Virus record (IMG/VR): IMGVR_UViG_2609459863_000015
Length of the DNA: 30,250 nucleotides
Reading direction: 5' to 3' (one strand)
Origin: a virus
Lineage: Duplodnaviria; Heunggongvirae; Uroviricota; Caudoviricetes
Program-made: the position numbers and the translations under genes
Part shown: positions 1 to 30,250 of the stretch, piece after piece
Position numbering within the stretch: the first letter of the stretch is position 1
Layout of the letters: the number at the start of each line of letters is the position of its first letter
Notes under the pieces: generated by a model
What the model saw: only the letters and a program-made list of their open reading frames with translations
Told to the model about the DNA's origin: nothing
Databases searched by the model: none

Positions 1-99
1 GTAATACGTTGACGGGGCAATATGCAGTTCGCTGCATAGCGGTCCGACCCCGTACTGCTCACGCAGCTTATCCAGCAGTGGCATCATTTTTTCCAGAGG
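1..99 (-). CDS. IS3-family transposase OrfB, N-terminal fragment (window-truncated), in the -1 frame overlapping the orfA stop
   Basis: Minus-strand translation of 1..99 gives [33 protein letters not shown], the typical N-terminus of an IS3-family OrfB. An A-rich run (GGAAAAAATGATG) at the orfA/orfB overlap is consistent with the programmed -1 frameshift window of this family. Confidence 0.6.
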
Positions 100-410
100 C
101 GGTCGAACTCCGCCTTCGCAAAATAAGCGGAAGCCTGGCGAAGGATATCGTTACTGCGGCGCAGTTCACGATTTTCACGTTCCAGCTCTTTCAGACGCTG
201 ACGTTCAGCGGTGGTGAGCCCGCCATCACCGCCTCCGGTATCCCGCTCATGCTGGCGTACCCAGACACGCAGAGTCTCCGGTGTACAGCCAATCTTTGGA
301 GCAATGGAACAAATTGCCGCCCACTGTGAGTCATATTCGCCCTGACTTTCCAGAACCATACGAATCGCCCTCTGACGGACTTCGGGGGAAAAACGAGTAT
401 TTTTAGTCAT
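84..410 (-). CDS. IS3-family transposase OrfA (helix-turn-helix plus leucine-zipper protein)
   Basis: 108 aa [64 protein letters not shown]...[26 protein letters not shown] matches IS629/IS1203 OrfA from memory. Confidence 0.85.
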
Positions 411-466
411 CCTGTTTACCTCTTTCTCAGGAAGTTTAGTCTCCAGGATTCCCGGGGCGGTTCACA

Positions 467-628
467 CCGCTTATTCGTGTCATGAACGGACACATCTACA
501 GAGTACCAGATCGTCGTAAGCGTAAACCGGAGCTGAAGCCTTCCGAAATACCAACACTGCTCGGATATACCGCCAGCCTGGTTGATAAAAAATGGTTGCG
601 ACTGGCAGCAAGGAGGAATCATGGCTGA
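467..628 (+). pseudogene. ninE: ninE-like gene, 5'-truncated by the IS insertion (start codon and first few codons lost)
   Basis: The frame opens directly at the IS boundary (465) and reads [53 protein letters not shown], resembling the NinE family of lambdoid nin regions. Its stop overlaps the ybcO-like start (ATGGCTGA). Confidence 0.5.
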
Positions 629-911
629 TTTGAGAAAAGCAGCGCGTAGTCGGGAATGCCAGGTAAGAATCCCTGGCGTATGTAATGGCAACCCTGAAAC
701 GTCTGTACTGGCACATATCCGGCTGACTGGATTGTGCGGCACCGGTACCAAACCGCCAGACCTGATTGCCACCATTGCATGTTCTGCCTGCCACGACGAA
801 ATCGACCGCCGCACACATTTTGTCGATGCTGCATATGCAAAAGAATGCGCGCTGGAAGGTATGGCGAGAACACAGGTTATCTGGCTGAAAGAGGGGGTTA
901 TTAAGGCGTGA
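621..911 (+). CDS. ybcO: DUF1364-family nin-region protein (YbcO-like, putative nuclease)
   Basis: ORF 582..911; the likely true start is the ATG at 621 ([26 protein letters not shown]...), preceded by AGGAGG at 611..616. Cys/His-rich. Its stop overlaps the rusA GTG start (GTGA). Confidence 0.7.
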
Positions 912-1270
912 ATACCTACAGCATCACATTACCCTGGCCTCCGAGCAATAATCGCTATTACCGCCATAATCGCGGGCGCACGCACGTCAGCGCAGAGGGG
1001 CAGGCATACCGCGATAACGTCGCCCGAATCATTAAAAACGCAATGCTGGATATCGGCCTGGCTATGCCTGTGAAAATCCGCATTGAGTGCCACATGCCGG
1101 ATCGCCGTCGCCGTGACCTGGATAATCTGCAAAAAGCCGCTTTTGACGCACTCACTAAAGCAGGTTTCTGGCTGGATGATGCTCAGGTCGTTGATTACCG
1201 CGTTGTGAAGATGCCTGTTACCAAAGGTGGGAGGCTGGAACTGACCATCACCGAAATGGGGAATGAATGA
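908..1270 (+). CDS. rusA: RusA crossover junction endodeoxyribonuclease (Holliday junction resolvase)
   Basis: 120 aa, [38 protein letters not shown]...[31 protein letters not shown]; matches E. coli RusA from memory. GTG start. Confidence 0.9.
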
Positions 1271-1407
1271 TGTTTGAGTTTTATATGGCAGAACGTCTTC
1301 GCCACCGCTGGGGGCGTCTGCGCTTATATCGTTTCCCCGGTTCTGTTTTGACCGATTACCGAATACTGAAGAATTACGCCAAAACCCTGACAGGAGCAGG
1401 AGTATGA
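1267..1407 (+). CDS. ylcG: Small nin-region protein (YlcG-like, 46 aa)
   Basis: Not in the ORF track (below its length cutoff). ATGATG at 1267 overlaps the rusA stop; translation [46 protein letters not shown]. Resembles DLP12 YlcG from memory. Confidence 0.55.
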
Positions 1408-1492
1408 AGTCAGAGATAACAATCAACTAATACTGTTTCGTTGATTTTTGCTTGTAATTGGCGTTCTGGTCTGATTTTTGTGGAGTAAGTTG

Positions 1493-1876
1493 ATGCGTGA
1501 TATTCAGATGGTTCTTGAGCGTTGGGGAGCGTGGGCGGCTAATAATCATGAAGATGTGACCTGGTCGTCCATTGCCGCCGGTTTTAAGGGATTAATTACT
1601 TCAAAAGTAAAATCTCGCCCGCAATGTTGTGACGATGACGCGATGATCATTTGCGGGTGCATGGCCCGTCTGAAAAAGAACAACAGCGATTTGCACGATT
1701 TATTAGTAGATTATTATGTAGTCGGTATGACATTCATGTCACTGGCAGGTAAGCATTGCTGCTCTGATGGTTATATCGGGAAAAGGTTACAGAAGGCTGA
1801 GGGCATAATTGAAGGGATGTTAATGGCATTAGATATCCGGTTAGAGATGGATATCGTTGTTAATAACTCTAATTAA
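1493..1876 (+). CDS. Q: Late-gene antiterminator Q (DLP12 QuuD-like)
   Basis: ORF 1478..1876; the likely start is the ATG at 1493 ([22 protein letters not shown]...), with GGAG 6 nt upstream. Cys-rich putative zinc-binding segment [16 protein letters not shown]. Sits in the canonical Q position after rusA/ylcG. Confidence 0.8.
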
Positions 1877-1908
1877 TACGCCAATTATTTACTAAAAGTT
1901 ATTAAAAA

Positions 1909-1928
1909 TGGGGCGTTGAAACGCCCCC
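1909..1928 (-). terminator. Rho-independent terminator for minus-strand (porin / IpeX-like) transcripts
   Basis: GGGGCGT/ACGCCCC stem with a 4-nt loop, followed on the minus strand by ATTTTTAATAA. Confidence 0.5.
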
Positions 1929-2015
1929 AAAAATAAAGGGTAATATATAACAGAAGGTTTGTATAGTTAGAAGCAAGGTTGTGCTTCTAAAGGAAGTGGC
2001 TTGAGGGAGCCACTT

Positions 2016-2056
2016 ATATGTTGGGGAGGCAAAGCCTCCCACAACATATCTTTTAG
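2016..2056 (+). terminator. Long GC-rich hairpin with a short T-tract on the plus strand; possible tR'-like terminator or simply part of the porin 3' UTR structure
   Basis: ATATGTTGGGGAGGC-AAA-GCCTCCCACAACATAT followed by CTTTTAG. Confidence 0.3.
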
Positions 2057-2064
2057 TAATCAAA

Positions 2065-3147
2065 TTAGAACTGGTAAACCATACCTACAGCAACGATATC
2101 ATCGGTAGCAACGCCAGATGCTTTCGTGAAATCGCTCTTATCAATCAGGTTGATTTTGTAGTCAACAAAAGTGGACATATTTTTGTTGAAGTAATAGGTT
2201 GCACCTACATCAACATATTCAACCAGGTCCTGATCACCCCAAACACCCAAGTCTTTTCCTTTAGAATGCAGGTAAGCAACGGATGGACGCAGGCCGAAGT
2301 CGAACTGATATTGTGCAACAGCTTCGAAGTTTTGTGCTTTGTTGGCAATATGGTTATTACCAAAAACAGTCATGTTCTGGGTTTCAGAATAGGTGGTGGC
2401 CAGATAGATGTTGTTCGCATCATATTTCAGACCAGCTGCCCATACTTCAGCATTTTGACCAGAAGCATTCAGACCGTTGTTACCGTAGATAACCTGATTA
2501 TTAGTGCGATCAGATTTAGCATAGGTTGCACCCACGCCGAATCCTTCATACTCATAAGTAGTTGAGAAACCGAAACCATCGCCATTAGCTTCAGTTACTT
2601 CATTTCGGTCATTTTTGCCCTGATACTGAGCTGCAAAGTTCAGGCCATCAACCAGACCAAAGAAGTCGTTGTTACGATAAGTTGCAACACCTGTGGTGCG
2701 ACCAGTCATGAATACATCTGTTTGGGTCCAGGTATCGCCACCGAATTCTGGCAGAACGTCAGTCCACGCACCGATGTCGTATGCTACACCGTAGTTACGG
2801 CCGTAATCGATTGAGCCGTAGTCACCGAATTTCAGGCCTGCAAATGCAAGACGGGTTTTGTCTTTGGAGGAACCTTGAGATTCAGCGCGGTTGCCTTTGA
2901 ATTCATATTCCCACTGACCGAAACCAGTCAGTTGATCGTTGATTTGGGTTTCACCTTTGAAGCCAAGACGGGCATAAGTAGTATCACCATCATCTGCATC
3001 ATTAGAGGAGAAGTAGTGCTTAGCATTAACTTTCCCGTACAGATCCAGCTTGTTACTGTCTTTATTATAAATTTCAGCTGCCTGAGCAGACATCGCCATC
3101 AGTACTGATGCAGCTACAGCAGAAATTGCCACTGTTAATTTTTTCAT
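2065..3147 (-). CDS. nmpC: Outer-membrane porin, NmpC/Lc (OmpC family), phage-borne moron, apparently intact
   Basis: 360 aa with signal peptide [40 protein letters not shown]... and C-terminal ...VAVGMVYQF (terminal Phe typical of OMPs). Matches NmpC from memory. Opposite strand to the flanking Q and lysis genes. Confidence 0.88.
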
Positions 3148-3735
3148 CGTGAGCCCTTTTTTTTGAACTATTATTAAAAAATGATGTCACTGCGCGATAA
3201 ATATTCATCTAATCAATGTGATTATTTCAAGATGTAAGTTTTAGTTTCTCATTTAATTTGTGAAGTAGATCTCTATTTTTATCTGAACTTTTTCTATCGA
3301 AACCTATTTATGGCTCTTATTTGAACAAAAATAAACCTATTAGCTAATTTATATTAATGGCTGTTATTTATGGGGGTTCTATAATTCGGCAGTTTAATTT
3401 AAATCAACTAAAAATAACCTCTGAAATTATTTATTGGTTATTTGTTGAGGTTTTCTTATGTATTTGTGGTGGTGTTTTGAACACTCGGTAGCATTCTCAT
3501 AAATATCATTCAGTGGTTTACGTACGTAAAAAATTGGTTATGCTGTTAAGAGTGGTTACTTCGTCACACAGCTTAAACCCGCCGTCGAGCTGGTTTTTCC
3601 ATTTTTTGAGTCTCGATATTAGCTGATAACTTAATACCTGAGTTATTCACTGACTCCGAGTCTGTTACGTTTCTGCTTTTTTGCGATACGTTGTATTCCC
3701 TCAATTTACACCCGCTTTGTCTGCGAGGTGGGGTT
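3148..3735. promoter_or_regulatory. AT-rich divergent intergenic region: porin promoter and 5' UTR on the minus strand, upstream region and RBS of the holin on the plus strand
   Basis: About 590 bp without convincing ORFs and very AT-rich between 3150 and 3480. GAGGTGGGG RBS just before the holin ATG at 3736. Confidence 0.4.
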
Positions 3736-3951
3736 ATGAAATCCATGGATAAGTTAACAACGGGTGTCGCCTATGGCACCTCAGCAGGTAGTGCCGGTTA
3801 CTGGTTTTTACAGCTGCTCGATAAAGTCACGCCCTCACAGTGGGCAGCAATAGGTGTGCTGGGTAGCCTGGTATTTGGCCTGCTGACGTACCTGACAAAC
3901 CTTTATTTCAAGATTAAAGAAGATAAGCGCAAGGCTGCGAGAGGTGAATAA
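3736..3951 (+). CDS. S: Class II holin / pinholin (phage 21 S21-like) with dual-start motif
   Basis: 71 aa [71 protein letters not shown]. Met1-Lys-Ser-Met4 gives antiholin and holin starts (3736 and 3745). The track ORF begins further upstream at a TTG. Confidence 0.85.
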
Positions 3952-4448
3952 TGCCTCCATCATTACGAAAAGCCGTTGCTGCTGCTATTGGTGGCGGAGC
4001 AATTGCTACAGCATCAGTGTTAATCACTGGCCCAAGTGGTAACGATGGTCTGGAAGGTGTCAGCTACATACCATACAAAGATATTGTTGGTGTATGGACT
4101 GTATGTCACGGGCATACAGGAAAAGACATCATGCTCGGTAAAACGTATACCGAAGCAGAGTGCAAAGCCCTCCTGAATAAAGACCTTGCCACTGTCGCCA
4201 GGCAAATTAACCCGTATATCGAAGTCGATATACCGGAAACAACGCGCGGCGCTCTTTACTCATTCGTTTACAACGTGGGTGCTGGCAATTTCAGAACATC
4301 GACGCTTCTTCGCAAAATAAACCAGGGCGATATCAAAGGCGCATGTGATCAGCTACGTCGCTGGACATATGCTGGCGGTAAGCAATGGAAAGGGCTGATG
4401 ACTCGCCGTGAGATTGAGCGTGAAGTCTGTTTGTGGGGGCAGCAATGA
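3951..4448 (+). CDS. R: SAR (signal-anchor-release) endolysin, lysozyme family
   Basis: 165 aa. N-terminal Gly/Ala-rich weakly hydrophobic segment [20 protein letters not shown] followed by a lysozyme-like domain. Start overlaps the holin stop (TAATG). Confidence 0.85.
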
Positions 4449-4882
4449 GCAGAGTAACTGCGATTATCTTCGCTCTGGTTATCTGCATCATCGTCTGCCT
4501 GTCATGGGCTGTTAATCATTACCGTGATAACGCCATGACCTACAAAGAACAGCGCGACAAAGCCACATCCATCATCGCTGACATGCAGAAGCGTCAACGT
4601 GACGTAGCAGAACTCGATGCCAGATATACAAAGGAACTTGCTGATGCTAACGCGACTATCGAAAGTCTCCGTGATGATGTTTCTGCTGGGCGTAAGCGGC
4701 TGCAAGTCGCCGCCTCCTGTGCAAAGTCAAAGACCGGAGCCAGCAGCATGGGCGATGGAGAAAGCCCAAGACTTACAGCAGATGCTGAACTCAATTATTA
4801 CCGTCTCCGAAGTGGAATCGACAGGATAACCGCGCAGGTTAACTACCTGCAGGAGTACATCAGGACGCAATGTCTGAAATAA
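4445..4882 (+). CDS. Rz: Rz i-spanin (inner-membrane spanin subunit)
   Basis: Start ATG at 4445 overlaps the endolysin stop (ATGA). N-terminal TM segment [16 protein letters not shown] followed by a coiled-coil-like, charged periplasmic domain. The track ORF starts at a GTG at 4433. Confidence 0.8.
4644..4829 (+). CDS. Rz1: Rz1 o-spanin (outer-membrane lipoprotein), embedded in the +1 frame of Rz
   Basis: [36 protein letters not shown]...: signal peptide with lipobox VSGC followed by a Pro-rich mature part, entirely inside Rz. Start chosen at the ATG at 4644 for a proper n-region; AAGGAA lies upstream. Confidence 0.7.
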
Positions 4883-4913
4883 TTTTTTTGCAAATCACAA
4901 AGTCCATTTAATG

Positions 4914-4972
4914 AGCCTCGCGATGCGGGGCTTTTTTGCAATAAATGCGTACCGCAACGCATGTTTTTTTTT
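4914..4972 (+). terminator. Tandem Rho-independent terminators downstream of the lysis cassette
   Basis: Imperfect hairpin GCCTCGCG-ATG-CGGGGC followed by TTTTTT (4914..4937), then ATGCGT-ACCGCA-ACGCAT followed by G plus nine T (4945..4972). Confidence 0.55.
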
Positions 4973-5087
4973 ACACCGAACCTGCCCCTTTGGAATGGGC
5001 CTTTGAGGATACCAGTTAGTGCTGGCGAGCCTCGGTGGGCTGGTTTCCTGTGCGGCAAAGGTTCATTTCAAATGGTAGGTAAACGTT

Positions 5088-5609
5088 ATGAATATCGTGC
5101 CACTTAATTACAAAGGTGAAATTGTCAGTTTCAACACTGATGGTTGGATCAACGTCACAGGTGTTGCTGAGAGATTTGGGAAACGCATTGATAACTGGAT
5201 GCGTTTGGCAGAAACGCTTGAATACGTTCGTGCTTTAGACGAAGCGTTGACCGGGAAAGAATCTCAAATTTTACATCCCTCACAATCGAGGTATGTAAAA
5301 ACCAGCAAGGCACGAAAGGACAGGGGTGGTGGTACGTGGCTACATCCAAAACTTTCAGTTGCATTTGCCCGTTGGTGTGATGCTCGTTTTGCTGTGTGGT
5401 GCGACCTGCACATTGATAGTCTGCTTCGCGGTGAACTGACTGAGCAGCAGAAATATGAGCAAGCATGTCGCATTCGCGATGACCGGAAATCAAAAGCCAG
5501 CAATGGGGCAAGAGAGATGGCTCGCTGGCGATGGGATAAGCCGGTTATTGAAGCAAATGTTGAGTACTGGCGCGAGCAACTGCAGTTGACTCTCGATATC
5601 GCGTGCTGA
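5088..5609 (+). CDS. KilA-N domain-like protein (putative DNA-binding, phage-associated); family assignment tentative
   Basis: 173 aa. N-terminal segment ...FNTDGWINVTGVAERFGKRIDNWMRLAETLEYVRAL... resembles the KilA-N / APSES-like fold; basic C-terminal half. Occupies the position that bor holds in lambda. Confidence 0.5.
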   Translation: MNIVPLNYKGEIVSFNTDGWINVTGVAERFGKRIDNWMRLAETLEYVRALDEALTGKESQILHPSQSRYVKTSKARKDRGGGTWLHPKLSVAFARWCDARFAVWCDLHIDSLLRGELTEQQKYEQACRIRDDRKSKASNGAREMARWRWDKPVIEANVEYWREQLQLTLDIAC

Positions 5610-5748
5610 TGGCAAACGCAAAACTGCGTTATCGAAAAAATCAAAGCATTACTAGAACTGAGCAACGGCTATCCATTACAAAGCCCATCTACGGGTGGGC
5701 TTGATAATGGCTTATACCCTGCACGGGATAACTTAACTGATATCCCTT

Positions 5749-5913
5749 TTAACGGATAAAGGCATTCAAGCCTGACACATCATGCGCTGTATCGTCGCCG
5801 TATTCCCGTATTAACAGAGACCGTAGCCCGACGGGGAACTCCTTCTGCGCGAGTGTGCGGGAATAATCAAAAACGATGCACACCGGGGTTACCGGGTACA
5901 CATATTTCATCAT
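5749..5913 (-). CDS. Hypothetical small protein (54 aa), possible third gene of the minus-strand cassette
   Basis: Not in the ORF track. Minus-strand ATGATG at 5913/5910, translation MMKYVYPVTPVCIVFDYSRTLAQKEFPVGLRSLLIREYGDDTAHDVSGLNAFIR*. Starts 45 nt after the DUF1398 stop. Weak RBS, no homology recalled. Confidence 0.2.
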   Translation of the reverse strand: MMKYVYPVTPVCIVFDYSRTLAQKEFPVGLRSLLIREYGDDTAHDVSGLNAFIR

Positions 5914-5958
5914 GCCAGCGAGTCCGGTTCTGGCACGGAAGAAACCGGACGTTATGAT

Positions 5959-6369
5959 TTAGTGCGGAAATATTTGTGTAGTGTTCTGAATGTTCTCAGT
6001 AAAGAGTAATGAATTATCAAAGGTATAGTAATACCTTTTGTTTTCGTGGATATTTGTAATCCATCTGAAAACCCCTGCTGTAGCAAGATTTTTCCTGTAT
6101 TCGTAAAATGATAACTCTCCTGATTTGAATCCTTTTAAGGTGGCTTCTATAAGGCATTTATTTTTTGAAAATCTTACATTTACAACCTTACCCTGTCCTT
6201 TTATTAAAACCGTATTATCGTTTTCAAGAACAAGATGAATATTCTCTGTAGCTAAATAGTAAATGTAATGTGAGACATTGTGACGTTTTAGTTCAGAATA
6301 AAACCAGTGATAGTTTAAATTATTTCGCACTTTATCGAATATTTGTTTAAAAATGGCAACCTGAGCCAT
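5959..6369 (-). CDS. ybcV: DUF1398-family protein (YbcV/YdfO-like), function unknown
   Basis: ORF 5959..6384; the likely start is the internal Met ([58 protein letters not shown]...) with AAGG upstream. Very AT-rich coding sequence. Resembles DLP12 YbcV and Qin YdfO from memory. Confidence 0.65.
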
Positions 6370-6425
6370 TGTAGTACCTTCCATGTGATATGAGGGGCGT
6401 AGTCTGCACGATTATCTAAATTGCT

Positions 6426-6659
6426 TCAATCTGGTCTGATCTGTTTTCTGAGCAATTCAGTAATGTCACTCTTTTCTTTGTTTGCTTCAGGAGAAACTCT
6501 TTTTTCTGAGCACAGTCTCCGGCGGCAGGCTTCAATGACCCAGGCTGAGAAATTCCCGGACCCTTTTTGATCAAGAGCGATGTTAATTTGTTCAATCATT
6601 TGGTTAGGAAAGCGGATGTTGCGGATTGTTGTTCTGCGGGTTCTGTTCTTCGTTGACAT
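6426..6659 (-). CDS. ylcI: Ribbon-helix-helix (Arc/MetJ-like) small DNA-binding protein, YlcI/DUF3950-like
   Basis: 77 aa MSTKNRTRRTTIRNIRFPNQMIEQINIALDQKGSGNFSAWVIEACRRRL...: basic N-terminal beta-strand followed by two helices, as in RHH repressors. First gene of a minus-strand cassette with the DUF1398 gene 56 bp downstream. Confidence 0.6.
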   Translation of the reverse strand: MSTKNRTRRTTIRNIRFPNQMIEQINIALDQKGSGNFSAWVIEACRRRLCSEKRVSPEANKEKSDITELLRKQIRPD

Positions 6660-6829
6660 GAGGTTGTCCCGTATTTAGTGTCGCTGATTTGTATTGTCTG
6701 AAGTTGTTTTTACGTTAAGTTGATGCAGATCAATTAATATGATACCTGCGTCATAATTGATTATTTGACGTGGTTTGATGGCGTAGATGCACGTTGTGAC
6801 ATGCAGATGATAATTATTATCATTTTGCG

Positions 6830-7047
6830 GGTCCTTTCCGGCGATCCGACAGGTTACGGGGCGGCGACCTCGCGGGTTTTCGCTATTTATGAAAATTTTC
6901 CGGTTTAAGGCGTTTCCGTTCTTCTTCGTCATAACTTAATGTTTTTATTTAAAATACCCTCTGAAAAGAAAGGAAGCGACAGGTGCTGAAAGCGAGCTTT
7001 TTGGCCTCTGTCGTTTCCTTTCTCTGTTTTTGTCCGTGGAATGAACA
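6830..7047. other. cos: cos site: cosQ, cosN (12-nt cohesive-end sequence GGGCGGCGACCT at 6859..6870) and cosB with Nu1-binding R elements
   Basis: Sequence ...CGACAGGTTACG|GGGCGGCGACCT|CGCGGGTTTTCGCTATTTATG... matches the joined lambda right and left ends from memory. R-like elements: CGTTTCC at 6911..6917, GGAAGCG (inverted, variant) at 6972..6978, TCGTTTCC at 7011..7018. Confidence 0.85.
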
Positions 7048-7567
7048 ATGGAAGTCAACAAAAAGCAGCTGGCTGACATTTTCGGTGCGAGTATCCGTAC
7101 CATTCAGAACTGGCAGGAACAGGGAATGCCCGTTCTGCGAGGCGGTGGCAAGGGTAATGAGGTGCTTTATGACTCTGCCGCCGTCATAAAATGGTATGCC
7201 GAAAGGGATGCTGAAATTGAGAACGAAAAGCTGCGCCGGGAGGTTGAAGAACTGCGGCAGGCCAGCGAGGCAGATCTCCAGCCAGGAACTATTGAGTACG
7301 AACGCCATCGACTTACGCGTGCGCAGGCCGACGCACAGGAACTGAAGAATGCCAGAGACTCCGCTGAAGTGGTGGAAACCGCATTCTGTACTTTCGTGTT
7401 GTCGCGGATCGCAGGTGAAATTGCCAGTATTCTCGACGGGCTCCCCCTGTCGGTGCAGCGGCGTTTTCCGGAACTGGAAAACCGACATGTTGATTTCCTG
7501 AAACGGGATATTATCAAAGCCATGAACAAAGCAGCCGCGCTGGATGAACTGATACCGGGGTTGCTGA

Positions 7568-7593
<26 letters not shown>
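7048..7593 (+). CDS. Nu1: Terminase small subunit Nu1
   Basis: 181 aa MEVNKKQLADIFGASIRTIQNWQEQGMPVLRGGGKGNEVLYDSAAVIKWYAERDAE...; matches lambda gpNu1 from memory. Starts 189 nt after cosN, as in lambda. Confidence 0.92.
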
Positions 7594-11274
<3,681 letters not shown>

Positions 11275-11294
<20 letters not shown>

Positions 11295-12594
11295 TCTCCC
11301 GCATATTGCCAGTATGGCCTTTAATGAGCCGCTGATGCTTGAACCCGCCTATGCGCGGGTTTTCTTTTGTGCGCTTGCAGGCCAGCTTGGGATCAGCCGC
11401 CTGGCGGATGCGGTGTCCGGCGACAGCCTGACTGCCGGAGAGGCACCCGCGGCGCTGGCGTTATCCGTTGATGATGACGGACCACGACAGGCCCGCAGTT
11501 ATCAGGTCATGAACGGCATCGCCGTGCTGCCGGTGTCCGGCACGCTGGTCAGCCGGACGCGGGCGCTGCAGCCGTATTCGGGGATGACCGGTTACAACGG
11601 CATTATCGCCCGTCTGCAACAGGCTGCCAGCGATCCGATTGTGGACGGCATTCTGCTGGATATGGACACACCGGGCGGGATGGTGGCGGGAGCATTTGAC
11701 TGTGCTGACATCATCGCCCGTGTGCGAGACATAAAACCGGTATGGGCGCTGGCCAACGACATGAACTGCAGTGCAGGTCAGCTGCTTGCCAGCGCCGCCT
11801 CCCGGCGTCTGGTCACGCAGACCGCCCGGACAGGCTCCATCGGCGTCATGATGGCTCACAGTAATTACGGTGCTGCGCTGGAGAAACAGGGCGTGGAAAT
11901 CACGCTGATTTACAGCGGCAGCCATAAGGTGGATGGCAACCCCTACAGCCATCTACCGGATGATGTCCGGGAAACACTGCAGTCCCGGATGGATGCAACC
12001 CGCCGGATGTTTGCACAGAAGGTGTCGGCATATACCGGCCTGTCCGTGCAGGCTGTGCTGGATACCGAGGCTGCAGTGTACAGCGGTCAGGAGGCCATTG
12101 ATGCCGGACTGGCTGATGAACTTGTGAACAGTACCGATGCGATCACCGTCATGCGTGATGCACTGGATGCACGTAAATCCCGTCTCTCAGGAGGGCGAAT
12201 GACCAAAGAGACTCAATCAACAACTGTTTCAGCCACTGCTTCGCAGGCTGACGTTACTGGCGTGGTGCAAGCGACGGAGGGCGAGAACGCCAGCGCTGCG
12301 CAGCCGGACGTGAACGCGCAGATCACCGCAGCGGTTGCGGCAGAAAACAGTCGCATTATGGGGATCCTCAACTGTGAGGAGGCTCACGGACGCGAAGAAC
12401 AGGCATGCGTGCTGGCCGAAACCCCCGGTATGACCGTGGAAACGGCCCGCCGTATTCTGGCCGTAGCACCACAGAGTGCACAGGCGCGCAGTGACACTGC
12501 GCTGGATCGTCTGATGCAGGGGGCACCGGCACCGCTGGCTGCAGGTAACCCGGCATCTGATGCCGTTAACGATTTGCTGAACACACCAGTGTAA
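11275..12594 (+). CDS. C: Head maturation protease / minor capsid protein C (S49/ClpP-like)
   Basis: GTG start at 11275 (VTAELRNLPHIASMAFNEPLMLEPAYARVFF...) preceded by GAGGAGGAGAAGA; 439 codons. The track ORF extends upstream into B in the same frame. Confidence 0.88.
11989..12594 (+). CDS. Nu3: Scaffolding protein Nu3, in-frame internal start within C (nested gene)
   Basis: ATG at 11989 is in the C frame (MDATRRMFAQKVSAYTGLSVQAVLDTEAAVYSGQEAIDAGLADELV...); corresponds to lambda Nu3 sharing the C-terminal 201 codons of C. Confidence 0.7.
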   Translation: MDATRRMFAQKVSAYTGLSVQAVLDTEAAVYSGQEAIDAGLADELVNSTDAITVMRDALDARKSRLSGGRMTKETQSTTVSATASQADVTGVVQATEGENASAAQPDVNAQITAAVAAENSRIMGILNCEEAHGREEQACVLAETPGMTVETARRILAVAPQSAQARSDTALDRLMQGAPAPLAAGNPASDAVNDLLNTPV

Positions 12595-12603
12595 GGGATG
12601 TTT

Positions 12604-12936
12604 ATGACGAGCAAAGAAACCTTTACCCATTACCAGCCGCTGGGCAACAGTGACCCGGCTCATACCGCAACCGCGCCCGGCGGGTTGAGTGCGAAAGCGC
12701 CTGCAATGACCCCGCTGATGCTGGACACCTCCACCCGTAAGCTGGTTGCGTGGGATGGCACCACCGACGGTGCTGCCGTTGGCATTCTTGCAGTTGCTGC
12801 TGACCAGACCAGCACCACACTGACGTTCTACAAGTCCGGCACGTTCCGTTATGAGGATGTGCTCTGGCCGGAGGCTGCCAGCGACGAGACGAAAAAACGG
12901 ACCGCGTTTGCCGGAACGGCAATCAGCATCGTTTAA
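12604..12936 (+). CDS. D: Head decoration protein D
   Basis: 110 aa [43 protein letters not shown]...; lambda gpD. The track ORF starts two codons upstream. Confidence 0.9.
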
Positions 12937-12955
12937 CCTGACCCTTCATCACTAA

Positions 12956-12978
12956 AGGCCGCCTGTGCGGCTTTTTTT
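12956..12978 (+). terminator. Stem-loop with T7 tract between D and E (terminator/attenuator-like; presumably read through by Q-modified polymerase)
   Basis: GGCCGC-CTGT-GCGGC followed by TTTTTTT. Confidence 0.45.
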
Positions 12979-12991
12979 ACGGGATTTTTTT

Positions 12992-14017
12992 ATGTCGATG
13001 TACACAACCGCCCAGCTGCTGGCGGCAAATGAGCAGAAATTTAAGTTTGATCCGCTGTTTCTGCGTCTCTTTTTCCGTGAGAGCTATCCCTTCACCACGG
13101 AGAAAGTCTATCTCTCACAAATTCCTGGACTGGTAAACATGGCGCTGTACGTTTCGCCAATTGTTTCCGGTGAGGTTATCCGTTCCCGTGGCGGCTCCAC
13201 CTCTGAATTTACGCCGGGTTATGTCAAGCCGAAGCATGAGGTGAATCCGCAGATGACCCTGCGTCGCCTGCCGGATGAAGATCCGCAGAATCTGGCGGAC
13301 CCGGCTTACCGCCGCCGTCGCATCATCCTGCAGAACATGCGTGACGAAGAGCTGGCCATTGCTCAGGTCGAAGAGATGCAGGCAGTTTCTGCCGTGCTCA
13401 AGGGCAAATACACCATGACCGGTGAAGCCTTCGATCCGGTTGAGGTGGATATGGGCCGCAGTGCGGCGAACAACATCACGCAGTCCGGCGGCACGGAGTG
13501 GAGCAAGCGTGACAAGTCCACGTATGACCCGACCGACGATATCGAAGCCTACGCGCTGAACGCCAGCGGCGTGGTGAATATCATCGTGTTTGATCCGAAA
13601 GGCTGGGCGCTGTTCCGTTCCTTCAAAGCCGTCAAGGAGAAGCTGGATACCCGTCGCGGCTCTAATTCCGAGCTGGAGACAGCGGTAAAAGACCTGGGCG
13701 AAGCGGTGTCCTATAAGGGGATGTATGGCGATACGGCGATCGTCGTGTATTCCGGACAGTACGTGGAAAACGACGTCAAAAAGAACTTCCTGCCGGACAA
13801 CACGATGGTGCTGGGGAACACTCAGGCACGCGGTCTGCGCACCTATGGCTGCATTCAGGATGCGGACGCACAGCGCGAAGGTATTAACGCCTCTGCCCGC
13901 TACCCGAAAAACTGGGTGACCACCGGCGATCCGGCGCGTGAGTTCACCATGATTCAGTCAGCACCGCTGATGCTGCTGGCTGACCCTGATGCGTTCGTGT
14001 CCGTACAACTGGCGTAA
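12992..14017 (+). CDS. E: Major capsid protein E
   Basis: 341 aa from MSMYTTAQLLAANEQKFKFDPLFLRLFFRESYPF...SVQLA; lambda gpE. The track ORF starts 9 codons upstream. Confidence 0.92.
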   Translation: MSMYTTAQLLAANEQKFKFDPLFLRLFFRESYPFTTEKVYLSQIPGLVNMALYVSPIVSGEVIRSRGGSTSEFTPGYVKPKHEVNPQMTLRRLPDEDPQNLADPAYRRRRIILQNMRDEELAIAQVEEMQAVSAVLKGKYTMTGEAFDPVEVDMGRSAANNITQSGGTEWSKRDKSTYDPTDDIEAYALNASGVVNIIVFDPKGWALFRSFKAVKEKLDTRRGSNSELETAVKDLGEAVSYKGMYGDTAIVVYSGQYVENDVKKNFLPDNTMVLGNTQARGLRTYGCIQDADAQREGINASARYPKNWVTTGDPAREFTMIQSAPLMLLADPDAFVSVQLA

Positions 14018-14058
14018 TCATGGCCCTTCGGGGCCATTTTCTCTCTGTGGAGGAGTCT

Positions 14059-14454
14059 ATGACGAAAGATGAACTGATTGCCCGTCTTCAGGTGCTGGGT
14101 GAGCAACTGAACCGTGATGTCAGCCTGACGGGGACGAAAGAAGAACTGGTGCTCCGTGTGGCAGAGCTGGAAGAGGAGCTTGATGACACGGATGACGCTG
14201 CCGGTCAGGACACATCTGTCAGCCCGGAAAATGCGCTGACCGGACATGAAAATGAGGTGGTATCAGCGCAGCCGGATACCGTGATTGATACGGCTGCTCT
14301 GGTCACGGTCGTGGCACTGGTGACGCTGCATACTGATGCACTTCACGCCACGCGGGATGAGCCTGTGGCATTTGTGCTGCCGGGAACGGCATTCCGTGTC
14401 TCTGCCGGTGTGGCAGCCGAAATGACAGAACATGGCCTGGCCAGAATGCAATAA
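14059..14454 (+). CDS. FI: DNA packaging protein FI
   Basis: MTKDELIARLQVLGEQLNRDVSLTGTKEELVLRVAELEEELDD...GLARMQ; lambda gpFI-like, with GGAGG RBS. A few substitutions and a one-residue indel relative to my memory of lambda. Confidence 0.88.
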   Translation: MTKDELIARLQVLGEQLNRDVSLTGTKEELVLRVAELEEELDDTDDAAGQDTSVSPENALTGHENEVVSAQPDTVIDTAALVTVVALVTLHTDALHATRDEPVAFVLPGTAFRVSAGVAAEMTEHGLARMQ

Positions 14455-14465
14455 CGGGAGGCGCT

Positions 14466-14819
14466 GTGGCTGATTCCGATAACCTGTTCGATGCTGCCAT
14501 TGCCCGCGCCGATGAAACGATACGCGGGTACATGGGAACGTCAGCCACCATGACATCCGGTGAGCTGTCCGGTGCTGTGATACGTGGTGTTTTTGATGAC
14601 CCTGAAAATATCAGCTATGCCGGACAGGGGGTGCGCGTTGAAGGCTCCAGCCCGTCCCTGTTTGTCCGGACTGATGATGTGCGGCAGCTGCGGCGTGGAG
14701 ACACACTGACCATCGGCGAGGAAAACTTCTGGGTGGACCGGATTTCGCCGGATGATGGCGGAAGCTGTCATCTCTGGCTTGGGCGTGGCGTGCCGCCTGC
14801 CGTTAACCGTCGCCGCTGA
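14466..14819 (+). CDS. FII: Head-tail joining / head completion protein FII
   Basis: 117 aa MADSDNLFDAAIARADETIRGYMGTSATMTSGELSGAVIRGVFDDPENISYAGQGVRVEG...; lambda gpFII. Confidence 0.9.
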   Translation: MADSDNLFDAAIARADETIRGYMGTSATMTSGELSGAVIRGVFDDPENISYAGQGVRVEGSSPSLFVRTDDVRQLRRGDTLTIGEENFWVDRISPDDGGSCHLWLGRGVPPAVNRRR

Positions 14820-14830
14820 AAGGGGGATGT

Positions 14831-15409
14831 ATGGCCATAAAAGGTCTTGAGCAGGCCGTTGAAAACCTCAGCCGTATCAGCAAAACGGCGGTGCCTGGTG
14901 CCGCCGCAATGGCCATTAACCGCGTTGCGTCATCCGCGATATCGCAGTCTGCGTCACAGGTTGCCCGTGAGACAAAGGTACGCCGGAAACTGGTAAAGGA
15001 AAGGGCCAGGCTGAAAAGGGCCACGGTCAAAAATCCGCAGGCCAGAATCAGGGTTAACCGGGGGGATTTGCCCGTAATCAAGCTGGGTAACGCGCGGGTT
15101 GTCCTTTCCCGCCGCAGACGTCGTAAAAAGGGGCAGCGTTCATCCCTGAAAGGTGGCGGCAGCGTGCTTGTGGTGGGAAACCGTCGTATTCCCGGCGCGT
15201 TTATTCAGCAACTGAAAAATGGCCGGTGGCATGTCATGCAGCGTGTGGCCGGGAAAAACCGTTACCCCATTGATGTGGTGAAAATCCCGATGGCGGTGCC
15301 GCTTACCACGGCGTTTAAACAGAATATTGAACGGATACGGCGTGAACGTCTTCCGAAAGAGCTGGGCTATGCGCTGCAGCATCAACTGAGAATGGTAATA
15401 AAGCGATGA
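14831..15409 (+). CDS. Z: Tail completion protein Z
   Basis: 192 aa MAIKGLEQAVENLSRISKTAVPGAAAMAINRVASSAISQSASQVARETKV...; lambda gpZ. Confidence 0.9.
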   Translation: MAIKGLEQAVENLSRISKTAVPGAAAMAINRVASSAISQSASQVARETKVRRKLVKERARLKRATVKNPQARIRVNRGDLPVIKLGNARVVLSRRRRRKKGQRSSLKGGGSVLVVGNRRIPGAFIQQLKNGRWHVMQRVAGKNRYPIDVVKIPMAVPLTTAFKQNIERIRRERLPKELGYALQHQLRMVIKR

Positions 15410-15801
15410 AACATACTGAACTCCGTGCAGCCGTACTGGATGCACTGGAGAAGCATGACACCGGGGCGACGCTTTTTGATGGTCGCCCCGCTGTTTTTGA
15501 TGAGGCGGATTTTCCGGCAATTGCCGTTTATCTCACCGGCGCTGAATACACGGGCGAAGAGCTGGACAGTGATACCTGGCAGGCGGAGCTGCATATTGAA
15601 GTTTTCCTGCCTGCTCAGGTGCCGGATTCAGAGCTGGATTCGTGGATGGAGTCCCGGATTTATCCGGTGATGAGCGATGTCCCGGCACTGTCAGATTTGA
15701 TCACCAGTATGGTGGCCAGTGGCTATGACTACCGGCGCGACGATGATGCGGGCCTGTGGAGTTCAGCCGATCTGACTTATGTCATTACCTATGAAATGTG
15801 A
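15406..15801 (+). CDS. U: Tail terminator protein U
   Basis: 131 aa [54 protein letters not shown]...; lambda gpU. Start overlaps the Z stop. Confidence 0.9.
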
Positions 15802-15808
15802 GGACGAT

Positions 15809-16549
15809 ATGCCTGTACCAAATCCAGTAATGCCGGTGAAAGGGGCCGGGACCACACTGTGGGTTTATAAGGGGAACGGTGACCCTTATGCGAACCCGCT
15901 TTCAGACGTTGACTGGTCGCGTCTGGCTAAAGTTAAAGACCTGACGCCCGGCGAACTGACCGCTGAGTCCTATGACGACAGCTATCTCGATGATGAAGAT
16001 GCGGACTGGACTGCGACCGGGCAGGGGCAGAAATCTGCCGGAGATACCAGCTTCACGCTGGCGTGGATGCCCGGAGAGCAGGGGCAGCAGGCGCTGCTGG
16101 CGTGGTTTAATGAAGGGGATACCCGTGCCTATAAAATCCGCTTCCCGAACGGCACGGTCGATGTGTTCCGCGGCTGGGTCAGCAGTATCGGTAAGGCGGT
16201 GACGGCGAAGGAAGTGATCACCCGCACGGTGAAAGTCACCAACGTGGGACGTCCGTCGATGGCAGAAGATCGCAGCACGGTAACAGCGGCAACCGGCATG
16301 ACCGTGACGCCTGCCAGCACTTCGGTGGTGAAAGGGCAGAGCACCACGCTGACCGTGGCATTCCAGCCGGAAGGCGCAACCGACAAGAGTTTCCGTGCGG
16401 TGTCTGCGGATAAAACAAAAGCCACCGTGTCGGTCAGTGGTATGACCATCACCGTGAAAGGTGTTGCTGCAGGCAAGGTCAACATTCCGGTTGTATCCGG
16501 TAATGGTGAACTTGCTGTGGTTGCAGAAATCACCGTCACCGACAGTTAA
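15809..16549 (+). CDS. V: Major tail tube protein V (with C-terminal Ig-like domain)
   Basis: 246 aa from [42 protein letters not shown]...; lambda gpV. GAGGA RBS. The track ORF starts 10 codons upstream. Confidence 0.9.
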
Positions 16550-16564
16550 TCCGGAGAGTCAGCG

Positions 16565-16987
16565 ATGTTCCTGAAAACCGAATCATTTGAATATAACGGT
16601 GTGAGCGTCACGCTTTCTGAACTGTCAGCCCTGCAGCGAATTGAGCATCTCGCCCAGCTGAAACGACAGGCAGAACAGGCGGGATCCAGTCTCAATCGAC
16701 AGGTGAGCGTGGAAGATCTCGTCAGAACCGGTGCTTTTCTGGTGGCGATGTCCCTGTGGCATAGCCATCCGCAGAAGACAAAGATGCCGTCCATGAATGA
16801 AGCCGTTAAACAAATTGAGCAGGAAGTGCTTACCACCTGGCCCACAGAGGCAATTGCTCAGGCTGAAAATGTGGTAATGCGTCTGTCCGGTATGTCTGAG
16901 TTTGTTGTGAATGATGCACCTGAACAGGCAGATGACGCCGGGCCAGCAGAGCCTGTTTCTGCGGGAAAGTGTTCGACGGTGAGCTGA
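16565..16987 (+). CDS. G: Tail assembly chaperone G
   Basis: 140 aa MFLKTESFEYNGVSVTLSELSALQRIEHLAQLKRQAEQ...PVSAGKCSTVS; lambda gpG-like. Confidence 0.88.
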   Translation: MFLKTESFEYNGVSVTLSELSALQRIEHLAQLKRQAEQAGSSLNRQVSVEDLVRTGAFLVAMSLWHSHPQKTKMPSMNEAVKQIEQEVLTTWPTEAIAQAENVVMRLSGMSEFVVNDAPEQADDAGPAEPVSAGKCSTVS

Positions 16988-17403
16988 GTTTTGCCCTGAA
17001 ACTGGCGCGTGAGATGGGGCGACCCGACTGGCGCGCCATGCTTGCCGGGATGTCATCCACGGAGTATGCCGACTGGCACCGCTTTTACAGTACCCATTAT
17101 TTTCATGATGTTCTGCTGGATATGCACTTTTCCGGGCTGACGTACACCGTACTCAGCCTGTTTTTCAGCGATCCGGATATGCATCCGCTGGATTTCAGTC
17201 TGCTGAACCGGCGCGAGGCTGACGAAGAGCCTGAAGATGATGTGCTGATGCAGAAAGCGGCAGGGCTTGCCGGAGGCGTCCGCTTTGGCCCGGACGGGAA
17301 TGAAGTTATCCCCGCTTCCCCGGATGTGGCGGACATGACGGAGGATGACGTAATGCTGATGACAGTATCAGAAGGGATCGCAGGAGGAGTCCGGTATGGC
17401 TGA
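16565..17403 (+). CDS. G-T: Tail assembly chaperone G-T fusion, made by programmed -1 ribosomal frameshift at the GGGAAAG slippery heptamer (16963..16969)
   Basis: G is in frame 2 and the T ORF (16969..17403, ...FDGELSFALKLAREMGRPDWRAMLAGMSSTEYADWHRF...) is in frame 1, i.e. -1. The slippery sequence G_GGA_AAG sits 18 nt before the G stop, exactly as in lambda. Confidence 0.8.
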
Positions 17404-19957
17404 ACCGGTAGGCGATCTGGTCGTTGATTTGAGTCTGGATGCGGCCAGATTTGACGAGCAGATGGCCAGAGTCAGGCGTCATTTTTCCGGTACGGAAAGT
17501 GATGCGAAAAAAACAGCGGCAGTCGTTGAACAGTCGATGAACCGGCAGGCGCTGGCTGCACAGAAAGCGGGAATTTCCGTCGGGCAGTATAAAGCCGCCA
17601 TGCGTATGCTGCCTGCGCAGTTCACTGACGTGGCCACGCAGCTTGCAGGCGGGCAAAGTCCGTGGCTGATCCTGCTGCAACAGGGGGGTCAGGTGAAGGA
17701 CTCCTTCGGCGGGATGATCCCCATGTTCCGGGGGCTTGCCGGTGCGATCCCCCTGCCGATGGTGGGGGCTACCTCGCTGGCGGTGGCGACCGGAGCGCTG
17801 GCGTATGCCTGGTATCAGGGCAACTCAACCCTGTCCGATTTCAACAAAACGCTGGTCCTTTCCGGCAATCAGGCGGGACTGACGGCAGATCGTATGCTGG
17901 TCCTGTCCAGAGCCGGGCAGGCGGCAGGGCTGACGTTTAACCAGACCAGCGAGTCACTCAGCGCACTGGTTAAGGCGGGGGTAAGCGGTGAGGCTCAGAT
18001 TGCGTCCATCAGCCAGAGTGTGGCGCGTTTCTCCTCTGCATCCGGCGTGGAGGTGGACAAGGTCGCTGAAGCCTTCGGGAAGCTGACCACAGACCCGACG
18101 TCGGGGCTGACGGCGATGGCACGCCAGTTCCATAACGTGACGGCGGAGCAGATTGCGTATGTTGCTCAGTTGCAGCGTTCCGGCGATGAAGCCGGGGCAT
18201 TGCAGGCGGCGAACGAGGCCGCAACGAAAGGGTTTGATGACCAGACCCGACGCTTGAAAGAGAACATGGGCACGCTGGAAACCTGGGCAGACAGGACAGC
18301 ACGGGCATTCAAATCCATGTGGGATGCGGTGCTGGATATTGGTCGTCCTGATACCGCGCAGGAGATGCTGATTAAGGCAGAGGCCGCGTTTAAGAAAGCG
18401 GACGATATCTGGAATCTGCGCAAGGATGATTATTTTGTTAACGATGAAGCGCGGGCGCGTTACTGGGATGATCGTGAAAAGGCCCGTCTTGCGCTTGAAG
18501 CCGCCCGAAAGAAGGCTGAGCAGCAGAGTCAACAGGACAAAAATGCGCAGCAGCAGAGCGATACCGAAGCGTCACGGCTGAAATATACCGAAGAGGCGCA
18601 GAAGGCTTACGAACGGCTGCAGACGCCACTGGAGAAATATACCGCCCGTCAGGAAGAACTGAACAAGGCACTGAAAGACGGGAAAATCCTGCAGGCGGAT
18701 TACAACACGCTGATGGCGGCGGCGAAAAAGGATTATGAAGCGACGCTGAAAAAGCCGAAACAGTCCGGCGTGAAGGTGTCTGCGGGCGATCGTCAGGAAG
18801 ACAGTGCTCATGCTGCCCTGCTGACGCTTCAGGCAGAACTCCGGACGCTGGAGAAGCATGCCGGAGCAAATGAGAAAATCAGCCAGCAGCGCCGGGATTT
18901 GTGGAAGGCGGAGAGTCAGTTCGCGGTACTGGAGGAGGCGGCGCAACGTCGCCAGCTGTCTGCACAGGAGAAATCCCTGCTGGCGCATAAAGATGAGACG
19001 CTGGAGTACAAACGCCAGCTGGCTGCACTTGGCGACAAGGTTACGTATCAGGAGCGCCTGAACGCGCTGGCGCAGCAGGCGGATAAATTCGCACAGCAGC
19101 AACGGGCAAAACGGGCCGCCATTGATGCGAAAAGCCGGGGGCTGACTGACCGGCAGGCAGAACGGGAAGCCACGGAACAGCGCCTGAAGGAACAGTATGG
19201 CGATAATCCGCTGGCGCTGAATAACATCATGTCAGAGCAGAAAAAGACCTGGGCGGCTGAAGACCAGCTTCGCGGGAACTGGATGGCAGGCCTGAAGTCC
19301 GGCTGGAGTGAGTGGGAAGAGAGCGCCACGGACAGTATGTCGCAGGTAAAAAGTGCAGCCACGCAGACCTTTGATGGTATTGCACAGAATATGGCGGCGA
19401 TGCTGACCGGCAGTGAGCAGAACTGGCGCAGCTTCACCCGTTCCGTGCTGTCCATGATGACAGAAATTCTGCTTAAGCAGGCAATGGTGGGGATTGTCGG
19501 GAGTATCGGCAGAGCCATTGGCGGAGCTGTTGGTGGCGGCGCATCCGCGTCAGGCGGTACAGCCATTCAGGCCGCTGCGGCGAAATTCCATTTTGCAACC
19601 GGAGGATTTACGGGAACCGGCGGCAAATATGAGCCAGCGGGGATTGTTCACCGTGGTGAGTTTGTCTTCACGAAGGAGGCAACCAGCCGGATTGGCGTGG
19701 GGAATCTTTACCGGCTGATGCGCGGCTATGCCACCGGCGGTTATGTCGGTACACCGGGCAGCATGGCAGACAGCCGGTCGCAGGCGTCCGGGACGTTTGA
19801 GCAGAATAACCATGTGGTGATTAACAACGACGGCACGAACGGGCAGATAGGTCCGGCTGCTCTGAAGGCGGTGTATGACATGGCCCGCAAGGGTGCCCGT
19901 GATGAAATTCAGACACAGATGCGTGATGGTGGCCTGTTCTCCGGAGGTGGACGATGA
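17396..19957 (+). CDS. H: Tail tape measure protein H
   Basis: 853 aa, same length as lambda gpH; coiled-coil-rich middle and Gly-rich C-terminal part. Start overlaps the T stop. Confidence 0.92.
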   Translation: MAEPVGDLVVDLSLDAARFDEQMARVRRHFSGTESDAKKTAAVVEQSMNRQALAAQKAGISVGQYKAAMRMLPAQFTDVATQLAGGQSPWLILLQQGGQVKDSFGGMIPMFRGLAGAIPLPMVGATSLAVATGALAYAWYQGNSTLSDFNKTLVLSGNQAGLTADRMLVLSRAGQAAGLTFNQTSESLSALVKAGVSGEAQIASISQSVARFSSASGVEVDKVAEAFGKLTTDPTSGLTAMARQFHNVTAEQIAYVAQLQRSGDEAGALQAANEAATKGFDDQTRRLKENMGTLETWADRTARAFKSMWDAVLDIGRPDTAQEMLIKAEAAFKKADDIWNLRKDDYFVNDEARARYWDDREKARLALEAARKKAEQQSQQDKNAQQQSDTEASRLKYTEEAQKAYERLQTPLEKYTARQEELNKALKDGKILQADYNTLMAAAKKDYEATLKKPKQSGVKVSAGDRQEDSAHAALLTLQAELRTLEKHAGANEKISQQRRDLWKAESQFAVLEEAAQRRQLSAQEKSLLAHKDETLEYKRQLAALGDKVTYQERLNALAQQADKFAQQQRAKRAAIDAKSRGLTDRQAEREATEQRLKEQYGDNPLALNNIMSEQKKTWAAEDQLRGNWMAGLKSGWSEWEESATDSMSQVKSAATQTFDGIAQNMAAMLTGSEQNWRSFTRSVLSMMTEILLKQAMVGIVGSIGRAIGGAVGGGASASGGTAIQAAAAKFHFATGGFTGTGGKYEPAGIVHRGEFVFTKEATSRIGVGNLYRLMRGYATGGYVGTPGSMADSRSQASGTFEQNNHVVINNDGTNGQIGPAALKAVYDMARKGARDEIQTQMRDGGLFSGGGR

Positions 19958-20283
19958 AGACCTTCCGCTGGAAAGTGAAACCCGGTATGGATGTGGCTTC
20001 GGTCCCTTCTGTAAGAAAGGTGCGCTTTGGTGATGGCTATTCTCAGCGAGCGCCTGCCGGGCTGAATGCCAACCTGAAAACGTACAGCGTGACGCTTTCT
20101 GTCCCCCGTGAGGAGGCCACGGTACTGGAGTCGTTTCTGGAAGAGCACGGGGGCTGGAAATCCTTTCTGTGGACGCCGCCTTATGAGTGGCGGCAGATAA
20201 AGGTGACCTGCGCAAAATGGTCGTCGCGGGTCAGTATGCTGCGTGTTGAGTTCAGCGCAGAGTTTGAACAGGTGGTGAACTGA
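19954..20283 (+). CDS. M: Minor tail protein M
   Basis: 109 aa MKTFRWKVKPGMDVASVPSVRKVRFGDGYSQRAPAGLNANLKTYSVTLSVPREEATVLE...; lambda gpM. Confidence 0.9.
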   Translation: MKTFRWKVKPGMDVASVPSVRKVRFGDGYSQRAPAGLNANLKTYSVTLSVPREEATVLESFLEEHGGWKSFLWTPPYEWRQIKVTCAKWSSRVSMLRVEFSAEFEQVVN

Positions 20284-20981
20284 TGCAGGATATCCGGCAG
20301 GAAACACTGAATGAATGCACCCGTGCGGAGCAGTCGGCCAGCGTGGAGCTCTGGGAAATCGACCTGACAGAGGTCGGTGGAGAACGTTATTTTTTCTGTA
20401 ATGAGCAGAACGAAAAAGGTGAGCCGGTCACCTGGCAGGGGCGACAGTATCAGCCGTATCCCATTCAGGGGAGCGGTTTTGAACTGAATGGCAAAGGCAC
20501 CAGTACGCGCCCCACGCTGACGGTTTCTAACCTGTACGGCATGATCACCGGGATGGCGGAAGATCTGCAGAGTCTGGTCGGCGGAACGGTGGTCCGGCGT
20601 AAGGTTTACGCCCGCTTTCTGGATGCGGTGAACTTCGTCAACGGAAACAGCGAAGCCGATCCGGAGCAGGAGGTGATCAGCCGCTGGCGCATCGAGCAGT
20701 GCAGCGAACTGAGCGCGGTCAGTGCCTCTTTTGTACTGTCCACGCCGACTGAAACGGATGGCGCTGTTTTTCCGGGACGTATCATGCTGGCCAACACCTG
20801 CACCTGGACCTATCGCGGCGATGAGTGCGGTTATAGCGGTCCGGCGGTCGCGGATGAATATGACCAGCCGACGTCCGATATCACGAAGGATAAATGCAGC
20901 AAATGCCTGAGTGGCTGTAAGTTTCGCAATAATGTCGGCAACTTTGGCAGCTTCCTTTCCATTAACAAACTTTCGCAGTAA
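20283..20981 (+). CDS. L: Minor tail protein L
   Basis: 232 aa MQDIRQETLNECTRAEQSASVELWEIDLTEVGGERYFFCNEQNEKGEPVTWQGRQYQPY..., Cys-rich C-terminus; lambda gpL. Confidence 0.9.
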   Translation: MQDIRQETLNECTRAEQSASVELWEIDLTEVGGERYFFCNEQNEKGEPVTWQGRQYQPYPIQGSGFELNGKGTSTRPTLTVSNLYGMITGMAEDLQSLVGGTVVRRKVYARFLDAVNFVNGNSEADPEQEVISRWRIEQCSELSAVSASFVLSTPTETDGAVFPGRIMLANTCTWTYRGDECGYSGPAVADEYDQPTSDITKDKCSKCLSGCKFRNNVGNFGSFLSINKLSQ

Positions 20982-20986
20982 ATCCC

Positions 20987-21730
20987 ATGACAGAGACAGA
21001 ATCAGCGATTCTGGCGCACGCCCGGCGATGTGCGCCAGCGGAGTCGTGCGGCTTCGTGGTGAGAACGCCGGAGGAGGAAAGATATTTTCCCTGCGTGAAT
21101 ATCTCCGGTGAGCCGGAGGAGTATTTCCGGATGTCGCCGGAGGACTGGCTGAGTGCAGAAATGCAGGGAGAGATTGTGGCGCTGGTCCACAGCCACCCCG
21201 GTGGTCTGCCCTGGCTGAGTGAGGCCGACCGGCGGCTGCAGGTACAGAGTGATTTGCCGTGGTGGCTGGTCTGCCGGGTGGCGATTCATAAATTCCGCTG
21301 TGTGCCGCATCTCACCGGGCGGCGCTTTGAGCACGGGGTAACGGACTGTTACACGCTGTTCCGGGACGCTTACCATCTGGCGGGAATTGAGATGCCGGAT
21401 TTTCATCGCGGGGATAACTGGTGGCGTCACGGTCAGAATCTCTATCTGGATAATCTGGAGGCCACAGGGCTGTATCAGGTGCCGTTGTCAGCGGCGCAGC
21501 CGGGCGATGTGCTGCTGTGCTGTTTTGGTTCATCGGTGCCGAATCATGCCGCCATTTACTGTGGTGATGGCGAGCTGCTGCACCATATTCCTGAACAACT
21601 GAGCAAACGAGAGAGGTATACCGACAAATGGCAGCGACGCACACACTCCCTCTGGCGTCACCGGGCATGGCGCGCATCTGCCTTTACGGGGATTTGCAAC
21701 GATTTGGCCGCCGCATCGACCTTCGTGTGA
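20987..21730 (+). CDS. K: Tail assembly protein K, full-length form (JAMM/MPN domain plus NlpC/P60-like domain)
   Basis: 247 aa. JAMM-like motif ALVHSHPGGLPWLSEAD and NlpC/P60-like catalytic Cys context HGVTDCYTLFRDAY. C-terminal part matches lambda gpK. Confidence 0.85.
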   Translation: MTETESAILAHARRCAPAESCGFVVRTPEEERYFPCVNISGEPEEYFRMSPEDWLSAEMQGEIVALVHSHPGGLPWLSEADRRLQVQSDLPWWLVCRVAIHKFRCVPHLTGRRFEHGVTDCYTLFRDAYHLAGIEMPDFHRGDNWWRHGQNLYLDNLEATGLYQVPLSAAQPGDVLLCCFGSSVPNHAAIYCGDGELLHHIPEQLSKRERYTDKWQRRTHSLWRHRAWRASAFTGICNDLAAASTFV

Positions 21731-22299
21731 AAACGGGGGCTGAAGCCATCCGCGCATTGGCCACACAGCTCCCGGTGTTTCGTCAGAAACTGAGCGACGG
21801 CTGGTATCAGGTACGGATTGCCGGGCGGGACGTCAGCACGTCCGGGTTAACGGCGCAGTTACATGAGACTCTGCCTGATGGCGCTGTGATTCATATTGTT
21901 CCCAGAGTCGCCGGGGCCAAGTCAGGTGGCGTATTCCAGATTGTCCTGGGGGCTGCCGCCATTGCCGGATCATTCTTTACCGCCGGAGCCACCCTTGCAG
22001 CATGGGGGGCAGCCATTGGGGCCGGTGGTATGACCGGCATCCTGTTTTCTCTCGGTGCCAGTATGGTGCTCGGTGGTGTGGCGCAGATGCTGGCACCGAA
22101 AGCCAGAACTCCCCGTACACAGACAACGGATAACGGCAAACAGAACACCTATTTCTCCTCACTGGATAACATGGTTGCCCAGGGCAATGTTCTGCCGGTT
22201 CTGTACGGTGAAATGCGCGTGGGGTCACGCGTGGTTTCTCAGGAGATCAGCACGGCAGACGAAGGGGACGGTGGTCAGGTTGTGGTGATTGGTCGCTGA
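21628..22299 (+). CDS. I: Tail assembly protein I
   Basis: 223 aa MAATHTLPLASPGMARICLYGDLQRFGRRIDLRVKTGAEAIRALATQLP..., Gly/Ala-rich hydrophobic central segment; lambda gpI. Overlaps the 3' end of K as in lambda. Confidence 0.88.
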   Translation: MAATHTLPLASPGMARICLYGDLQRFGRRIDLRVKTGAEAIRALATQLPVFRQKLSDGWYQVRIAGRDVSTSGLTAQLHETLPDGAVIHIVPRVAGAKSGGVFQIVLGAAAIAGSFFTAGATLAAWGAAIGAGGMTGILFSLGASMVLGGVAQMLAPKARTPRTQTTDNGKQNTYFSSLDNMVAQGNVLPVLYGEMRVGSRVVSQEISTADEGDGGQVVVIGR

Positions 22300-22319
22300 T
22301 GCAAAATGTTTTATGTGAA

Positions 22320-22341
22320 ACCGCCTCCGGGCGGTTTTATC
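22320..22341 (+). other. Stem-loop between I and J (terminator-like hairpin, weak T-tract)
   Basis: AACCGCC-TCCG-GGCGGTT followed by TTATCGTTTATGG. Confidence 0.3.
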
Positions 22342-22359
22342 GTTTATGGAGCATGACGA

Positions 22360-25300
22360 ATGGGTAAAGGCAGCAGTAAGGGGCATACCCCGCGCGAAGC
22401 GAAAGATAACCTGAAGTCCACGCAGCTGCTGAGTGTGATCGATGCCATCAGCGAAGGGCCGGTTGAAGGTCCGGTGGATGGATTAAAAAGCGTGCTGCTG
22501 AACAGTACGCCGGTGCTGGACAGTGAGGGGAATACCAATATATCCGGCGTCACGGTGGTGTTCCGGGCCGGTGAGCAGGAGCAGACACCGCCGGAGGGAT
22601 TTGAATCCTCCGGCTCCGAGACGGTGCTCGGTACAGAAGTGAAATATGACACGCCGATCACCCGGACCATCACGTCGGCAAACATTGACCGTCTGCGTTT
22701 TACTTTCGGCGTGCAGGCACTGGTGGAAACCACCTCAAAGGGGGACAGGAATCCATCGGAAGTCCGCCTGCTGGTTCAGATACAACGTAACGGTGGCTGG
22801 GTGACGGAAAAAGACATCACCATTAAGGGTAAAACCACTTCACAGTATCTGGCCTCGGTGGTGGTGGATAACCTGCCGCCGCGCCCGTTTAATATCCGGA
22901 TGCGCAGGATGACGCCGGACAGCACCACAGACCAGCTGCAGAACAAAACGCTCTGGTCGTCATACACCGAAATTATCGATGTGAAACAGTGCTACCCGAA
23001 CACGGCACTGGTCGGCGTGCAGGTGGACTCGGAGCAGTTCGGCAGCCAGCAGGTGAGCCGTAATTATCATCTGCGCGGGCGTATTCTGCAGGTGCCGTCG
23101 AATTATAACCCGCAGACGCGGCAATACAGCGGTATCTGGGACGGAACGTTTAAACCGGCATACAGCAACAACCCGGCCTGGTGTCTGTGGGATATGCTGA
23201 CCCATCCGCGCTACGGCATGGGGAAACGTCTTGGTGCGGTGGATGTGGATAAATGGGCGCTGTATCTTATCGGCCAGTACTGCGACCAGTCAGTGCCGGA
23301 CGGCTTTGGCGGCACGGAGCCGCGCATCACCTGTAATGCCTGGCTGACCACACAGCGTAAGGCGTGGGATGTGCTCAGTGATTTCTGCTCTGCGATGCGC
23401 TGTATGCCGGTATGGAACGGGCAGACGCTGACGTTCGTGCAGGACCGACCGTCGGATAAGGTGTGGACCTATAACCGCAGTAATGTGGTGATGCCGGATG
23501 ATGGTGCGCCGTTCCGCTACAGCTTCAGCGCCCTGAAGGACCGCCATAATGCCGTTGAGGTGAACTGGATTGACCCGAATAACGGCTGGGAGACGGCGAC
23601 AGAGCTTGTGGAGGACACGCAGGCCATTGCCCGTTACGGTCGTAACGTCACGAAGATGGATGCTTTTGGCTGTACCAGCCGGGGGCAGGCACACCGCGCC
23701 GGGCTGTGGCTGATTAAAACAGAACTGCTGGAAACGCAGACCGTGGACTTCAGCGTGGGTGCCGAAGGGCTTCGCCATGTACCGGGCGATGTCATTGAAA
23801 TCTGCGATGATGACTATGCCGGTATCCGCACCGGCGGGCGCGTGCTGGCGGTGAACAGCCAGACCCGGACGCTGACGCTCGACCGTGAAATCACGCTGCC
23901 ATCCTCCGGTACCACGCTGATAAGCCTGGTTGACGGAAGTGGTAATCCGGTCAGCGTGGAGGTTCAGTCCGTCACCGACGGCGTGAAGGTGAAAGTGAGC
24001 CGTGTTCCTGACGGCGTTGCTGAATACAGCGTATGGGGGCTGAAGCTGCCGACGTTGCGCCAGCGCCTGTTCCGCTGCGTGAGTATCCGTGAGAACGACG
24101 ACGGCACGTATGCCATCACCGCCGTGCAGCATGTACCGGAAAAAGAGGCCATCGTGGATAACGGGGCGCACTTTGACGGCGACCAGAGCGGCACGGTAAA
24201 TGGTGTCACGCCGCCAGCGGTGCAGCACCTGACCGCAGAAGTCACCGCAGACAGCGGGGAATACCAGGTGCTGGCGCGCTGGGACACGCCGAAGGTGGTG
24301 AAGGGCGTGAGCTTCCTGCTTCGCCTGACCGTGGCAGCGGATGACGGCCGTGAGCGGCTGGTCAGCACGGCCCGGACGACGGAAACCACTTACCGCTTCA
24401 CACAACTGGCTCTGGGGAACTACAGGCTGACAGTCCGGGCAGTAAATGCGTGGGGGCAGCAGGGCGATCCGGCGTCGGTATCGTTCCGGATTGCCGCACC
24501 GGCAGCGCCGTCGCGGATTGAGCTGACGCCGGGCTATTTTCAGATAACCGCCACGCCGCATCTTGCGGTTTATGACCCGACGGTACAGTTTGAGTTCTGG
24601 TTCTCGGAAAAACGGATTGCGGATATCAGGCAGGTTGAAACCAGCGCGCGTTATCTTGGTACGGCACTGTACTGGATAGCCGCCAGTATCAATATCAAAC
24701 CGGGCCATGATTATTATTTTTACGTTCGCAGTGTGAACACCGTTGGCAAATCGGCATTCGTGGAGGCTGTCGGTCAGCCGAGTGATGATGCATCAGGCTA
24801 TCTGGATTTTTTCAAAGGCGAGATAGGGAAAACCCATCTGGCTCAGGAGCTGTGGACGCAGATTGATAACGGTCAGCTTGCGCCTGACCTGACTGAAATC
24901 AGGACGTCCATAACGGATGTCAGCAATGAAATAACACAGACCGTCAATAAGAAACTGGAAGACCAGAGTGCAGCGATCCAGCAGATACAGAAGGTTCAGG
25001 TTGATACAAATAATAACCTGAACAGCATGTGGGCAGTGAAGCTGCAGCAGATGCAGGACGGACGCCTTTATATTGCGGGTATCGGTGCCGGTATTGAGAA
25101 CACCCCTGACGGCATGCAGAGTCAGGTGCTGCTGGCAGCAGACAGGATTGCGATGATTAATCCTGCGAATGGCAACACAAAGCCGATGTTTGTTGGTCAG
25201 GGCGATCAGATATTCATGAATGAAGTGTTCCTGAAACGCCTGACGGCCCCCACCATTACCAGCGGCGGTAATCCTCCGGCATTTTCCCTGACATCAGACG

Positions 25301-25857
25301 GGAGACTGACGGCGAAAAATGCGGATATCAGTGGCAGTGTGAATGCGAACTCAGGAACGCTCAACAATGTCACGATTAACCAGAACTGTACGATTAAGGG
25401 CATGCTGGAGGCGACCCAGGTCAGAGGAGATTTCGTTAAAGCTGTATCAAAAGCCTTCCCGAAAAAAGTCGGTACGTGGGGTAACACGGAAACACCAAAC
25501 GGTACGGTTACAGTCACCATCAGCGATGATCATAACTTTGACCGCCAGATTATTATTCCGCCCATTATTTTTAACGGTATAGCGTATGACGATCCGGGGA
25601 GCGGAAATAACCCAGGAGGCACGCGATACACGGGTTATGGTTTTGAAGTTCGCAAAAACGGCGTATTAATCGCATCCAGAGAAACTAAAGGGGCCATTCC
25701 CGGTAGTTACAGTGCAGTTATTGATATGCCGAGTGGCAGGGGAAGCGTCACTCTGGAGTTTAAGATTTTCCAGAAAGGCAATCAGGGGGCAGGCAATATC
25801 ACCGACTGTACGGTGATTGTGACCAAAAAAGCCGCTTCCGGCATCAGTATTCGTTGA
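22360..25857 (+). CDS. J: Tail tip / central tail fibre host-specificity protein J; C-terminal receptor-binding region divergent from lambda
   Basis: 1165 aa. N-terminal about 800 aa match lambda gpJ ([34 protein letters not shown]...). After ...[13 protein letters not shown] the sequence is mosaic relative to my memory of lambda J: conserved island [28 protein letters not shown]...[15 protein letters not shown], divergent distal end. Confidence 0.88.
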
Positions 25858-25879
25858 AATATTTATAACCCCAATAAAG

Positions 25880-25904
25880 GGCGTCAGGAATGACGCCTTT
25901 TTTA
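25880..25904 (+). terminator. Rho-independent terminator between J and lom
   Basis: GGCGTCA-GGAA-TGACGCC followed by TTTTTTATT. Confidence 0.55.
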
Positions 25905-25927
25905 TTGCAGAAAAGCGAGAGGTAATT

Positions 25928-26527
25928 ATGCGTAAAGTTTGTGCAGCAATTTTGTCCGCAGCCATTTGTCTGGCCGTATCCGGTGCGCCTGCATGGGCGT
26001 CTGAACATCAGTCCACGCTGAGCGCGGGGTATCTTCATGCCTCGACGAACGTCCCCGGCAGTGATGATCTGAACGGGATTAACGTGAAATACCGTTATGA
26101 GTTTACGGACACACTGGGGCTGGTGACGTCATTCAGCTATGCAGGAGACAAGAATCGCCAGCTGACCCGTTACAGCGATACCCGCTGGCATGAAGATTCC
26201 GTTCGTAACCGCTGGTTCAGCGTAATGGCGGGGCCGTCTGTGCGCGTAAATGAATGGTTCAGCGCGTATGCGATGGCGGGTGTAGCTTACAGCCGTGTGT
26301 CGACTTTCTCCGGGGATTATCTTCGCGTAACTGACAACAAGGGGAAAAAGCACGATGTGCTGACCGGAAGTGATGACGGTCGCCACAGCAACACGTCTCT
26401 GGCGTGGGGGGCTGGCGTGCAGTTTAACCCGACCGAATCCGTGGCCATTGATATTGCTTATGAAGGCTCCGGCAGTGGTGACTGGCGCACTGACGGTTTC
26501 ATCGTGGGTGTCGGTTATAAATTCTGA
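25928..26527 (+). CDS. lom: Lom outer-membrane protein (Ail/Lom/PagC family), moron
   Basis: 199 aa with signal peptide MRKVCAAILSAAICLAVSGAPAWA and C-terminal ...DGFIVGVGYKF; beta-barrel OMP family, lambda lom position. Confidence 0.85.
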   Translation: MRKVCAAILSAAICLAVSGAPAWASEHQSTLSAGYLHASTNVPGSDDLNGINVKYRYEFTDTLGLVTSFSYAGDKNRQLTRYSDTRWHEDSVRNRWFSVMAGPSVRVNEWFSAYAMAGVAYSRVSTFSGDYLRVTDNKGKKHDVLTGSDDGRHSNTSLAWGAGVQFNPTESVAIDIAYEGSGSGDWRTDGFIVGVGYKF

Positions 26528-26554
26528 TTAGCCAGGTAACACAGTGTTATGACA

Positions 26555-26581
26555 GCCCGCCGGTTCAGGCGGGCTTTTTTG
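26555..26581 (+). terminator. Rho-independent terminator downstream of lom
   Basis: GCCCGCC-GGTTCA-GGCGGGC followed by TTTTTT. Confidence 0.6.
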
Positions 26582-26585
26582 TGGG

Positions 26586-29500
26586 GTGAATATGGCAGTA
26601 AAGATTTCAGGTGTACTGAAAGACGGCACAGGAAAACCGGTACAGAACTGCACAATCCAGCTGAAAGCAAAACGTAACAGCACCACGGTGGTGGTGAACA
26701 CGCTGGCCTCAGAAAATCCGGATGAAGCCGGGCGTTACAGCATGGACGTTGAGTACGGGCAGTACAGCGTTATTCTGTTGGTGGAGGGATTCCCGCCGTC
26801 ACATGCCGGGACCATCACCGTGTATGAAGATTCCCGACCCGGTACGCTGAATGATTTTCTCGGTGCCATGACGGAGGATGATGCCCGTCCTGAGGCACTG
26901 CGCCGTTTTGAACTGATGGTGGAAGAGGTGGCGCGTAACGCGTCCGCGGTGGCACAGAACACGGCAGCCGCGAAGAAGTCAGCCAGCGATGCCGGCACAT
27001 CAGCACGTGAGGCGGCAACCCATGCGACTGATGCTGCAGGCTCAGCACGCGCAGCCAGCACATCAGCCGGGCAGGCCGCGACGTCGGCTCAGTCAGCGTC
27101 TTCCAGCGCAGGAACGGCATCAACAAAGGCTACTGAAGCATCAAAAAGTGCTGCCGCTGCAGAGTCCTCAAAAAGCGCGGCAGCTACCAGTGCCGGTGCG
27201 GCGAAAACGTCAGAAACGAATGCGGCAGCGTCACAAAAATCTACAGCCACTTCTGCATCCGCAGCGACCACAAAGGCGTCAGAAGCTGCCACCTCAGCCC
27301 GGGATGCGGCGGCCTCAAAAGAGGCAGCGAAATCATCAGAAACGAACGCATCATCAAGCGCCAGTAGTGCCGCTTCCTCGGCAACGGCGGCAGGAAATTC
27401 CGCGAAGGCGGCAAAGACGTCTGAGACGAACGCCAGGTCTTCTGAAACGGCAGCGGGACAGAGTGCCTCAGCTGCGGCAGGCTCAAAAACAGCGGCTGCA
27501 TCATCTGCCAGTGCCGCCTCAACAAGTGCCGGGCAGGCCTCAGCCAGTGCCACCGCTGCCGGAAAGTCGGCAGAAAGTGCCGCCTCGTCTGCTTCAACAG
27601 CCACAACGAAGGCTGGCGAAGCCACTGAACAGGCCAGTGCAGCAGCGAGGTCTGCTTCCGCAGCGAAGACATCCGAGACGAACGCGAAAGCGTCGGAAAC
27701 CAGCGCAGAATCCTCAAAAACGGCTGCCGCATCGTCCGCCAGTTCGGCGGCTTCATCGGCATCATCGGCGTCAGCTTCAAAAGATGAGGCGACCAGACAG
27801 GCGTCAGCAGCGAAGGGCAGCGCCACGACAGCATCCACGAAGGCGACAGAGGCTGCTGGCAGTGCGACAGCGGCAGCACAGAGCAAAAGTACGGCAGAAA
27901 CCGCGGCAACGCGCGCCGAGACAGCGGCAAAACGGGCAGAGGATATTGCATCCGCCGTGGCGCTTGAGGATGCGAGCACGACGAAAAAGGGGATAGTCCA
28001 GCTCAGTAGTGCGACCAACAGCACTTCCGAGTCACAGGCGGCAACGCCAAAAGCCGTTAAGGCCGCGTATGACCTGGCTAACGGGAAATACACCGCACAG
28101 GATGCAACGACAGCACAGAAAGGGATAATCCAGTTAAGCAGCGCGACCAACAGCACGTCTGAAACGCTGGCGGCAACGCCAAAGGCAGTAAAAGCAGCCA
28201 ATGACAATGCTGAGAAACGTCTGCAGAAAGATCAGAACGGTGCGGATATCCCTGGCAAAGACACCTTTACGAAAAATATTGGTGCCTGCCGTGCCTTCGG
28301 TGGGTCAGTAAGCACAACAACAGGAAACTGGACGACTGCACAGTTTATCGAGTGGCTGGATTCTCAGGGAGCATTTAACCATCCCTACTGGATGTGCAAG
28401 GGGTCCTGGTCTTATGGCAATAATAAAATCATTACTGATACTGACTGCGGTAATATTCATCTCGCCGGAGCTGTCATTGAAGTAATGGGGATAAAGTCAG
28501 CGATGACGATCCGCATTACCACACCGACCACCTCCACTGGTGGTGGAACAACTAACGCCCAGTTTACCTATATTAATCACGGAACAGATTATTCACCTGG
28601 CTGGCGAAGGGACTATAACTCCAGAAATAAGCCAACGGCATCAGAGATCGGGGCGTTACCGTCAGGTGGAACAGCAGTATCATCAGTTAATCTGGCTTCA
28701 AAAGGTCGGGTAACCGCGCTGACAGACAATACGCAGGGGGCAGCAGGTCTTGAGTTATACGAGGTGTATAACAACGGATATCCAACAGCGTATGGAAATA
28801 TCATTCACCTGAAAGGGATGACAGCCGTTGGCGAAGGTGAGTTACTCATCGGCTGGAGGGGTACAAGCGGTGCTCATGCTCCGGCATTTATTCGTTCACG
28901 ACGGGATATGACCGACGCAAACTGGTCGCCGTGGGCGCAGCTTTACACCTCGGCTCATCCTCCTGCAGAGTTTTATCCAGTCGGTGCACCAATCCCGTGG
29001 CCATCAGATACCGTTCCGTCTGGTTATGCCCTGATGCAGGGGCAGACTTTTGACAAATCTGCTTACCCGAAACTTGCAGCCGCTTATCCGTCAGGCGTGA
29101 TCCCTGATATGCGTGGCTGGACGATTAAGGGCAAGCCCGCCAGTGGTCGTGCCGTATTGTCTCAGGAACAGGATGGCATTAAATCGCATACCCACAGCGC
29201 CAGCGCATCCAGTACGGATTTGGGGACGAAAACCACATCATCTTTTGATTACGGCACTAAATCCACGAATAACACTGGTGCACATACCCATAGTATTAGC
29301 GGGACAGCAAATAGTGCCGGTGCGCACCAACACAAGAGTTCCGGTGCATTTGGTGGCACGAACACGAGCATTTTTCCTAATGGTTATACTGCGATTTCAA
29401 ATCTAAGCGCGGGGATTATGAGCACAACAAGCGGTAGTGGCCAGACTCGTAATGCAGGGAAGACATCATCAGATGGTGCTCATACCCACTCGCTGTCCGG

Positions 29501-29666
29501 CACTGCTGCAAGCGCAGGCGCACATGCACATACTGTCGGTATTGGTGCTCATACGCACTCCGTTGCGATTGGCTCACATGGACATACCATCACCGTTAAC
29601 GCTGCGGGTAACGCGGAAAACACCGTCAAAAACATCGCATTTAACTATATTGTGAGGCTTGCATAA
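26586..29666 (+). CDS. stf: Side tail fibre protein Stf, intact, with extended Ala/Ser/Thr-rich repeat region and His-rich (HxH) C-terminal receptor-binding domain
   Basis: 1026 aa. N-terminus [39 protein letters not shown]... matches lambda Stf. Central low-complexity repeats (AAKTSETNA..., about 26940..27960), duplicated [27 protein letters not shown] fibre-repeat motifs, and GAHTHS / GAHAH / GSHGH motifs near the C-terminus. Confidence 0.85.
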
Positions 29667-30250
29667 TGGCATTCAGAATGAGTGAACAACCACGGACCAT
29701 AAAAATTTATAATCTGCTGGCCGGAACTAATGAATTTATTGGTGAAGGTGATGCATATATTCCGTCTCATACAGGTCTGCCAGCAAACAGTACCGATATT
29801 GCACCGCCGGATATTCCGGCAGGCTTCGTGGCTGTTTTCAACAGTGATGAGGCATCGTGGCATCTCGTTGAAGACCATCGGGGTAAAACGGTTTATGACG
29901 TGGCTTCCGGCGACGCGTTATTTATTTCTGAACTCGGTCCGTTACCGGAAAATGTTACCTGGTTGTCGCCGGGAGGGGAATATCAGAAGTGGAACGGCAC
30001 AGCCTGGGTGAAAGATGCAGAAGCAGAAAAACTGTTCCGGATCCGGGAGGCGGAAGAAACAAAAAACAGCCTGATGCAGGTAGCCAGTGAGCATATTGCG
30101 CCGCTTCAGGATGCTGCAGATCTGGAAATTGCAACGGAGGAAGAAACCTCGTTGCTGGAAGCCTGGAAGAAGTATCGGGTGTTGCTGAACCGTGTTAATA
30201 CAACAACTGCACCGGATATTGAATGGCCAACAGTACCCATTATCGAATAG
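29666..30250 (+). CDS. tfa: Tail fibre assembly protein Tfa
   Basis: 194 aa [79 protein letters not shown]...; lambda Tfa-like. Start overlaps the stf stop (TAATG). Stop codon is at the very end of the window. Confidence 0.88.

Follow-up and report, generated by a model that had tools for sequence, protein, structure and literature searches.

An IS629-group insertion sequence at codon 3 of ninE in a lambda-like, DLP12-related prophage

Introduction

An element of the IS629 group has most likely transposed into ninE of a lambda-like, DLP12-related prophage as a simple insertion, leaving the gene disrupted. The DNA analysed here (the window) is 30,250 nt long and forms the beginning of draft contig JHDI01000021.1 (GCA_000601235.1); gene coordinates are equal, and the sequences are identical wherever the two were compared, which took in all of the IS fragment. 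In the sequence of events that we envisage, the element would have entered ninE at codon 3, between the second and fourth codons, by the copy-out/paste-in route with an OrfAB transposase made by −1 frameshifting. It would thereby point against the nin-Q transcription unit and leave ybcO, rusA, ylcG and Q intact, its far end would adjoin ybcN...ATGGCTACAC with a 3-bp CAC (or 4-bp CACC) duplication, and translation of ninE would be lost through separation from its Shine-Dalgarno sequence (SD) and ATG and from its coupling to ybcN, with whatever consequences for expression this may carry.

Such an event is of a known type, involving a known element and a dispensable gene, and it adds one more IS629-group insertion in a lambdoid prophage. 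The nin region of lambda, which includes ninE, can be deleted (nin5) with viability kept, and therefore the expected phenotypic cost is nil; we know of no function for NinE. A literature search for IS629 in ninE returned nothing specific, the word 'nine' mostly matching the numeral.

Anatomy of the insertion sequence

The fragment of the element and its parts, all on the minus strand, are as follows.

1..464 (−): IS3-family element of the IS629/IS1203/IS3411 group, left (IRL-proximal) 464 nt, recognised by identity to full-length copies
440..464 (−): IRL terminal inverted repeat, 5'-TGAACCGCCCCGGGAATCCTGGAGA on the IS strand, with the IS tip at 464, from comparison of IRL with IRR
84..410 (−): orfA, 108 aa, HTH DNA-binding part of the transposase (PF01527 HTH_Tnp_1, 1.8e-12)
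13..129 (−): ALIL pseudoknot, stimulator of the −1 programmed frameshift for the OrfA-OrfB fusion (Rfam RF01497)
1..138 (−): beginning of the orfB (DDE transposase) frame, −1 frame, from three-frame translation

That this is an IS3-family, IS629-like element, as the preliminary description had it, is upheld by the PF01527 domain of OrfA, by an ALIL match that spans all model positions (1-117 of 117; 120.2 bits, E 3.5e-32), by the terminal repeat, and by full-length relatives 99.6-99.8% identical to the window fragment, whose annotation reads 'IS3 family transposase' and includes a programmed frameshift. The two-ORF organisation of the family, namely orfA with its HTH and orfB in the −1 frame reached by programmed frameshifting, is found in the window: the orfB frame stays open past the end of orfA until it runs off base 1, and in homologous copies PGAP annotates a joined CDS with a programmed frameshift. 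On the IS strand, the one end that lies in the window begins 5'-TGAACCGCCCCGGG..., in agreement with the 5'-TG...CA-3' termini of IS3-family elements. The exact OrfA protein occurs on at least 1,000 contigs, where it is named transposase under generic source names. In the closest relatives the IS measures 1,310 bp, of which the window holds 35%, the other 846 nt lying beyond its start. The catalytic part of the window copy is likewise beyond the contig, and an rve domain is present in the orfB product of the other IS3-family element found at the same site, in JNE082640.

The end of the element is defined to the base. The IS tip ...CCCGGGGCGGTTCA stops at base 464; all the best matches listed in a search with 1-464 extend to query position 464, and full-length and partial copies in unrelated contexts diverge directly past the terminal A at that position. 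In traR, DUF968, IS66, DUF4942, STY4851 and ybcN contexts, all copies diverge right past ...GGCGGTTCA. The homology of IS copies thus stops exactly where the terminal repeat had been said to end, with ninE adjoining at 465. Of the first 25 positions of the repeat, the single end within the window, 23 are identical to the IRR of full-length copies. The orientation against the nin/Q genes was also read correctly, with both orfA and the ALIL pseudoknot on the minus strand.

The break point in ninE and the remnant of the gene

Two features, both on the plus strand, represent what is left of ninE.

465..628 (+): ninE remnant, codon 3/4 to stop, from alignment to intact ninE and PF05322
482..628 (+): residual 48-aa ORF from Met9 of NinE, with an in-frame ATG at 482 and no SD upstream

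Uninterrupted homologues, with which a comparison had been proposed, are available in E. coli UTME-7 and in the infective phage PhiR70_1, and they place the break at ninE codon 3, between bases 464 and 465. In both references the intact gene reads GGAGGCGTA ATG GCT ACA CCG CTT ATT CGT GTC ATG AAC, its ATG overlapping the ybcN stop as TAATG. The window picks up ninE at CACCGCTT and 465-628 aligns to codons 3-56, the terminal A of the IS recreating the ACA codon, so that the frame is short only of Met-Ala ('MA'). Over residues 3-56 the remnant shares 98% identity with intact NinE proteins of 56 aa, it falls in the same 90% cluster as proteins named NinE family protein, and its synteny is that of PhiR70_1, all of which place it in the NinE family. 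The Pfam profile search gave 23.2 bits for PF05322 (6.3e-5), below the 25-bit cut-off because the fragment is truncated.

Neither an ATG, nor an SD, nor the ybcN stop/start overlap precedes the remnant. The preliminary description had stated that the first codons of ninE were removed together with their upstream context, and the loss of 'MA', of the SD and of the coupling to ybcN agrees with it, while the insertion event itself we infer. It had also stated that the reading frame lacks a start codon, which is true of the junction at 464/465 and not of the whole remnant, as the in-frame ATG at 482 (Met9) leaves a 48-aa ORF. No recognisable SD was seen in the sequence ahead of this ATG. Being separated from its SD and ATG and from the TAATG overlap with ybcN, ninE would be effectively knocked out, with at most a poorly translated 48-aa Met9 product remaining. 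The identical 48-aa protein is encoded on 65 contigs, and PGAP names the Met9 ORF 'NinE family protein' in analogous genomes; these public annotations are leftovers of disrupted genes.

Other breaks are found in this part of the gene. In ABZQFC010000006.1 (5880-6010), a deletion without any IS has joined codon 36 of a lambda-P-like gene to ninE codon 6, and the fusion adjoins a tRNA gene and an integrase-like remnant. In STEC383 (NZ_CP091026.1, listed with this deletion case), homology breaks at about the same ninE position.

Downstream genes and the rest of the prophage

The genes that follow ninE are complete.

621..911 (+): ybcO (DUF1364/YbcO), intact, with its own strong SD, AAGGAGG (PF07102, 1.6e-41, profile 2-92 of 92)
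908..1270 (+): rusA, Holliday-junction resolvase, intact (PF05866, 6.9e-23)
1493..1876 (+): late antiterminator Q (QuuD type), intact (PF06530, 3.5e-53, profile 1-118 of 118)

Downstream of ninE, ylcG is also full length, and the order in UTME-7 and PhiR70_1 is ybcN-ninE-ybcO-rusA-ylcG-Q-porin-S-R-Rz. The remaining window is a lambda-type late region, with a porin moron, holin, lysozyme, Rz, terminase through J, Lom and tail fibre, and matches that of the infective phage PhiR70_1 at 96.7% identity over 95% coverage. A 360-aa OmpC/NmpC-type porin gene (2065-3147, −), a moron found also in DLP12 and PhiR70_1, lies between Q and the holin gene on the opposite strand. Accessory genes interspersed with those for lysis, packaging and the tail encode a KilA-N domain protein (5088-5609, +), a DUF1398 protein (5959-6384, −) and a Lom/Ail outer-membrane protein (25928-26527, +). 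Two 107-nt direct repeats, 75% identical and spaced by 132 nt (27967-28205), lie inside the 1,026-aa tail-fibre gene and may be its Phage_fiber_2 repeats.

The contig start and the left junction

At base 1 the IS was cut by the assembly, through collapse of a repeat, and not by any biological truncation. As the contig starts inside the IS, the window shows neither the left junction nor the target duplication, nor whether the element is whole; for the same reason, the completeness of the prophage should not be judged from JHDI01000021.1. The right junction recurs base for base in other draft assemblies, at one locus in 1 sample and at another in 3 samples plus 2 similar places, and therefore it is no chimera of a single assembly. 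The exact right junction was found 0 times in 5,426 complete E. coli genomes, GTDB representatives, IMG/VR and metagenome contigs.

A candidate for the missing side exists. The IMG/VR contig IMGVR_UViG_2606217107_000021 (1-303) ends in ybcN...ATGGCTACAC|TGAACCGCCCCGGG, written also as ybcN...GCGTAATGGCTACAC|TGAACCGCCCCGGGTTTCC, and its ybcN allele is that of JNE082640, a genome which shares the ninE allele of the window. This contig may carry the left junction that belongs to the window insertion, in which case the target duplication would be the 3-bp CAC. Its IS end shares only 97% identity with full-length copies of the window type, and the pairing of the two junctions is therefore tentative. 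In related full-length copies, the target duplications are TGG, AGG and ACAC.

Insertion, rearrangement or artefact

The main real rival to a simple insertion is that the IS marks the boundary of a rearrangement or adjacent deletion, produced by IS-IS recombination or by IS-mediated deletion, in which ybcN and the upstream early region were deleted or moved and the prophage was left truncated on its left side at ninE codon 3. We consider this unlikely, and the arguments run both ways. The contig stops within the IS, with the far side out of view, and one full-length copy examined has no duplication. In O157 genomes only 21 of 47 IS629 sites carry matching duplications and 26 do not, so that IS-associated deletion or rearrangement is common (PMC3271280). 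The deletion without an IS that ends at ninE codon 6 in ABZQFC010000006.1 indicates, moreover, that the ninE region does undergo deletions. Against this, the break at 464/465 is exactly the one predicted from a 3-bp (CAC) duplication, a contig of the form ybcN...ATGGCTACAC|IS is known, and both complete analogues at ninE, in O157:H7 3-5-1 and JNE082640, are simple insertions closed by target duplications. That the junction is an assembly artefact, such as a chimeric contig end from repeat collapse, has next to no likelihood: the IS does sit at the extreme end of a draft contig, but the identical junction is present in the other assemblies and samples mentioned above, and the break falls precisely at the canonical IS tip, as real transposition predicts.

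A different proposal concerns the effect of the element, which might activate ybcO-rusA, normally silent in the lysogen, through outward transcription; this we judge very improbable. In the IS3 family, the IRL carries an inward-facing transposase promoter and an outward −35 element is located at the IRR, and the end facing ninE is the IRL. Furthermore, no sigma-70-like promoter was predicted on the plus strand in 1-464 or anywhere in the full-length copy. What speaks for activation is that the IS lies about 440 bp upstream of rusA, with ybcO and rusA intact, and that the quiescent rusA of K-12 is switched on by upstream IS2 or IS10 insertions (PMC1636454). Simple insertion of an IS629-group element stands as the most likely account of the junction.

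Polarity on ybcO, rusA and Q

The preliminary description had suggested that the antisense IS might exert polar effects on ybcO, rusA and Q. N-modified transcription is classically resistant to IS polarity, and a polar effect on these genes is plausible solely for transcription that is unmodified by N. In the full-length copy of the window type, no promoter-like site on either strand rose above shuffle expectation and no convincing intrinsic terminator was found in the nin direction, where one terminator-like hairpin occurs at chance level; any polarity would therefore have to be Rho-dependent. Lower Q expression, if it occurs, could then be put down to Rho, which would terminate transcripts within the untranslated antisense RNA of the IS (about 1.3 kb).

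Isoform and distribution of the element

According to the ISfinder rule, isoforms share at least 95% nucleotide identity with named members. Plasmids of E. coli carry full-length copies (1,310 bp) to which the 464 nt of the window are 99.6-99.8% identical, and the relatives at or above 99.6% are mostly on ExPEC/APEC-type plasmids. Over the same 464 of 1,310 nt, identity is 97.4% to an O157:H7 copy labelled 'IS1203 family' by PGAP and 95.9-97.2% to Shigella flexneri copies; the copy at ninE in O157:H7 3-5-1 is 95.5% identical over 464 nt. Rump et al. described IS629 subtypes 4-5% apart, related to IS1203, Shigella IS629 and O26 IS629, and reported for IS629 3-4-bp duplications, targets without sequence specificity and 62% of copies in prophages (PMC3271280). 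Judged by nucleotide identity, the window copy is probably a distinct isoform inside the IS629/IS1203/IS3411 swarm, and its ALIL pseudoknot fits the group.

IS629-type elements had been taken as a hint of a pathogenic lineage, and this did not hold. The group has matches in 3,773 of 5,426 complete E. coli genomes (about 70%) and therefore gives no lineage hint; 6,471 of its places are on plasmids, and a scan of GTDB representatives found the exact 25-nt tip also in Shigella, Mixta (M. mediterraneensis), Phytobacter, Kosakonia, Yersinia (Y. similis) and other genomes. An EHEC or Shigella background should consequently not be deduced from the presence of an IS629-group element. The same tip was seen in genomes labelled Martelella alba, at no fewer than 9 loci on 8 scaffolds and mostly at scaffold ends, as well as in MAGs labelled Dormibacterota, Saccharimonadales and Planococcaceae. 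This occurrence means either a very wide spread or else contamination.

Clustering of insertions at the start of ninE

At ninE codons 2-4, a span of 4 bp has received three independent IS3-family insertions of two IS types: the one of the window type, that of O157:H7 3-5-1, and that of an IS911-like element in JNE082640 and draft contigs (one plus 16 similar places). The methods that found these events can pick up disruption only within about 24 bp of the ninE start, and by our own rough estimate the clustering within 4 bp has p about 0.07, which is weak evidence for a local hot spot. It is conceivable, and in our view quite doubtful, that IS3-family elements land preferentially in ninE codons 1-4, where the ybcN stop and the ninE start meet, and that such insertions would perhaps be retained through weaker Q read-through that grounds the prophage. 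If the clustering is real, it would be a small addition to knowledge of IS3-family target choice.

Two stronger versions of target preference were discarded. A strong hot spot at ybcN/ninE is at odds with the genome counts: of 2,955 complete genomes with this junction, 2,943 have it uninterrupted. An extended IS629 target consensus had been considered on account of five unrelated insertion flanks that resembled the ninE flank, for instance TACCGCTTATTGCGTG in a DUF968 gene; these had been selected by BLAST, and the likeness is an effect of that selection which disappears in an unbiased sample. In this sample, of 225 distinct flanks from exact-tip scans of GTDB representatives and IMG/VR, the information content exceeded 0.15 bit at no position, and likeness to the ninE flank of the window equalled shuffle expectation. 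The absence of a target consensus in the 225 flanks agrees with previous work (PMC3271280).

Comparison with known systems

Two complete insertions in the same few codons of ninE are available for comparison with the window.

NZ_CP038416.1 (O157:H7 3-5-1), locus 3155-4464: complete 1,310-bp IS629-group copy in ninE, ATGGCT[ACAC]-IS-[ACAC]CGCTT
NZ_AP027206.1 (E. coli JNE082640), locus 4723-5980: other IS3-family element, 1,258 bp, with ends TGTAGTGG...CCACTACA, [CTAC]-IS-[CTAC]

The insertion of O157:H7 3-5-1 lies in the same gene and orientation, with the left flank ...ATGGCTACAC|IS, and it leaves a 48-aa Met9 ORF annotated NinE family protein. Its right junction, in contrast, falls one base earlier, and the duplication there is ACAC (4 bp). 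With an IS copy that diverges by 4.5% from that of the window and a ninE allele that differs at 4 positions, it represents an independent event. The 1,258-bp element of JNE082640, which we take to be IS911-like, is inserted 3 bp upstream of the site in the window, with a 4-bp CTAC duplication, and leaves an identical 48-aa ninE ORF. Among the 24 contigs with this ORF that were read, the largest group (one draft contig plus 16 similar places) has the junction of JNE082640 type.

As a group, the IS629/IS1203/IS3411 elements of O157:H7, O111, O26 and Shigella share with the window copy relatives of 1,310 bp, TGAACCGCCCCGGG... inverted repeats, the orfA/orfB arrangement with −1 frameshift and ALIL, 3-4-bp duplications in the complete copies examined, and a preference for prophages (PMC3271280). 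The window copy differs from the O157:H7 and S. flexneri copies examined in being only 95.5-97.4% identical to them. In E. coli K-12, the ruv suppressors rus-1 and rus-2 are insertions of IS2 or IS10 into the same nin segment, upstream of rusA, of the closely related prophage DLP12; there, outward transcription activates rusA (PMC1636454), whereas no outward promoter is indicated in the IS of the window. In the Stx prophages phiPA2 and phiPA8, IS629 is likewise found in the early or nin-side region of a lambdoid prophage, with a phenotype that comes from a disrupted methyltransferase gene (PMC10810198), while the gene disrupted in the window is ninE.

Follow-up and report, generated by a model that had tools for sequence, protein, structure and literature searches.

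The small RNA (sRNA) IpeX is known from the cryptic prophage DLP12 (qsr') of E. coli K-12 and from phage PA-2, and its description is said to go back to Castillo-Keller, Vuong and Misra in 2006 (J Bacteriol 188:576). In the literature, IpeX is processed out of a longer porin transcript and causes a post-transcriptional drop in the synthesis of OmpC and OmpF, while OmpA is spared. The size of ipeX is given as 167 nt (PMC12197685), and repression of both OmpC and OmpF by IpeX is described in several accounts (PMC12197685; PMC5069750; PMC3333887; PMC8065619).

The enterobacterial sRNAs SdhX, CpxQ and DapZ, which derive from 3' UTRs, resemble IpeX in that each has its terminator in common with the parental mRNA and displays a conserved single-stranded seed on the 5' side of this terminator; for IpeX, too, processing out of a longer transcript has been reported. 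In contrast to these sRNAs, IpeX is found on a prophage cargo (moron) gene, is unusually long, contains three extra hairpins and displays a reported Hfq dependence that varies by target. With MicC, MicF, RybB and RseX, IpeX shares the post-transcriptional repression of ompC and/or ompF, and the action of MicF on ompF, where the ribosome-binding site is covered, is similar to that expected at the predicted IpeX site (see below). Unlike these regulators, to which it is unrelated in sequence, IpeX is horizontally acquired and is tied to the synthesis of a replacement porin.

Here, we analyze an ipeX locus found in a 30,250-nt stretch of DNA (referred to as the window) of a tailed virus of the Caudoviricetes (IMG/VR record IMGVR_UViG_2609459863_000015). 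A lambda-like prophage of O104:H4 outbreak strains matches the window from position 464 on at 99.9% identity. The locus has the layout of the ipeX loci of DLP12 and PA-2, i.e., a Q gene, a convergent porin gene with its 3' UTR and terminator, and the lysis genes, and it displays the same gene order: ybcO, rusA, ylcG and quuD on the plus strand, the convergent porin-ipeX unit, and then essD, rrrD and the Rz genes. The coordinates of the features are listed in Table 1.

Other parts of the window are noted only briefly. Positions 1-463 are the end of an IS3-family insertion sequence, which adjoins the prophage at the ybcN/ninE junction and contains the transposase orfA at 84-410 (minus strand) as well as, at 13-129, a frameshift pseudoknot of the ALIL family (RF01497, 120 bits); in the 99.9% identical O104:H4 prophage there is no insertion sequence at this junction. 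The rusA gene (908-1270, plus strand) is an intact 120-aa ORF here; in the near-identical O104:H4 prophage, the annotation gives a frameshift in this gene. The Rfam family IS009 (RF02111, 227 bits) yields a full-length match at 30009-30207 (plus strand) within the tail-fiber-assembly ORF at 29666-30250, where the match to this candidate RNA family coincides with conserved coding sequence.

Table 1. Features of the porin-ipeX locus and of the tail tip gene (positions in the window)
Feature	Position	Strand	Basis
quuD (Q antiterminator), convergent with porin/IpeX, downstream limit of the element	1493..1876	+	ORF and annotation
IpeX, 167 nt, 3' UTR of the phage porin mRNA	1898..2064	-	Homology and fold
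Rho-independent terminator, GGGGCGU-UUCA-ACGCCCC, then A and UUUUU	1904..1927	-	Fold and terminator scan
Unpaired A/U-rich linker, 39 nt	1928..1966	-	Open in minimum-energy and centroid structures
Predicted weaker anti-ompF segment UGUUAUAUAUUACCCUUU, nt 113-130 of IpeX	1935..1952	-	Pairs with ompF -14..+3
Predicted anti-ompC seed AACCUUCUGUUAUAU, linker nt 106-120 of IpeX	1945..1959	-	Complementarity to ompC -21..-7
Hairpin 3, 9 pairs, 6-nt loop	1967..1990	-	Centroid fold
Hairpin 2, 8 pairs, 6-nt loop	1994..2015	-	Centroid fold
Hairpin 1, 15 pairs, one bulge, 3-nt loop	2016..2049	-	Centroid fold
Phage porin, Lc/NmpC/OmpD type, 360 aa, intact, signal peptide	2065..3147	-	ORF; porin annotation in identical prophages
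Porin promoter and leader	3148..3400	-	96% identical to PA-2 lc and K-12 nmpC upstream regions
Tail tip protein J, C-terminal receptor-binding part, 434 type	25255..25854	+	Sequence identity

The interval downstream of the porin gene had been proposed, in a first-pass annotation based on the letters of the DNA, to be an IpeX-like element, and this proposal was borne out by alignment with the reference ipeX interval of K-12 MG1655 DLP12 (the 3' end of nmpC and the nmpC-quuD intergenic region), where the identity is 96-97% over ~206 nt. The likeness to the DLP12 and PA-2 elements, which comprises this nucleotide identity, also includes the length, the hairpins, the linker and the terminator; the differences from K-12 and PA-2 amount to ~7 substitutions and one 1-nt indel, none of which is found in the linker seed. 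Among 127 homologous loci, which were drawn from phage records, viral contigs and genomes, one identical sequence across the ipeX interval is found in K-12, PA-2 (J02580) and phage 434B, in agreement with the first-pass statement that PA-2 harbors the same sequence as DLP12, and the variant in the window is the second commonest. The element is located between the porin stop codon (2065-2067) and the terminator (1910-1927 plus the U-tract). With the limits taken here, i.e., from the base after the stop codon (2064) to just beyond the U-tract (1898), its length is 167 nt, and if counted to the last U of the tract (1904) it is 161 nt. A near-identical sequence is experimentally active against OmpC and OmpF (PMC12197685; PMC5069750). 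As judged by homology and placement, the segment 1898-2064 is almost certainly the known prophage sRNA IpeX.

The element is thereby one that is already known, and the additions made here are a model for its pairing with ompC and the identification of an annotation gap. Rfam 15 does not contain an IpeX family, and no Rfam match at the gathering threshold was obtained in the region 1750-2250, where the best sub-threshold matches were to traJ_5 (19 bits) and AniS (18.5 bits); in a search to E 10 both had E values above 1 and they were dismissed as chance matches. The RefSeq feature table of K-12 is also without an ipeX feature at the nmpC-quuD position.

The minus strand of 1895-2064 folds at -58.5 kcal/mol, compared to -29.1 +/- 3.5 kcal/mol for 200 dinucleotide-preserving shuffles (z = -8.5), none of which was as stable. 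The earlier description of a structured stretch of ~170 nt between the porin stop (2065) and a terminator is thus supported, and the fold contains the four stem-loops that were claimed. These were described as consecutive, however, which does not hold, since the 39-nt linker separates hairpin 3 from the terminator. The terminator itself, first placed at 1909-1928, was correct to within one base: the stem-loop at 1910-1927 is composed of 7 pairs, 6 of which are G-C, and is followed by AUUUUU (1904-1908), where the terminator scan agrees with the fold. A U-rich stretch, UUUAUUUUU, is found in the linker just 5' of the terminator. As in other 3'-UTR sRNAs, there is an intrinsic terminator with a U tail and an unpaired linker, which here holds an invariant block of 21 nt.

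Across 24 distinct variants of IpeX, 99.1% of the pair cells are standard pairs, a number that should be read together with the observation that covariation is uninformative, i.e., the divergence is too low to prove the fold and the shuffle control was not significant. Apart from eight one-sided wobble changes, a single compensatory change was found, in E. albertii, where a C-G pair at the top of hairpin 1 is replaced by U-A; in hairpin 3 an A-U pair is replaced by a G-U wobble in 7 of the 24 variants with pairing retained. Variable columns make up 14 of 78 in the stems, 13 of 20 in the hairpin loops and bulge, 6 of 17 in the 5' tail and 8 of 15 in the 3' tail, and the loop of hairpin 1 differs among the variants. 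The 21-column linker block AACCTTCTGTTATATATTACC, on the other hand, is unchanged in all 24 variants, that of E. albertii included. Because this unpaired block is more conserved than the stems, the conservation points to a sequence-specific function of the linker. The E. albertii copy (2483-2667 of its locus) is the most divergent IpeX; it displays a C-to-U change in the anti-ompF segment, where a G-U pair is still possible, and its anti-ompC 15-mer is fully conserved.

IpeX was scanned against the leaders of K-12 ompC and ompF using windowed local hybridization with accessibility terms. Duplex folding of the whole molecule against these leaders had yielded meaningless global duplexes and was abandoned in favor of the windowed scan. 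The ompC segment that is predicted to pair with the linker seed, AUAUAACAGAGGGUU, includes the Shine-Dalgarno sequence GAGGG, and the predicted duplex is composed of 15 contiguous pairs, one of which is G-U, with a hybrid energy of -20.3 kcal/mol, or -14.4 kcal/mol after opening energies. A 15-pair helix was obtained in 3 of 2000 shuffles of IpeX and in 7 of 2000 shuffles of the target. The hybrid energy was matched by 1 of 150 shuffles and by none of 424 real enterobacterial translation-initiation regions (from the flanks of fetched loci), the best of which reached -19.0. The target is widespread: 5358 of 5426 E. coli genomes contain the ompC 51-mer at an identity of 99% or more, and ompC orthologues of many genera have the same site. 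All complete IpeX loci contain the anti-ompC 15-mer, which is absent from the porin loci of other genera.

For ompF the predicted duplex, which spans the Shine-Dalgarno sequence and the start codon, has 10 + 5 pairs and an energy of about -15 to -16 kcal/mol, and an extended duplex, up to position +10, reaches -18.2. Taken alone, the ompF match is not significant, as 23 of 150 shuffles reach its best local hybrid of -16.3 and 11 of the 424 regions reach -16.2. The leaders of ompA and of the phage porin itself gave background scores in the pairing scan. The predicted order, i.e., strong pairing with ompC, moderate to weak pairing with ompF and none with ompA, matches the reported target specificity and would likewise be in line with an Hfq dependence that is reported to differ between the targets. 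An IpeX-ompC duplex was not found in the literature searched, where papers on the human IPEX syndrome dominated the matches to one query.

A mode of action that does not involve pairing is said to have been suggested in the original description of IpeX, the abstract of which (Castillo-Keller et al. 2006) reportedly mentions a required region of ompC in which no complementarity was found, as well as an effect on ompC that is independent of Hfq and an effect on ompF that is not. The main rival explanation of the mechanism is that IpeX acts by titration of a protein factor or a chaperone, or through its hairpins, and that the match in the linker is fortuitous or secondary. In addition to the reported lack of complementarity, the strong conservation of the hairpins would be accounted for by such a mechanism. 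A 2025 review also states that regulation by IpeX is not by complementarity only (PMC12197685). Published statements on the Hfq dependence differ (PMC5069750 compared to another paper), and in the latter IpeX is Hfq-independent with a single likely-direct target, which would agree with action without pairing. However, the 15-pair duplex falls exactly on the Shine-Dalgarno sequence of ompC and involves the sole long unpaired segment of IpeX, its energy is without a match in the 424 real initiation regions, and the seed segment is invariant whereas other unpaired positions vary freely. We consider action without pairing to be unlikely on these grounds, while still deserving attention.

Pairing of the linker is, in our estimate, the somewhat favored mechanism of ompC repression, as predicted from the modeled duplex; it is not placed higher because of the reported lack of complementarity and the statement in the 2025 review. 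The duplex may have been overlooked so far; on the other hand, earlier work may have weighed the pairing model and discarded it, or the activity of ipeX may reside in another part of the RNA. A more far-reaching proposal is that the linker is a dual anti-Shine-Dalgarno module, with AACCUUCUGUUAUAU directed against ompC and UAUUACCCUU against ompF, which spares the phage porin and, in combination with a 434-type tip, serves to remove the receptor. This proposal is tentative and we would place it at clearly less than even odds.

It is improbable that the interval is a passive 3' UTR, where hairpins protect from exonucleases, the terminator ends transcription and there is no role in trans in this prophage. 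Highly expressed genes often end in stable hairpins and a terminator, and the placement between the convergent porin gene and quuD would suit such a role, but the sequence is nearly identical to one that experimentally inhibits OmpC/OmpF, and a function as a stabilizer leaves the invariant, unpaired 21-nt block unexplained. A small protein encoded in the interval can be dismissed with near certainty: ORFs are present in the window (53 aa from TTG, 1902-2063; 26 aa from ATG, 1967-2047; the plus-strand "ORF1" of PA-2) and hypothetical proteins are annotated here in some phage records, but these ORFs are not conserved among the homologues (lost or truncated in K-12 and E. albertii), i.e., the 53-aa ORF is missing in K-12 (no TTG, 1-nt indel), the 26-aa ORF begins within the 15-pair stem and, in E. 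albertii, is closed by a TAA after 5 codons, and ORF1, which is 70 aa in PA-2, is 35 aa here.

The porin that precedes IpeX is 90% identical to Lc of PA-2 with the differences clustered in two short segments; compared to Lc, it is the surface-loop segments that differ. While nmpC of K-12 is broken by IS5, the porin gene of this prophage is intact, and the first-pass suggestion of a prophage that carries both a porin and a porin-repressing RNA is in line with these findings. In the PA-2 lc record, a CRP-type binding site is annotated, and its counterpart at 3256-3276 (minus strand) is conserved base for base. Because this site is conserved upstream of the porin, expression of the porin and IpeX is probably catabolite-controlled. 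No promoter-like site was found on the minus strand in the region 1928-3800, which includes the porin gene and the segment just upstream of IpeX, and the absence of an internal promoter-like site is consistent with IpeX as the last part of the porin mRNA.

A late promoter antisense to IpeX was also considered and rejected, as the 189-nt gap between the Q gene and the porin gene is too short and a terminator-like hairpin on the plus strand is located elsewhere. This hairpin, CCCGCCGTCGAGCTGG followed by TTTTTCCATTTTTT, is found at about 3578-3610, between the porin promoter and essD; in K-12 the stem is fully paired, and a single mismatch is found in the stems of PA-2 and of this prophage. The hairpin resembles tR', the terminator of the late operon, and would then place the late promoter between the porin and the lysis genes, not by Q.

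Loss of the receptor in lysogens is the classical picture for PA-2. In the prophage described here, the C-terminal 200 residues of the tail tip protein J are 96% identical to those of phage 434 J and 48% identical to those of lambda J. The receptor of phage 434 is OmpC, which is recognized via J, and the C-terminus of J sets the choice of receptor (PMC3509688; PMC11101478). Given this close match of the J tip to 434, OmpC is the probable receptor, i.e., the prophage probably adsorbs to the very porin that its IpeX represses, while it supplies a replacement porin. A strict association of IpeX with a 434-type tip is not found; the link is frequent but partial: of 35 phage genomes with IpeX, at least 18 encode a 434-type J, and PhiR70_1 harbors an identical IpeX and a different J.

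IpeX is found in 2511 of 5426 complete E. coli genomes, nearly always beside an annotated porin, and 36 phage records contain it as well. Of the 80 porin loci that most resemble the porin of this prophage (one per genome and mostly from other enterobacterial genera, i.e., Citrobacter, Salmonella, Enterobacter, Klebsiella, Serratia and others), IpeX is seen only in E. coli and E. albertii. Phage 434B (OL657227.1; 710-3192) harbors the K-12 DLP12-type nmpC-ipeX with IS5 in an annotated "region of 434 nonhomology", which was evidently gained through recombination with DLP12; the record of wild-type 434 (OL657226.1) is not among the IpeX matches.

The best explanation as a whole, which combines ipeX as the 3' UTR of the porin mRNA with a proposed anti-Shine-Dalgarno action of the linker, a porin swap and removal of the receptor, is given a probability of about 0.85, with the pairing itself only somewhat favored. 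In this scheme, transcription would start at the porin promoter and end at the Rho-independent terminator of ipeX, which forms the last part of the porin mRNA, and the three 5' hairpins together with the terminator would stabilize the RNA and act as its scaffold. Base pairing of the invariant, unpaired linker with the translation-initiation region of ompC (-21..-7), and more weakly with that of ompF (-14..+3), would block binding of the ribosome, i.e., a classical anti-Shine-Dalgarno action. The leader of the phage porin, which lacks the target site, would escape IpeX. In the resulting lysogen, the phage porin would take the place of the major porins. As the tail tip belongs to the OmpC-binding type of phage 434, loss of OmpC would also remove the likely receptor of the phage itself and thereby lead to superinfection exclusion.

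The porin-ipeX locus may accordingly be viewed as one cargo unit that combines a new porin with repression of OmpC/OmpF, in a prophage that is 99.9% identical to one of O104:H4 outbreak strains. A porin swap of this kind would alter the permeability of the outer membrane, including antibiotic uptake, and the display of phage receptors. IpeX is present in nearly half of all complete E. coli genomes, yet it is left unlabelled by automated pipelines because there is neither an Rfam model nor a RefSeq K-12 feature. The predicted 15-pair match to ompC makes the question of how IpeX acts experimentally addressable by mutation and compensation. If the dual-module reading is true, IpeX would be no exception to regulation by base pairing and, in phages with 434-type tips, it would be a device for removal of the receptor.

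Follow-up and report, generated by a model that had tools for sequence, protein, structure and literature searches.

Related phage-borne porin modules

Phage-borne porins of the NmpC/Lc type, their location between the late antiterminator gene Q and the lysis gene S, and their expression in lysogens have been known since the 1970s–80s. The lc gene of phage PA-2 (record J02580; Blasband, Marcotte and Schnaitman 1986) lies in a segment with the order Q end, antisense porin gene, spacer and lysis genes. The DLP12 prophage (qsr') of E. coli K-12 carries the same module, with genes quuD, nmpC, essD, rrrD and rzpD, although its nmpC gene is interrupted by IS5B after codon 346. One study (PMC7918800), which cites Rueggeberg 2013 and 2015, assigns the lysis-operon promoter region of DLP12 to the nmpC–essD spacer and places it under the control of a Q-like protein and RpoE. 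The 933W-type Stx phages share the same Q family, and their late promoter pR' overlaps the Q stop codon, with tRNA genes and then stx situated downstream of pR' within the late transcript.

The locus described here is part of a 30,250-nt stretch of viral DNA (the window) and has the gene order and orientation of the PA-2 segment, with an intact porin gene. We consider it likely, with a probability of about 0.82, that the porin gene is a moron lying between Q and pR', and that late transcription starts downstream of the porin gene.

Genome context and distribution

Window coordinates 464–6000 match a lambda-like prophage present in E. coli O104:H4 and several further strains at 100% identity, and coordinates 6000–30250 match it at 99.9%; an IS3-family element at coordinates 1–463 abuts the nin region. 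In strain 2011C-3493 the O104:H4-type prophage adjoins ybhC and has a complete complement of head and tail genes. Whereas DLP12 is defective and located at argU, the prophage of the window is a full lambda-like element, identical with the one that O104:H4 carries at ybhC.

The 3.1-kb Q–porin–lysis module is ordinary and very common in E. coli. It is present in 2313 of 5426 complete genomes (~40%) at a coverage of at least 80%, a count that includes copies split by IS5, since nearby pieces were joined. Phage records with the module number 36, the 1986 PA-2 lc record among them, and plaque-forming carriers include ev099, ev243, ev207, 4C10, the PhiR series and Turner; phage 434B carries it by way of an acquired segment of K-12 DLP12. 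Annotators of the phage records name the porin gene OmpD or OmpC.

The plus-strand genes upstream of the porin gene are ybcO, rusA, ylcG and quuD, the last of which (1493–1876) encodes a 127-aa late antiterminator Q of the 933W/DLP12 type (Pfam PF06530, E = 3.5e-53). QuuD has weak similarity to Q21 structures (E = 7.6e-07, 32 bits), and because it is distant from Q21, whose promoter is published, the 933W-type Q served as the reference instead. Over residues 1–120 QuuD shares 78% identity with the Q protein of Stx2 phage 06-3462, and it diverges beyond; as this homology is lost at about coordinate 1853, the left junction of the inserted block is placed there. To the right of the porin gene and also transcribed rightwards are an S21-type holin gene with a dual start (MKSM...; 3736–3951; PF04971, E = 2e-35) and the genes for the lysozyme RrrD (3951–4448; PF00959) and the Rz spanin (4445–4882; PF03245). 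RrrD and Rz are both annotated in the identical O104:H4 prophage and are the first genes of the late operon downstream of the holin. An S71/S68 dual-start annotation of the holin is found in the phage 434B record. An Rfam scan of coordinates 1400–4000 with E values up to 1 gives no match.

The porin gene

An uninterrupted open reading frame at 2065–3147 on the minus strand encodes, from the ORF list and its translation, a 360-aa general porin of the NmpC/Lc type, and the feature is an intact member of the NmpC/Lc porin family of lambdoid phages. Residues 29–360 align with the whole of the Pfam Porin_1 profile (PF00267, 1–337 of 337; E = 3.6e-152), scoring 507 bits against a cutoff of 23.7. Among the NCBIfam models only the OmpC subfamily cutoff is cleared (515 bits vs 484), the score falling below the PhoE and OmpF equivalog cutoffs. 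The mature protein aligns end to end with the crystal-structure chains of OmpC, OmpK36 and PhoE (E ~1e-133 to 1e-135), and by this homology it very likely forms a 16-stranded trimeric beta-barrel diffusion pore. The translation contains a signal peptide ending at AQA/AE, with AEIYN at the start of the mature protein, the L3 constriction-loop motif PEFGG, and a C-terminal Phe (MVYQF); the signal peptide is 23 residues long, like that annotated for Lc of PA-2.

The porin is 90% identical to PA-2 Lc, although its allele is 5 aa shorter, and 91% identical to fragment 1 of K-12 NmpC (the first 346 aa). Nearly all of the differences from Lc and NmpC fall within residues ~181–270, which probably correspond to surface loops. 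The chromosomal general porins OmpC, OmpF and PhoE and the Salmonella porin OmpD belong to the same family and align over their full lengths, but unlike them the window porin is phage-borne. An earlier note, made from the sequence of this DNA, had described an intact porin moron, antisense and lying between Q and the holin, that is uninterrupted in contrast to nmpC of K-12. The open reading frame, the Pfam match and the flanking genes bear out this description, as does the splitting of MG1655 nmpC by IS5B.

The porin upstream region and porin expression

The spacer between the porin and holin genes contains two conserved islands, one on the porin side and one at the late promoter, with a freely drifting spacer between them. 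Counted over eight porin modules, the porin-side island (3148–3300), which holds the minus-strand porin 5′ UTR and promoter region, has 2–4 variable sites per 50 nt, the AT-rich segment that follows (3301–3500; 25–30% G+C) has 8–14, and coordinates 3500–3650 have 1–3. The variable segment is without a detectable conserved element in the eight modules. The G+C content is 25–30% across 3101–3500 and climbs to 36–44% across 3500–3735, so the strong AT-richness is confined to the part near the porin gene. The earlier proposal that the AT-rich region 3148–3735 is porin regulatory DNA thus stands for about 3148–3300, which is conserved, but not for 3500–3650, which belongs to the late-promoter cassette.

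Two proposed CRP sites are annotated in J02580. The proximal one corresponds by alignment to a conserved CRP-type site, TGTGAAGTAGATCTCT, at about 3256–3276 of the window. The second falls at 3552–3572, in a portion of the late-promoter block that is transcribed and invariant, and it more plausibly belongs to the late control element.

Consensus scans of the porin upstream region yield weak minus-strand promoter candidates only. In K-12, PnmpC is functional within −199 to −1 of the ATG, and a sigma-70 promoter in these 199 bp transcribes nmpC and, in this strain, the IS5 transposase too (PMC11677980); the K-12 region from −199 to −1 is nearly identical to its window counterpart. In strain NCM3722, in which the gene is intact, NmpC constitutes ~2% of the proteome, 200-fold over MG1655, and its level goes up when carbon is limiting, in a trade-off with OmpC (PMC8144880). 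These publications on close homologs agree with the earlier suggestion that the porin is expressed from the prophage, and by analogy they support a role for the window porin as a major, catabolite-sensitive outer-membrane protein of the lysogen. Literature on H-NS/MotB and on RNA polymerase omega contains nothing relevant to the porin locus.

The probable late promoter block

A putative pR' is predicted on the plus strand at 3517–3544 by homology to Stx2 phage 06-3462, with a −35 hexamer TTTACG (3517–3522), a 16-nt spacer and a −10 hexamer TATGCT (3539–3544), together matching the consensus at 8 of 12 positions. Transcription is predicted to start near 3551, which leaves about 185 nt to the holin gene. 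The pR' of 06-3462 is annotated as TTTACG-16-TATCAT, and this annotation is itself labelled ‘putative’. A default promoter scan finds no site in either intergenic region, missing the pR' homolog too, and the hexamers are recovered by our own looser hexamer scan of the intergenic regions. A single copy of the core motif TAAGAGTGGTTAC is present in the window.

An 83-nt segment of the porin–holin spacer (3516–3598) matches 355 phage records. Its counterpart in 933W-type Stx phages has its left end inside Q, 13 nt ahead of the stop codon, and carries annotations for pR' and the first terminator, such that the promoter, the initial transcribed region and the first terminator are all homologous to the window. 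The predicted Stx pR' start plus 258 nt falls exactly at the annotated second terminator; the 258-nt StxS-L RNA was assigned to pR' by Sy et al. 2020 from Northern blots and RNase E processing (PMC7547250). When the window is aligned with K-12, a Stx phage, PhiR55_1, SfII and phiP27, the pattern TATxxT is retained in the −10 hexamer and the ~45 nt from the −10 hexamer through the terminator stem are essentially invariant in all six, with unrelated flanks. Records bearing the block (355) and records of the Q family (401) have almost identical organism breakdowns (Q-family/block: Stx2a 123/123, Stx1a 47/47, Enterobacteria 23/23, Stx2 19/19), and phiP27 keeps the block though its Q is only 48% identical. 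From these comparisons we infer that the block at 3517–3609 is the cognate late control site of QuuD, at which both promoter activity and Q action would reside, and the most probable start of Q-dependent late transcription is near 3551.

The end of Q at 1876 and the promoter at 3517 are not adjacent, and the porin cassette lies between them. Adjacency of Q and pR' is usual but is not mechanistically required, since Q acts in trans; a separation of 1.64 kb would therefore be harmless, and the porin gene need not be crossed. Two features of the locus are those expected of a moron: in Stx phage 06-3462, where the porin is absent, Q and the pR' block are contiguous, and the porin has its own terminator, a minus-strand G+C-rich hairpin with a T-run (1927–1910), accompanied by three more hairpins. 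Other cargo lies between Q and the block in related phages, namely a plus-strand GIY-YIG gene in phiP27, two antisense open reading frames in SfII and one in PhiR55_1, and the porin module is thus not alone in having Q set apart from its promoter. Unlike the Stx phages, the window has its cargo outside the late transcript, and the porin does not occupy the position of stx as had been thought: stx is downstream of pR' and the porin gene is upstream of it.

The predicted first late terminator and leader

Downstream of the predicted promoter come an invariant initial transcribed region, GTTAAGAGTGGTTACTTCGTCACACAGCTTAAACCCGCCG, and then a hairpin and U-tract that would form the first late terminator (3545–3609, from alignment and folding). 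The late leader aligned beyond it (3610–3735) extends up to the holin ribosome-binding site and differs from that of K-12 by a 16–17 nt indel, a 16-nt deletion in K-12. Homology to the Stx phages stops at about +50, and the 3′ portion from which the StxS small RNA arises is missing from the window.

The terminator has two alleles, GCTGG in the window, PA-2, ev099, Turner and ev207, and GCGGG in K-12, 4C10, PhiR26_1 and ev243; the G/T polymorphism is 4:4 among the eight modules. The PA-2 porin–holin spacer is ~96% identical to that of the window, including the pR' block with its GCTGG allele. The K-12 and Stx alleles form a canonical hairpin with a U-tract, and the T allele breaks this stem: the predicted folding energy, which is −21.9 kcal/mol for the Stx phage and −16 for K-12, is −8.4 for the window. 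The GCTGG allele folds no better than shuffled sequence, though another stem, CAGCUU/GAGCUG, precedes the U-tract. Plaque-forming phages include carriers of each allele, so the two are compatible with phage growth, and because the terminator is weakened in the window allele the need for antitermination there is less obvious.

The quuD–porin spacer

The spacer between quuD and the porin gene (1877–2064) contains four strong hairpins in total. An intrinsic terminator in the porin direction (minus strand, 1910–1927; terminator scan and folding) consists of GGGGCGTTTCAACGCCCC followed by ATTTTT, and across eight modules its stem is kept and its loop is variable. The other three hairpins are consecutive in the folded spacer (1967–1990, 1994–2015 and 2016–2049; together 1967–2049), and the last of these abuts the porin stop codon and, with CTTTT after it on the plus strand, resembles a terminator of transcripts that exit quuD. 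Plus-strand folding of the spacer gives −52.6 kcal/mol (z = −5.8) and minus-strand folding −48.2 kcal/mol (z = −7.2), and its hairpins look like terminators that would insulate the convergent quuD and porin units. Relatives of the spacer are found only among porin-carrying modules, and it is without homology to any pR'. Downstream of quuD the pR' core motif has chance-level matches only, with 3 mismatches, and no second copy.

Alternative routes of transcription

The earlier note had Q-dependent late transcription crossing about 1.7 kb antisense to the porin, a route that would place pR' directly after quuD and silence the porin at induction. Such an arrangement has precedent, in that pR' directly follows Q in the characterized lambdoid phages (lambda, 82, 21 and 933W) and overlaps the Q stop codon in the Stx phages, and the 189-bp spacer after quuD does hold the weak pairs TTGAAA-19-TAATAT and TTAATA-17-AATTAT. 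However, this spacer is confined to porin modules, has no pR' homology, and is made up of four strong hairpins, including the plus-strand terminator-like one at the porin stop codon. The cognate pR' block of the Q family sits instead at 3517–3609, and homology to Q933W stops inside the 3′ end of quuD, as expected if an insertion had parted Q from its promoter. A pR' immediately after quuD is thus highly improbable; the sole cognate promoter homolog, at 3517–3544, is downstream of the porin gene, and as far as the sequence evidence reaches this is where late transcription would start, the outcome that the earlier note had set against its own model. An unlikely but somewhat more credible arrangement is that the lysis genes are transcribed from a sigma-E-type promoter near the porin start codon (the published DLP12 ‘essDp’), with Q acting there and the 933W-like block being a relic or a second promoter. 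The sequence, read directly, has GAACTA (3165–3170) and TCACT (3187–3191) with 16-nt spacing and a start near 3196, and RpoE and Q(DLP12) reportedly both act on essDp. The regulatory region is given as ‘−121 to +650’ (Rueggeberg 2015, as cited in PMC7918800), and the published forward primer maps to window coordinates 3075–3094, which puts +1 at ~3196 if the primer marks ‘−121’. Against this, the reverse primer of the DLP12 amplicon is unmapped within 3–4 mismatches, and genomic SELEX has no RpoE site at essD, with an RpoS-holoenzyme peak only (PMC5493296). Transcription starting at 3196 must also still traverse the conserved pR' block and its terminator, and conservation across phages tracks the 933W-like block with Q, not the GAACTA-16-TCACT motif. 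A start at this position is also downstream of the porin coding sequence, and so it too contradicts an antisense crossing of the porin by late transcription.

Antisense RNA over the porin gene could arise at induction in another way, from antiterminated early rightward transcription (pR, nin region, Q), with a milder and Q-independent interference. N-modified pR transcripts of lambda and H-19B pass downstream terminators and run beyond Q, and the plus-strand hairpin and T-run at 2016–2053 would stop unmodified polymerase only. Nonetheless, the identical O104:H4 prophage has no N-like open reading frame of at least 60 aa at the expected place, and the IS3-family element abutting the nin region may uncouple nin from pR. 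Read-through of this kind is possible, if doubtful.

Organization of the module and implications

With pR' downstream of the porin gene, as we favour, the porin would be a self-contained lysogenic-conversion cassette (moron) of a lambda-like prophage. It would have its own catabolite-sensitive promoter region at ~3148–3300 on the minus strand and its own terminators at 1910–2049, and the porin expressed from the prophage may serve as a major outer-membrane pore. The cassette (~1853–3515) would have been inserted between the Q gene and the cognate late promoter of Q, and would thus be outside the late operon, with Q-modified RNA polymerase from pR' (3517–3544) reading into the holin, lysozyme, Rz and structural genes.

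A broader proposal is tentative, and as a whole we think it more apt to fail than to hold. It has the Q/pR' junction of the 933W/DLP12 Q family as a recurrent slot for cargo that is expressed in the lysogen and insulated from the late operon. The true Q-responsive promoter of DLP12 and PA-2 would then be the sigma-70 block at 3517–3609, part of which was annotated as a CRP site in 1986, and not the sigma-E-type site derived from published DLP12 coordinates.

The placement of the porin gene upstream of the late promoter, rather than as a passenger of the late operon like stx, corrects the earlier model of the locus. Models of porin regulation at induction should therefore not presume that Q drives antisense transcription over the porin gene. 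In studies of the DLP12 lysis cassette, the Q target is most naturally sought in the conserved 933W-like promoter block.

The putative late promoter block

The 1986 record of the porin-carrying phage PA-2 (J02580) annotates a distal 'CRP binding site' that maps to window positions 3552..3572, which puts it in the pR'-like block, within its invariant initial transcribed region. Its TCACA half-site is not preserved in Stx phages, where the corresponding sequence is CCACG, and the element probably does not serve the porin as a CRP site. At position 3592 (within 3577..3600), the first late terminator has a G/T polymorphism in its stem (GCGGG versus GCTGG), with the two alleles divided 4:4 among the eight aligned Q-porin-lysis modules. 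Folding indicates that the T allele, which the window carries, weakens the canonical hairpin; plaque-forming phages also carry GCTGG. Homology to the Stx-phage late leader ends at about +50 (window 3601..3735 compared with 2585..2793 of the Stx-phage record L004). In Stx phages the regulatory small RNA StxS comes from the 3′ part of this leader (PMC7547250), and because the homology stops where it does, that part has no counterpart in the window.

The porin gene and its upstream region

A sigma-E-like motif (GAACTA—16 nt—TCACT) is situated on the plus strand at 3165..3191, separated by 18 nt from the start codon of the porin, and would predict a transcription start near 3196. The upstream coordinate of the published DLP12 promoter amplicon is '-121' (PMC7918800); the forward primer maps at window position 3075, and counting '-121' from there leads to 3196, coinciding with the motif-predicted start. 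The porin's differences from Lc, and from NmpC of K-12, lie nearly all in one stretch at residues about 181–270, two small indels among them, and across the eight modules DNA variability is highest at window positions 2100–2600. This clustering in the sequences is consistent with diversifying surface loops.

Flanking genes and cargo

At the left edge, the end of an IS3-family element (1..463) with a transposase orfA-like ORF (84..410, minus strand) abuts the nin region just before ybcO. This junction is absent from all complete E. coli genomes of the collection searched, and the best matches in them all start at window position 464. Downstream of Rz are a rightwards-transcribed KilA-N gene (5088..5609) and, leftwards-transcribed, a DUF1398 gene (5959..6384) and a YlcI/YnfO-like ORF (6426..6659); K-12 DLP12 has borD at the place corresponding to 5088..6659, whereas the window lacks it.

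A second outer-membrane moron occupies the same neighbourhood as the porin in phages 434 and 434B: immediately upstream of ylcG and Q lies an antisense gene whose product resembles the lipid A deacylase LpxR (434B, L003 1271..2230).

In phiP27, a GIY-YIG nuclease gene (L009 239..1468) separates the conserved pR' block from a Q gene of the QuuD family; in the same position SfII has two antisense ORFs (L008 1..1443) and PhiR55_1 a single antisense ORF (L005 1490..1936). Because each of these phages holds different cargo genes there, the junction of the Q gene and the pR' block is suggested to be a recurrent insertion slot.

Follow-up and report, generated by a model that had tools for sequence, protein, structure and literature searches.

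What is the gene that a lambda-like prophage carries directly behind its lysis genes, in the place where lambda has bor, and how would it be expressed? The locus lies in a 30,250-nucleotide stretch of viral DNA (IMG/VR record IMGVR_UViG_2609459863_000015), which is called the window below. The original prediction, made from the letters alone, was of a stand-alone gene for a KilA-N-like protein with a basic C-terminal half, placed behind tandem terminators and perhaps transcribed from a promoter of its own. The KilA-N gene adds nothing new. The interest of the locus is the RNA upstream of it, which is uncurated in Rfam and has just surfaced as an uncharacterised small RNA (sRNA) of phage P22.

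The slot behind the lysis genes

The window is a DLP12/lambda-like prophage. Its gene order begins with YbcO, RusA, the Q antiterminator and an intact OmpD/NmpC-type porin (minus strand), followed by a P21-type holin, an endolysin and Rz/Rz1, with the end of Rz at 4882, and then the KilA-N gene. [quoted passage not shown]

1478..1876, + strand: Q antiterminator gene (Pfam Phage_antitermQ, E 4e-53)
4705..5782, no strand: mosaic segment replacing the 3' half of Rz, bor and flank of lambda/DLP12 (blastn breakpoints)
5088..5609, + strand: KilA-N-ORF11CD3 gene, 173 aa, with ATG at 5088 and TGA at 5607-5609

Homology to lambda and DLP12 ends at 4704, in the middle of Rz, and restarts at 5783 (blastn). 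The piece that is replaced carries bor in lambda and borD in DLP12, both on the opposite strand, which bears out the prediction that the gene occupies the bor slot. All three genes lie between Rz and the DUF1398 gene (lambdap78/ybcV). The product of lambda bor, read from the opposite strand, is an outer-membrane lipoprotein said to confer serum resistance on the host, whereas the window gene is a co-oriented late gene with an unrelated product.

The same block is found in other phages. Phage ev099 has the same gene arrangement as the window at 99.6% identity, and HK544 carries the block of Rz, terminators and KilA-N gene (4445-5709) at 97.5% identity, linked to HK97-type genes. PhiR49_1, on which a literature search found no paper, and Stx2 phages are identical to the window up to 5092, essentially the start codon. 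Past that point they carry a different KilA-N-ORF11CD3 allele, whose product is 28% identical to the window protein. The window contains a single exact match to the IHF consensus, at 5639-5651 just past the gene; one match is the chance expectation, so it was set aside.

The gene and its product

An in-frame TAG lies four codons 5' of the ATG at 5088, so the start is unambiguous and an N-terminal extension is ruled out. The 173-aa protein has about 700 homologues, from Enterobacteriaceae to Pseudomonas, with a common two-domain layout of about 170 aa, and dN/dS for the ORF is 0.03-0.13 against relatives with 84-92% amino-acid identity. The ORF is therefore real and under purifying selection, more than a chance reading frame. 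Exact (100%) copies of its DNA occur in 126 complete E. coli genomes, O104:H4 strains among them, where the ORF is annotated by domain only as a "KilA-N domain-containing protein". It is also present in phages ev099, HK544 and Emek, and PHROGs assigns the protein to phrog_129, "transcriptional regulator". The gene itself is thus already known: annotated, ordinary and in a known accessory-gene hot-spot.

Members of the family occupy several different late-operon slots. Distant members lie among tail genes or, in P. aeruginosa, adjoin an S24 repressor, and those in Pseudomonas tail operons are preceded by terminators of their own and by another leader. Given these other contexts, the S24 neighbour included, the family is not tied to late expression.

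5106..5429, + strand: KilA-N (APSES-like) DNA-binding domain, residues 7-114
5433..5594, + strand: ORF11CD3-type C-terminal domain, residues 116-169, two long antiparallel helices

Pfam KilA-N (PF04383) matches residues 7-114 with E 8.2e-22, at 77.5 bits against a gathering cutoff of 23.8. AlphaFold was used to model the protein from 38 homologues, with a mean pLDDT of 87.7, and the model has an APSES-like fold in this part. The best Foldseek matches in the PDB were the PCG2-DNA complex, Mbp1 and Bqt4, with weak E-values, and the best viral structure matches were KilA-N proteins from phages, poxviruses and giant viruses. The model thus supports a KilA-N/APSES fold for the N-terminal domain. 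The predicted KilA-N-like segment is confirmed, and with these domain and fold matches "poorly characterised DNA-binding protein" remains an apt description. A sequence search of PDB chains gave no meaningful match to the protein, and an NCBIfam search gave nothing relevant.

In a direct Pfam scan the C-terminal domain matched ORF11CD3 (PF10549) over residues 122-169 at 16.2 bits, below the cutoff of 25. PF10549 is precomputed for nearly all homologues of the protein. The window C-terminus aligns with that of the Stx2/PhiR49_1 allele, which passes PF10549 at 2.4e-13, and hhalign of the C-terminus against P22 Rha gave E 2.5e-4. As modelled, this part consists of antiparallel helices 116-137 and 141-168, and it matches generic helical hairpins only. 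The hairpin most likely mediates dimerisation or the binding of a partner.

Contrary to the prediction, the C-terminal half is not basic: residues 116-173 are neutral (pI 6.5, 11 K+R versus 11 D+E), and residues 87-173 have a net charge of +1. The basic patch is in the KilA-N domain, where the run KTSKARKDR (residues 70-78) makes up the predicted beta-hairpin "wing". The wing and the motif GGTWLHP, an instance of the invariant GGTWxHP, fall within residues 70-87 (nucleotides 5295-5348). The modelled fold suggests DNA binding, as do the conserved residues 70-85 of the basic wing and the GGTWxHP motif; wing and motif should contact the DNA.

Terminators and the probable route of transcription

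4913..4937, + strand: T1, rho-independent terminator, GAGCCUCGC-GAU-GCGGGGCUU followed by U6, with a 9-bp GC stem (RNA fold)
4945..4972, + strand: H2, GC hairpin AUGCGU-ACCGCA-ACGCAU with a 6-bp stem (4945-4962) followed by U9 (terminator scan and fold)

Both elements are GC-rich stem-loops followed by a U-run and are predicted intrinsic terminators, so the tandem terminators were rightly called. T1, a strong one, already carries a terminator annotation in HK544 and phi80. H2 scores as a second terminator because of the U9 that follows it in the window variant; other variants keep the hairpin, with compensatory changes in the stem, and do not have the U-run. T1 occurs alone, without the leader described below, in HK022, HK446 and others, and one copy of the leader lies just downstream of pR' without T1. 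T1 may therefore belong to the lysis cassette or the slot rather than to the gene module.

A promoter scan found no sigma-70-like promoter in 4883-5087. In some variants a -10-like TATAAT/TATTAA was seen by eye after H2 and considered as an internal promoter; it has no consistent -35, is absent from the window variant, and was rejected. The 4975..5087 spacer, where the original prediction suggested looking for a promoter, does not resemble one and is a conserved structured RNA leader. The gene is "stand-alone" in a qualified sense, being co-oriented with the late operon and having no promoter-like site in 4883-5087. A terminator scan found no + strand terminator-like site between 5609 and 5958. 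The locus does not have the layout of a moron unit, with its own sigma-70 promoter and a downstream terminator: no promoter was found, and the terminators are upstream instead.

Since Nu1 and A follow on the same strand, in the window as in ev099, polymerase modified by Q must read through both terminators. With two terminators upstream and no promoter detected, terminator-resistant late transcription by Q-modified polymerase would be the sole route to the KilA-N gene, judging from the anatomy of the locus and lambda biology. By the same biology, ordinary transcription in a lysogen would stop at the terminators and leave the gene silent.

A conserved leader hairpin in front of the gene

4980..5080, + strand: leader hairpin of about 100 nt made of stacked helices (MFE -49.2 kcal/mol, z -3.5)
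5074..5080, + strand: Shine-Dalgarno region GGUAGGU (AGG 8 nt upstream of the ATG), occluded by pairing in the leader's basal helix (fold)

The spacer between H2 and the gene is predicted to fold into one long hairpin. In its basal helix 4980-4986 is paired with 5074-5080, and on its 3' side there is a conserved asymmetric internal loop, CUGUGCGG, at about 5048-5055. The fold is strand-specific: there are nine G.U pairs on the + strand, and the reverse complement reaches only -34.4.

The leaders of relatives were taken from IMG/VR and public assemblies. Divergent variants, each folded singly, give the same architecture despite widely differing sequences. MAFFT with RNAalifold, aligning by sequence, misaligned the divergent leaders and recovered hardly any consensus structure; single-sequence folds and covariance-model alignment took its place. 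A covariance model was built from one leader variant, and its 28 hits were aligned (alignment A6). In A6 89.8% of cells are paired, versus 39-51% when partners are slid by 1-3 columns, and 27 of the 34 pairs have changes on both sides. The covariation score is 0.544 versus at most 0.115, and none of 500 shuffles reached the observed values, in an alignment that is fitted to the structure of the covariance model and so favours that structure. The agreement of the independent single-sequence folds argues that the covariation is not an artefact of alignment. Altogether the comparisons show a conserved leader structure predicted to pair with the Shine-Dalgarno region, and the hairpin appears to gate translation of the KilA-N gene through this pairing.

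Covariance model R1 matches the window leader at 37.2 bits (E 1.6e-7), and there is a single copy in the window. By sequence, the window leader belongs to a rha-type, P22F-like leader RNA, a class defined in this analysis. No Rfam 15 family overlaps 4975-5087, even at E<=10, and a scan of the window at gathering thresholds gave only ALIL and IS009, both elsewhere.

A second pairing and a possible switch

4974..4979, + strand: PK5, CACCGA, adjoining the basal stem on its 5' side and complementary to 5032-5037
5032..5037, + strand: PK3, UCGGUG, apical loop (3' side), complementary to PK5

A segment of 6-8 nt just 5' of the basal helix pairs with the apical loop. At least six contiguous Watson-Crick pairs are kept in 40 of 44 distinct leaders, with at least 15 sequence variants of the helix, among them CCCGAG/CUCGGG, CACAGAG/CUCUGUG, GCAUAGAG/CUCUAUGC and CUCAGAA/UUCUGAG. 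Controls with displaced, reversed or shuffled flanks gave means of 3.7-4.0 pairs. They replaced a cross-pairing control, which was uninformative because the variants have an AGAG/CUCU core in common. These comparisons show a covarying PK5/PK3 pairing, predicted as an alternative to the basal structure or as a pseudoknot.

If the 34-bp hairpin is straight, its apex is out of reach of the 5' tail; hence the RNA bends at the asymmetric internal loop, or else the two pairings exclude each other. Unpairing the basal helix takes 6.6-11 kcal/mol, and the PK duplex is worth -7.8 to -12.7. The similar energies suggest a switch with an ON and an OFF state, and from the topology and these rough energies a two-state translational switch is plausible.

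Upstream hairpins of this kind have precedents. The T4 intron and free-standing endonuclease ORFs have hairpins that sequester their ribosome-binding sites, and IS10 uses fold-back inhibition. The logic is the same, in that an upstream hairpin occludes the ribosome-binding site of an inserted accessory or mobile gene and read-through transcripts are poorly translated. The window leader differs in that no internal late promoter was found, and in that it is much longer, is conserved and has a covarying second pairing.

The leader in front of other genes

A pattern scan of IMG/VR for one leader variant found 120 loci. The gene after the leader is most often Rha, and the others are KilA-N variants, KilA-N+P63C, ANT/KilAC, T5orf172/MUG113 and HNH_3(+AP2). 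When the proteins encoded after the leader were clustered by single linkage, separate families were joined by way of C-terminal domains that they have in common; the clustering was therefore redone with coverage limits. T1 and H2 lie just upstream in 116 of 118 leader copies. The leader comes directly after the spanin genes in 92 of 123 copies, and after Q in four.

One reading of these data, to which we would give not quite even chances, is that H2, the covarying 5' segment and the leader of about 100 nt, usually behind T1, make up an undescribed class of cis-regulatory RNA that gates interchangeable late-operon genes. The RNA may act as a translational switch or as a processing signal, its hosts may be enterobacterial lambdoid and P22-like phages, and the genes it gates may include Rha, KilA-N, ANT, T5orf172 and HNH. 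The P22F "sRNA" may then be the excised core of the leader, and the long-unexplained control of rha may run through the leader RNA.

One leader supported by covariation appears to control many unrelated genes of the "Bro-network" and homing-endonuclease types in lambdoid phages. If true, this would explain how potentially toxic accessory genes are silenced in lysogens and dosed late in infection, why the start codons of P22 and phi80 rha are annotated inside the leader, and what the P22F RNA is. The leader is also a defined, mutable element, basal helix versus pseudoknot, for studying how rha-type genes are regulated and what they do.

Comparison with Rha and P22F

A better comparator than bor is rha of P22 and phi80, which in both phages directly follows Rz/Rz1 and a terminator. 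Rha of P22 (orf201) and phi80 has the same post-spanin slot ahead of the packaging genes, is of the same size class at about 175 aa, and ends in an ORF11CD3 domain, which the C-terminus of the window protein resembles. The T1-H2-leader module upstream is shared as well, and the leader of P22 rha is nearly identical to that of the window. The leader covariance model matches P22 (35.9 bits) and phi80 (82.6 bits) immediately before ATGs that lie downstream of the annotated rha starts; the annotated starts seem to be within the leader. Translated from what is probably its true start, P22 Rha consists of Phage_pRha and ORF11CD3 (E 8.8e-28).

The two proteins differ in the N-terminal DNA-binding domain, which is KilA-N in the window protein and Phage_pRha in Rha. 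Phage_pRha (PF09669) has no match in the window protein at E<=10, BLASTP of the window protein against P22 Rha was not significant, and the N-terminal halves have no detectable similarity. The functional analogy therefore rests on the slot, the leader and the C-terminal module, and the window protein is a head-swapped analogue of Rha by slot and regulation, not a member of the Rha family. [quoted passage not shown] This harm in IHF- hosts is known for phi80 and P22 rha only, and the window protein is likened to them by analogy.

P22F is an 89-nt small RNA of P22 that ends 6 nt before the rha start codon, according to its 2026 report (PMC13397905). The same report states that it was detected in P22 infection and validated by RT-PCR, and lists it with "no known function" (PMC13397905). 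Window positions 4994-5081 are identical to P22F at 84 of 89 positions, including the first 79 nt, and P22F occupies the same place as the core of the window leader, ending just before the start codon. The accessible part of the report contains no analysis of structure, covariation or distribution (PMC13397905), whereas here the window counterpart of P22F forms the core of a leader hairpin that covaries and precedes a KilA-N gene. Since the P22F sequence is that of the leader hairpin, P22 at least accumulates the hairpin as a separate RNA, consistent with the leader being processed. As an alternative to the switch, RNA processing may release the ribosome-binding site, and P22F resembles an excised hairpin.

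Function of the KilA-N protein

Taken as a whole, we lean towards the view that the gene is the KilA-N allele of an exchangeable post-spanin gene, expressed late, gated by the leader and encoding a Rha-like DNA-binding factor. In this slot P22 and phi80 carry rha, and lambda and DLP12 carry bor. The analogies behind the proposed function are Rha, BstA and P1 KilA. By analogy the protein would be made late and at a low level, and it is probably a dispensable, Rha-like factor that disturbs how the host or competing elements replicate their DNA or express their genes. It would probably also become harmful when over-produced.

It is unlikely that the protein is instead an antirepressor, inactivating a repressor of its own phage, other prophages or satellites as the Ant/Bro-type proteins of P22 and Gifsy do. 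The gene does belong to the domain-swapping "Bro network" with ANT, AntA and Rha (PMC10111431). ANT (KilAC) genes also follow this leader, in P. aeruginosa an S24 repressor gene has a homologue as its first divergent neighbour, and RefSeq labels P22 rha "anti-repressor". That label, however, is annotation and not a tested activity, and a Pfam scan found neither an ANT/KilAC (PF03374) nor a P22_AR domain in the 173-aa protein. Expression from behind the lysis genes and two terminators would also come too late for the phage's own induction.

Also improbable is that the gene is a selfish cassette, which persists by moving between phages at the conserved leader and flanks and contributes little. 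Mobility fits several observations: an identical leader precedes HNH_3(+AP2) and T5orf172/MUG113 genes, allele swaps break exactly at the start codon, as where PhiR49_1 diverges at 5092, and the family is spread over more than one late-operon slot. Strong purifying selection over the whole protein argues against a gene that contributes little, as does a two-domain architecture conserved in about 700 homologues from enterics to Pseudomonas, and the Pfam scan detected no nuclease domain in the protein.

The Rha-like reading has to be weighed, too, against a BstA-like prophage defence, in which the protein would be expressed in the lysogen and abort infection by other phages. BstA of prophage BTP1 is likewise prophage-encoded, has a KilA-N-like N-terminal domain and acts at phage DNA replication sites (PMC8585504), a theme it shares with the proposed function here. 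PADLOC gave the window protein a weak match to candidate PDC-S22 (E 1.2e-5) and reported no other system, with no BstA model matching at E<=1. BstA is also larger (307 aa versus 173 aa) and has a different C-terminal domain. Encoded by the resident prophage, BstA defends the lysogen, and its homologues, which are prophage-associated, protect the lysogen too (PMC8585504), whereas the window gene looks late-only, being in the late operon behind two terminators, with its Shine-Dalgarno sequestered and no promoter detected. We consider a role of this kind very unlikely.

Least credible is a lysogenic-conversion moron that replaces bor and is expressed from the prophage for the benefit of the host: the gene does sit at the bor/borD position, but it is on the strand opposite to bor, and its product, which has neither a signal peptide nor a lipobox, is predicted from its fold to be a cytoplasmic DNA-binding protein. 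The promoter scan was negative besides, and the terminators precede the gene rather than follow it.

The C-terminal domain sets the protein apart from other KilA-N/APSES proteins. In P1 KilA, poxvirus N1R/p28, fungal Mbp1, PCG2 and Bqt4 the C-terminal partner is KilA-C, RING or ankyrin, whereas in the window protein it is of the ORF11CD3 type.

Reading frames that overlap the leader

The leader covariance model was used to locate the conserved leader hairpin in front of the rha genes of two reference phages, P22 (L221) and phi80 (L222):

L221 1038-1147, leader in P22
L222 1370-1478, leader in phi80

In both phages the annotated rha start lies within this hairpin: P22 rha ('orf201') is annotated from a GTG at L221:1076, and phi80 rha from L222:1440. 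The model instead ends the leader at ATGs at L221:1145 and L222:1476, each of which is preceded by a Shine-Dalgarno sequence. Both Rha annotations therefore probably extend too far at the N-terminus. Many P22-like records have the leader entered as 'Rha protein' coding sequence.

In the window, two mechanically called ORFs overlap the terminators and the leader:

4843-5058 (-), 71 aa
4961-5107 (+), 48 aa

The minus-strand ORF recurs at 56-62 aa in P22 and in the related locus L033, which have the leader sequence in common. Both ORFs are most likely not genes.

The leader and the KilA-N gene in other genomes

Extra copies of the same leader were found at other places in related phages, at five loci:

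L033 1400-1504
L057 1286-1390
L080 5113-5223
L222 2964-3055 (phi80)
L102 8535-8625

These copies precede HNH-AP2 endonuclease genes, either between Q/pR' and holin or 3' of the KilA-N gene, or, in phi80, an N15 gp59-like ORF. The L080 copy is without the 5' segment complementary to the apical loop of the leader.

Homologues of the protein itself occupy other genomic positions. In P. aeruginosa prophages (L014-L017, 5001-5522), a KilA-N-ORF11CD3 homologue which is 54% identical is the first gene in an operon that runs divergently from the gene for a Peptidase_S24 (CI/LexA-like) repressor. This position is cro-like or antirepressor-like, whereas the enteric phages carry the gene in the late operon. 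In Pseudomonas and marine Pseudomonadales phages (L010 and L018), homologues are inserted between tail genes; upstream of them too, at ~4780-5000, there are one or two strong terminators and then 'GUGCCCGC'. The leader in these phages is conserved and includes a CUCCGCCU segment able to pair with the AGGCGGAAGGAG Shine-Dalgarno region, so that its logic is like that of the window's leader, but the RNA differs from the enteric one.

The 3' flank and remaining features of the window

The IHF consensus WATCAANNNNTTR has one exact match in the entire 30-kb window, at 5639-5651, 30 nt past the KilA-N stop codon. Its location is suggestive because Rha has been linked to IHF, but its number is at chance level, since one exact match is expected in 30 kb. 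About 75 nt 3' of the stop, a hairpin (5683-5705, AAGCCCA-N8-UGGGCUU) without a U-run lies near the end of similarity to phage HK544 (5709) and the restart of similarity to PhiR49_1 (5670). It may be the 3' edge of an exchangeable segment, or a terminator for minus-strand genes.

Elsewhere the window contains:

13-129 (-), Rfam ALIL pseudoknot (IS3-family frameshift element), 120 bits
84-410 (-), HTH_Tnp_1 transposase ORF
2065-3147 (-), intact OmpD/NmpC-type porin gene, 360 aa, between Q and holin
30009-30207 (+), Rfam IS009, full-length match, 227 bits, at the window's right end, either within or beyond the tail-fibre region

Taken together, the pseudoknot and transposase ORF indicate that an IS3-family element, or a fragment of one, occupies the left end of the window, 5' of ybcO/rusA in the nin region. 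The porin gene runs opposite to late transcription and is intact, whereas the homologous nmpC of K-12 DLP12 is split by IS5. The stretch at 6497-6858 is 94% identical to the final 362 bp of lambda, which places the predicted cos at ~6858/6859, 190 bp 5' of Nu1.

What the first reader, a model, noticed from the sequence alone, without database searches (positions are those of the whole stretch)
5749..6860. AT-rich minus-strand cassette of uncharacterised genes (RHH/DUF3950-like, DUF1398-like, possible small ORF) between the lysis module and cos
Two or three tightly spaced minus-strand genes (6426..6659 RHH-like, 5959..6369 DUF1398-like, optional 54-aa ORF 5749..5913) sit in a clearly AT-rich island flanked by the GC-richer lysis and packaging genes, which is the classic signature of a moron. 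The order (small RHH DNA-binding protein first, then a protein of about 136 aa with a 56 bp gap) resembles toxin-antitoxin or repressor-effector pairs. As far as I know neither family has an assigned function, although homologues (ybcV/ylcI) recur at this position in lambdoid prophages. This is the most plausible place in the window for an undescribed accessory function (superinfection exclusion, anti-defence or host modulation), but that is speculation from context only.
Basis: partly seen in the sequence, partly recalled or inferred. Interest (0 to 1): 0.6.

Follow-up and report, generated by a model that had tools for sequence, protein, structure and literature searches.

The report
Known lambda ynfO-ydfO accessory gene pair
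These are the long-known but still uncharacterised ylcI/ynfO and ybcV/ydfO genes that sit just before cos in phage lambda and in most E. coli genomes: real and conserved, but ordinary, and probably not a toxin-antitoxin pair.

Summary
6426-6659(-) is a YlcI/YnfO (DUF3950) gene. 5959-6369(-) is a DUF1398 gene, with 31% GC against about 50-54% in the flanks and a 56-bp gap between the two genes. Both are under purifying selection.

The optional 54-aa ORF (5749-5913) is not a gene. It lies on a widely conserved non-coding segment that holds the bor promoter in lambda.

The window is a lambda-like prophage identical at this locus to E. coli 55989/O104:H4. The pair is the counterpart of K-12 Qin ynfO-ydfO and DLP12 ylcI/ybcV, and of lambda's own lambdap78 plus an ORF left unannotated in the lambda records. 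A YdfO structure exists (2HH8).

In 267 non-redundant contexts, YlcI is the constant element, next to either a lambda-type cos or an HNH-terminase module. DUF1398 is optional cargo. It follows only the 77-aa YlcI form directly, or sits behind an opposed ybcW as in lambda. 162 contexts of the named tail types have YlcI alone. Distant DUF1398 genes are chromosomal orphans.

My reading is an Arc-like DNA-binding regulator plus a non-essential accessory gene. The evidence does not support a toxin-antitoxin pair or a virion part. The biochemical function remains unknown.

The parts
6426..6659 (-). ylcI/ynfO-type gene (77 aa, DUF3950). It has a basic N-terminal arm, a putative Arc-like ribbon-helix-helix core (residues ~10-50) and a 28-aa variable tail (type T2).
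   Evidence: Pfam PF13132 at 5.3e-21; NCBIfam YlcI_YnfO_N; PGAP CDS in identical DNA. Core pN/pS is 0.09. The tail is hypervariable across the family.
5959..6369 (-). DUF1398 gene (136 aa), of the ydfO/ybcV/lambdap78 family, 31% GC. The start at 6369 is preceded by the SD sequence GGAAGG (6382-6377). The longer 141-aa ORF from 6384 is probably over-extended.
   Evidence: Pfam PF07166 at 3.3e-43. E = 2.9e-67 to the solved YdfO structure 2HH8, aligned from the second ATG. dN/dS is 0.2-0.3. GC; sequence read.
6370..6425 (-). 56-bp spacer between ylcI and DUF1398. No terminator-like hairpin and no consensus promoter, so co-transcription is likely.
   Evidence: The gap is 56-59 bp in 79 of 80 IMG/VR loci, so it is not kept in frame.
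6660..6858 (-). Conserved non-coding leader and presumed promoter region between cosN and ylcI. It holds cosQ (GGGTCCT, 6829-6835; the cosQ identity is from my memory of the lambda literature) and a perfect 8+1+8 palindrome ATGATAAT-T-ATTATCAT (6807-6823). The 85-aa ORF and the lambda 37-aa ORF drawn here are probably not genes.
   Evidence: Sequence read. Palindrome (I6). The region is conserved in 58 variants with no codon periodicity (14/15/12). It is specific to the lambda-cos context and absent from the HNH context.
6859..6870 (+). cosN, the 12-nt cohesive end GGGCGGCGACCT, and the right-hand boundary of the cassette.
   Evidence: Sequence read. Lambda records end at query position 1259, which is window 6858.
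5922..5950 (-). Small conserved hairpin directly after the DUF1398 stop codon. It has no U-tract.
   Evidence: -13.4 kcal/mol, z = -1.8. It is kept in contexts that lack DUF1398, and mEp460 carries one compensatory variant.
5783..5890 (.). It is homologous to the lambda region that carries the bor promoter.
   Evidence: 422 phage records match it. HK629 promoter annotation. Alignment and indels. No coding signature.
5673..5710 (.). Strong hairpin between the KilA-N gene and the leftward cassette. It looks like a bidirectional terminator and is the likely 3' end of the leftward unit.
   Evidence: Inverted repeat I2. -22.7 and -24.6 kcal/mol, z = -3.3 and -4.2 on the two strands. Conserved in phage 2851 and mEp460.

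Best explanation
The locus is the 'right-end accessory slot' of lambdoid phages in its Qin-type form (ynfO-ydfO).

The constant element is ylcI/ynfO. It encodes a small, very strongly constrained protein with a basic arm and an Arc/Mnt-like ribbon-helix-helix core. This protein most likely binds DNA as a dimer and acts as a transcriptional regulator.

The gene is read leftward from beside cos, antisense to the late operon, so it would not be read from the rightward late transcript. Expression from its own promoter in the prophage state is inferred.

DUF1398 is an optional AT-rich cargo gene dropped in immediately downstream. Here it is most likely co-transcribed with ylcI, given the 56-bp gap, its own Shine-Dalgarno sequence and the absence of a terminator between the genes. 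It encodes a soluble 136-aa alpha+beta protein with the YdfO fold. This is a non-essential accessory (lysogenic-conversion or host-modulating) protein, not a virion component and probably not a toxin.

Shown: gene identity, selection, composition, architecture and distribution.
Inferred: DNA binding by YlcI, co-transcription, prophage-state expression, and any physiological role.
For: Identity: family hits; 100% identical DNA in E. coli 55989/O104:H4 with the same two CDSs; the same genes at the same place in lambda, HK629 and O276; YdfO structure 2HH8 at E = 2.9e-67.

YlcI as the constant element: in 267 non-redundant contexts the N-terminal ~50 codons are kept while both flanks change. The upstream side is either lambda cosQ/cosN or an HNH endonuclease gene 41 bp away. 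Downstream there are seven tail types. Core pN/pS is 0.09 with pS of 0.43.

DUF1398 as optional cargo: it is directly downstream in 71 of 72 contexts with the 77-aa YlcI form and in 0 of 146 contexts with tails T1 and T3-T6. Of 76 loci anchored on the same nu1, 37 have DUF1398 (all with YlcI), 22 have YlcI only and 17 have neither. GC is 31% and dN/dS is 0.2-0.3.

Non-essential and expressed outside lytic growth (literature): CRISPRi knock-down of lambdap78 leaves plating unchanged (PMC10695390). ybcV and ybcW mRNA fall about 10-fold in a pdhR mutant (PMC7660256). ydfO is induced about 116-fold by [C2mim]Cl (PMC4077768).
Against: - No sigma-70 consensus promoter was found on the minus strand.
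- The two kinds of upstream region share no conserved 7-mer, so there is no common upstream operator to support simple autoregulation.
- No direct expression data exist for this prophage.
- The DUF1398 model failed (pLDDT 50, TM 0.38 to 2HH8), so nothing could be learnt from its fold.
- DUF1398 never appears without YlcI in phage contexts. This fits a dependency as well as simple geometry.
Confidence: 0.6

Rival explanations
1. Type II toxin-antitoxin-like or abortive-infection pair. YlcI is an RHH antitoxin whose C-terminal tail neutralises a DUF1398 toxin and represses the operon.
For: - The gene order (small putative RHH first, then a ~136-aa protein, 56-bp gap) fits type II modules.
- The RHH-like core is conserved while the tail is variable, as in many antitoxins.
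- The 77-aa tail form is linked to DUF1398 in 71 of 72 contexts.
- The dependency is asymmetric: phage DUF1398 is always with YlcI (37 of 37), while YlcI is often alone.
Against: - In lambda and DLP12 the genes are about 650 bp apart with the opposed ybcW between them, and a PdhR site lies between the divergent ybcV and ybcW.
- The lambda-type tail occurs both with and without DUF1398, so the tail tracks the recombination joint rather than the partner.
- Orphan DUF1398 genes (ycgX; Klebsiella, Kluyvera, Salmonella) have no YlcI within 5 kb.
- Neither protein gives a significant PADLOC match, and DUF1398 matches no Pfam family other than DUF1398.
- The gap varies between 56 and 59 bp.
- An ASKA ybcV over-expression clone is viable (PMC2853380), and YdfO was produced in amounts sufficient for an NMR structure (2HH8). 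This is weak evidence, because ordinary E. coli hosts carry ylcI/ynfO.
Confidence: 0.1
2. A prophage-encoded anti-phage defence, superinfection exclusion or anti-defence function carried by DUF1398, with or without YlcI.
For: - It sits in a mosaic accessory slot that also holds bor and KilA-N genes.
- It has foreign composition.
- It is dispensable for lytic growth.
- There are two diverged DUF1398 alleles (100% and 76% identity) behind the same YlcI form.
Against: - No significant PADLOC match.
- dN/dS of 0.2-0.3 shows ordinary purifying selection, not an arms-race pattern.
- No enzymatic or sensor domain is recognisable.
- The reported K-12 links concern metabolism or stress (PdhR, ionic liquid, glycogen).
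- The one mention found in a phage-resistance study lists ydfO loss among the changes in a resistant mutant, without assigning it a role.
Confidence: 0.15
3. YlcI is a cis- or trans-acting accessory of DNA packaging or cos function, because it always lies at the start of the packaging module.
For: It is adjacent to the packaging module in every context seen, whether lambda cosQ/cosN-nu1 or HNH-terS-terL. One paper also lists it in capsid-forming PICI satellites that carry their own packaging genes (PMC13612085).
Against: - It is transcribed opposite to the late operon.
- 17 of 76 loci with a nu1 98-100% identical to the window's lack it.
- 933W-like phages and mEp460 lack it.
- The two upstream contexts share no sequence.
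Confidence: 0.05
4. DUF1398 is a virion or envelope protein, as database labels say ('head protein', 'putative envelope protein').
For: PHROG 413 is labelled 'head protein'. RefSeq lambda and several other records carry 'head protein' or 'putative envelope protein'.
Against: - It is antisense to the late operon.
- It is found in only 43 of 50,697 phage records and is missing from half of the phages with the same nu1.
- It is non-essential by CRISPRi.
- It was solved as a soluble protein (2HH8). Reading the sequence shows no signal peptide or membrane segment.
- Orphan chromosomal paralogues exist.
Confidence: 0.02

Closest known systems
E. coli K-12 Qin prophage ynfO-ydfO
   Same: Same two families, order, strand relation to nohA/nu1 and 57-bp gap. 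YnfO is 95% identical to the window's YlcI, including the 77-aa tail (L012, L013). YdfO is the solved structure 2HH8.
   Different: The DUF1398 allele is only about 76% identical at the protein level. The window's prophage looks complete (lysis, cos, head and tail genes), whereas Qin is a cryptic remnant (that is general knowledge, not tested here).
Phage lambda right end (bor - lambdap78 - lambdap79/ybcW - unannotated ylcI-like ORF - cos) and the DLP12 ybcV-ybcW-ylcI region
   Same: Same families at the same place, with the same cosQ/cosN-proximal leader. DUF1398 is 76-78% identical and the YlcI core 93% identical.
   Different: Lambda has ybcW inserted in the opposite orientation between the two genes, a 64-aa YlcI with a different tail, and bor instead of the KilA-N gene.
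P22 Arc / Mnt repressors (ribbon-helix-helix)
   Same: Small phage proteins with the N-x-R-[FW]-P strand motif, a Gly turn and a second helix, all in the same register. The Arc residues that contact bases (N11, R13; this is from my memory of the Arc-operator structure 1PAR) align with the invariant N14 and R16 of YlcI.
   Different: There is no significant sequence or fold match. YlcI has an extra basic N-terminal arm and a variable tail. No operator or regulated target has been identified.
Lambdoid morons such as bor and lom
   Same: Dispensable, compositionally foreign, present in only some close relatives, and located between late-gene modules. K-12 homologues show expression under host control.
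   Different: bor has a mapped promoter and a known product, a serum-resistance lipoprotein. No phenotype or promoter is established for this cassette.

Membership tests
Pfam DUF1398 (PF07166) / YdfO-like | Score above the gathering threshold over the whole model | tested here: met
   147 bits against a cut-off of 22, model positions 1-119 of 119.
Pfam DUF1398 (PF07166) / YdfO-like | Clear similarity to the solved family member YdfO | tested here: met
   2HH8 at E = 2.9e-67, residues 1-135 aligned. The profile search finds only 2HH8.
DUF3950 / NCBIfam YlcI_YnfO_N | Score above the curated cut-offs | tested here: met
   PF13132 at 74.7 bits against 25. NF041551 at 35.7 bits against 30.
Ribbon-helix-helix (Arc/MetJ) DNA-binding superfamily | Sequence or profile match to a recognised RHH family | tested here: inconclusive
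   No Pfam RHH family at E <= 10 in 22 members, and no PDB sequence hit. hhalign against Arc gives P = 0.024, and against an Arc-family profile P = 0.0068, in a consistent register.
Ribbon-helix-helix (Arc/MetJ) DNA-binding superfamily | Strand-helix-helix fold | tested here: inconclusive
Ribbon-helix-helix (Arc/MetJ) DNA-binding superfamily | Dimerisation and sequence-specific DNA binding | not testable with these tools
   Needs a multimer prediction or EMSA/ChIP. No shared upstream motif was found between the two contexts.
Type II toxin-antitoxin system | The two genes form a conserved bicistronic unit wherever they occur | tested here: not met
   They are adjacent in the 77-aa form (71 of 72 contexts). 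In lambda and DLP12 they are split by the opposed ybcW.
Type II toxin-antitoxin system | Strict co-occurrence of the partners | tested here: not met
   YlcI is alone in 162 non-redundant contexts of the named tail types (146 with tails T1 and T3-T6, 16 with the lambda tail). DUF1398 orphans occur in chromosomes. Phage-type DUF1398 is, however, always accompanied by YlcI (37 of 37).
Type II toxin-antitoxin system | Toxin belongs to a known toxin fold or family, or is toxic when expressed alone | tested here: inconclusive
   DUF1398 matches no Pfam family other than DUF1398 and has no significant PADLOC match. Toxicity is not testable here. The literature shows viable over-expression, but in hosts that carry ylcI/ynfO.
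Moron (accessory gene unit of lambdoid phages) | [quoted passage not shown] | tested here: met
   Of 76 loci with a nu1 98-100% identical to the window's, 37 have DUF1398, 22 have YlcI only and 17 have neither.
Moron (accessory gene unit of lambdoid phages) | Nucleotide composition unlike the neighbouring genes | tested here: met
   DUF1398 has 31.1% GC against 50-54% in the flanks. ylcI at 43.6% differs only mildly.
Moron (accessory gene unit of lambdoid phages) | Own promoter and terminator, and expression from the prophage | tested here: inconclusive
   No consensus promoter on the minus strand. There is a strong hairpin at 5673-5710. Expression is known only for the K-12 homologues, from the literature.
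Known anti-phage defence systems (PADLOC-DB v2) | Match to a defence-protein model | tested here: not met
   The only hit is a chance-level Csx23 match (E = 0.025) for DUF1398. YlcI has none.
Virion 'head protein' (label of PHROG 413) | Encoded in the late operon and needed for virion production | tested here: not met
   It lies on the strand opposite to the late genes. Only 43 phage records carry it. Lambda lambdap78 is non-essential (PMC10695390).

The most novel reading that the evidence does not exclude
YlcI and DUF1398 form a functional two-protein module. In this reading the tail of the 77-aa YlcI form binds DUF1398, and YlcI acts as its antidote or regulator. That would make a toxin-antitoxin-like or abortive-infection system hidden in phage lambda and in most E. 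coli genomes. It would explain why phage-borne DUF1398 is never seen without YlcI while YlcI is often alone.
Probability: 0.1. Interest if true: 0.6.

Novelty: already known. Interest (0 to 1): 0.22.

Why it matters
Little turns on this finding as it stands. The genes are annotated, one has a solved structure, and they are in lambda and K-12.

The residual value is that these are among the last lambda-borne genes without a function. They are carried by more than half of complete E. coli genomes, including O104:H4.

The survey narrows the question. YlcI is an extremely constrained, probably DNA-binding protein that travels with the start of the packaging module. DUF1398 is optional cargo. Assigning a target to YlcI or a phenotype to DUF1398 would close a small but old gap in lambda biology. 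It would also correct the misleading 'head protein' and 'envelope protein' labels.

Tried and rejected
1. Structure route for DUF1398. The AF2 model built on a shallow alignment was poor (pLDDT 50.5). It matched 2HH8 only through sequence (TM 0.38, rmsd 11 Å), so all other fold hits were ignored. Both prediction jobs were then spent, and the 2HH8 coordinates cannot be submitted to the fold search.

2. Remote homology for DUF1398. Neither the profile search against the PDB nor the scan of 1.84 billion representatives (189 hits, mostly fragments) produced a link to any characterised family. An internal duplication is only hinted at (hhalign of the two halves, P = 0.013).

4. Apparent YlcI-DUF1398 fusion proteins (P0010, P0014). 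I rejected these as evidence. In P0014 the ylcI TGA stop is read as W. The two ORFs are out of frame in the window, and the gap varies between 56 and 59 bp.

5. Search for a YlcI operator. The lambda-type and HNH-type upstream regions share no conserved k-mer. The 17-bp palindrome at 6807-6823 is specific to the lambda-cos context.

6. ORF54 and ORF85 as genes. Both were rejected on codon-position and indel tests.

7. RNA-element reading of the conserved segment. There is no Rfam hit. The fold is unexceptional (z = -1.8 and -0.06) and covariation is minimal.

8. The first attempt to scan genome contigs with an 18-sequence alignment failed because no block was conserved enough. It worked with 8 sequences.

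9. Two lambda papers (PMC4424060, PMC3718152) are not held. Wang et al. 2010 does not mention these genes.
Full report
**What is there.** The window is a lambda-like prophage. Reading rightward it holds a porin gene, holin and lysozyme (3951-4448), Rz (4433-4882) and a KilA-N gene (5088-5609). The minus-strand cassette follows, then cosN at 6859, nu1 (7048-7593), the large terminase subunit (7568-9493) and the head and tail genes. The 1451 bp around the finding are 100% identical to E. coli 55989, E24377A and the O104:H4 outbreak strains. In those records PGAP annotates exactly two CDSs in the interval, a 'DUF1398 domain-containing protein' and a 'YlcI/YnfO family protein'.

**The two genes are real.** The 77-aa product of 6426-6659(-) hits Pfam DUF3950 (5.3e-21) and NCBIfam YlcI_YnfO_N. 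The 136-aa product of 5959-6369(-) hits DUF1398 (3.3e-43, full model). It aligns end to end with YdfO, whose NMR structure is PDB 2HH8 (E = 2.9e-67).
- The start at 6369 has the SD sequence GGAAGG seven bases upstream and matches the YdfO N-terminus. The 141-aa version is probably over-extended.
- DUF1398 alleles give dN/dS of 0.2-0.3.
- Across 63 distinct DNA variants of the first 49 YlcI codons, pN/pS is 0.09 with pS of 0.43. 879 of 1175 differences fall at third codon positions. YlcI is therefore an unusually constrained protein.
- The AT-rich island is real but is essentially the DUF1398 gene: 31.1% GC, against 43.6% for ylcI and 50-54% for the flanks.

**The optional ORFs are not genes.** ORF 5749-5913 has no family hit in four libraries.
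- Its start lies in a stretch that differs by insertions between phages.
- 33 of 44 variants carry indels inside the conserved core.
- Among ungapped variants the variable columns split 4/5/5 over codon positions.
- The underlying ~110 bp are a widely shared non-coding segment found in 422 phage records. In lambda-type phages this segment contains the annotated bor promoter.
- The 85-aa ORF 6675-6932 upstream of ylcI spans cosN and likewise shows no codon periodicity (14/15/12).

**It is a known locus.** Lambda itself carries the same genes in the same place. These are lambdap78 (DUF1398, labelled 'putative envelope protein' or 'head protein'), lambdap79/ybcW on the other strand, and then a 64-aa YlcI-type ORF that the lambda records shown (NC_001416, OR974322) leave unannotated.
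- K-12 has ybcV-ybcW-ylcI in DLP12 and ynfO-ydfO in Qin. The Qin arrangement (adjacent genes, 57-bp gap, 77-aa YnfO) is the one seen here.
- A DUF1398 match covering at least 80% of the gene is present in 3011 of 5426 complete E. coli genomes. The exact allele (>= 99% identity) is the best match in 1063 records.

**Architecture across genomes.** I collected loci anchored on DUF1398 (species-representative genomes), on five YlcI variants (IMG/VR) and on nu1.
- The close DUF1398 homologues whose loci extend far enough (>= 70% identity) all lie at the lysis-cos junction, most with YlcI beside them. One locus (L038) has ybcW but no YlcI match. Distant homologues (34-53% identity: ycgX, Citrobacter, Klebsiella, Kluyvera, Raoultella, Salmonella diarizonae) are single genes in unrelated chromosomal settings, with no YlcI or nu1 within 5 kb.
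- In 267 non-redundant YlcI contexts the first ~50 codons are constant while the C-terminal tail falls into about seven types.
- Only the 77-aa type (this window) is followed directly by DUF1398, in 71 of 72 contexts, with gaps of 56-59 bp and two DUF1398 alleles at 100% or 76% identity.
- The lambda tail type occurs both with ybcW plus DUF1398 (14 contexts, plus 3 in which only ybcW is detected) and without either (16 contexts).
- The other five types (146 contexts) never have DUF1398. They run straight into the conserved non-coding segment and Rz.
- The upstream side is either the lambda cosN/cosQ leader or, with no sequence similarity, an HNH endonuclease gene 41 bp away, followed by terS and terL.
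- Among 76 loci with a nu1 98-100% identical to the window's, 37 have YlcI and DUF1398, 22 have YlcI only, 17 have neither and none has DUF1398 alone.

Together these results show that ylcI is a self-contained unit that stays at the start of the packaging module. DUF1398 is optional cargo in the slot behind it. The variable YlcI tail is best explained by recombination joints falling in the 3' end of ylcI.

**What the proteins are.** YlcI has a very basic N-terminal arm, then the motif I-R-N-I-R-F-P, a helix, a conserved Gly and a second helix.
- hhalign puts this in register with Arc (F-N-L-R-W-P ... G), at P = 0.024 against the single sequence and 0.0068 against an Arc-family profile.
- The invariant N14 and R16 of YlcI then fall on Arc N11 and R13. 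From my knowledge of the 1PAR complex, those are the residues that contact bases.
- I therefore treat 'Arc-like RHH DNA-binding protein' as the most likely reading, not as shown.

For DUF1398 the model failed and no remote homology appeared. It is a soluble alpha+beta protein with a solved structure, with no visible signal peptide or membrane segment and no known activity.

**Function.** Direct evidence comes only from the literature on the K-12 and lambda homologues.
- lambdap78 is dispensable for plating (PMC10695390).
- ybcV and ybcW have a PdhR site between them, and their mRNA drops about 10-fold in a pdhR mutant (PMC7660256).
- ydfO is induced about 116-fold by an ionic liquid in exponential phase. 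The same paper cites a report that YdfO over-expression raises oxidative-stress resistance (PMC4077768).
- An ASKA ybcV clone is viable and lowers glycogen (PMC2853380).

With the antisense orientation, these results fit an accessory gene expressed under host control in the prophage state.
- The toxin-antitoxin reading is weakened by the split arrangement in lambda and DLP12, by the independent occurrences and by the lack of any toxin signature. It is not excluded, because phage-borne DUF1398 always has YlcI nearby and the over-expression hosts carry ylcI/ynfO.
- A defence role has no positive evidence (no significant PADLOC match, ordinary purifying selection).
- A packaging role for YlcI is unlikely, because 22% of phages with the same nu1 lack it.
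- The 'head protein' and 'envelope protein' labels are not supported.

**Verdict.** The interpretation as a moron-like accessory cassette is reasonable, but the pair-system idea is not supported. The locus is already known and very common. Its molecular function remains open. The most useful next steps are multimer prediction, a fold search with 2HH8, ChIP or EMSA for YlcI, and a toxicity test in a prophage-free host.

Noticed in passing
window 5783-5890 (with flanks 5749-5950): A ~110-bp non-coding segment is conserved in 422 phage records, whether or not bor, DUF1398, YlcI or KilA-N are present. In lambda it holds the bor promoter. In the window the -35 and -10 hexamers are degraded. The late-sense strand can form a long imperfect hairpin (-31 kcal/mol), but z is only -1.8 and there is almost no covariation. 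It may be a module-boundary sequence used in recombination.
   Followed up: partly
window 5673-5710: A strong hairpin lies between the KilA-N gene and the leftward cassette, with z = -3.3 and -4.2 on the two strands. It is conserved in phage 2851 and mEp460 and looks like a bidirectional terminator.
   Followed up: partly
window 6807-6823: A perfect 8+1+8 palindrome ATGATAAT-T-ATTATCAT lies 5 bp left of cosQ (GGGTCCT, 6829-6835). It overlaps a promoter-like site on the + strand (GTGACA-16-TATCAT). It is conserved in all lambda-cos contexts and absent from HNH-type contexts. Its role is unknown; it could be a cos-associated element or a promoter.
   Followed up: partly
L016-L037, L049-L052 (e.g. 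L021 = CP136411.1, 'Arcanobacterium hippocoleae plasmid unnamed1', 3566 bp): Many 'genomes' of unrelated organisms (Kitasatospora, Brevibacillus, Flavobacterium, Pedobacter, Cohnella and others) contain the lambda right end, several as ~3.5-kb contigs. The eight checked include two deposited as plasmids. Seven of them are 99.7-99.8% identical to the lambda-type phage O276 over a fixed 3447-3452-bp stretch, about lambda 45,042-48,488; the eighth (L020) matches at 100% in a rotated piece. This looks like sequencing control DNA. It probably also explains the many error-laden 180-200-aa 'DUF1398' proteins on ~3.5-kb contigs in the protein database.
   Followed up: partly
lambda NC_001416.1 48139-48303 (homologue of window 6495-6659): The YlcI-type ORF of lambda has no annotated feature in the lambda records listed (NC_001416, OR974322). 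lambdap78 carries the unsupported labels 'head protein' or 'putative envelope protein', which propagate through PHROG 413.
   Followed up: partly
proteins P0010 and P0014: These are apparent DUF3950+DUF1398 fusion proteins in metagenome gene calls. In P0014 the ylcI TGA stop is translated as W (an alternative-code call), so it is not a real fusion.
   Followed up: yes
window 4945-4962 and 5088-5609: A clean intrinsic terminator (hairpin plus T9) sits just after Rz and before the KilA-N gene. The KilA-N protein has a weak partial hit to the PADLOC candidate system PDC-S22 (1.2e-05) and to PHROG regulator families. Related phages carry bor or an Ant-type gene in this position instead.
   Followed up: no
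L001 7969-9893 versus window 7568-9493: PGAP flags the large terminase gene of E. coli 55989 as frameshifted, whereas the window shows an uninterrupted 641-aa ORF from a GTG start. I did not check whether the sequences differ or whether the flag is an annotation artefact.
   Followed up: no

Follow-up and report, generated by a model that had tools for sequence, protein, structure and literature searches.

The distal third of the tail tip protein J of a lambda-type prophage in the window, the 30,250-nucleotide stretch of a Caudoviricetes genome (IMG/VR record IMGVR_UViG_2609459863_000015) analysed here, is in all likelihood made up of two exchangeable modules joined by homologous recombination, of which the distal one is of the phage 434 type, with OmpC as the most probable receptor. 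The end of J is unlike that of lambda because two modules have been swapped in, a longer helical shaft and a phage 434 receptor-binding domain. The first module (aa 821-950) comprises the longer alpha-helical shaft together with the upper beta-prism and is widespread in E. coli prophages. The second (aa 1006-1165, with its DNA running into lom) is an Ig-like receptor-binding domain of the 434 type. The stretch of lower prism in between (aa 951-1005), near-identical in DNA between phages, would have served as the crossover site.

Gene J, coding for the tail tip attachment and central tail fibre protein, occupies positions 22360..25857 of the + strand as an intact open reading frame of 1165 aa. 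In a family-model search, it matched NCBIfam NF049904 (lambda_TipJ) over its full length, residues 1-1165 against 1-1163 of the 1163 model positions, with 2335 bits at a curated cutoff of 1950 bits. The Pfam domains were arranged in the order FNIII-A_GpJ (86-207), Phage-tail_3 (330-498), Ig_J (610-714) and Ig_J_second (716-818), followed in the C-terminal part by Phage_Tail_Tip (872-1000) and Ig_GpJ_C (1029-1164). This is the domain order of the lambda-type TipJ family. The Pfam scan of J returned no model over aa 819-871, and helices predicted by AlphaFold2 for aa 815-889 filled this gap. As in lambda, J has I (21628..22299) on one side and lom on the other, and the open reading frames follow the lambda-type tail operon H-M-L-K-I-J-lom-stf-tfa when compared to the lambda and PhiR42_1 annotations; lom (Ail_Lom at 1e-122), stf and tfa were confirmed by Pfam. 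The many fragmentary J proteins in the collection, and the median of two shaft modules per E. coli genome, some of them surely in defective prophages, might suggest that this J stems from a decayed prophage and that its variant C-terminus is non-functional. We consider this extremely improbable and rejected a pseudogene: the open reading frame is full length and matches lambda_TipJ from end to end, none of the adjoining head, tail, lom, stf and tfa genes is missing, and complete phage genomes deposited with a named host (K-12 MG1655, ECOR13, E. coli) carry the same receptor-binding domain.

A global protein alignment with lambda J (NC_001416 15505-18903) showed the mosaic that a sequence-only reading of this DNA had described. 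All peptides quoted there were found in J. The first two thirds indeed track lambda gpJ: aa 1-820 (22360..24819, + strand), containing the hub domains and two FNIII/Ig domains, share 799 of 820 aligned columns (97%), with a nucleotide identity of 0.95-0.96, and match PDB 8iyk residues 1-836. The departure from lambda was placed correctly at 24820, which is codon 821 and thus the first residue past ...YLDFFKG. Over aa 821-950, identity dropped to 49/130 (38%), with 28 additional residues in gap blocks of 21 and 7. The conserved island to which the sequence was said to return corresponds to aa 951-1005 (51/55, 93%), and the second divergence covers the last 160 aa (62/166 columns, about 40%) up to the C-terminus, 25857 being the final base of the stop codon. 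The C-terminus is therefore not essentially identical to that of lambda J. These contrasts along J far exceed chance, as judged by Fisher's exact test (stem against N-terminus, 2e-62; receptor-binding domain against N-terminus, 3e-74; each of the two against the island, <1e-12).

The boundaries of these blocks are sharp at the DNA level, with breakpoints at ~24840, ~25200 and ~25350. Diversifying selection classically acts on receptor-binding proteins, and substitutions within the 434 type are concentrated at few positions, so that divergence from lambda mainly by point mutation in a single lineage, with no exchange of modules, might be envisaged. Our data make this very improbable. Identity to lambda fell abruptly, over some tens of bases, from ~95% to 50-65%, and the shaft carries 28 inserted residues with respect to lambda. 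Codon identity at conserved residues was 0.80-0.84 in the island (0.80 against lambda) and as low as 0.33-0.48 in the divergent flanks (0.36-0.45 against lambda); the 434-type receptor-binding domain was the exception among the flanks, with 0.96 against 434. Furthermore, other phages combine the same blocks differently. Block-wise identity, codon pattern and recombined blocks all contradict divergence by point mutation, which was rejected. The recombination proposed by the sequence-only reading was thus borne out, with the refinement that the span holds two modules, of which only the distal one is the known determinant of specificity.

Shaft and receptor-binding blocks paired independently across 120 protein clusters. 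The long shaft was seen with the 434-type domain, as in the window, and with a domain of the A8 type that matched the A8 sequence at 100%; the 434-type domain was also seen on the lambda shaft, in 434 itself, and on a third shaft type. The island (25210..25374, + strand), part of the lower prism, joins the two modules. It shares 51 of 55 residues with lambda and likewise with 434, at a nucleotide identity of 0.90-0.92, and its protein identity was 71-100% across the 120 clusters. Two positions of lambda gpJ with reported functional consequences lie inside it. Lambda aa 964, the fusion point used for OmpC-specific lambda chimeras (PMC11338833), corresponds to aa 992 in the window (25333..25335); natural gpJ C-termini fused to lambda at this residue shifted delivery from LamB to OmpC (PMC11338833). 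Lambda F924, a change of which lets lambda escape HepS (PMC13043305), corresponds to F952 (25213..25215). For gene delivery in the gut, lambda particles have already been redirected to OmpC by way of the island junction.

The distal module (25375..25857, + strand; aa 1006-1165 plus the stop codon) shared 155 of 160 residues with the receptor-binding domain of 434 J, ungapped and with 97% nucleotide identity, a near-identity that assigns it to the 434 type. All five differences (aa 1047, 1127, 1136, 1138 and 1143) were located at positions that vary among 81 clusters of 434-type domains. An AlphaFold2 monomer model of aa 813-1165 was all-beta in this domain, with pLDDT values of 73-94 per 10-residue block; the protein works as an intertwined trimer, and the prism region of the model was unreliable (pLDDT <50). 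The top Foldseek matches of the domain were the central fibres of lambda and A8 gpJ (8xck, 9wca, 8xcj and 9wcb). A LamB-binding domain of the lambda type was rejected, given ~40% identity to lambda J aa 978-1132 and several indels. An OmpC-binding domain of the A8 type (PDB 9wcb) was rejected as well, at 44% identity over 157-168 aa to the A8 sequence rebuilt from a HMMER alignment of PDB 9wca; clusters P0095-P0120, by contrast, showed 97-100% identity to A8. On the right, the divergent block extends beyond the stop codon of J as far as ~26450 inside lom (25928..26527). Over the J-lom spacer and most of lom (25858..26450, + strand), identity in 30-base windows was 0.83-1.00 to 434 almost throughout and 0.27-0.83 to lambda, and the sequences of window, lambda and 434 reconverged from ~26453.

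Phage 434 was reported to use OmpC and not LamB, and binding to OmpC was likewise described for lambda with the J region of 434 (PMC3509688, PMC11101478). Judging from its resemblance to the 434 domain, the variant probably has a receptor other than that of lambda, as had been suspected, and the receptor of the window J is most probably OmpC rather than LamB. It is unlikely that the 434-type domain of the window recognises another porin (e.g. OmpF, PhoE, an NmpC/Lc-type porin or a LamB allele) or only some OmpC alleles. Several observations nevertheless speak for such a deviation. The five substitutions relative to 434 could in principle alter the OmpC alleles or the porin accepted; in lambda J, a few substitutions add OmpF as a new receptor, according to work cited in PMC11101478. 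The OmpC-binding domains of A8 and 1A2 discriminate OmpC alleles (PMC11338833), and "OmpC" may therefore be too coarse a designation. In the record of the lambda h434 imm21 hybrid, 434 DNA extends from the C-terminus of J over stf and tfa and beyond them, so that classical h434 genetics, which includes the side fibre genes, cannot tell the contributions of J domain and side fibre apart. These points are outweighed by the 97% identity to the 434 domain without indels, by the fact that all five differences are common polymorphisms of the 434 type and by the reported receptor of 434 itself (PMC3509688). In addition, OmpC was second only to FhuA among the receptors of the lambdoid mEp phages, as PMC11893012 relates from Hernandez-Sanchez 2008, and the mEp collection includes mEp332 and mEp460, both carrying a 434-type domain. 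A literature search retrieved no published receptor data for Kati, PhiR42_1, ev243, mEp332 and phiSTEC1575-Stx2k. An Lc/NmpC-type porin was present in at least 13 phage records bearing the 434-type domain. As a marker of an OmpC-type J it was rejected as not diagnostic, being found also in phages with other domains, e.g. 4A7.

A structure of the A8-type gpJ domain bound to OmpC exists (9wcb). Drawing on the solved complexes of lambda with LamB and of A8 with OmpC, we propose that J acts as a trimer of the tail tip and central fibre. Its three receptor-binding domains would dock through their distal loops on a trimeric porin, most probably OmpC; docking would push the domains apart and twist the prism; the helical shaft would then flip, the tail tip open and DNA be ejected.

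The proximal module (aa 821-950) is a variant of shaft and prism tied to no single receptor-binding domain. Its shaft (aa 821-900; 24820..25059, + strand) is the counterpart of the AHS domain in lambda gpJ (PMC11101478), is 28 residues longer than that of lambda, and showed 37% identity over the 52 alignable residues; it is as different from 434 as from lambda. The helices at aa 815-889 had pLDDT values of 55-71 in the monomer model. The upper beta-sheet prism, or central straight fibre (aa 901-950; 25060..25209, + strand), lies within Phage_Tail_Tip and shares 30 of 50 residues with lambda, and likewise with 434, at a nucleotide identity of 0.65. In most of the 120 protein clusters it travelled together with the long shaft. 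What the longer shaft does is a matter of conjecture. Rather than making up a neutral structural variant, the 28 additional residues, equal to four heptads, may set the reach or the trigger threshold of the central fibre, or shaft and upper prism may diversify jointly as an escape from host defences that sense J; we hold these ideas to be unlikely. Immune escape comes into consideration because HepS senses the adjacent region around lambda F924. If a second functional module in the shaft indeed served to escape defences, immune evasion would shape the evolution of lambdoid tail tips besides receptor choice.

Both modules are abundant. The 1038 bases from 24820 to 25857 were 100% identical in at least 25 complete E. 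coli genomes and at least 99% identical in 526 records. The long-shaft module was present in 3555 of 5426 complete E. coli genomes, with a median of two copies per genome, and the 434-type domain in 2091; the LamB-binding domain of lambda was found in just 96 of the 5426, always at an identity of at least 99%. Window J is the common natural form and lambda's LamB domain the rare one. The three genomes listed with the lambda domain are laboratory strains. The C-terminus of window J also occurs in the plaque-forming phages Kati, PhiR42_1, mEp332 and ev243. Since both modules are common and were previously annotated in natural E. coli prophages, the J variant is real but ordinary, and a modular J of this kind is already known. 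That the C-terminus of J is modular is textbook knowledge on lambdoid phages, and lambda hybrids with the 434 host range have been in use for decades. As a discovery, the variant is thus of little weight; its value lies in a corrected perspective, since among natural E. coli prophages it is laboratory lambda that stands apart. In annotation pipelines and host-range prediction, aa 821-950 and aa 1006-1165 should be handled as distinct modules, with the receptor taken from the second only.

Among known systems, J of phage 434 (OL657226, UMO75286.1), the source of the classical "h434" host range, shares the receptor-binding domain with the window, and DNA of the same type extends there, too, over the J-lom spacer and most of lom. 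Its hub and FNIII part is 97-99% identical to window J. At a total length of 1137 aa, it differs in having the short shaft and the upper prism of lambda, which leaves 24-60% identity to the long-shaft window J in aa 821-950; 434 J is lambda-like up to about aa 940-975. The side tail fibre is also different, with 437 aa in 434 and 1026 aa in the window. Lambda gpJ (NP_040600; PDB 8iyk, 8xck, and 8xcj with LamB) belongs to the same family, with the same domain order and genomic position, and the trigger mechanism is presumably common to both, whereas its shaft is 28 residues shorter and its receptor-binding domain, ~40% identical to that of the window, binds LamB. In the A8 gpJ chimera (PMC11338833; PDB 9wca, and 9wcb with OmpC of EDL933), a natural non-lambda C-terminus was fused in the same island and turned lambda to OmpC. 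Its Ig-like fold is that seen in the window (HMMER match of 333 bits), and in nature the A8 domain is carried on the same long-shaft module, but at 44% identity to the window domain it represents a separate domain type for the same porin. Finally, J of Kati, PhiR42_1, ev243, mEp332, phiSTEC1575-Stx2k and many E. coli prophages is the window allele, with no notable difference: the C-terminal 353 aa of Kati J are 100% identical to window J, nine phage records, including Kati, PhiR42_1, mEp332 and ev243, match the 160-aa domain at 100%, and the whole J gene is 96.8-98.3% identical at the DNA level in phages with this allele.

The window corresponds to a lambda-type prophage late region, which opens with regulatory and lysis genes (RusA, Q, a minus-strand porin gene, holin, lysozyme and Rz). 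The genes nu1 to FII follow, then Z to H as well as M, L, K and I, and after these J (22360..25857), lom (25928..26527), stf (26586..29666, plus strand) and tfa (29666..30250), which is incomplete and extends beyond the window end. Genes for a 173-aa KilA-N domain protein (5088..5609, plus strand) and a 140-aa DUF1398 (YbcV-like) protein (5959..6384, minus strand) separate the lysis genes from nu1; such accessory genes are typical for prophages of this group. PhiR42_1, the nearest deposited phage, is 97.4% identical across 97% of positions 5300-30250. Stf has a lambda-like N-terminus (phage_tail_N), an Ala/Ser-rich low-complexity stretch at about aa 130-460, two Phage_fiber_2 repeats, a Collar domain and a repetitive His-rich C-terminus; with 1026 aa it is much longer than phage 434 Stf (437 aa). 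J is intact (1165 aa), matches NCBIfam lambda_TipJ over its entire length (2335 bits; cutoff 1950) and carries the complete Pfam domain series, of which Phage_Tail_Tip (aa 872-1000) and Ig_GpJ_C (aa 1029-1164) are the last two. It belongs to the lambda TipJ family, of which it displayed all testable defining features.

Global alignment with lambda J, identities being counted as identical over aligned columns, gave 799/820 for aa 1-820 (22360..24819), 49/130 for aa 821-950 (24820..25209), where the window has 28 extra residues, 51/55 for an island at aa 951-1005 (25210..25374) and 62/166 for aa 1006-1165 (25375..25854). Contrasts between segments were strong (Fisher p 1e-12 to 1e-74), and DNA identity to lambda fell at about 24840, returned at about 25200 and fell again at about 25350. 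The sequence-only reading had described this very pattern; its observation is correct and its boundaries were well placed. With about 40% identity, the receptor-binding domain (RBD, aa 1006-1165) is not a lambda-type LamB domain.

By its sequence, the RBD is of the 434 type. The last 160 residues of J are identical to phage 434 J at 155/160 positions without gaps (DNA 97% identical), and the five differences (positions 1047, 1127, 1136, 1138 and 1143) all fall at sites polymorphic among 81 clusters of 434 type. The A8 gpJ domain, in contrast, is only 44% identical to it. Since 434 J is practically the same as lambda J as far as the island, the window differs from 434 in aa 821-950 as much as from lambda. 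The 434-like DNA runs past the J stop, across the spacer and into lom, most of which it covers (25858..26450), and lambda, 434 and the window reconverge at about 26450; the window lom allele is therefore inherited along with the RBD. Within this block lambda lom is 27-83% identical to the window per 30-base window.

The divergent part of J consists of two modules rather than one. When the C-terminal 353 aa were used as query, 120 protein clusters were retrieved, among which the two divergent blocks combined freely: the window shaft with the 434-type domain; the lambda shaft with the 434-type domain, as in many prophages and 434 itself; the window shaft with a different domain, 100% identical to the A8 gpJ domain of PDB 9wca/9wcb; and a shaft of a third type (58-60% identical), again with the 434-type domain. 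A8 gpJ is an engineered protein that binds OmpC and stems from a private strain collection (PMC11338833). Clusters P0095-P0120, natural E. coli J proteins from outside the window, have RBDs 97-100% identical to it and bear the same long-shaft module as window J. The island between the modules has lambda's synonymous codons at 80% of conserved residues, compared with 36-45% in the flanking blocks, so its DNA has been shared recently, beyond mere protein-level constraint, and it looks like a homologous crossover site. Both observations support the earlier proposal of a recombination module. Within the island, F952 (25213..25215) is the counterpart of lambda J F924, mutation of which lets lambda escape HepS, the Gifsy-1 abortive-infection nuclease (PMC13043305); as the phenylalanine is retained, window J is predicted to trigger HepS.

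In structural terms, aa 821-900 are a shaft segment and aa 901-1005 the prism. Residues 819-871 are without any Pfam model, and an AlphaFold2 monomer model placed helices at aa 815-889; if fully helical, the 28 extra residues, which make up four heptads, would add roughly 4 nm to the shaft. PDB 9oik ("J tail tip") matched aa 897-961. The RBD was modelled as all-beta (AlphaFold2 monomer, pLDDT 73-94 per 10-residue block), and its top structural matches were the central fibres of lambda (8xck, 8xcj) and A8 gpJ (9wca; 9wcb, OmpC-bound). In lambda, four distal RBD loops go into the LamB lumen, and upon binding the three domains open, the prism twists, the shaft flips and the tip opens (PMC11101478).

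A different receptor or LamB allele had been proposed for this J, and several lines of evidence make OmpC the likely receptor. OmpC is the reported receptor of phage 434, and lambda with the 434 J region binds OmpC and no longer LamB (PMC3509688; PMC11101478). Natural gpJ C-termini fused to lambda at aa 964 suffice for switching delivery from LamB to OmpC (PMC11338833); this residue corresponds to window aa 992 (25333..25335), within the island, and coincides with the observed DNA breakpoint. For lambdoid mEp phages, a passage of PMC11893012 citing Hernandez-Sanchez 2008 names FhuA as most used receptor and OmpC as second, and the window-type RBD is present in mEp332 and mEp460. Because of these data, and since the five differences from 434 lie at variable sites, we predict with good confidence that window J is OmpC-dependent. 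However, 434 side fibre genes are also part of the hybrid in the lambda h434 imm21 record, and OmpC-binding gpJ variants may be allele-specific (PMC11338833).

The porin gene (359 aa, 2065..3147, minus strand; Pfam Porin_1, NCBIfam OmpC subfamily) lies between the genes for antiterminator Q and holin. Its product is 90.4% identical to the phage PA-2 Lc porin and 100% identical to "OmpD" of phages ev099 and ev243; the phage 434 copy is disrupted by IS5. OmpC is the receptor of phage PA-2, and in lysogens it is displaced by the phage's Lc porin. Where a prophage combines this porin with an OmpC-type J, its host could be protected from superinfection; the association is not a strict one, as the porin is also found in phages with other J domains (e.g. 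4A7).

That mosaic exchange of J C-termini underlies lambdoid host range is established; the finding is already known, as is the allele, present in databases many times. The exact 1038 bases (24820-25857) occur at 100% identity in at least 25 complete genomes, including O104:H4 outbreak isolates and one ETEC strain, and at 99% identity or more in 526 records, annotated gpJ. Some novelty remains only in a possible separate function of the shaft/upper-prism module, which assorts independently. In 5426 complete E. coli genomes (matches at 80% coverage or more), this long-shaft module was found in 3555, with a median of two copies per genome having any, the lambda short shaft in 2637 and the 434-type domain in 2091. 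The 434-type domain is also in 74 phage records, including Stx1a, Stx2a, Stx2c and Stx2d phages, cdtI, 2851 and mEp460. The lambda LamB-binding domain was found in 96 of the genomes, each time at 99% identity or more; all three matches listed were laboratory strains. The lambda_TipJ model itself, with 1163 positions, is nearer the long-shaft form (1165 aa) than lambda (1132). The "divergent" allele is therefore the norm, and lambda the exception.

Follow-up and report, generated by a model that had tools for sequence, protein, structure and literature searches.

The window, by which we mean the whole 30,250-nucleotide stretch of viral DNA analysed in this study (Caudoviricetes; IMG/VR record IMGVR_UViG_2609459863_000015), closes with a stf-tfa gene pair. 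It is very probable that this pair, the last of the late operon, specifies the Stf side tail fibre of a lambda-like siphophage together with its Tfa, and that the fibre is a trimer with a rod of about 50 heptads, a shaft of the Mu/P1/P2 type, a needle of the gp37 type and an exchangeable tip. By sequence comparison, Stf is a mosaic in which the N-domain and rod of lambda are joined to two fibre repeats, a Mu S'/P1 Sv'/P2 H shaft and a T4 gp37-type tip. The genes apparently form an ordinary and functional stf-tfa pair in an E. coli prophage of the lambda type. How lambda Stf is built has already been published, as have the iron-binding tip of gp37 and the mosaicism of tail fibres, and the stf gene itself is already annotated in RefSeq and, as 'side tail fiber protein', in sequenced phages. 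The genes and the element in front of them are as follows.

26554..26585, plus strand: terminator-like hairpin plus T-run in the lom-stf gap (terminator scan; conserved with lambda)
26592..29666, plus strand: stf, side tail fibre gene, 1024 codons plus stop from the ATG (ORF list, RefSeq, Pfam, PHROGs)
29666..30250, plus strand: tfa, tail fibre assembly chaperone, 194 codons (ORF list, PF02413, phrog_105)

A preliminary description of this DNA had reported stf as a single uninterrupted frame followed by an overlapping tfa, and had stated that stf is split in laboratory lambda. Both statements are borne out: the two frames are present and share 1 nt in the sequence TAATG (stop of stf, start of tfa), and the lambda record J02459 carries separate orf-401 and orf-314. 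An in-frame GTG at 26586 would extend stf to an ORF of 1026 codons (26586..29666). The ATG at 26592 is the likely true start, because RefSeq and lambda use the equivalent ATG and because a Shine-Dalgarno-like GGGG run lies 6 nt upstream. The stop codon of tfa forms the last bases of the window. The genes J, lom, stf and tfa close the late region in this order, as they do in lambda and in the RefSeq annotation of the same prophage. The terminator scan found in the lom-stf gap a hairpin with an 8-bp stem (7 GC pairs) and a TTTTTTGTGGG tail, and nearly the same hairpin sequence lies upstream of lambda stf. RefSeq CDS WP_001387657.1 is the same Stf with one residue different and starts at the equivalent ATG. 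Pfam assigns PF08400, PF03406 (twice) and PF07484 to Stf, which also matches the tail fibre family phrog_295 in PHROGs (E = 1.6e-245). Tfa matches PF02413 (E = 2.2e-42) and the PHROGs tail fibre assembly family phrog_105 (E = 1.4e-98), and is 95% identical to lambda Tfa. The NCBIfam search returned no family for either protein.

The same prophage is present, with a match of ~99.9%, in the closest complete genomes, those of strains 55989 and O104:H4 C227-11; the first 463 nt of the window are unaligned. In both copies the large terminase and rusA are annotated as frameshifted, and the prophage is probably defective in these strains. The module could accordingly be read as the decaying remnant of a defective prophage that makes no fibres and whose frame is merely unbroken so far, all the more because lambda does not need side fibres for plaque formation (PMC12617516). 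We consider this unlikely. Both large terminase and rusA are intact in the window, and not one of its 23 late frames, Nu1 through tfa, is interrupted. The 3-kb stf frame is strongly conserved over thousands of genomes, which argues for purifying selection, and near-identical genes occur in sequenced phages that were deposited with named propagation hosts: the Stf of PhiR42_1 is 93% identical over its full length, and the stf-tfa module of mEp460_ev081 is 96% identical at the DNA level. A literature search on the PhiR ECOR phages gave no usable describing paper. Given the open late frames and the 93-96% identical stf genes of phages deposited with named propagation hosts, the earlier suggestion that the prophage can probably make side fibres appears reasonable, and fibre assembly would be expected by analogy. 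Shortened forms do exist in the family: in three of 80 IMG/VR loci (L033, L046 and L060) Stf ends hundreds of residues earlier than in the others, and fragments are common among the Stf cluster representatives. One substitution in the Stf of the window, S756R (nt 28859), occurs neither in the 55989 record nor in any of the 18 inspected homologues.

The proximal half of the protein consists of the following parts.

26592..26873, plus strand: N-terminal tail-attachment (collar) domain, aa 1-94 (9E7M, PF08400)
26889..27974, plus strand: proximal coiled-coil rod, aa ~100-461, about 50 uninterrupted xxSAxxA heptads (autocorrelation, Fourier phase, AF2)
27501..27815, plus strand: 315-nt rod segment absent from lambda, 105 aa or 15 heptads, in phase (alignment to lambda Stf)
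27748..27773, plus strand: 9-bp tandem repeat, CGGCATCAT x 2.9, encoding SSA units (Tandem Repeats Finder)

The N-domain matches residues 1-94 of the lambda Stf chain 9E7M (E = 1.3e-51), and PF08400 is matched over its full length by aa 1-134 (E = 1.4e-71). In lambda, the Stf N-domain has a dodecameric collar role (PMC12617516). Behind it lies the Ala/Ser/Thr-rich block that had been placed at about 26940..27960; we located it at nt ~26940-27977 (aa ~117-462), and units of the AAKTSETNA type do recur in it. What the block encodes is a long rod, an alpha-helical coiled coil of phase-coherent heptads that is homologous to the coiled coil of Ur-lambda. The autocorrelation of the protein at lags of 7n residues is far above chance (z = 7.5-10.8). 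A first heptad-register tracker was ambiguous, as Ala occupies both core positions 3-4 residues apart; it was used for rod extents only, and the phase was then determined by Fourier analysis. The coherence of Ala at 3.5 residues was 0.446, as against 0.10 or less at other periods, and its phase was constant over aa 100-460. An AF2 model, a single-sequence monomer of moderate confidence (mean pLDDT 73.6, pTM 0.27) that is uninformative on oligomeric state, predicts helix at aa 98-382 and 396-469, which is ~95% of the residues.

The composition of the block (70-83% Ala/Ser/Thr, core positions free of bulky hydrophobics) and the two low-confidence breaks in a model of moderate confidence would also suit a disordered, flexible low-complexity linker. 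We find this reading extremely unlikely. A strict 7-residue periodicity is kept up for ~360 residues with no phase slip. The predicted helix likewise points to a structured rod, natural deletions of one heptad or more are mostly whole heptads, and the homologous part of Ur-lambda Stf (residues 102-393, trimeric) is seen as a rigid-body coiled coil in cryo-EM/ET (PMC12617516).

The preliminary description had interpreted the same block as a degenerate tandem repeat at the nucleotide level, and this did not hold. Tandem Repeats Finder, even at a low threshold, detected no array in the block other than the one of 9 bp x 2.9, and the 21-nt periodicity lies within about +/-2 z of synonymous-codon shuffles, so that there is no excess over the signal imposed by the protein. 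The 9-bp array is the sole true DNA tandem repeat in the stf rod. It is polymorphic by +/-3 aa, relatives such as P0021 and P0041 having one SSA unit fewer or more. Each such unit moves the heptad register by three residues.

The rod had also been described as longer than that of lambda, and it is: compared with the lambda reference that has an intact stf (KT232076, L003; 774 aa), it is longer by exactly 105 aa, or 15 x 7. The description of the repeat block as expanded does not fit, since the extra segment is old, diverged and widespread and has no close paralogue. Its junction is sharp. The part of the rod shared with lambda is ~86% identical at the nucleotide level, and the best in-register match to the 315-nt segment elsewhere in the rod is 53% identical. 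A recent duplication of neighbouring rod was rejected because there is no paralogue above this value. The 315-nt segment was found at 80% coverage or more in 3654 of 5426 complete E. coli genomes (67%), mostly at 95-99% identity, and also in 21 phage records. We also considered that lambda acquired its short rod by deletion between two copies of a 10-residue sequence and rejected this, as the copies are spaced by 77 aa rather than 105. Lambda, both in its laboratory form and as Ur-lambda, is thus a short outlier whose rod is 15 heptads below the common E. coli form.

Rod length bears on whether the block is a recombination-prone tandem repeat of the contingency type, recently expanded and often changing in length. 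Between the anchors, the rod is exactly 342 aa in 62 of the 64 IMG/VR loci that have both anchors, with any distal module, and in 73 of 113 cluster representatives. The remaining 40 representatives deviate: the rod is shorter by 3 aa in 12 clusters and longer by 3 aa in five, and the whole-heptad deviations are all deletions (5/5; -7, -14, -21, -28 and -70). These deviations, the one-unit differences in the 9-bp array and the short repeat families, spaced mostly at multiples of 21 nt, are what a contingency locus would lead one to expect. Nevertheless we regard this reading as very unlikely. The nearly fixed length, the wide distribution of a segment that has no close paralogue, the single detectable array and a 21-nt signal equal to that of the codon-shuffled controls all speak against it, and the head-to-tail repetition beyond protein constraint and frequent copy-number change that define a DNA-level tandem repeat or contingency locus were not found. 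The statement that the repeats are recombination-prone therefore survives only weakly, in the rare whole-heptad deletions and the slippage at the 9-bp repeat; it does not agree with a rod length nearly fixed at 342 aa.

Among distant members of the family the extent of the rod ranges from about 25 to 384 aa. A length that is quantised in heptads, has one conserved modal value and varies widely among distant members could suggest a tuned molecular ruler, in which the 15 extra heptads (~16 nm) set the reach of the side fibre beyond J through O-antigen or capsule, the SSA repeat tunes twist or azimuth, and the short rod of lambda reflects either adaptation to a rough K-12-like host or an accident that happened in one. 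We find this idea doubtful.

Long ORFs cover the rod region in other frames (335 aa on the plus strand; 372, 236, 108 and 103 aa on the minus strand), as the preliminary description had noted of several frames and both strands. Their length (335, 372 and 236 aa in the longest) might suggest real overlapping genes, for example at 27089..28207 on the minus strand (372 aa), and the original annotation of lambda has orf206b antisense to orf-401. These ORFs are almost certainly not genes. Codon position 2 of the rod is 65% C and 3% T, and the stops in frames +1 and -1 (one in each) compare with codon-shuffle means of 1.9 and 1.7. Frame -2 still has stops, three being observed, fewer than the 9.8 of the shuffles. 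RefSeq annotates none of these ORFs, and distal stf, in contrast to the rod, has 12-23 stops per frame. The low-complexity rod yields long spurious ORFs, which gene callers should ignore.

Distal to the coiled-coil rod, the fibre continues with two modules.

27975..28229, plus strand: two Phage_fiber_2 repeats of the KGI[VI] type, aa 462-546 (PF03406, 2 stretches, E = 5.2e-37)
28206..28961, plus strand: shaft module of the Mu S' (gp52) / P1 Sv' / P7 S / P2 H type, aa ~539-790 (8JU3, tblastn)

Lambda has one fibre repeat, and the second repeat falls where similarity to lambda ends (aa ~491 onward). When the two proteins were aligned, the shaft module showed no similarity to its counterpart in lambda Stf. 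It matches PDB entry 8JU3, which a figure legend gives as Mu gp52, with a whole-chain E of 2.4e-84 and a best stretch at aa 539-695 (E = 3e-68). In tblastn the shaft gave matches to P1 Sv' (72% over 92% of the query), P7 (71%) and P2 (~82% over the first 158 aa).

The distal end of Stf is formed by a needle and the cassette that it carries.

28971..29663, plus strand: T4 gp37-type needle tip, aa 794-1024 (2XGF, PF07484)
29334..29480, plus strand: variable tip cassette, aa 915-963, 49 aa, between HxH motifs 3 and 4 (homologue comparison)

The needle matches PDB 2XGF (E = 5.2e-83; aa 794-1024 against chain 28-242) and includes a Collar domain at aa 798-845 (PF07484, E = 6.5e-12). Repeated HxH motifs in a fibre tip of metal-binding type had been proposed, and seven are present, at aa 866, 898, 912, 964, 978, 987 and 996. 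Their spacing (32, 14, 52, 14, 9, 9) differs from that of T4 (32, 14, 37, 14, 9, 9) solely across the tip cassette. The crystal structure of T4 gp37 has seven Fe ions bound by HxH motifs (PDB 2XGF), and by homology the histidines in the prophage tip would also bind metal. In the alignment to T4, the tip subdomain (gp37 932-959) pairs with the centre of the cassette, at roughly aa 916-954, and flanking stem residues pair with the rest of the cassette. Among 169 tip-bearing Stf relatives, homologues more than 92% identical included, this slot holds at least 10 unrelated cassettes of 32-53 aa. The T4 subdomain contacts OmpC/LPS (PMC6957217), Ur-lambda Stf binds OmpC (PMC12617516), and the cassette at aa 915-963 is presumed to be the receptor-contact surface. 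OmpC should not be assumed as the receptor, because neither the lambda nor the T4 cassette is related to this one. The extra fibre repeat, the Mu S'/P1 Sv' module and the hypervariable tip cassette are all missing from the preliminary description.

These modules suggest how the fibre may work. Transcribed last in the late operon, behind J and lom, stf-tfa would yield a Stf that trimerises and docks with aa 1-94 at the junction of tail tube and tip; homology to Ur-lambda suggests both the docking and the trimeric state. A flexible linker would be followed by the long parallel coiled coil with an Ala/Ser core, keeping the receptor-binding end off the tail, with the 15 heptads beyond lambda adding roughly 15-16 nm. 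Next would come the two short fibre repeats and the shaft common to the tail fibres of Mu, P1, P7 and P2. In the needle, the seven HxH motifs per chain may form seven layers of six histidines, each with one metal ion (iron in T4), that stiffen it. The 49-aa cassette would form the extreme tip, an exchangeable determinant of specificity that probably touches porin and/or the LPS core. Tfa, translationally coupled through TAATG, is predicted to fold the distal trimer. The fibre would speed reversible adsorption ahead of the binding of J to its own receptor; in Ur-lambda, four homotrimeric side fibres per virion make adsorption faster (PMC12617516).

Among known fibres, the 774-aa Stf of Ur-lambda shares with the prophage protein its locus after J and lom, a near-identical N-domain, the same heptad rod, a fibre repeat, a gp37-like collar, an HxH tip and the same C-terminal 30 residues. 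It differs in a rod shorter by 15 heptads, in one fibre repeat instead of two, in eight HxH motifs instead of seven and in its tip cassette, and its distal segment (about aa 390-545) is unrelated to the ~250-aa Mu/P1/P2-type module found here. The whole crystallised tip of T4 gp37 can be aligned, with its seven HxH motifs and collar domain. However, the cassette of the prophage is 15 aa longer than that of T4 and unrelated in sequence, the prophage has a Tfa of the lambda type as chaperone where T4 has gp38/gp57A, and its fibre belongs to a siphophage tail, with a lambda-type N-domain and coiled coil.

The shaft is closest to myophage proteins. Residues 539-695 are ~80% identical, as estimated by eye, to residues 178-334 of Mu gp52 (8JU3), which also has the fibre repeat; the 72% identity to P1 Sv' extends over aa ~540-787 and that of ~82% to P2 variants over aa 530-687. 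The fibres of Mu, P1, P7 and P2 have other N-termini and other distal tips. The fibre genes of Mu, P1 and P7 lie in invertible segments, unlike the prophage genes, where such a segment is absent. An engineered lambda-P2 STF chimera is functional when fused at R393 of lambda Stf, ~10 residues past lambda's fibre repeat (Brodel et al., Nature 2024). In both proteins a distal fibre of the P2 type follows the N-terminus and rod of lambda, the natural mosaic switching at about the same place; the chimera is engineered and ends in the P2 H tip, whereas the prophage Stf is natural and has a gp37-type tip. Natural splice points for fibre chimeras are offered by the boundaries between modules, which lie behind the fibre repeats, at the collar and on both sides of the tip cassette.

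The side tail fibre gene stf and its assembly chaperone gene tfa were found in intact, adjoining frames:

26554-26585: strong terminator-like hairpin between lom and stf, likewise present in lambda
26586..29666, + strand: stf open reading frame (ORF), GTG start, 1026 aa
29666..30250, + strand: tfa ORF, ATG start, 194 aa

The preliminary description had reported a single uninterrupted stf frame of 1026 codons overlapped by tfa. The ORF list confirmed both points, and the overlap is the single base common to the stf stop and the tfa start (TAATG). The stf start in RefSeq and lambda is an ATG at 26592, with a GGGG run 6 nt upstream; on this sequence comparison we take Stf to be a protein of 1024 aa and number its residues from that ATG. 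It is also true that stf is split in laboratory lambda, since J02459 carries orf-401 and orf-314; the lambda record with an intact stf (KT232076) encodes 774 aa. Tfa is 95% identical to lambda Tfa and contains a Caudo_TAP domain (PF02413, E = 2.2e-42; phrog_105, E = 1.4e-98). Proteins of this family are chaperones for the distal fibre trimer, and the same role is expected here.

The Ala/Ser/Thr-rich proximal stretch of Stf (the rod) spans aa ~117-462, or nt 26940-27977, where a degenerate tandem repeat at the nucleotide level had been proposed. The position was correct; the repeat was found to belong to the protein. When aa 100-461 are written in rows of seven, they form a single unbroken register with the pattern xxSAxxA, with Ala, Val or Phe as the seventh residue of every row but one. 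At lags of 7, 14 and so on up to 63, residue autocorrelation was 0.36-0.41 (z = 7.5-10.8 against shuffles); other lags gave background level or less. The 3.5-residue periodicity of Ala was coherent across all 361 residues (0.446 versus <=0.10 at neighbouring periods), and its phase drifted by less than half a residue over the rod, which therefore contains no stutter or stammer. Single-sequence AlphaFold2 modelling of aa 95-470 predicted helix throughout, except for two low-confidence turns (pLDDT 73.6). The block aligns with residues 102-393 of Ur-lambda Stf, a trimeric proximal coiled coil according to cryo-EM/ET and AlphaFold3 modelling (PMC12617516).

At the DNA level, the exact-seed repeat families in the block are short (16-41 nt) and 60-88% identical, with spacings that are mostly multiples of 21 nt. 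The 21-nt periodicity was no higher than in codon-shuffled controls (z -1.8 to +2.0 against synonymous-codon shuffles that keep the protein), and therefore there is no nucleotide-level repeat beyond the heptad pattern of the protein. Tandem Repeats Finder reported a single array, which lies inside the coiled coil:

27748-27773: 9-bp tandem repeat CGGCATCAT x 2.9, encoding SSA units

Relatives carry one unit fewer in 12 clusters and one more in 5 clusters; such a gain or loss would move the heptad register by three residues. The long ORFs noticed in other frames and on the opposite strand of the block are present in the ORF list, and are due to the composition of the rod. At codon position 2, C accounts for 65% and T for 3%, and rods with shuffled codons are about as poor in stops as the actual rod in frames +1 and -1. 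By comparison, the distal half of stf contains 12-23 stops in each alternative frame.

The block had also been considered expanded. It is indeed 105 aa longer than that of lambda: between two conserved anchors (ELMVEEVA and a 13-residue one), the rod is 342 aa long here, compared with 237 aa in lambda, and alignment with Ur-lambda reveals one clean 105-aa insertion (aa 304-408, nt 27501-27815). The insertion is exactly 15 heptads, so that the register continues across it. However, the expansion is not an unusual one, since 342 aa is the usual rod length, observed in 73 of 113 close cluster representatives and in 62 of the 64 IMG/VR loci in which both anchors are present. It follows that lambda, with its short rod, is the exception to a long standard form. 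Owing to differences in the distal modules, these IMG/VR loci have total Stf lengths of 804 to 1176 aa. All five rod variants that depart from the mode by whole heptads are deletions (-7, -14, -21, -28 and -70); the other variants are small, the commonest being changes of +/-3 aa at the 9-bp SSA repeat. The A/S/T-rich stretch varies in length from ~25 to 384 aa among 50%-identity representatives sharing the N-terminal domain. The inserted 315-nt segment, counted at >=80% coverage, is present in 3654 of 5426 complete E. coli genomes (median one copy, maximum seven; mostly 95-99% identity), and was also found in 21 phage records. Its junctions are sharp. A recent duplication as its origin was ruled out because no other part of the rod matches it in register at more than 53%. 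An assembly artefact in repeat length is likewise excluded, as the same sequence occurs in more than 16 independently finished genomes.

The remainder of Stf is a mosaic, which had escaped the preliminary description. That lambda, P1, P2, Mu and T4 exchange fibre modules has long been known. Comparison with solved structures, together with Pfam and the lambda alignment, divided the protein as follows:

aa 1-94: lambda Stf collar domain (9E7M, E = 1.3e-51)
aa 462-546: two Phage_fiber_2 repeats (Pfam), compared with one in lambda Stf
aa 492-565 and 539-695: match to the Mu S' fibre (8JU3, given as Mu gp52; E = 2.4e-84)
aa 794-1024: match to the T4 gp37 tip (2XGF, E = 5.2e-83)
aa 798-845: Collar domain (Pfam)

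The protein resembles lambda Stf closely over aa 1-490 and, apart from the tip cassette, once more from aa 794 onwards; the intervening stretch, aa ~491-793, shows no similarity to it. For the middle module (aa 530-800), identity is 72% to P1 Sv' (across 92% of the module) and 71% to P7 S; P2 gpH variants are ~82% identical to its first 158 residues, and it occurs in SfMu and SSU5 too. An engineered lambda-P2 chimera fused at lambda Stf R393 is functional (Brodel et al., Nature 2024). R393 follows the fibre repeat of lambda by about 10 residues, and the engineered joint is near the natural switch from lambda-type to P2/P1/Mu-type sequence in Stf. The related phage PhiR42_1 carries, after tfa, a gene for a serine recombinase of the PinQ/PinR type (5658..6248 of its locus, L086), a hint that an invertible fibre segment exists, or formerly existed, in some relatives; nothing comparable was seen in the window, whose end is tfa.

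The last 160 residues of Stf hold seven HxH motifs spaced 32, 14, 52, 14, 9 and 9, compared with 32, 14, 37, 14, 9 and 9 in T4 gp37; lambda Stf has an eighth. The gp37 needle contains seven iron ions bound by these motifs, and the proposal of a metal-binding fibre tip is well supported by this homology. The gp37 tip subdomain 932-959, between the third and fourth motifs, contacts LPS and OmpC (PMC6957217). The slot at aa 915-963 of Stf holds a 49-aa sequence unrelated to that of T4 or lambda. In the 169 relatives that share this type of tip, the slot is filled by at least 10 unrelated cassettes of 32-53 aa, and 163 of these relatives keep all seven HxH motifs; the cassette also differs among >92%-identical database homologues. 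This cassette is likely to be the specificity determinant, and the receptor is not readable from sequence.

By analogy with Ur-lambda, T4 and Mu, Stf would trimerise, fold in dependence on Tfa and dock on the tail through its N-domain. The rod would be ~53 nm long, ~15-16 nm more than lambda's (359 residues versus 254 in Ur-lambda, ~38 nm, at 0.148 nm each). Metal may staple the layers of the needle, and the fibre would bind an outer-membrane receptor reversibly before J acts. PhiR42_1, mEp460_ev081 and other phages, whose genomes were deposited with named propagation hosts, have stf genes that are 93-96% identical and annotated as side tail fibre, which makes it likely that the Stf of the window is functional. 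All elements of the module are known, and the protein is annotated in RefSeq. The gp37 tip with its HxH iron sites is textbook, and the architecture of lambda Stf was published in 2025 (PMC12617516). The preliminary finding is correct, ordinary annotation, and its sole claim of unusualness, the expanded repeat, fails.

The stf-tfa stretch shows 1 mismatch in 3665 nt to the lambdoid prophage of E. coli 55989 and the O104:H4 outbreak lineage, which occupies lambda's attachment site, flanked by ybhC and ybhB-bioA. The mismatch (28859, G versus T in 55989) results in S756R in the P1 Sv'-like module; this position is Ser (GWSGTSG) in 18/18 homologue sequences inspected. The remaining window is ~99.9% identical to 55989 (17 substitutions and one indel in 23.7 kb). 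Window 1..463 gave no alignment to this otherwise 99.9% identical prophage, which suggests a different nin-region module. The window keeps the lambda late operon order (Nu1, A, W, B, C, D, E, FI, FII, Z, U, V, G, T, H, M, L, K, I, J, lom, stf, tfa), with 23 of 23 frames open. Two genes annotated as frameshifted pseudogenes in the 55989 and O104:H4 C227-11 records are intact in the window because of one additional base each relative to 55989:

7568..9493: large terminase, 641 aa, GTG start (additional base at 9224)
908..1270: rusA (additional base at 994)

The window therefore derives from a less decayed copy of the 55989-type prophage. In 55989, a diguanylate cyclase gene with a sensor domain lies directly 3' of tfa on the opposite strand (23739..25070 of its locus, L001). 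In 55989 and O104:H4 it is situated between the prophage and ybhB/attR, at the place of lambda's b region, and may be prophage cargo.

A general porin gene (2065..3147, - strand, 360 aa) is located between the Q-like antiterminator and the lysis genes, where DLP12 has nmpC and phage PA-2 has lc. The porin falls in the NCBIfam 'porin OmpC' subfamily (515 bits versus a cutoff of 484) and is named ompC by RefSeq in 55989. A prophage-borne porin adjoining a fibre with OmpC-targeting relatives could bear on superinfection exclusion. The J protein (22360..25857) has 1165 aa, compared with 1132 annotated for lambda, and its receptor-binding end (the last ~256 residues) shares only 53% identity with lambda J, which suggests that the primary receptor may be other than LamB. 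Lom is 45% identical to lambda Lom.
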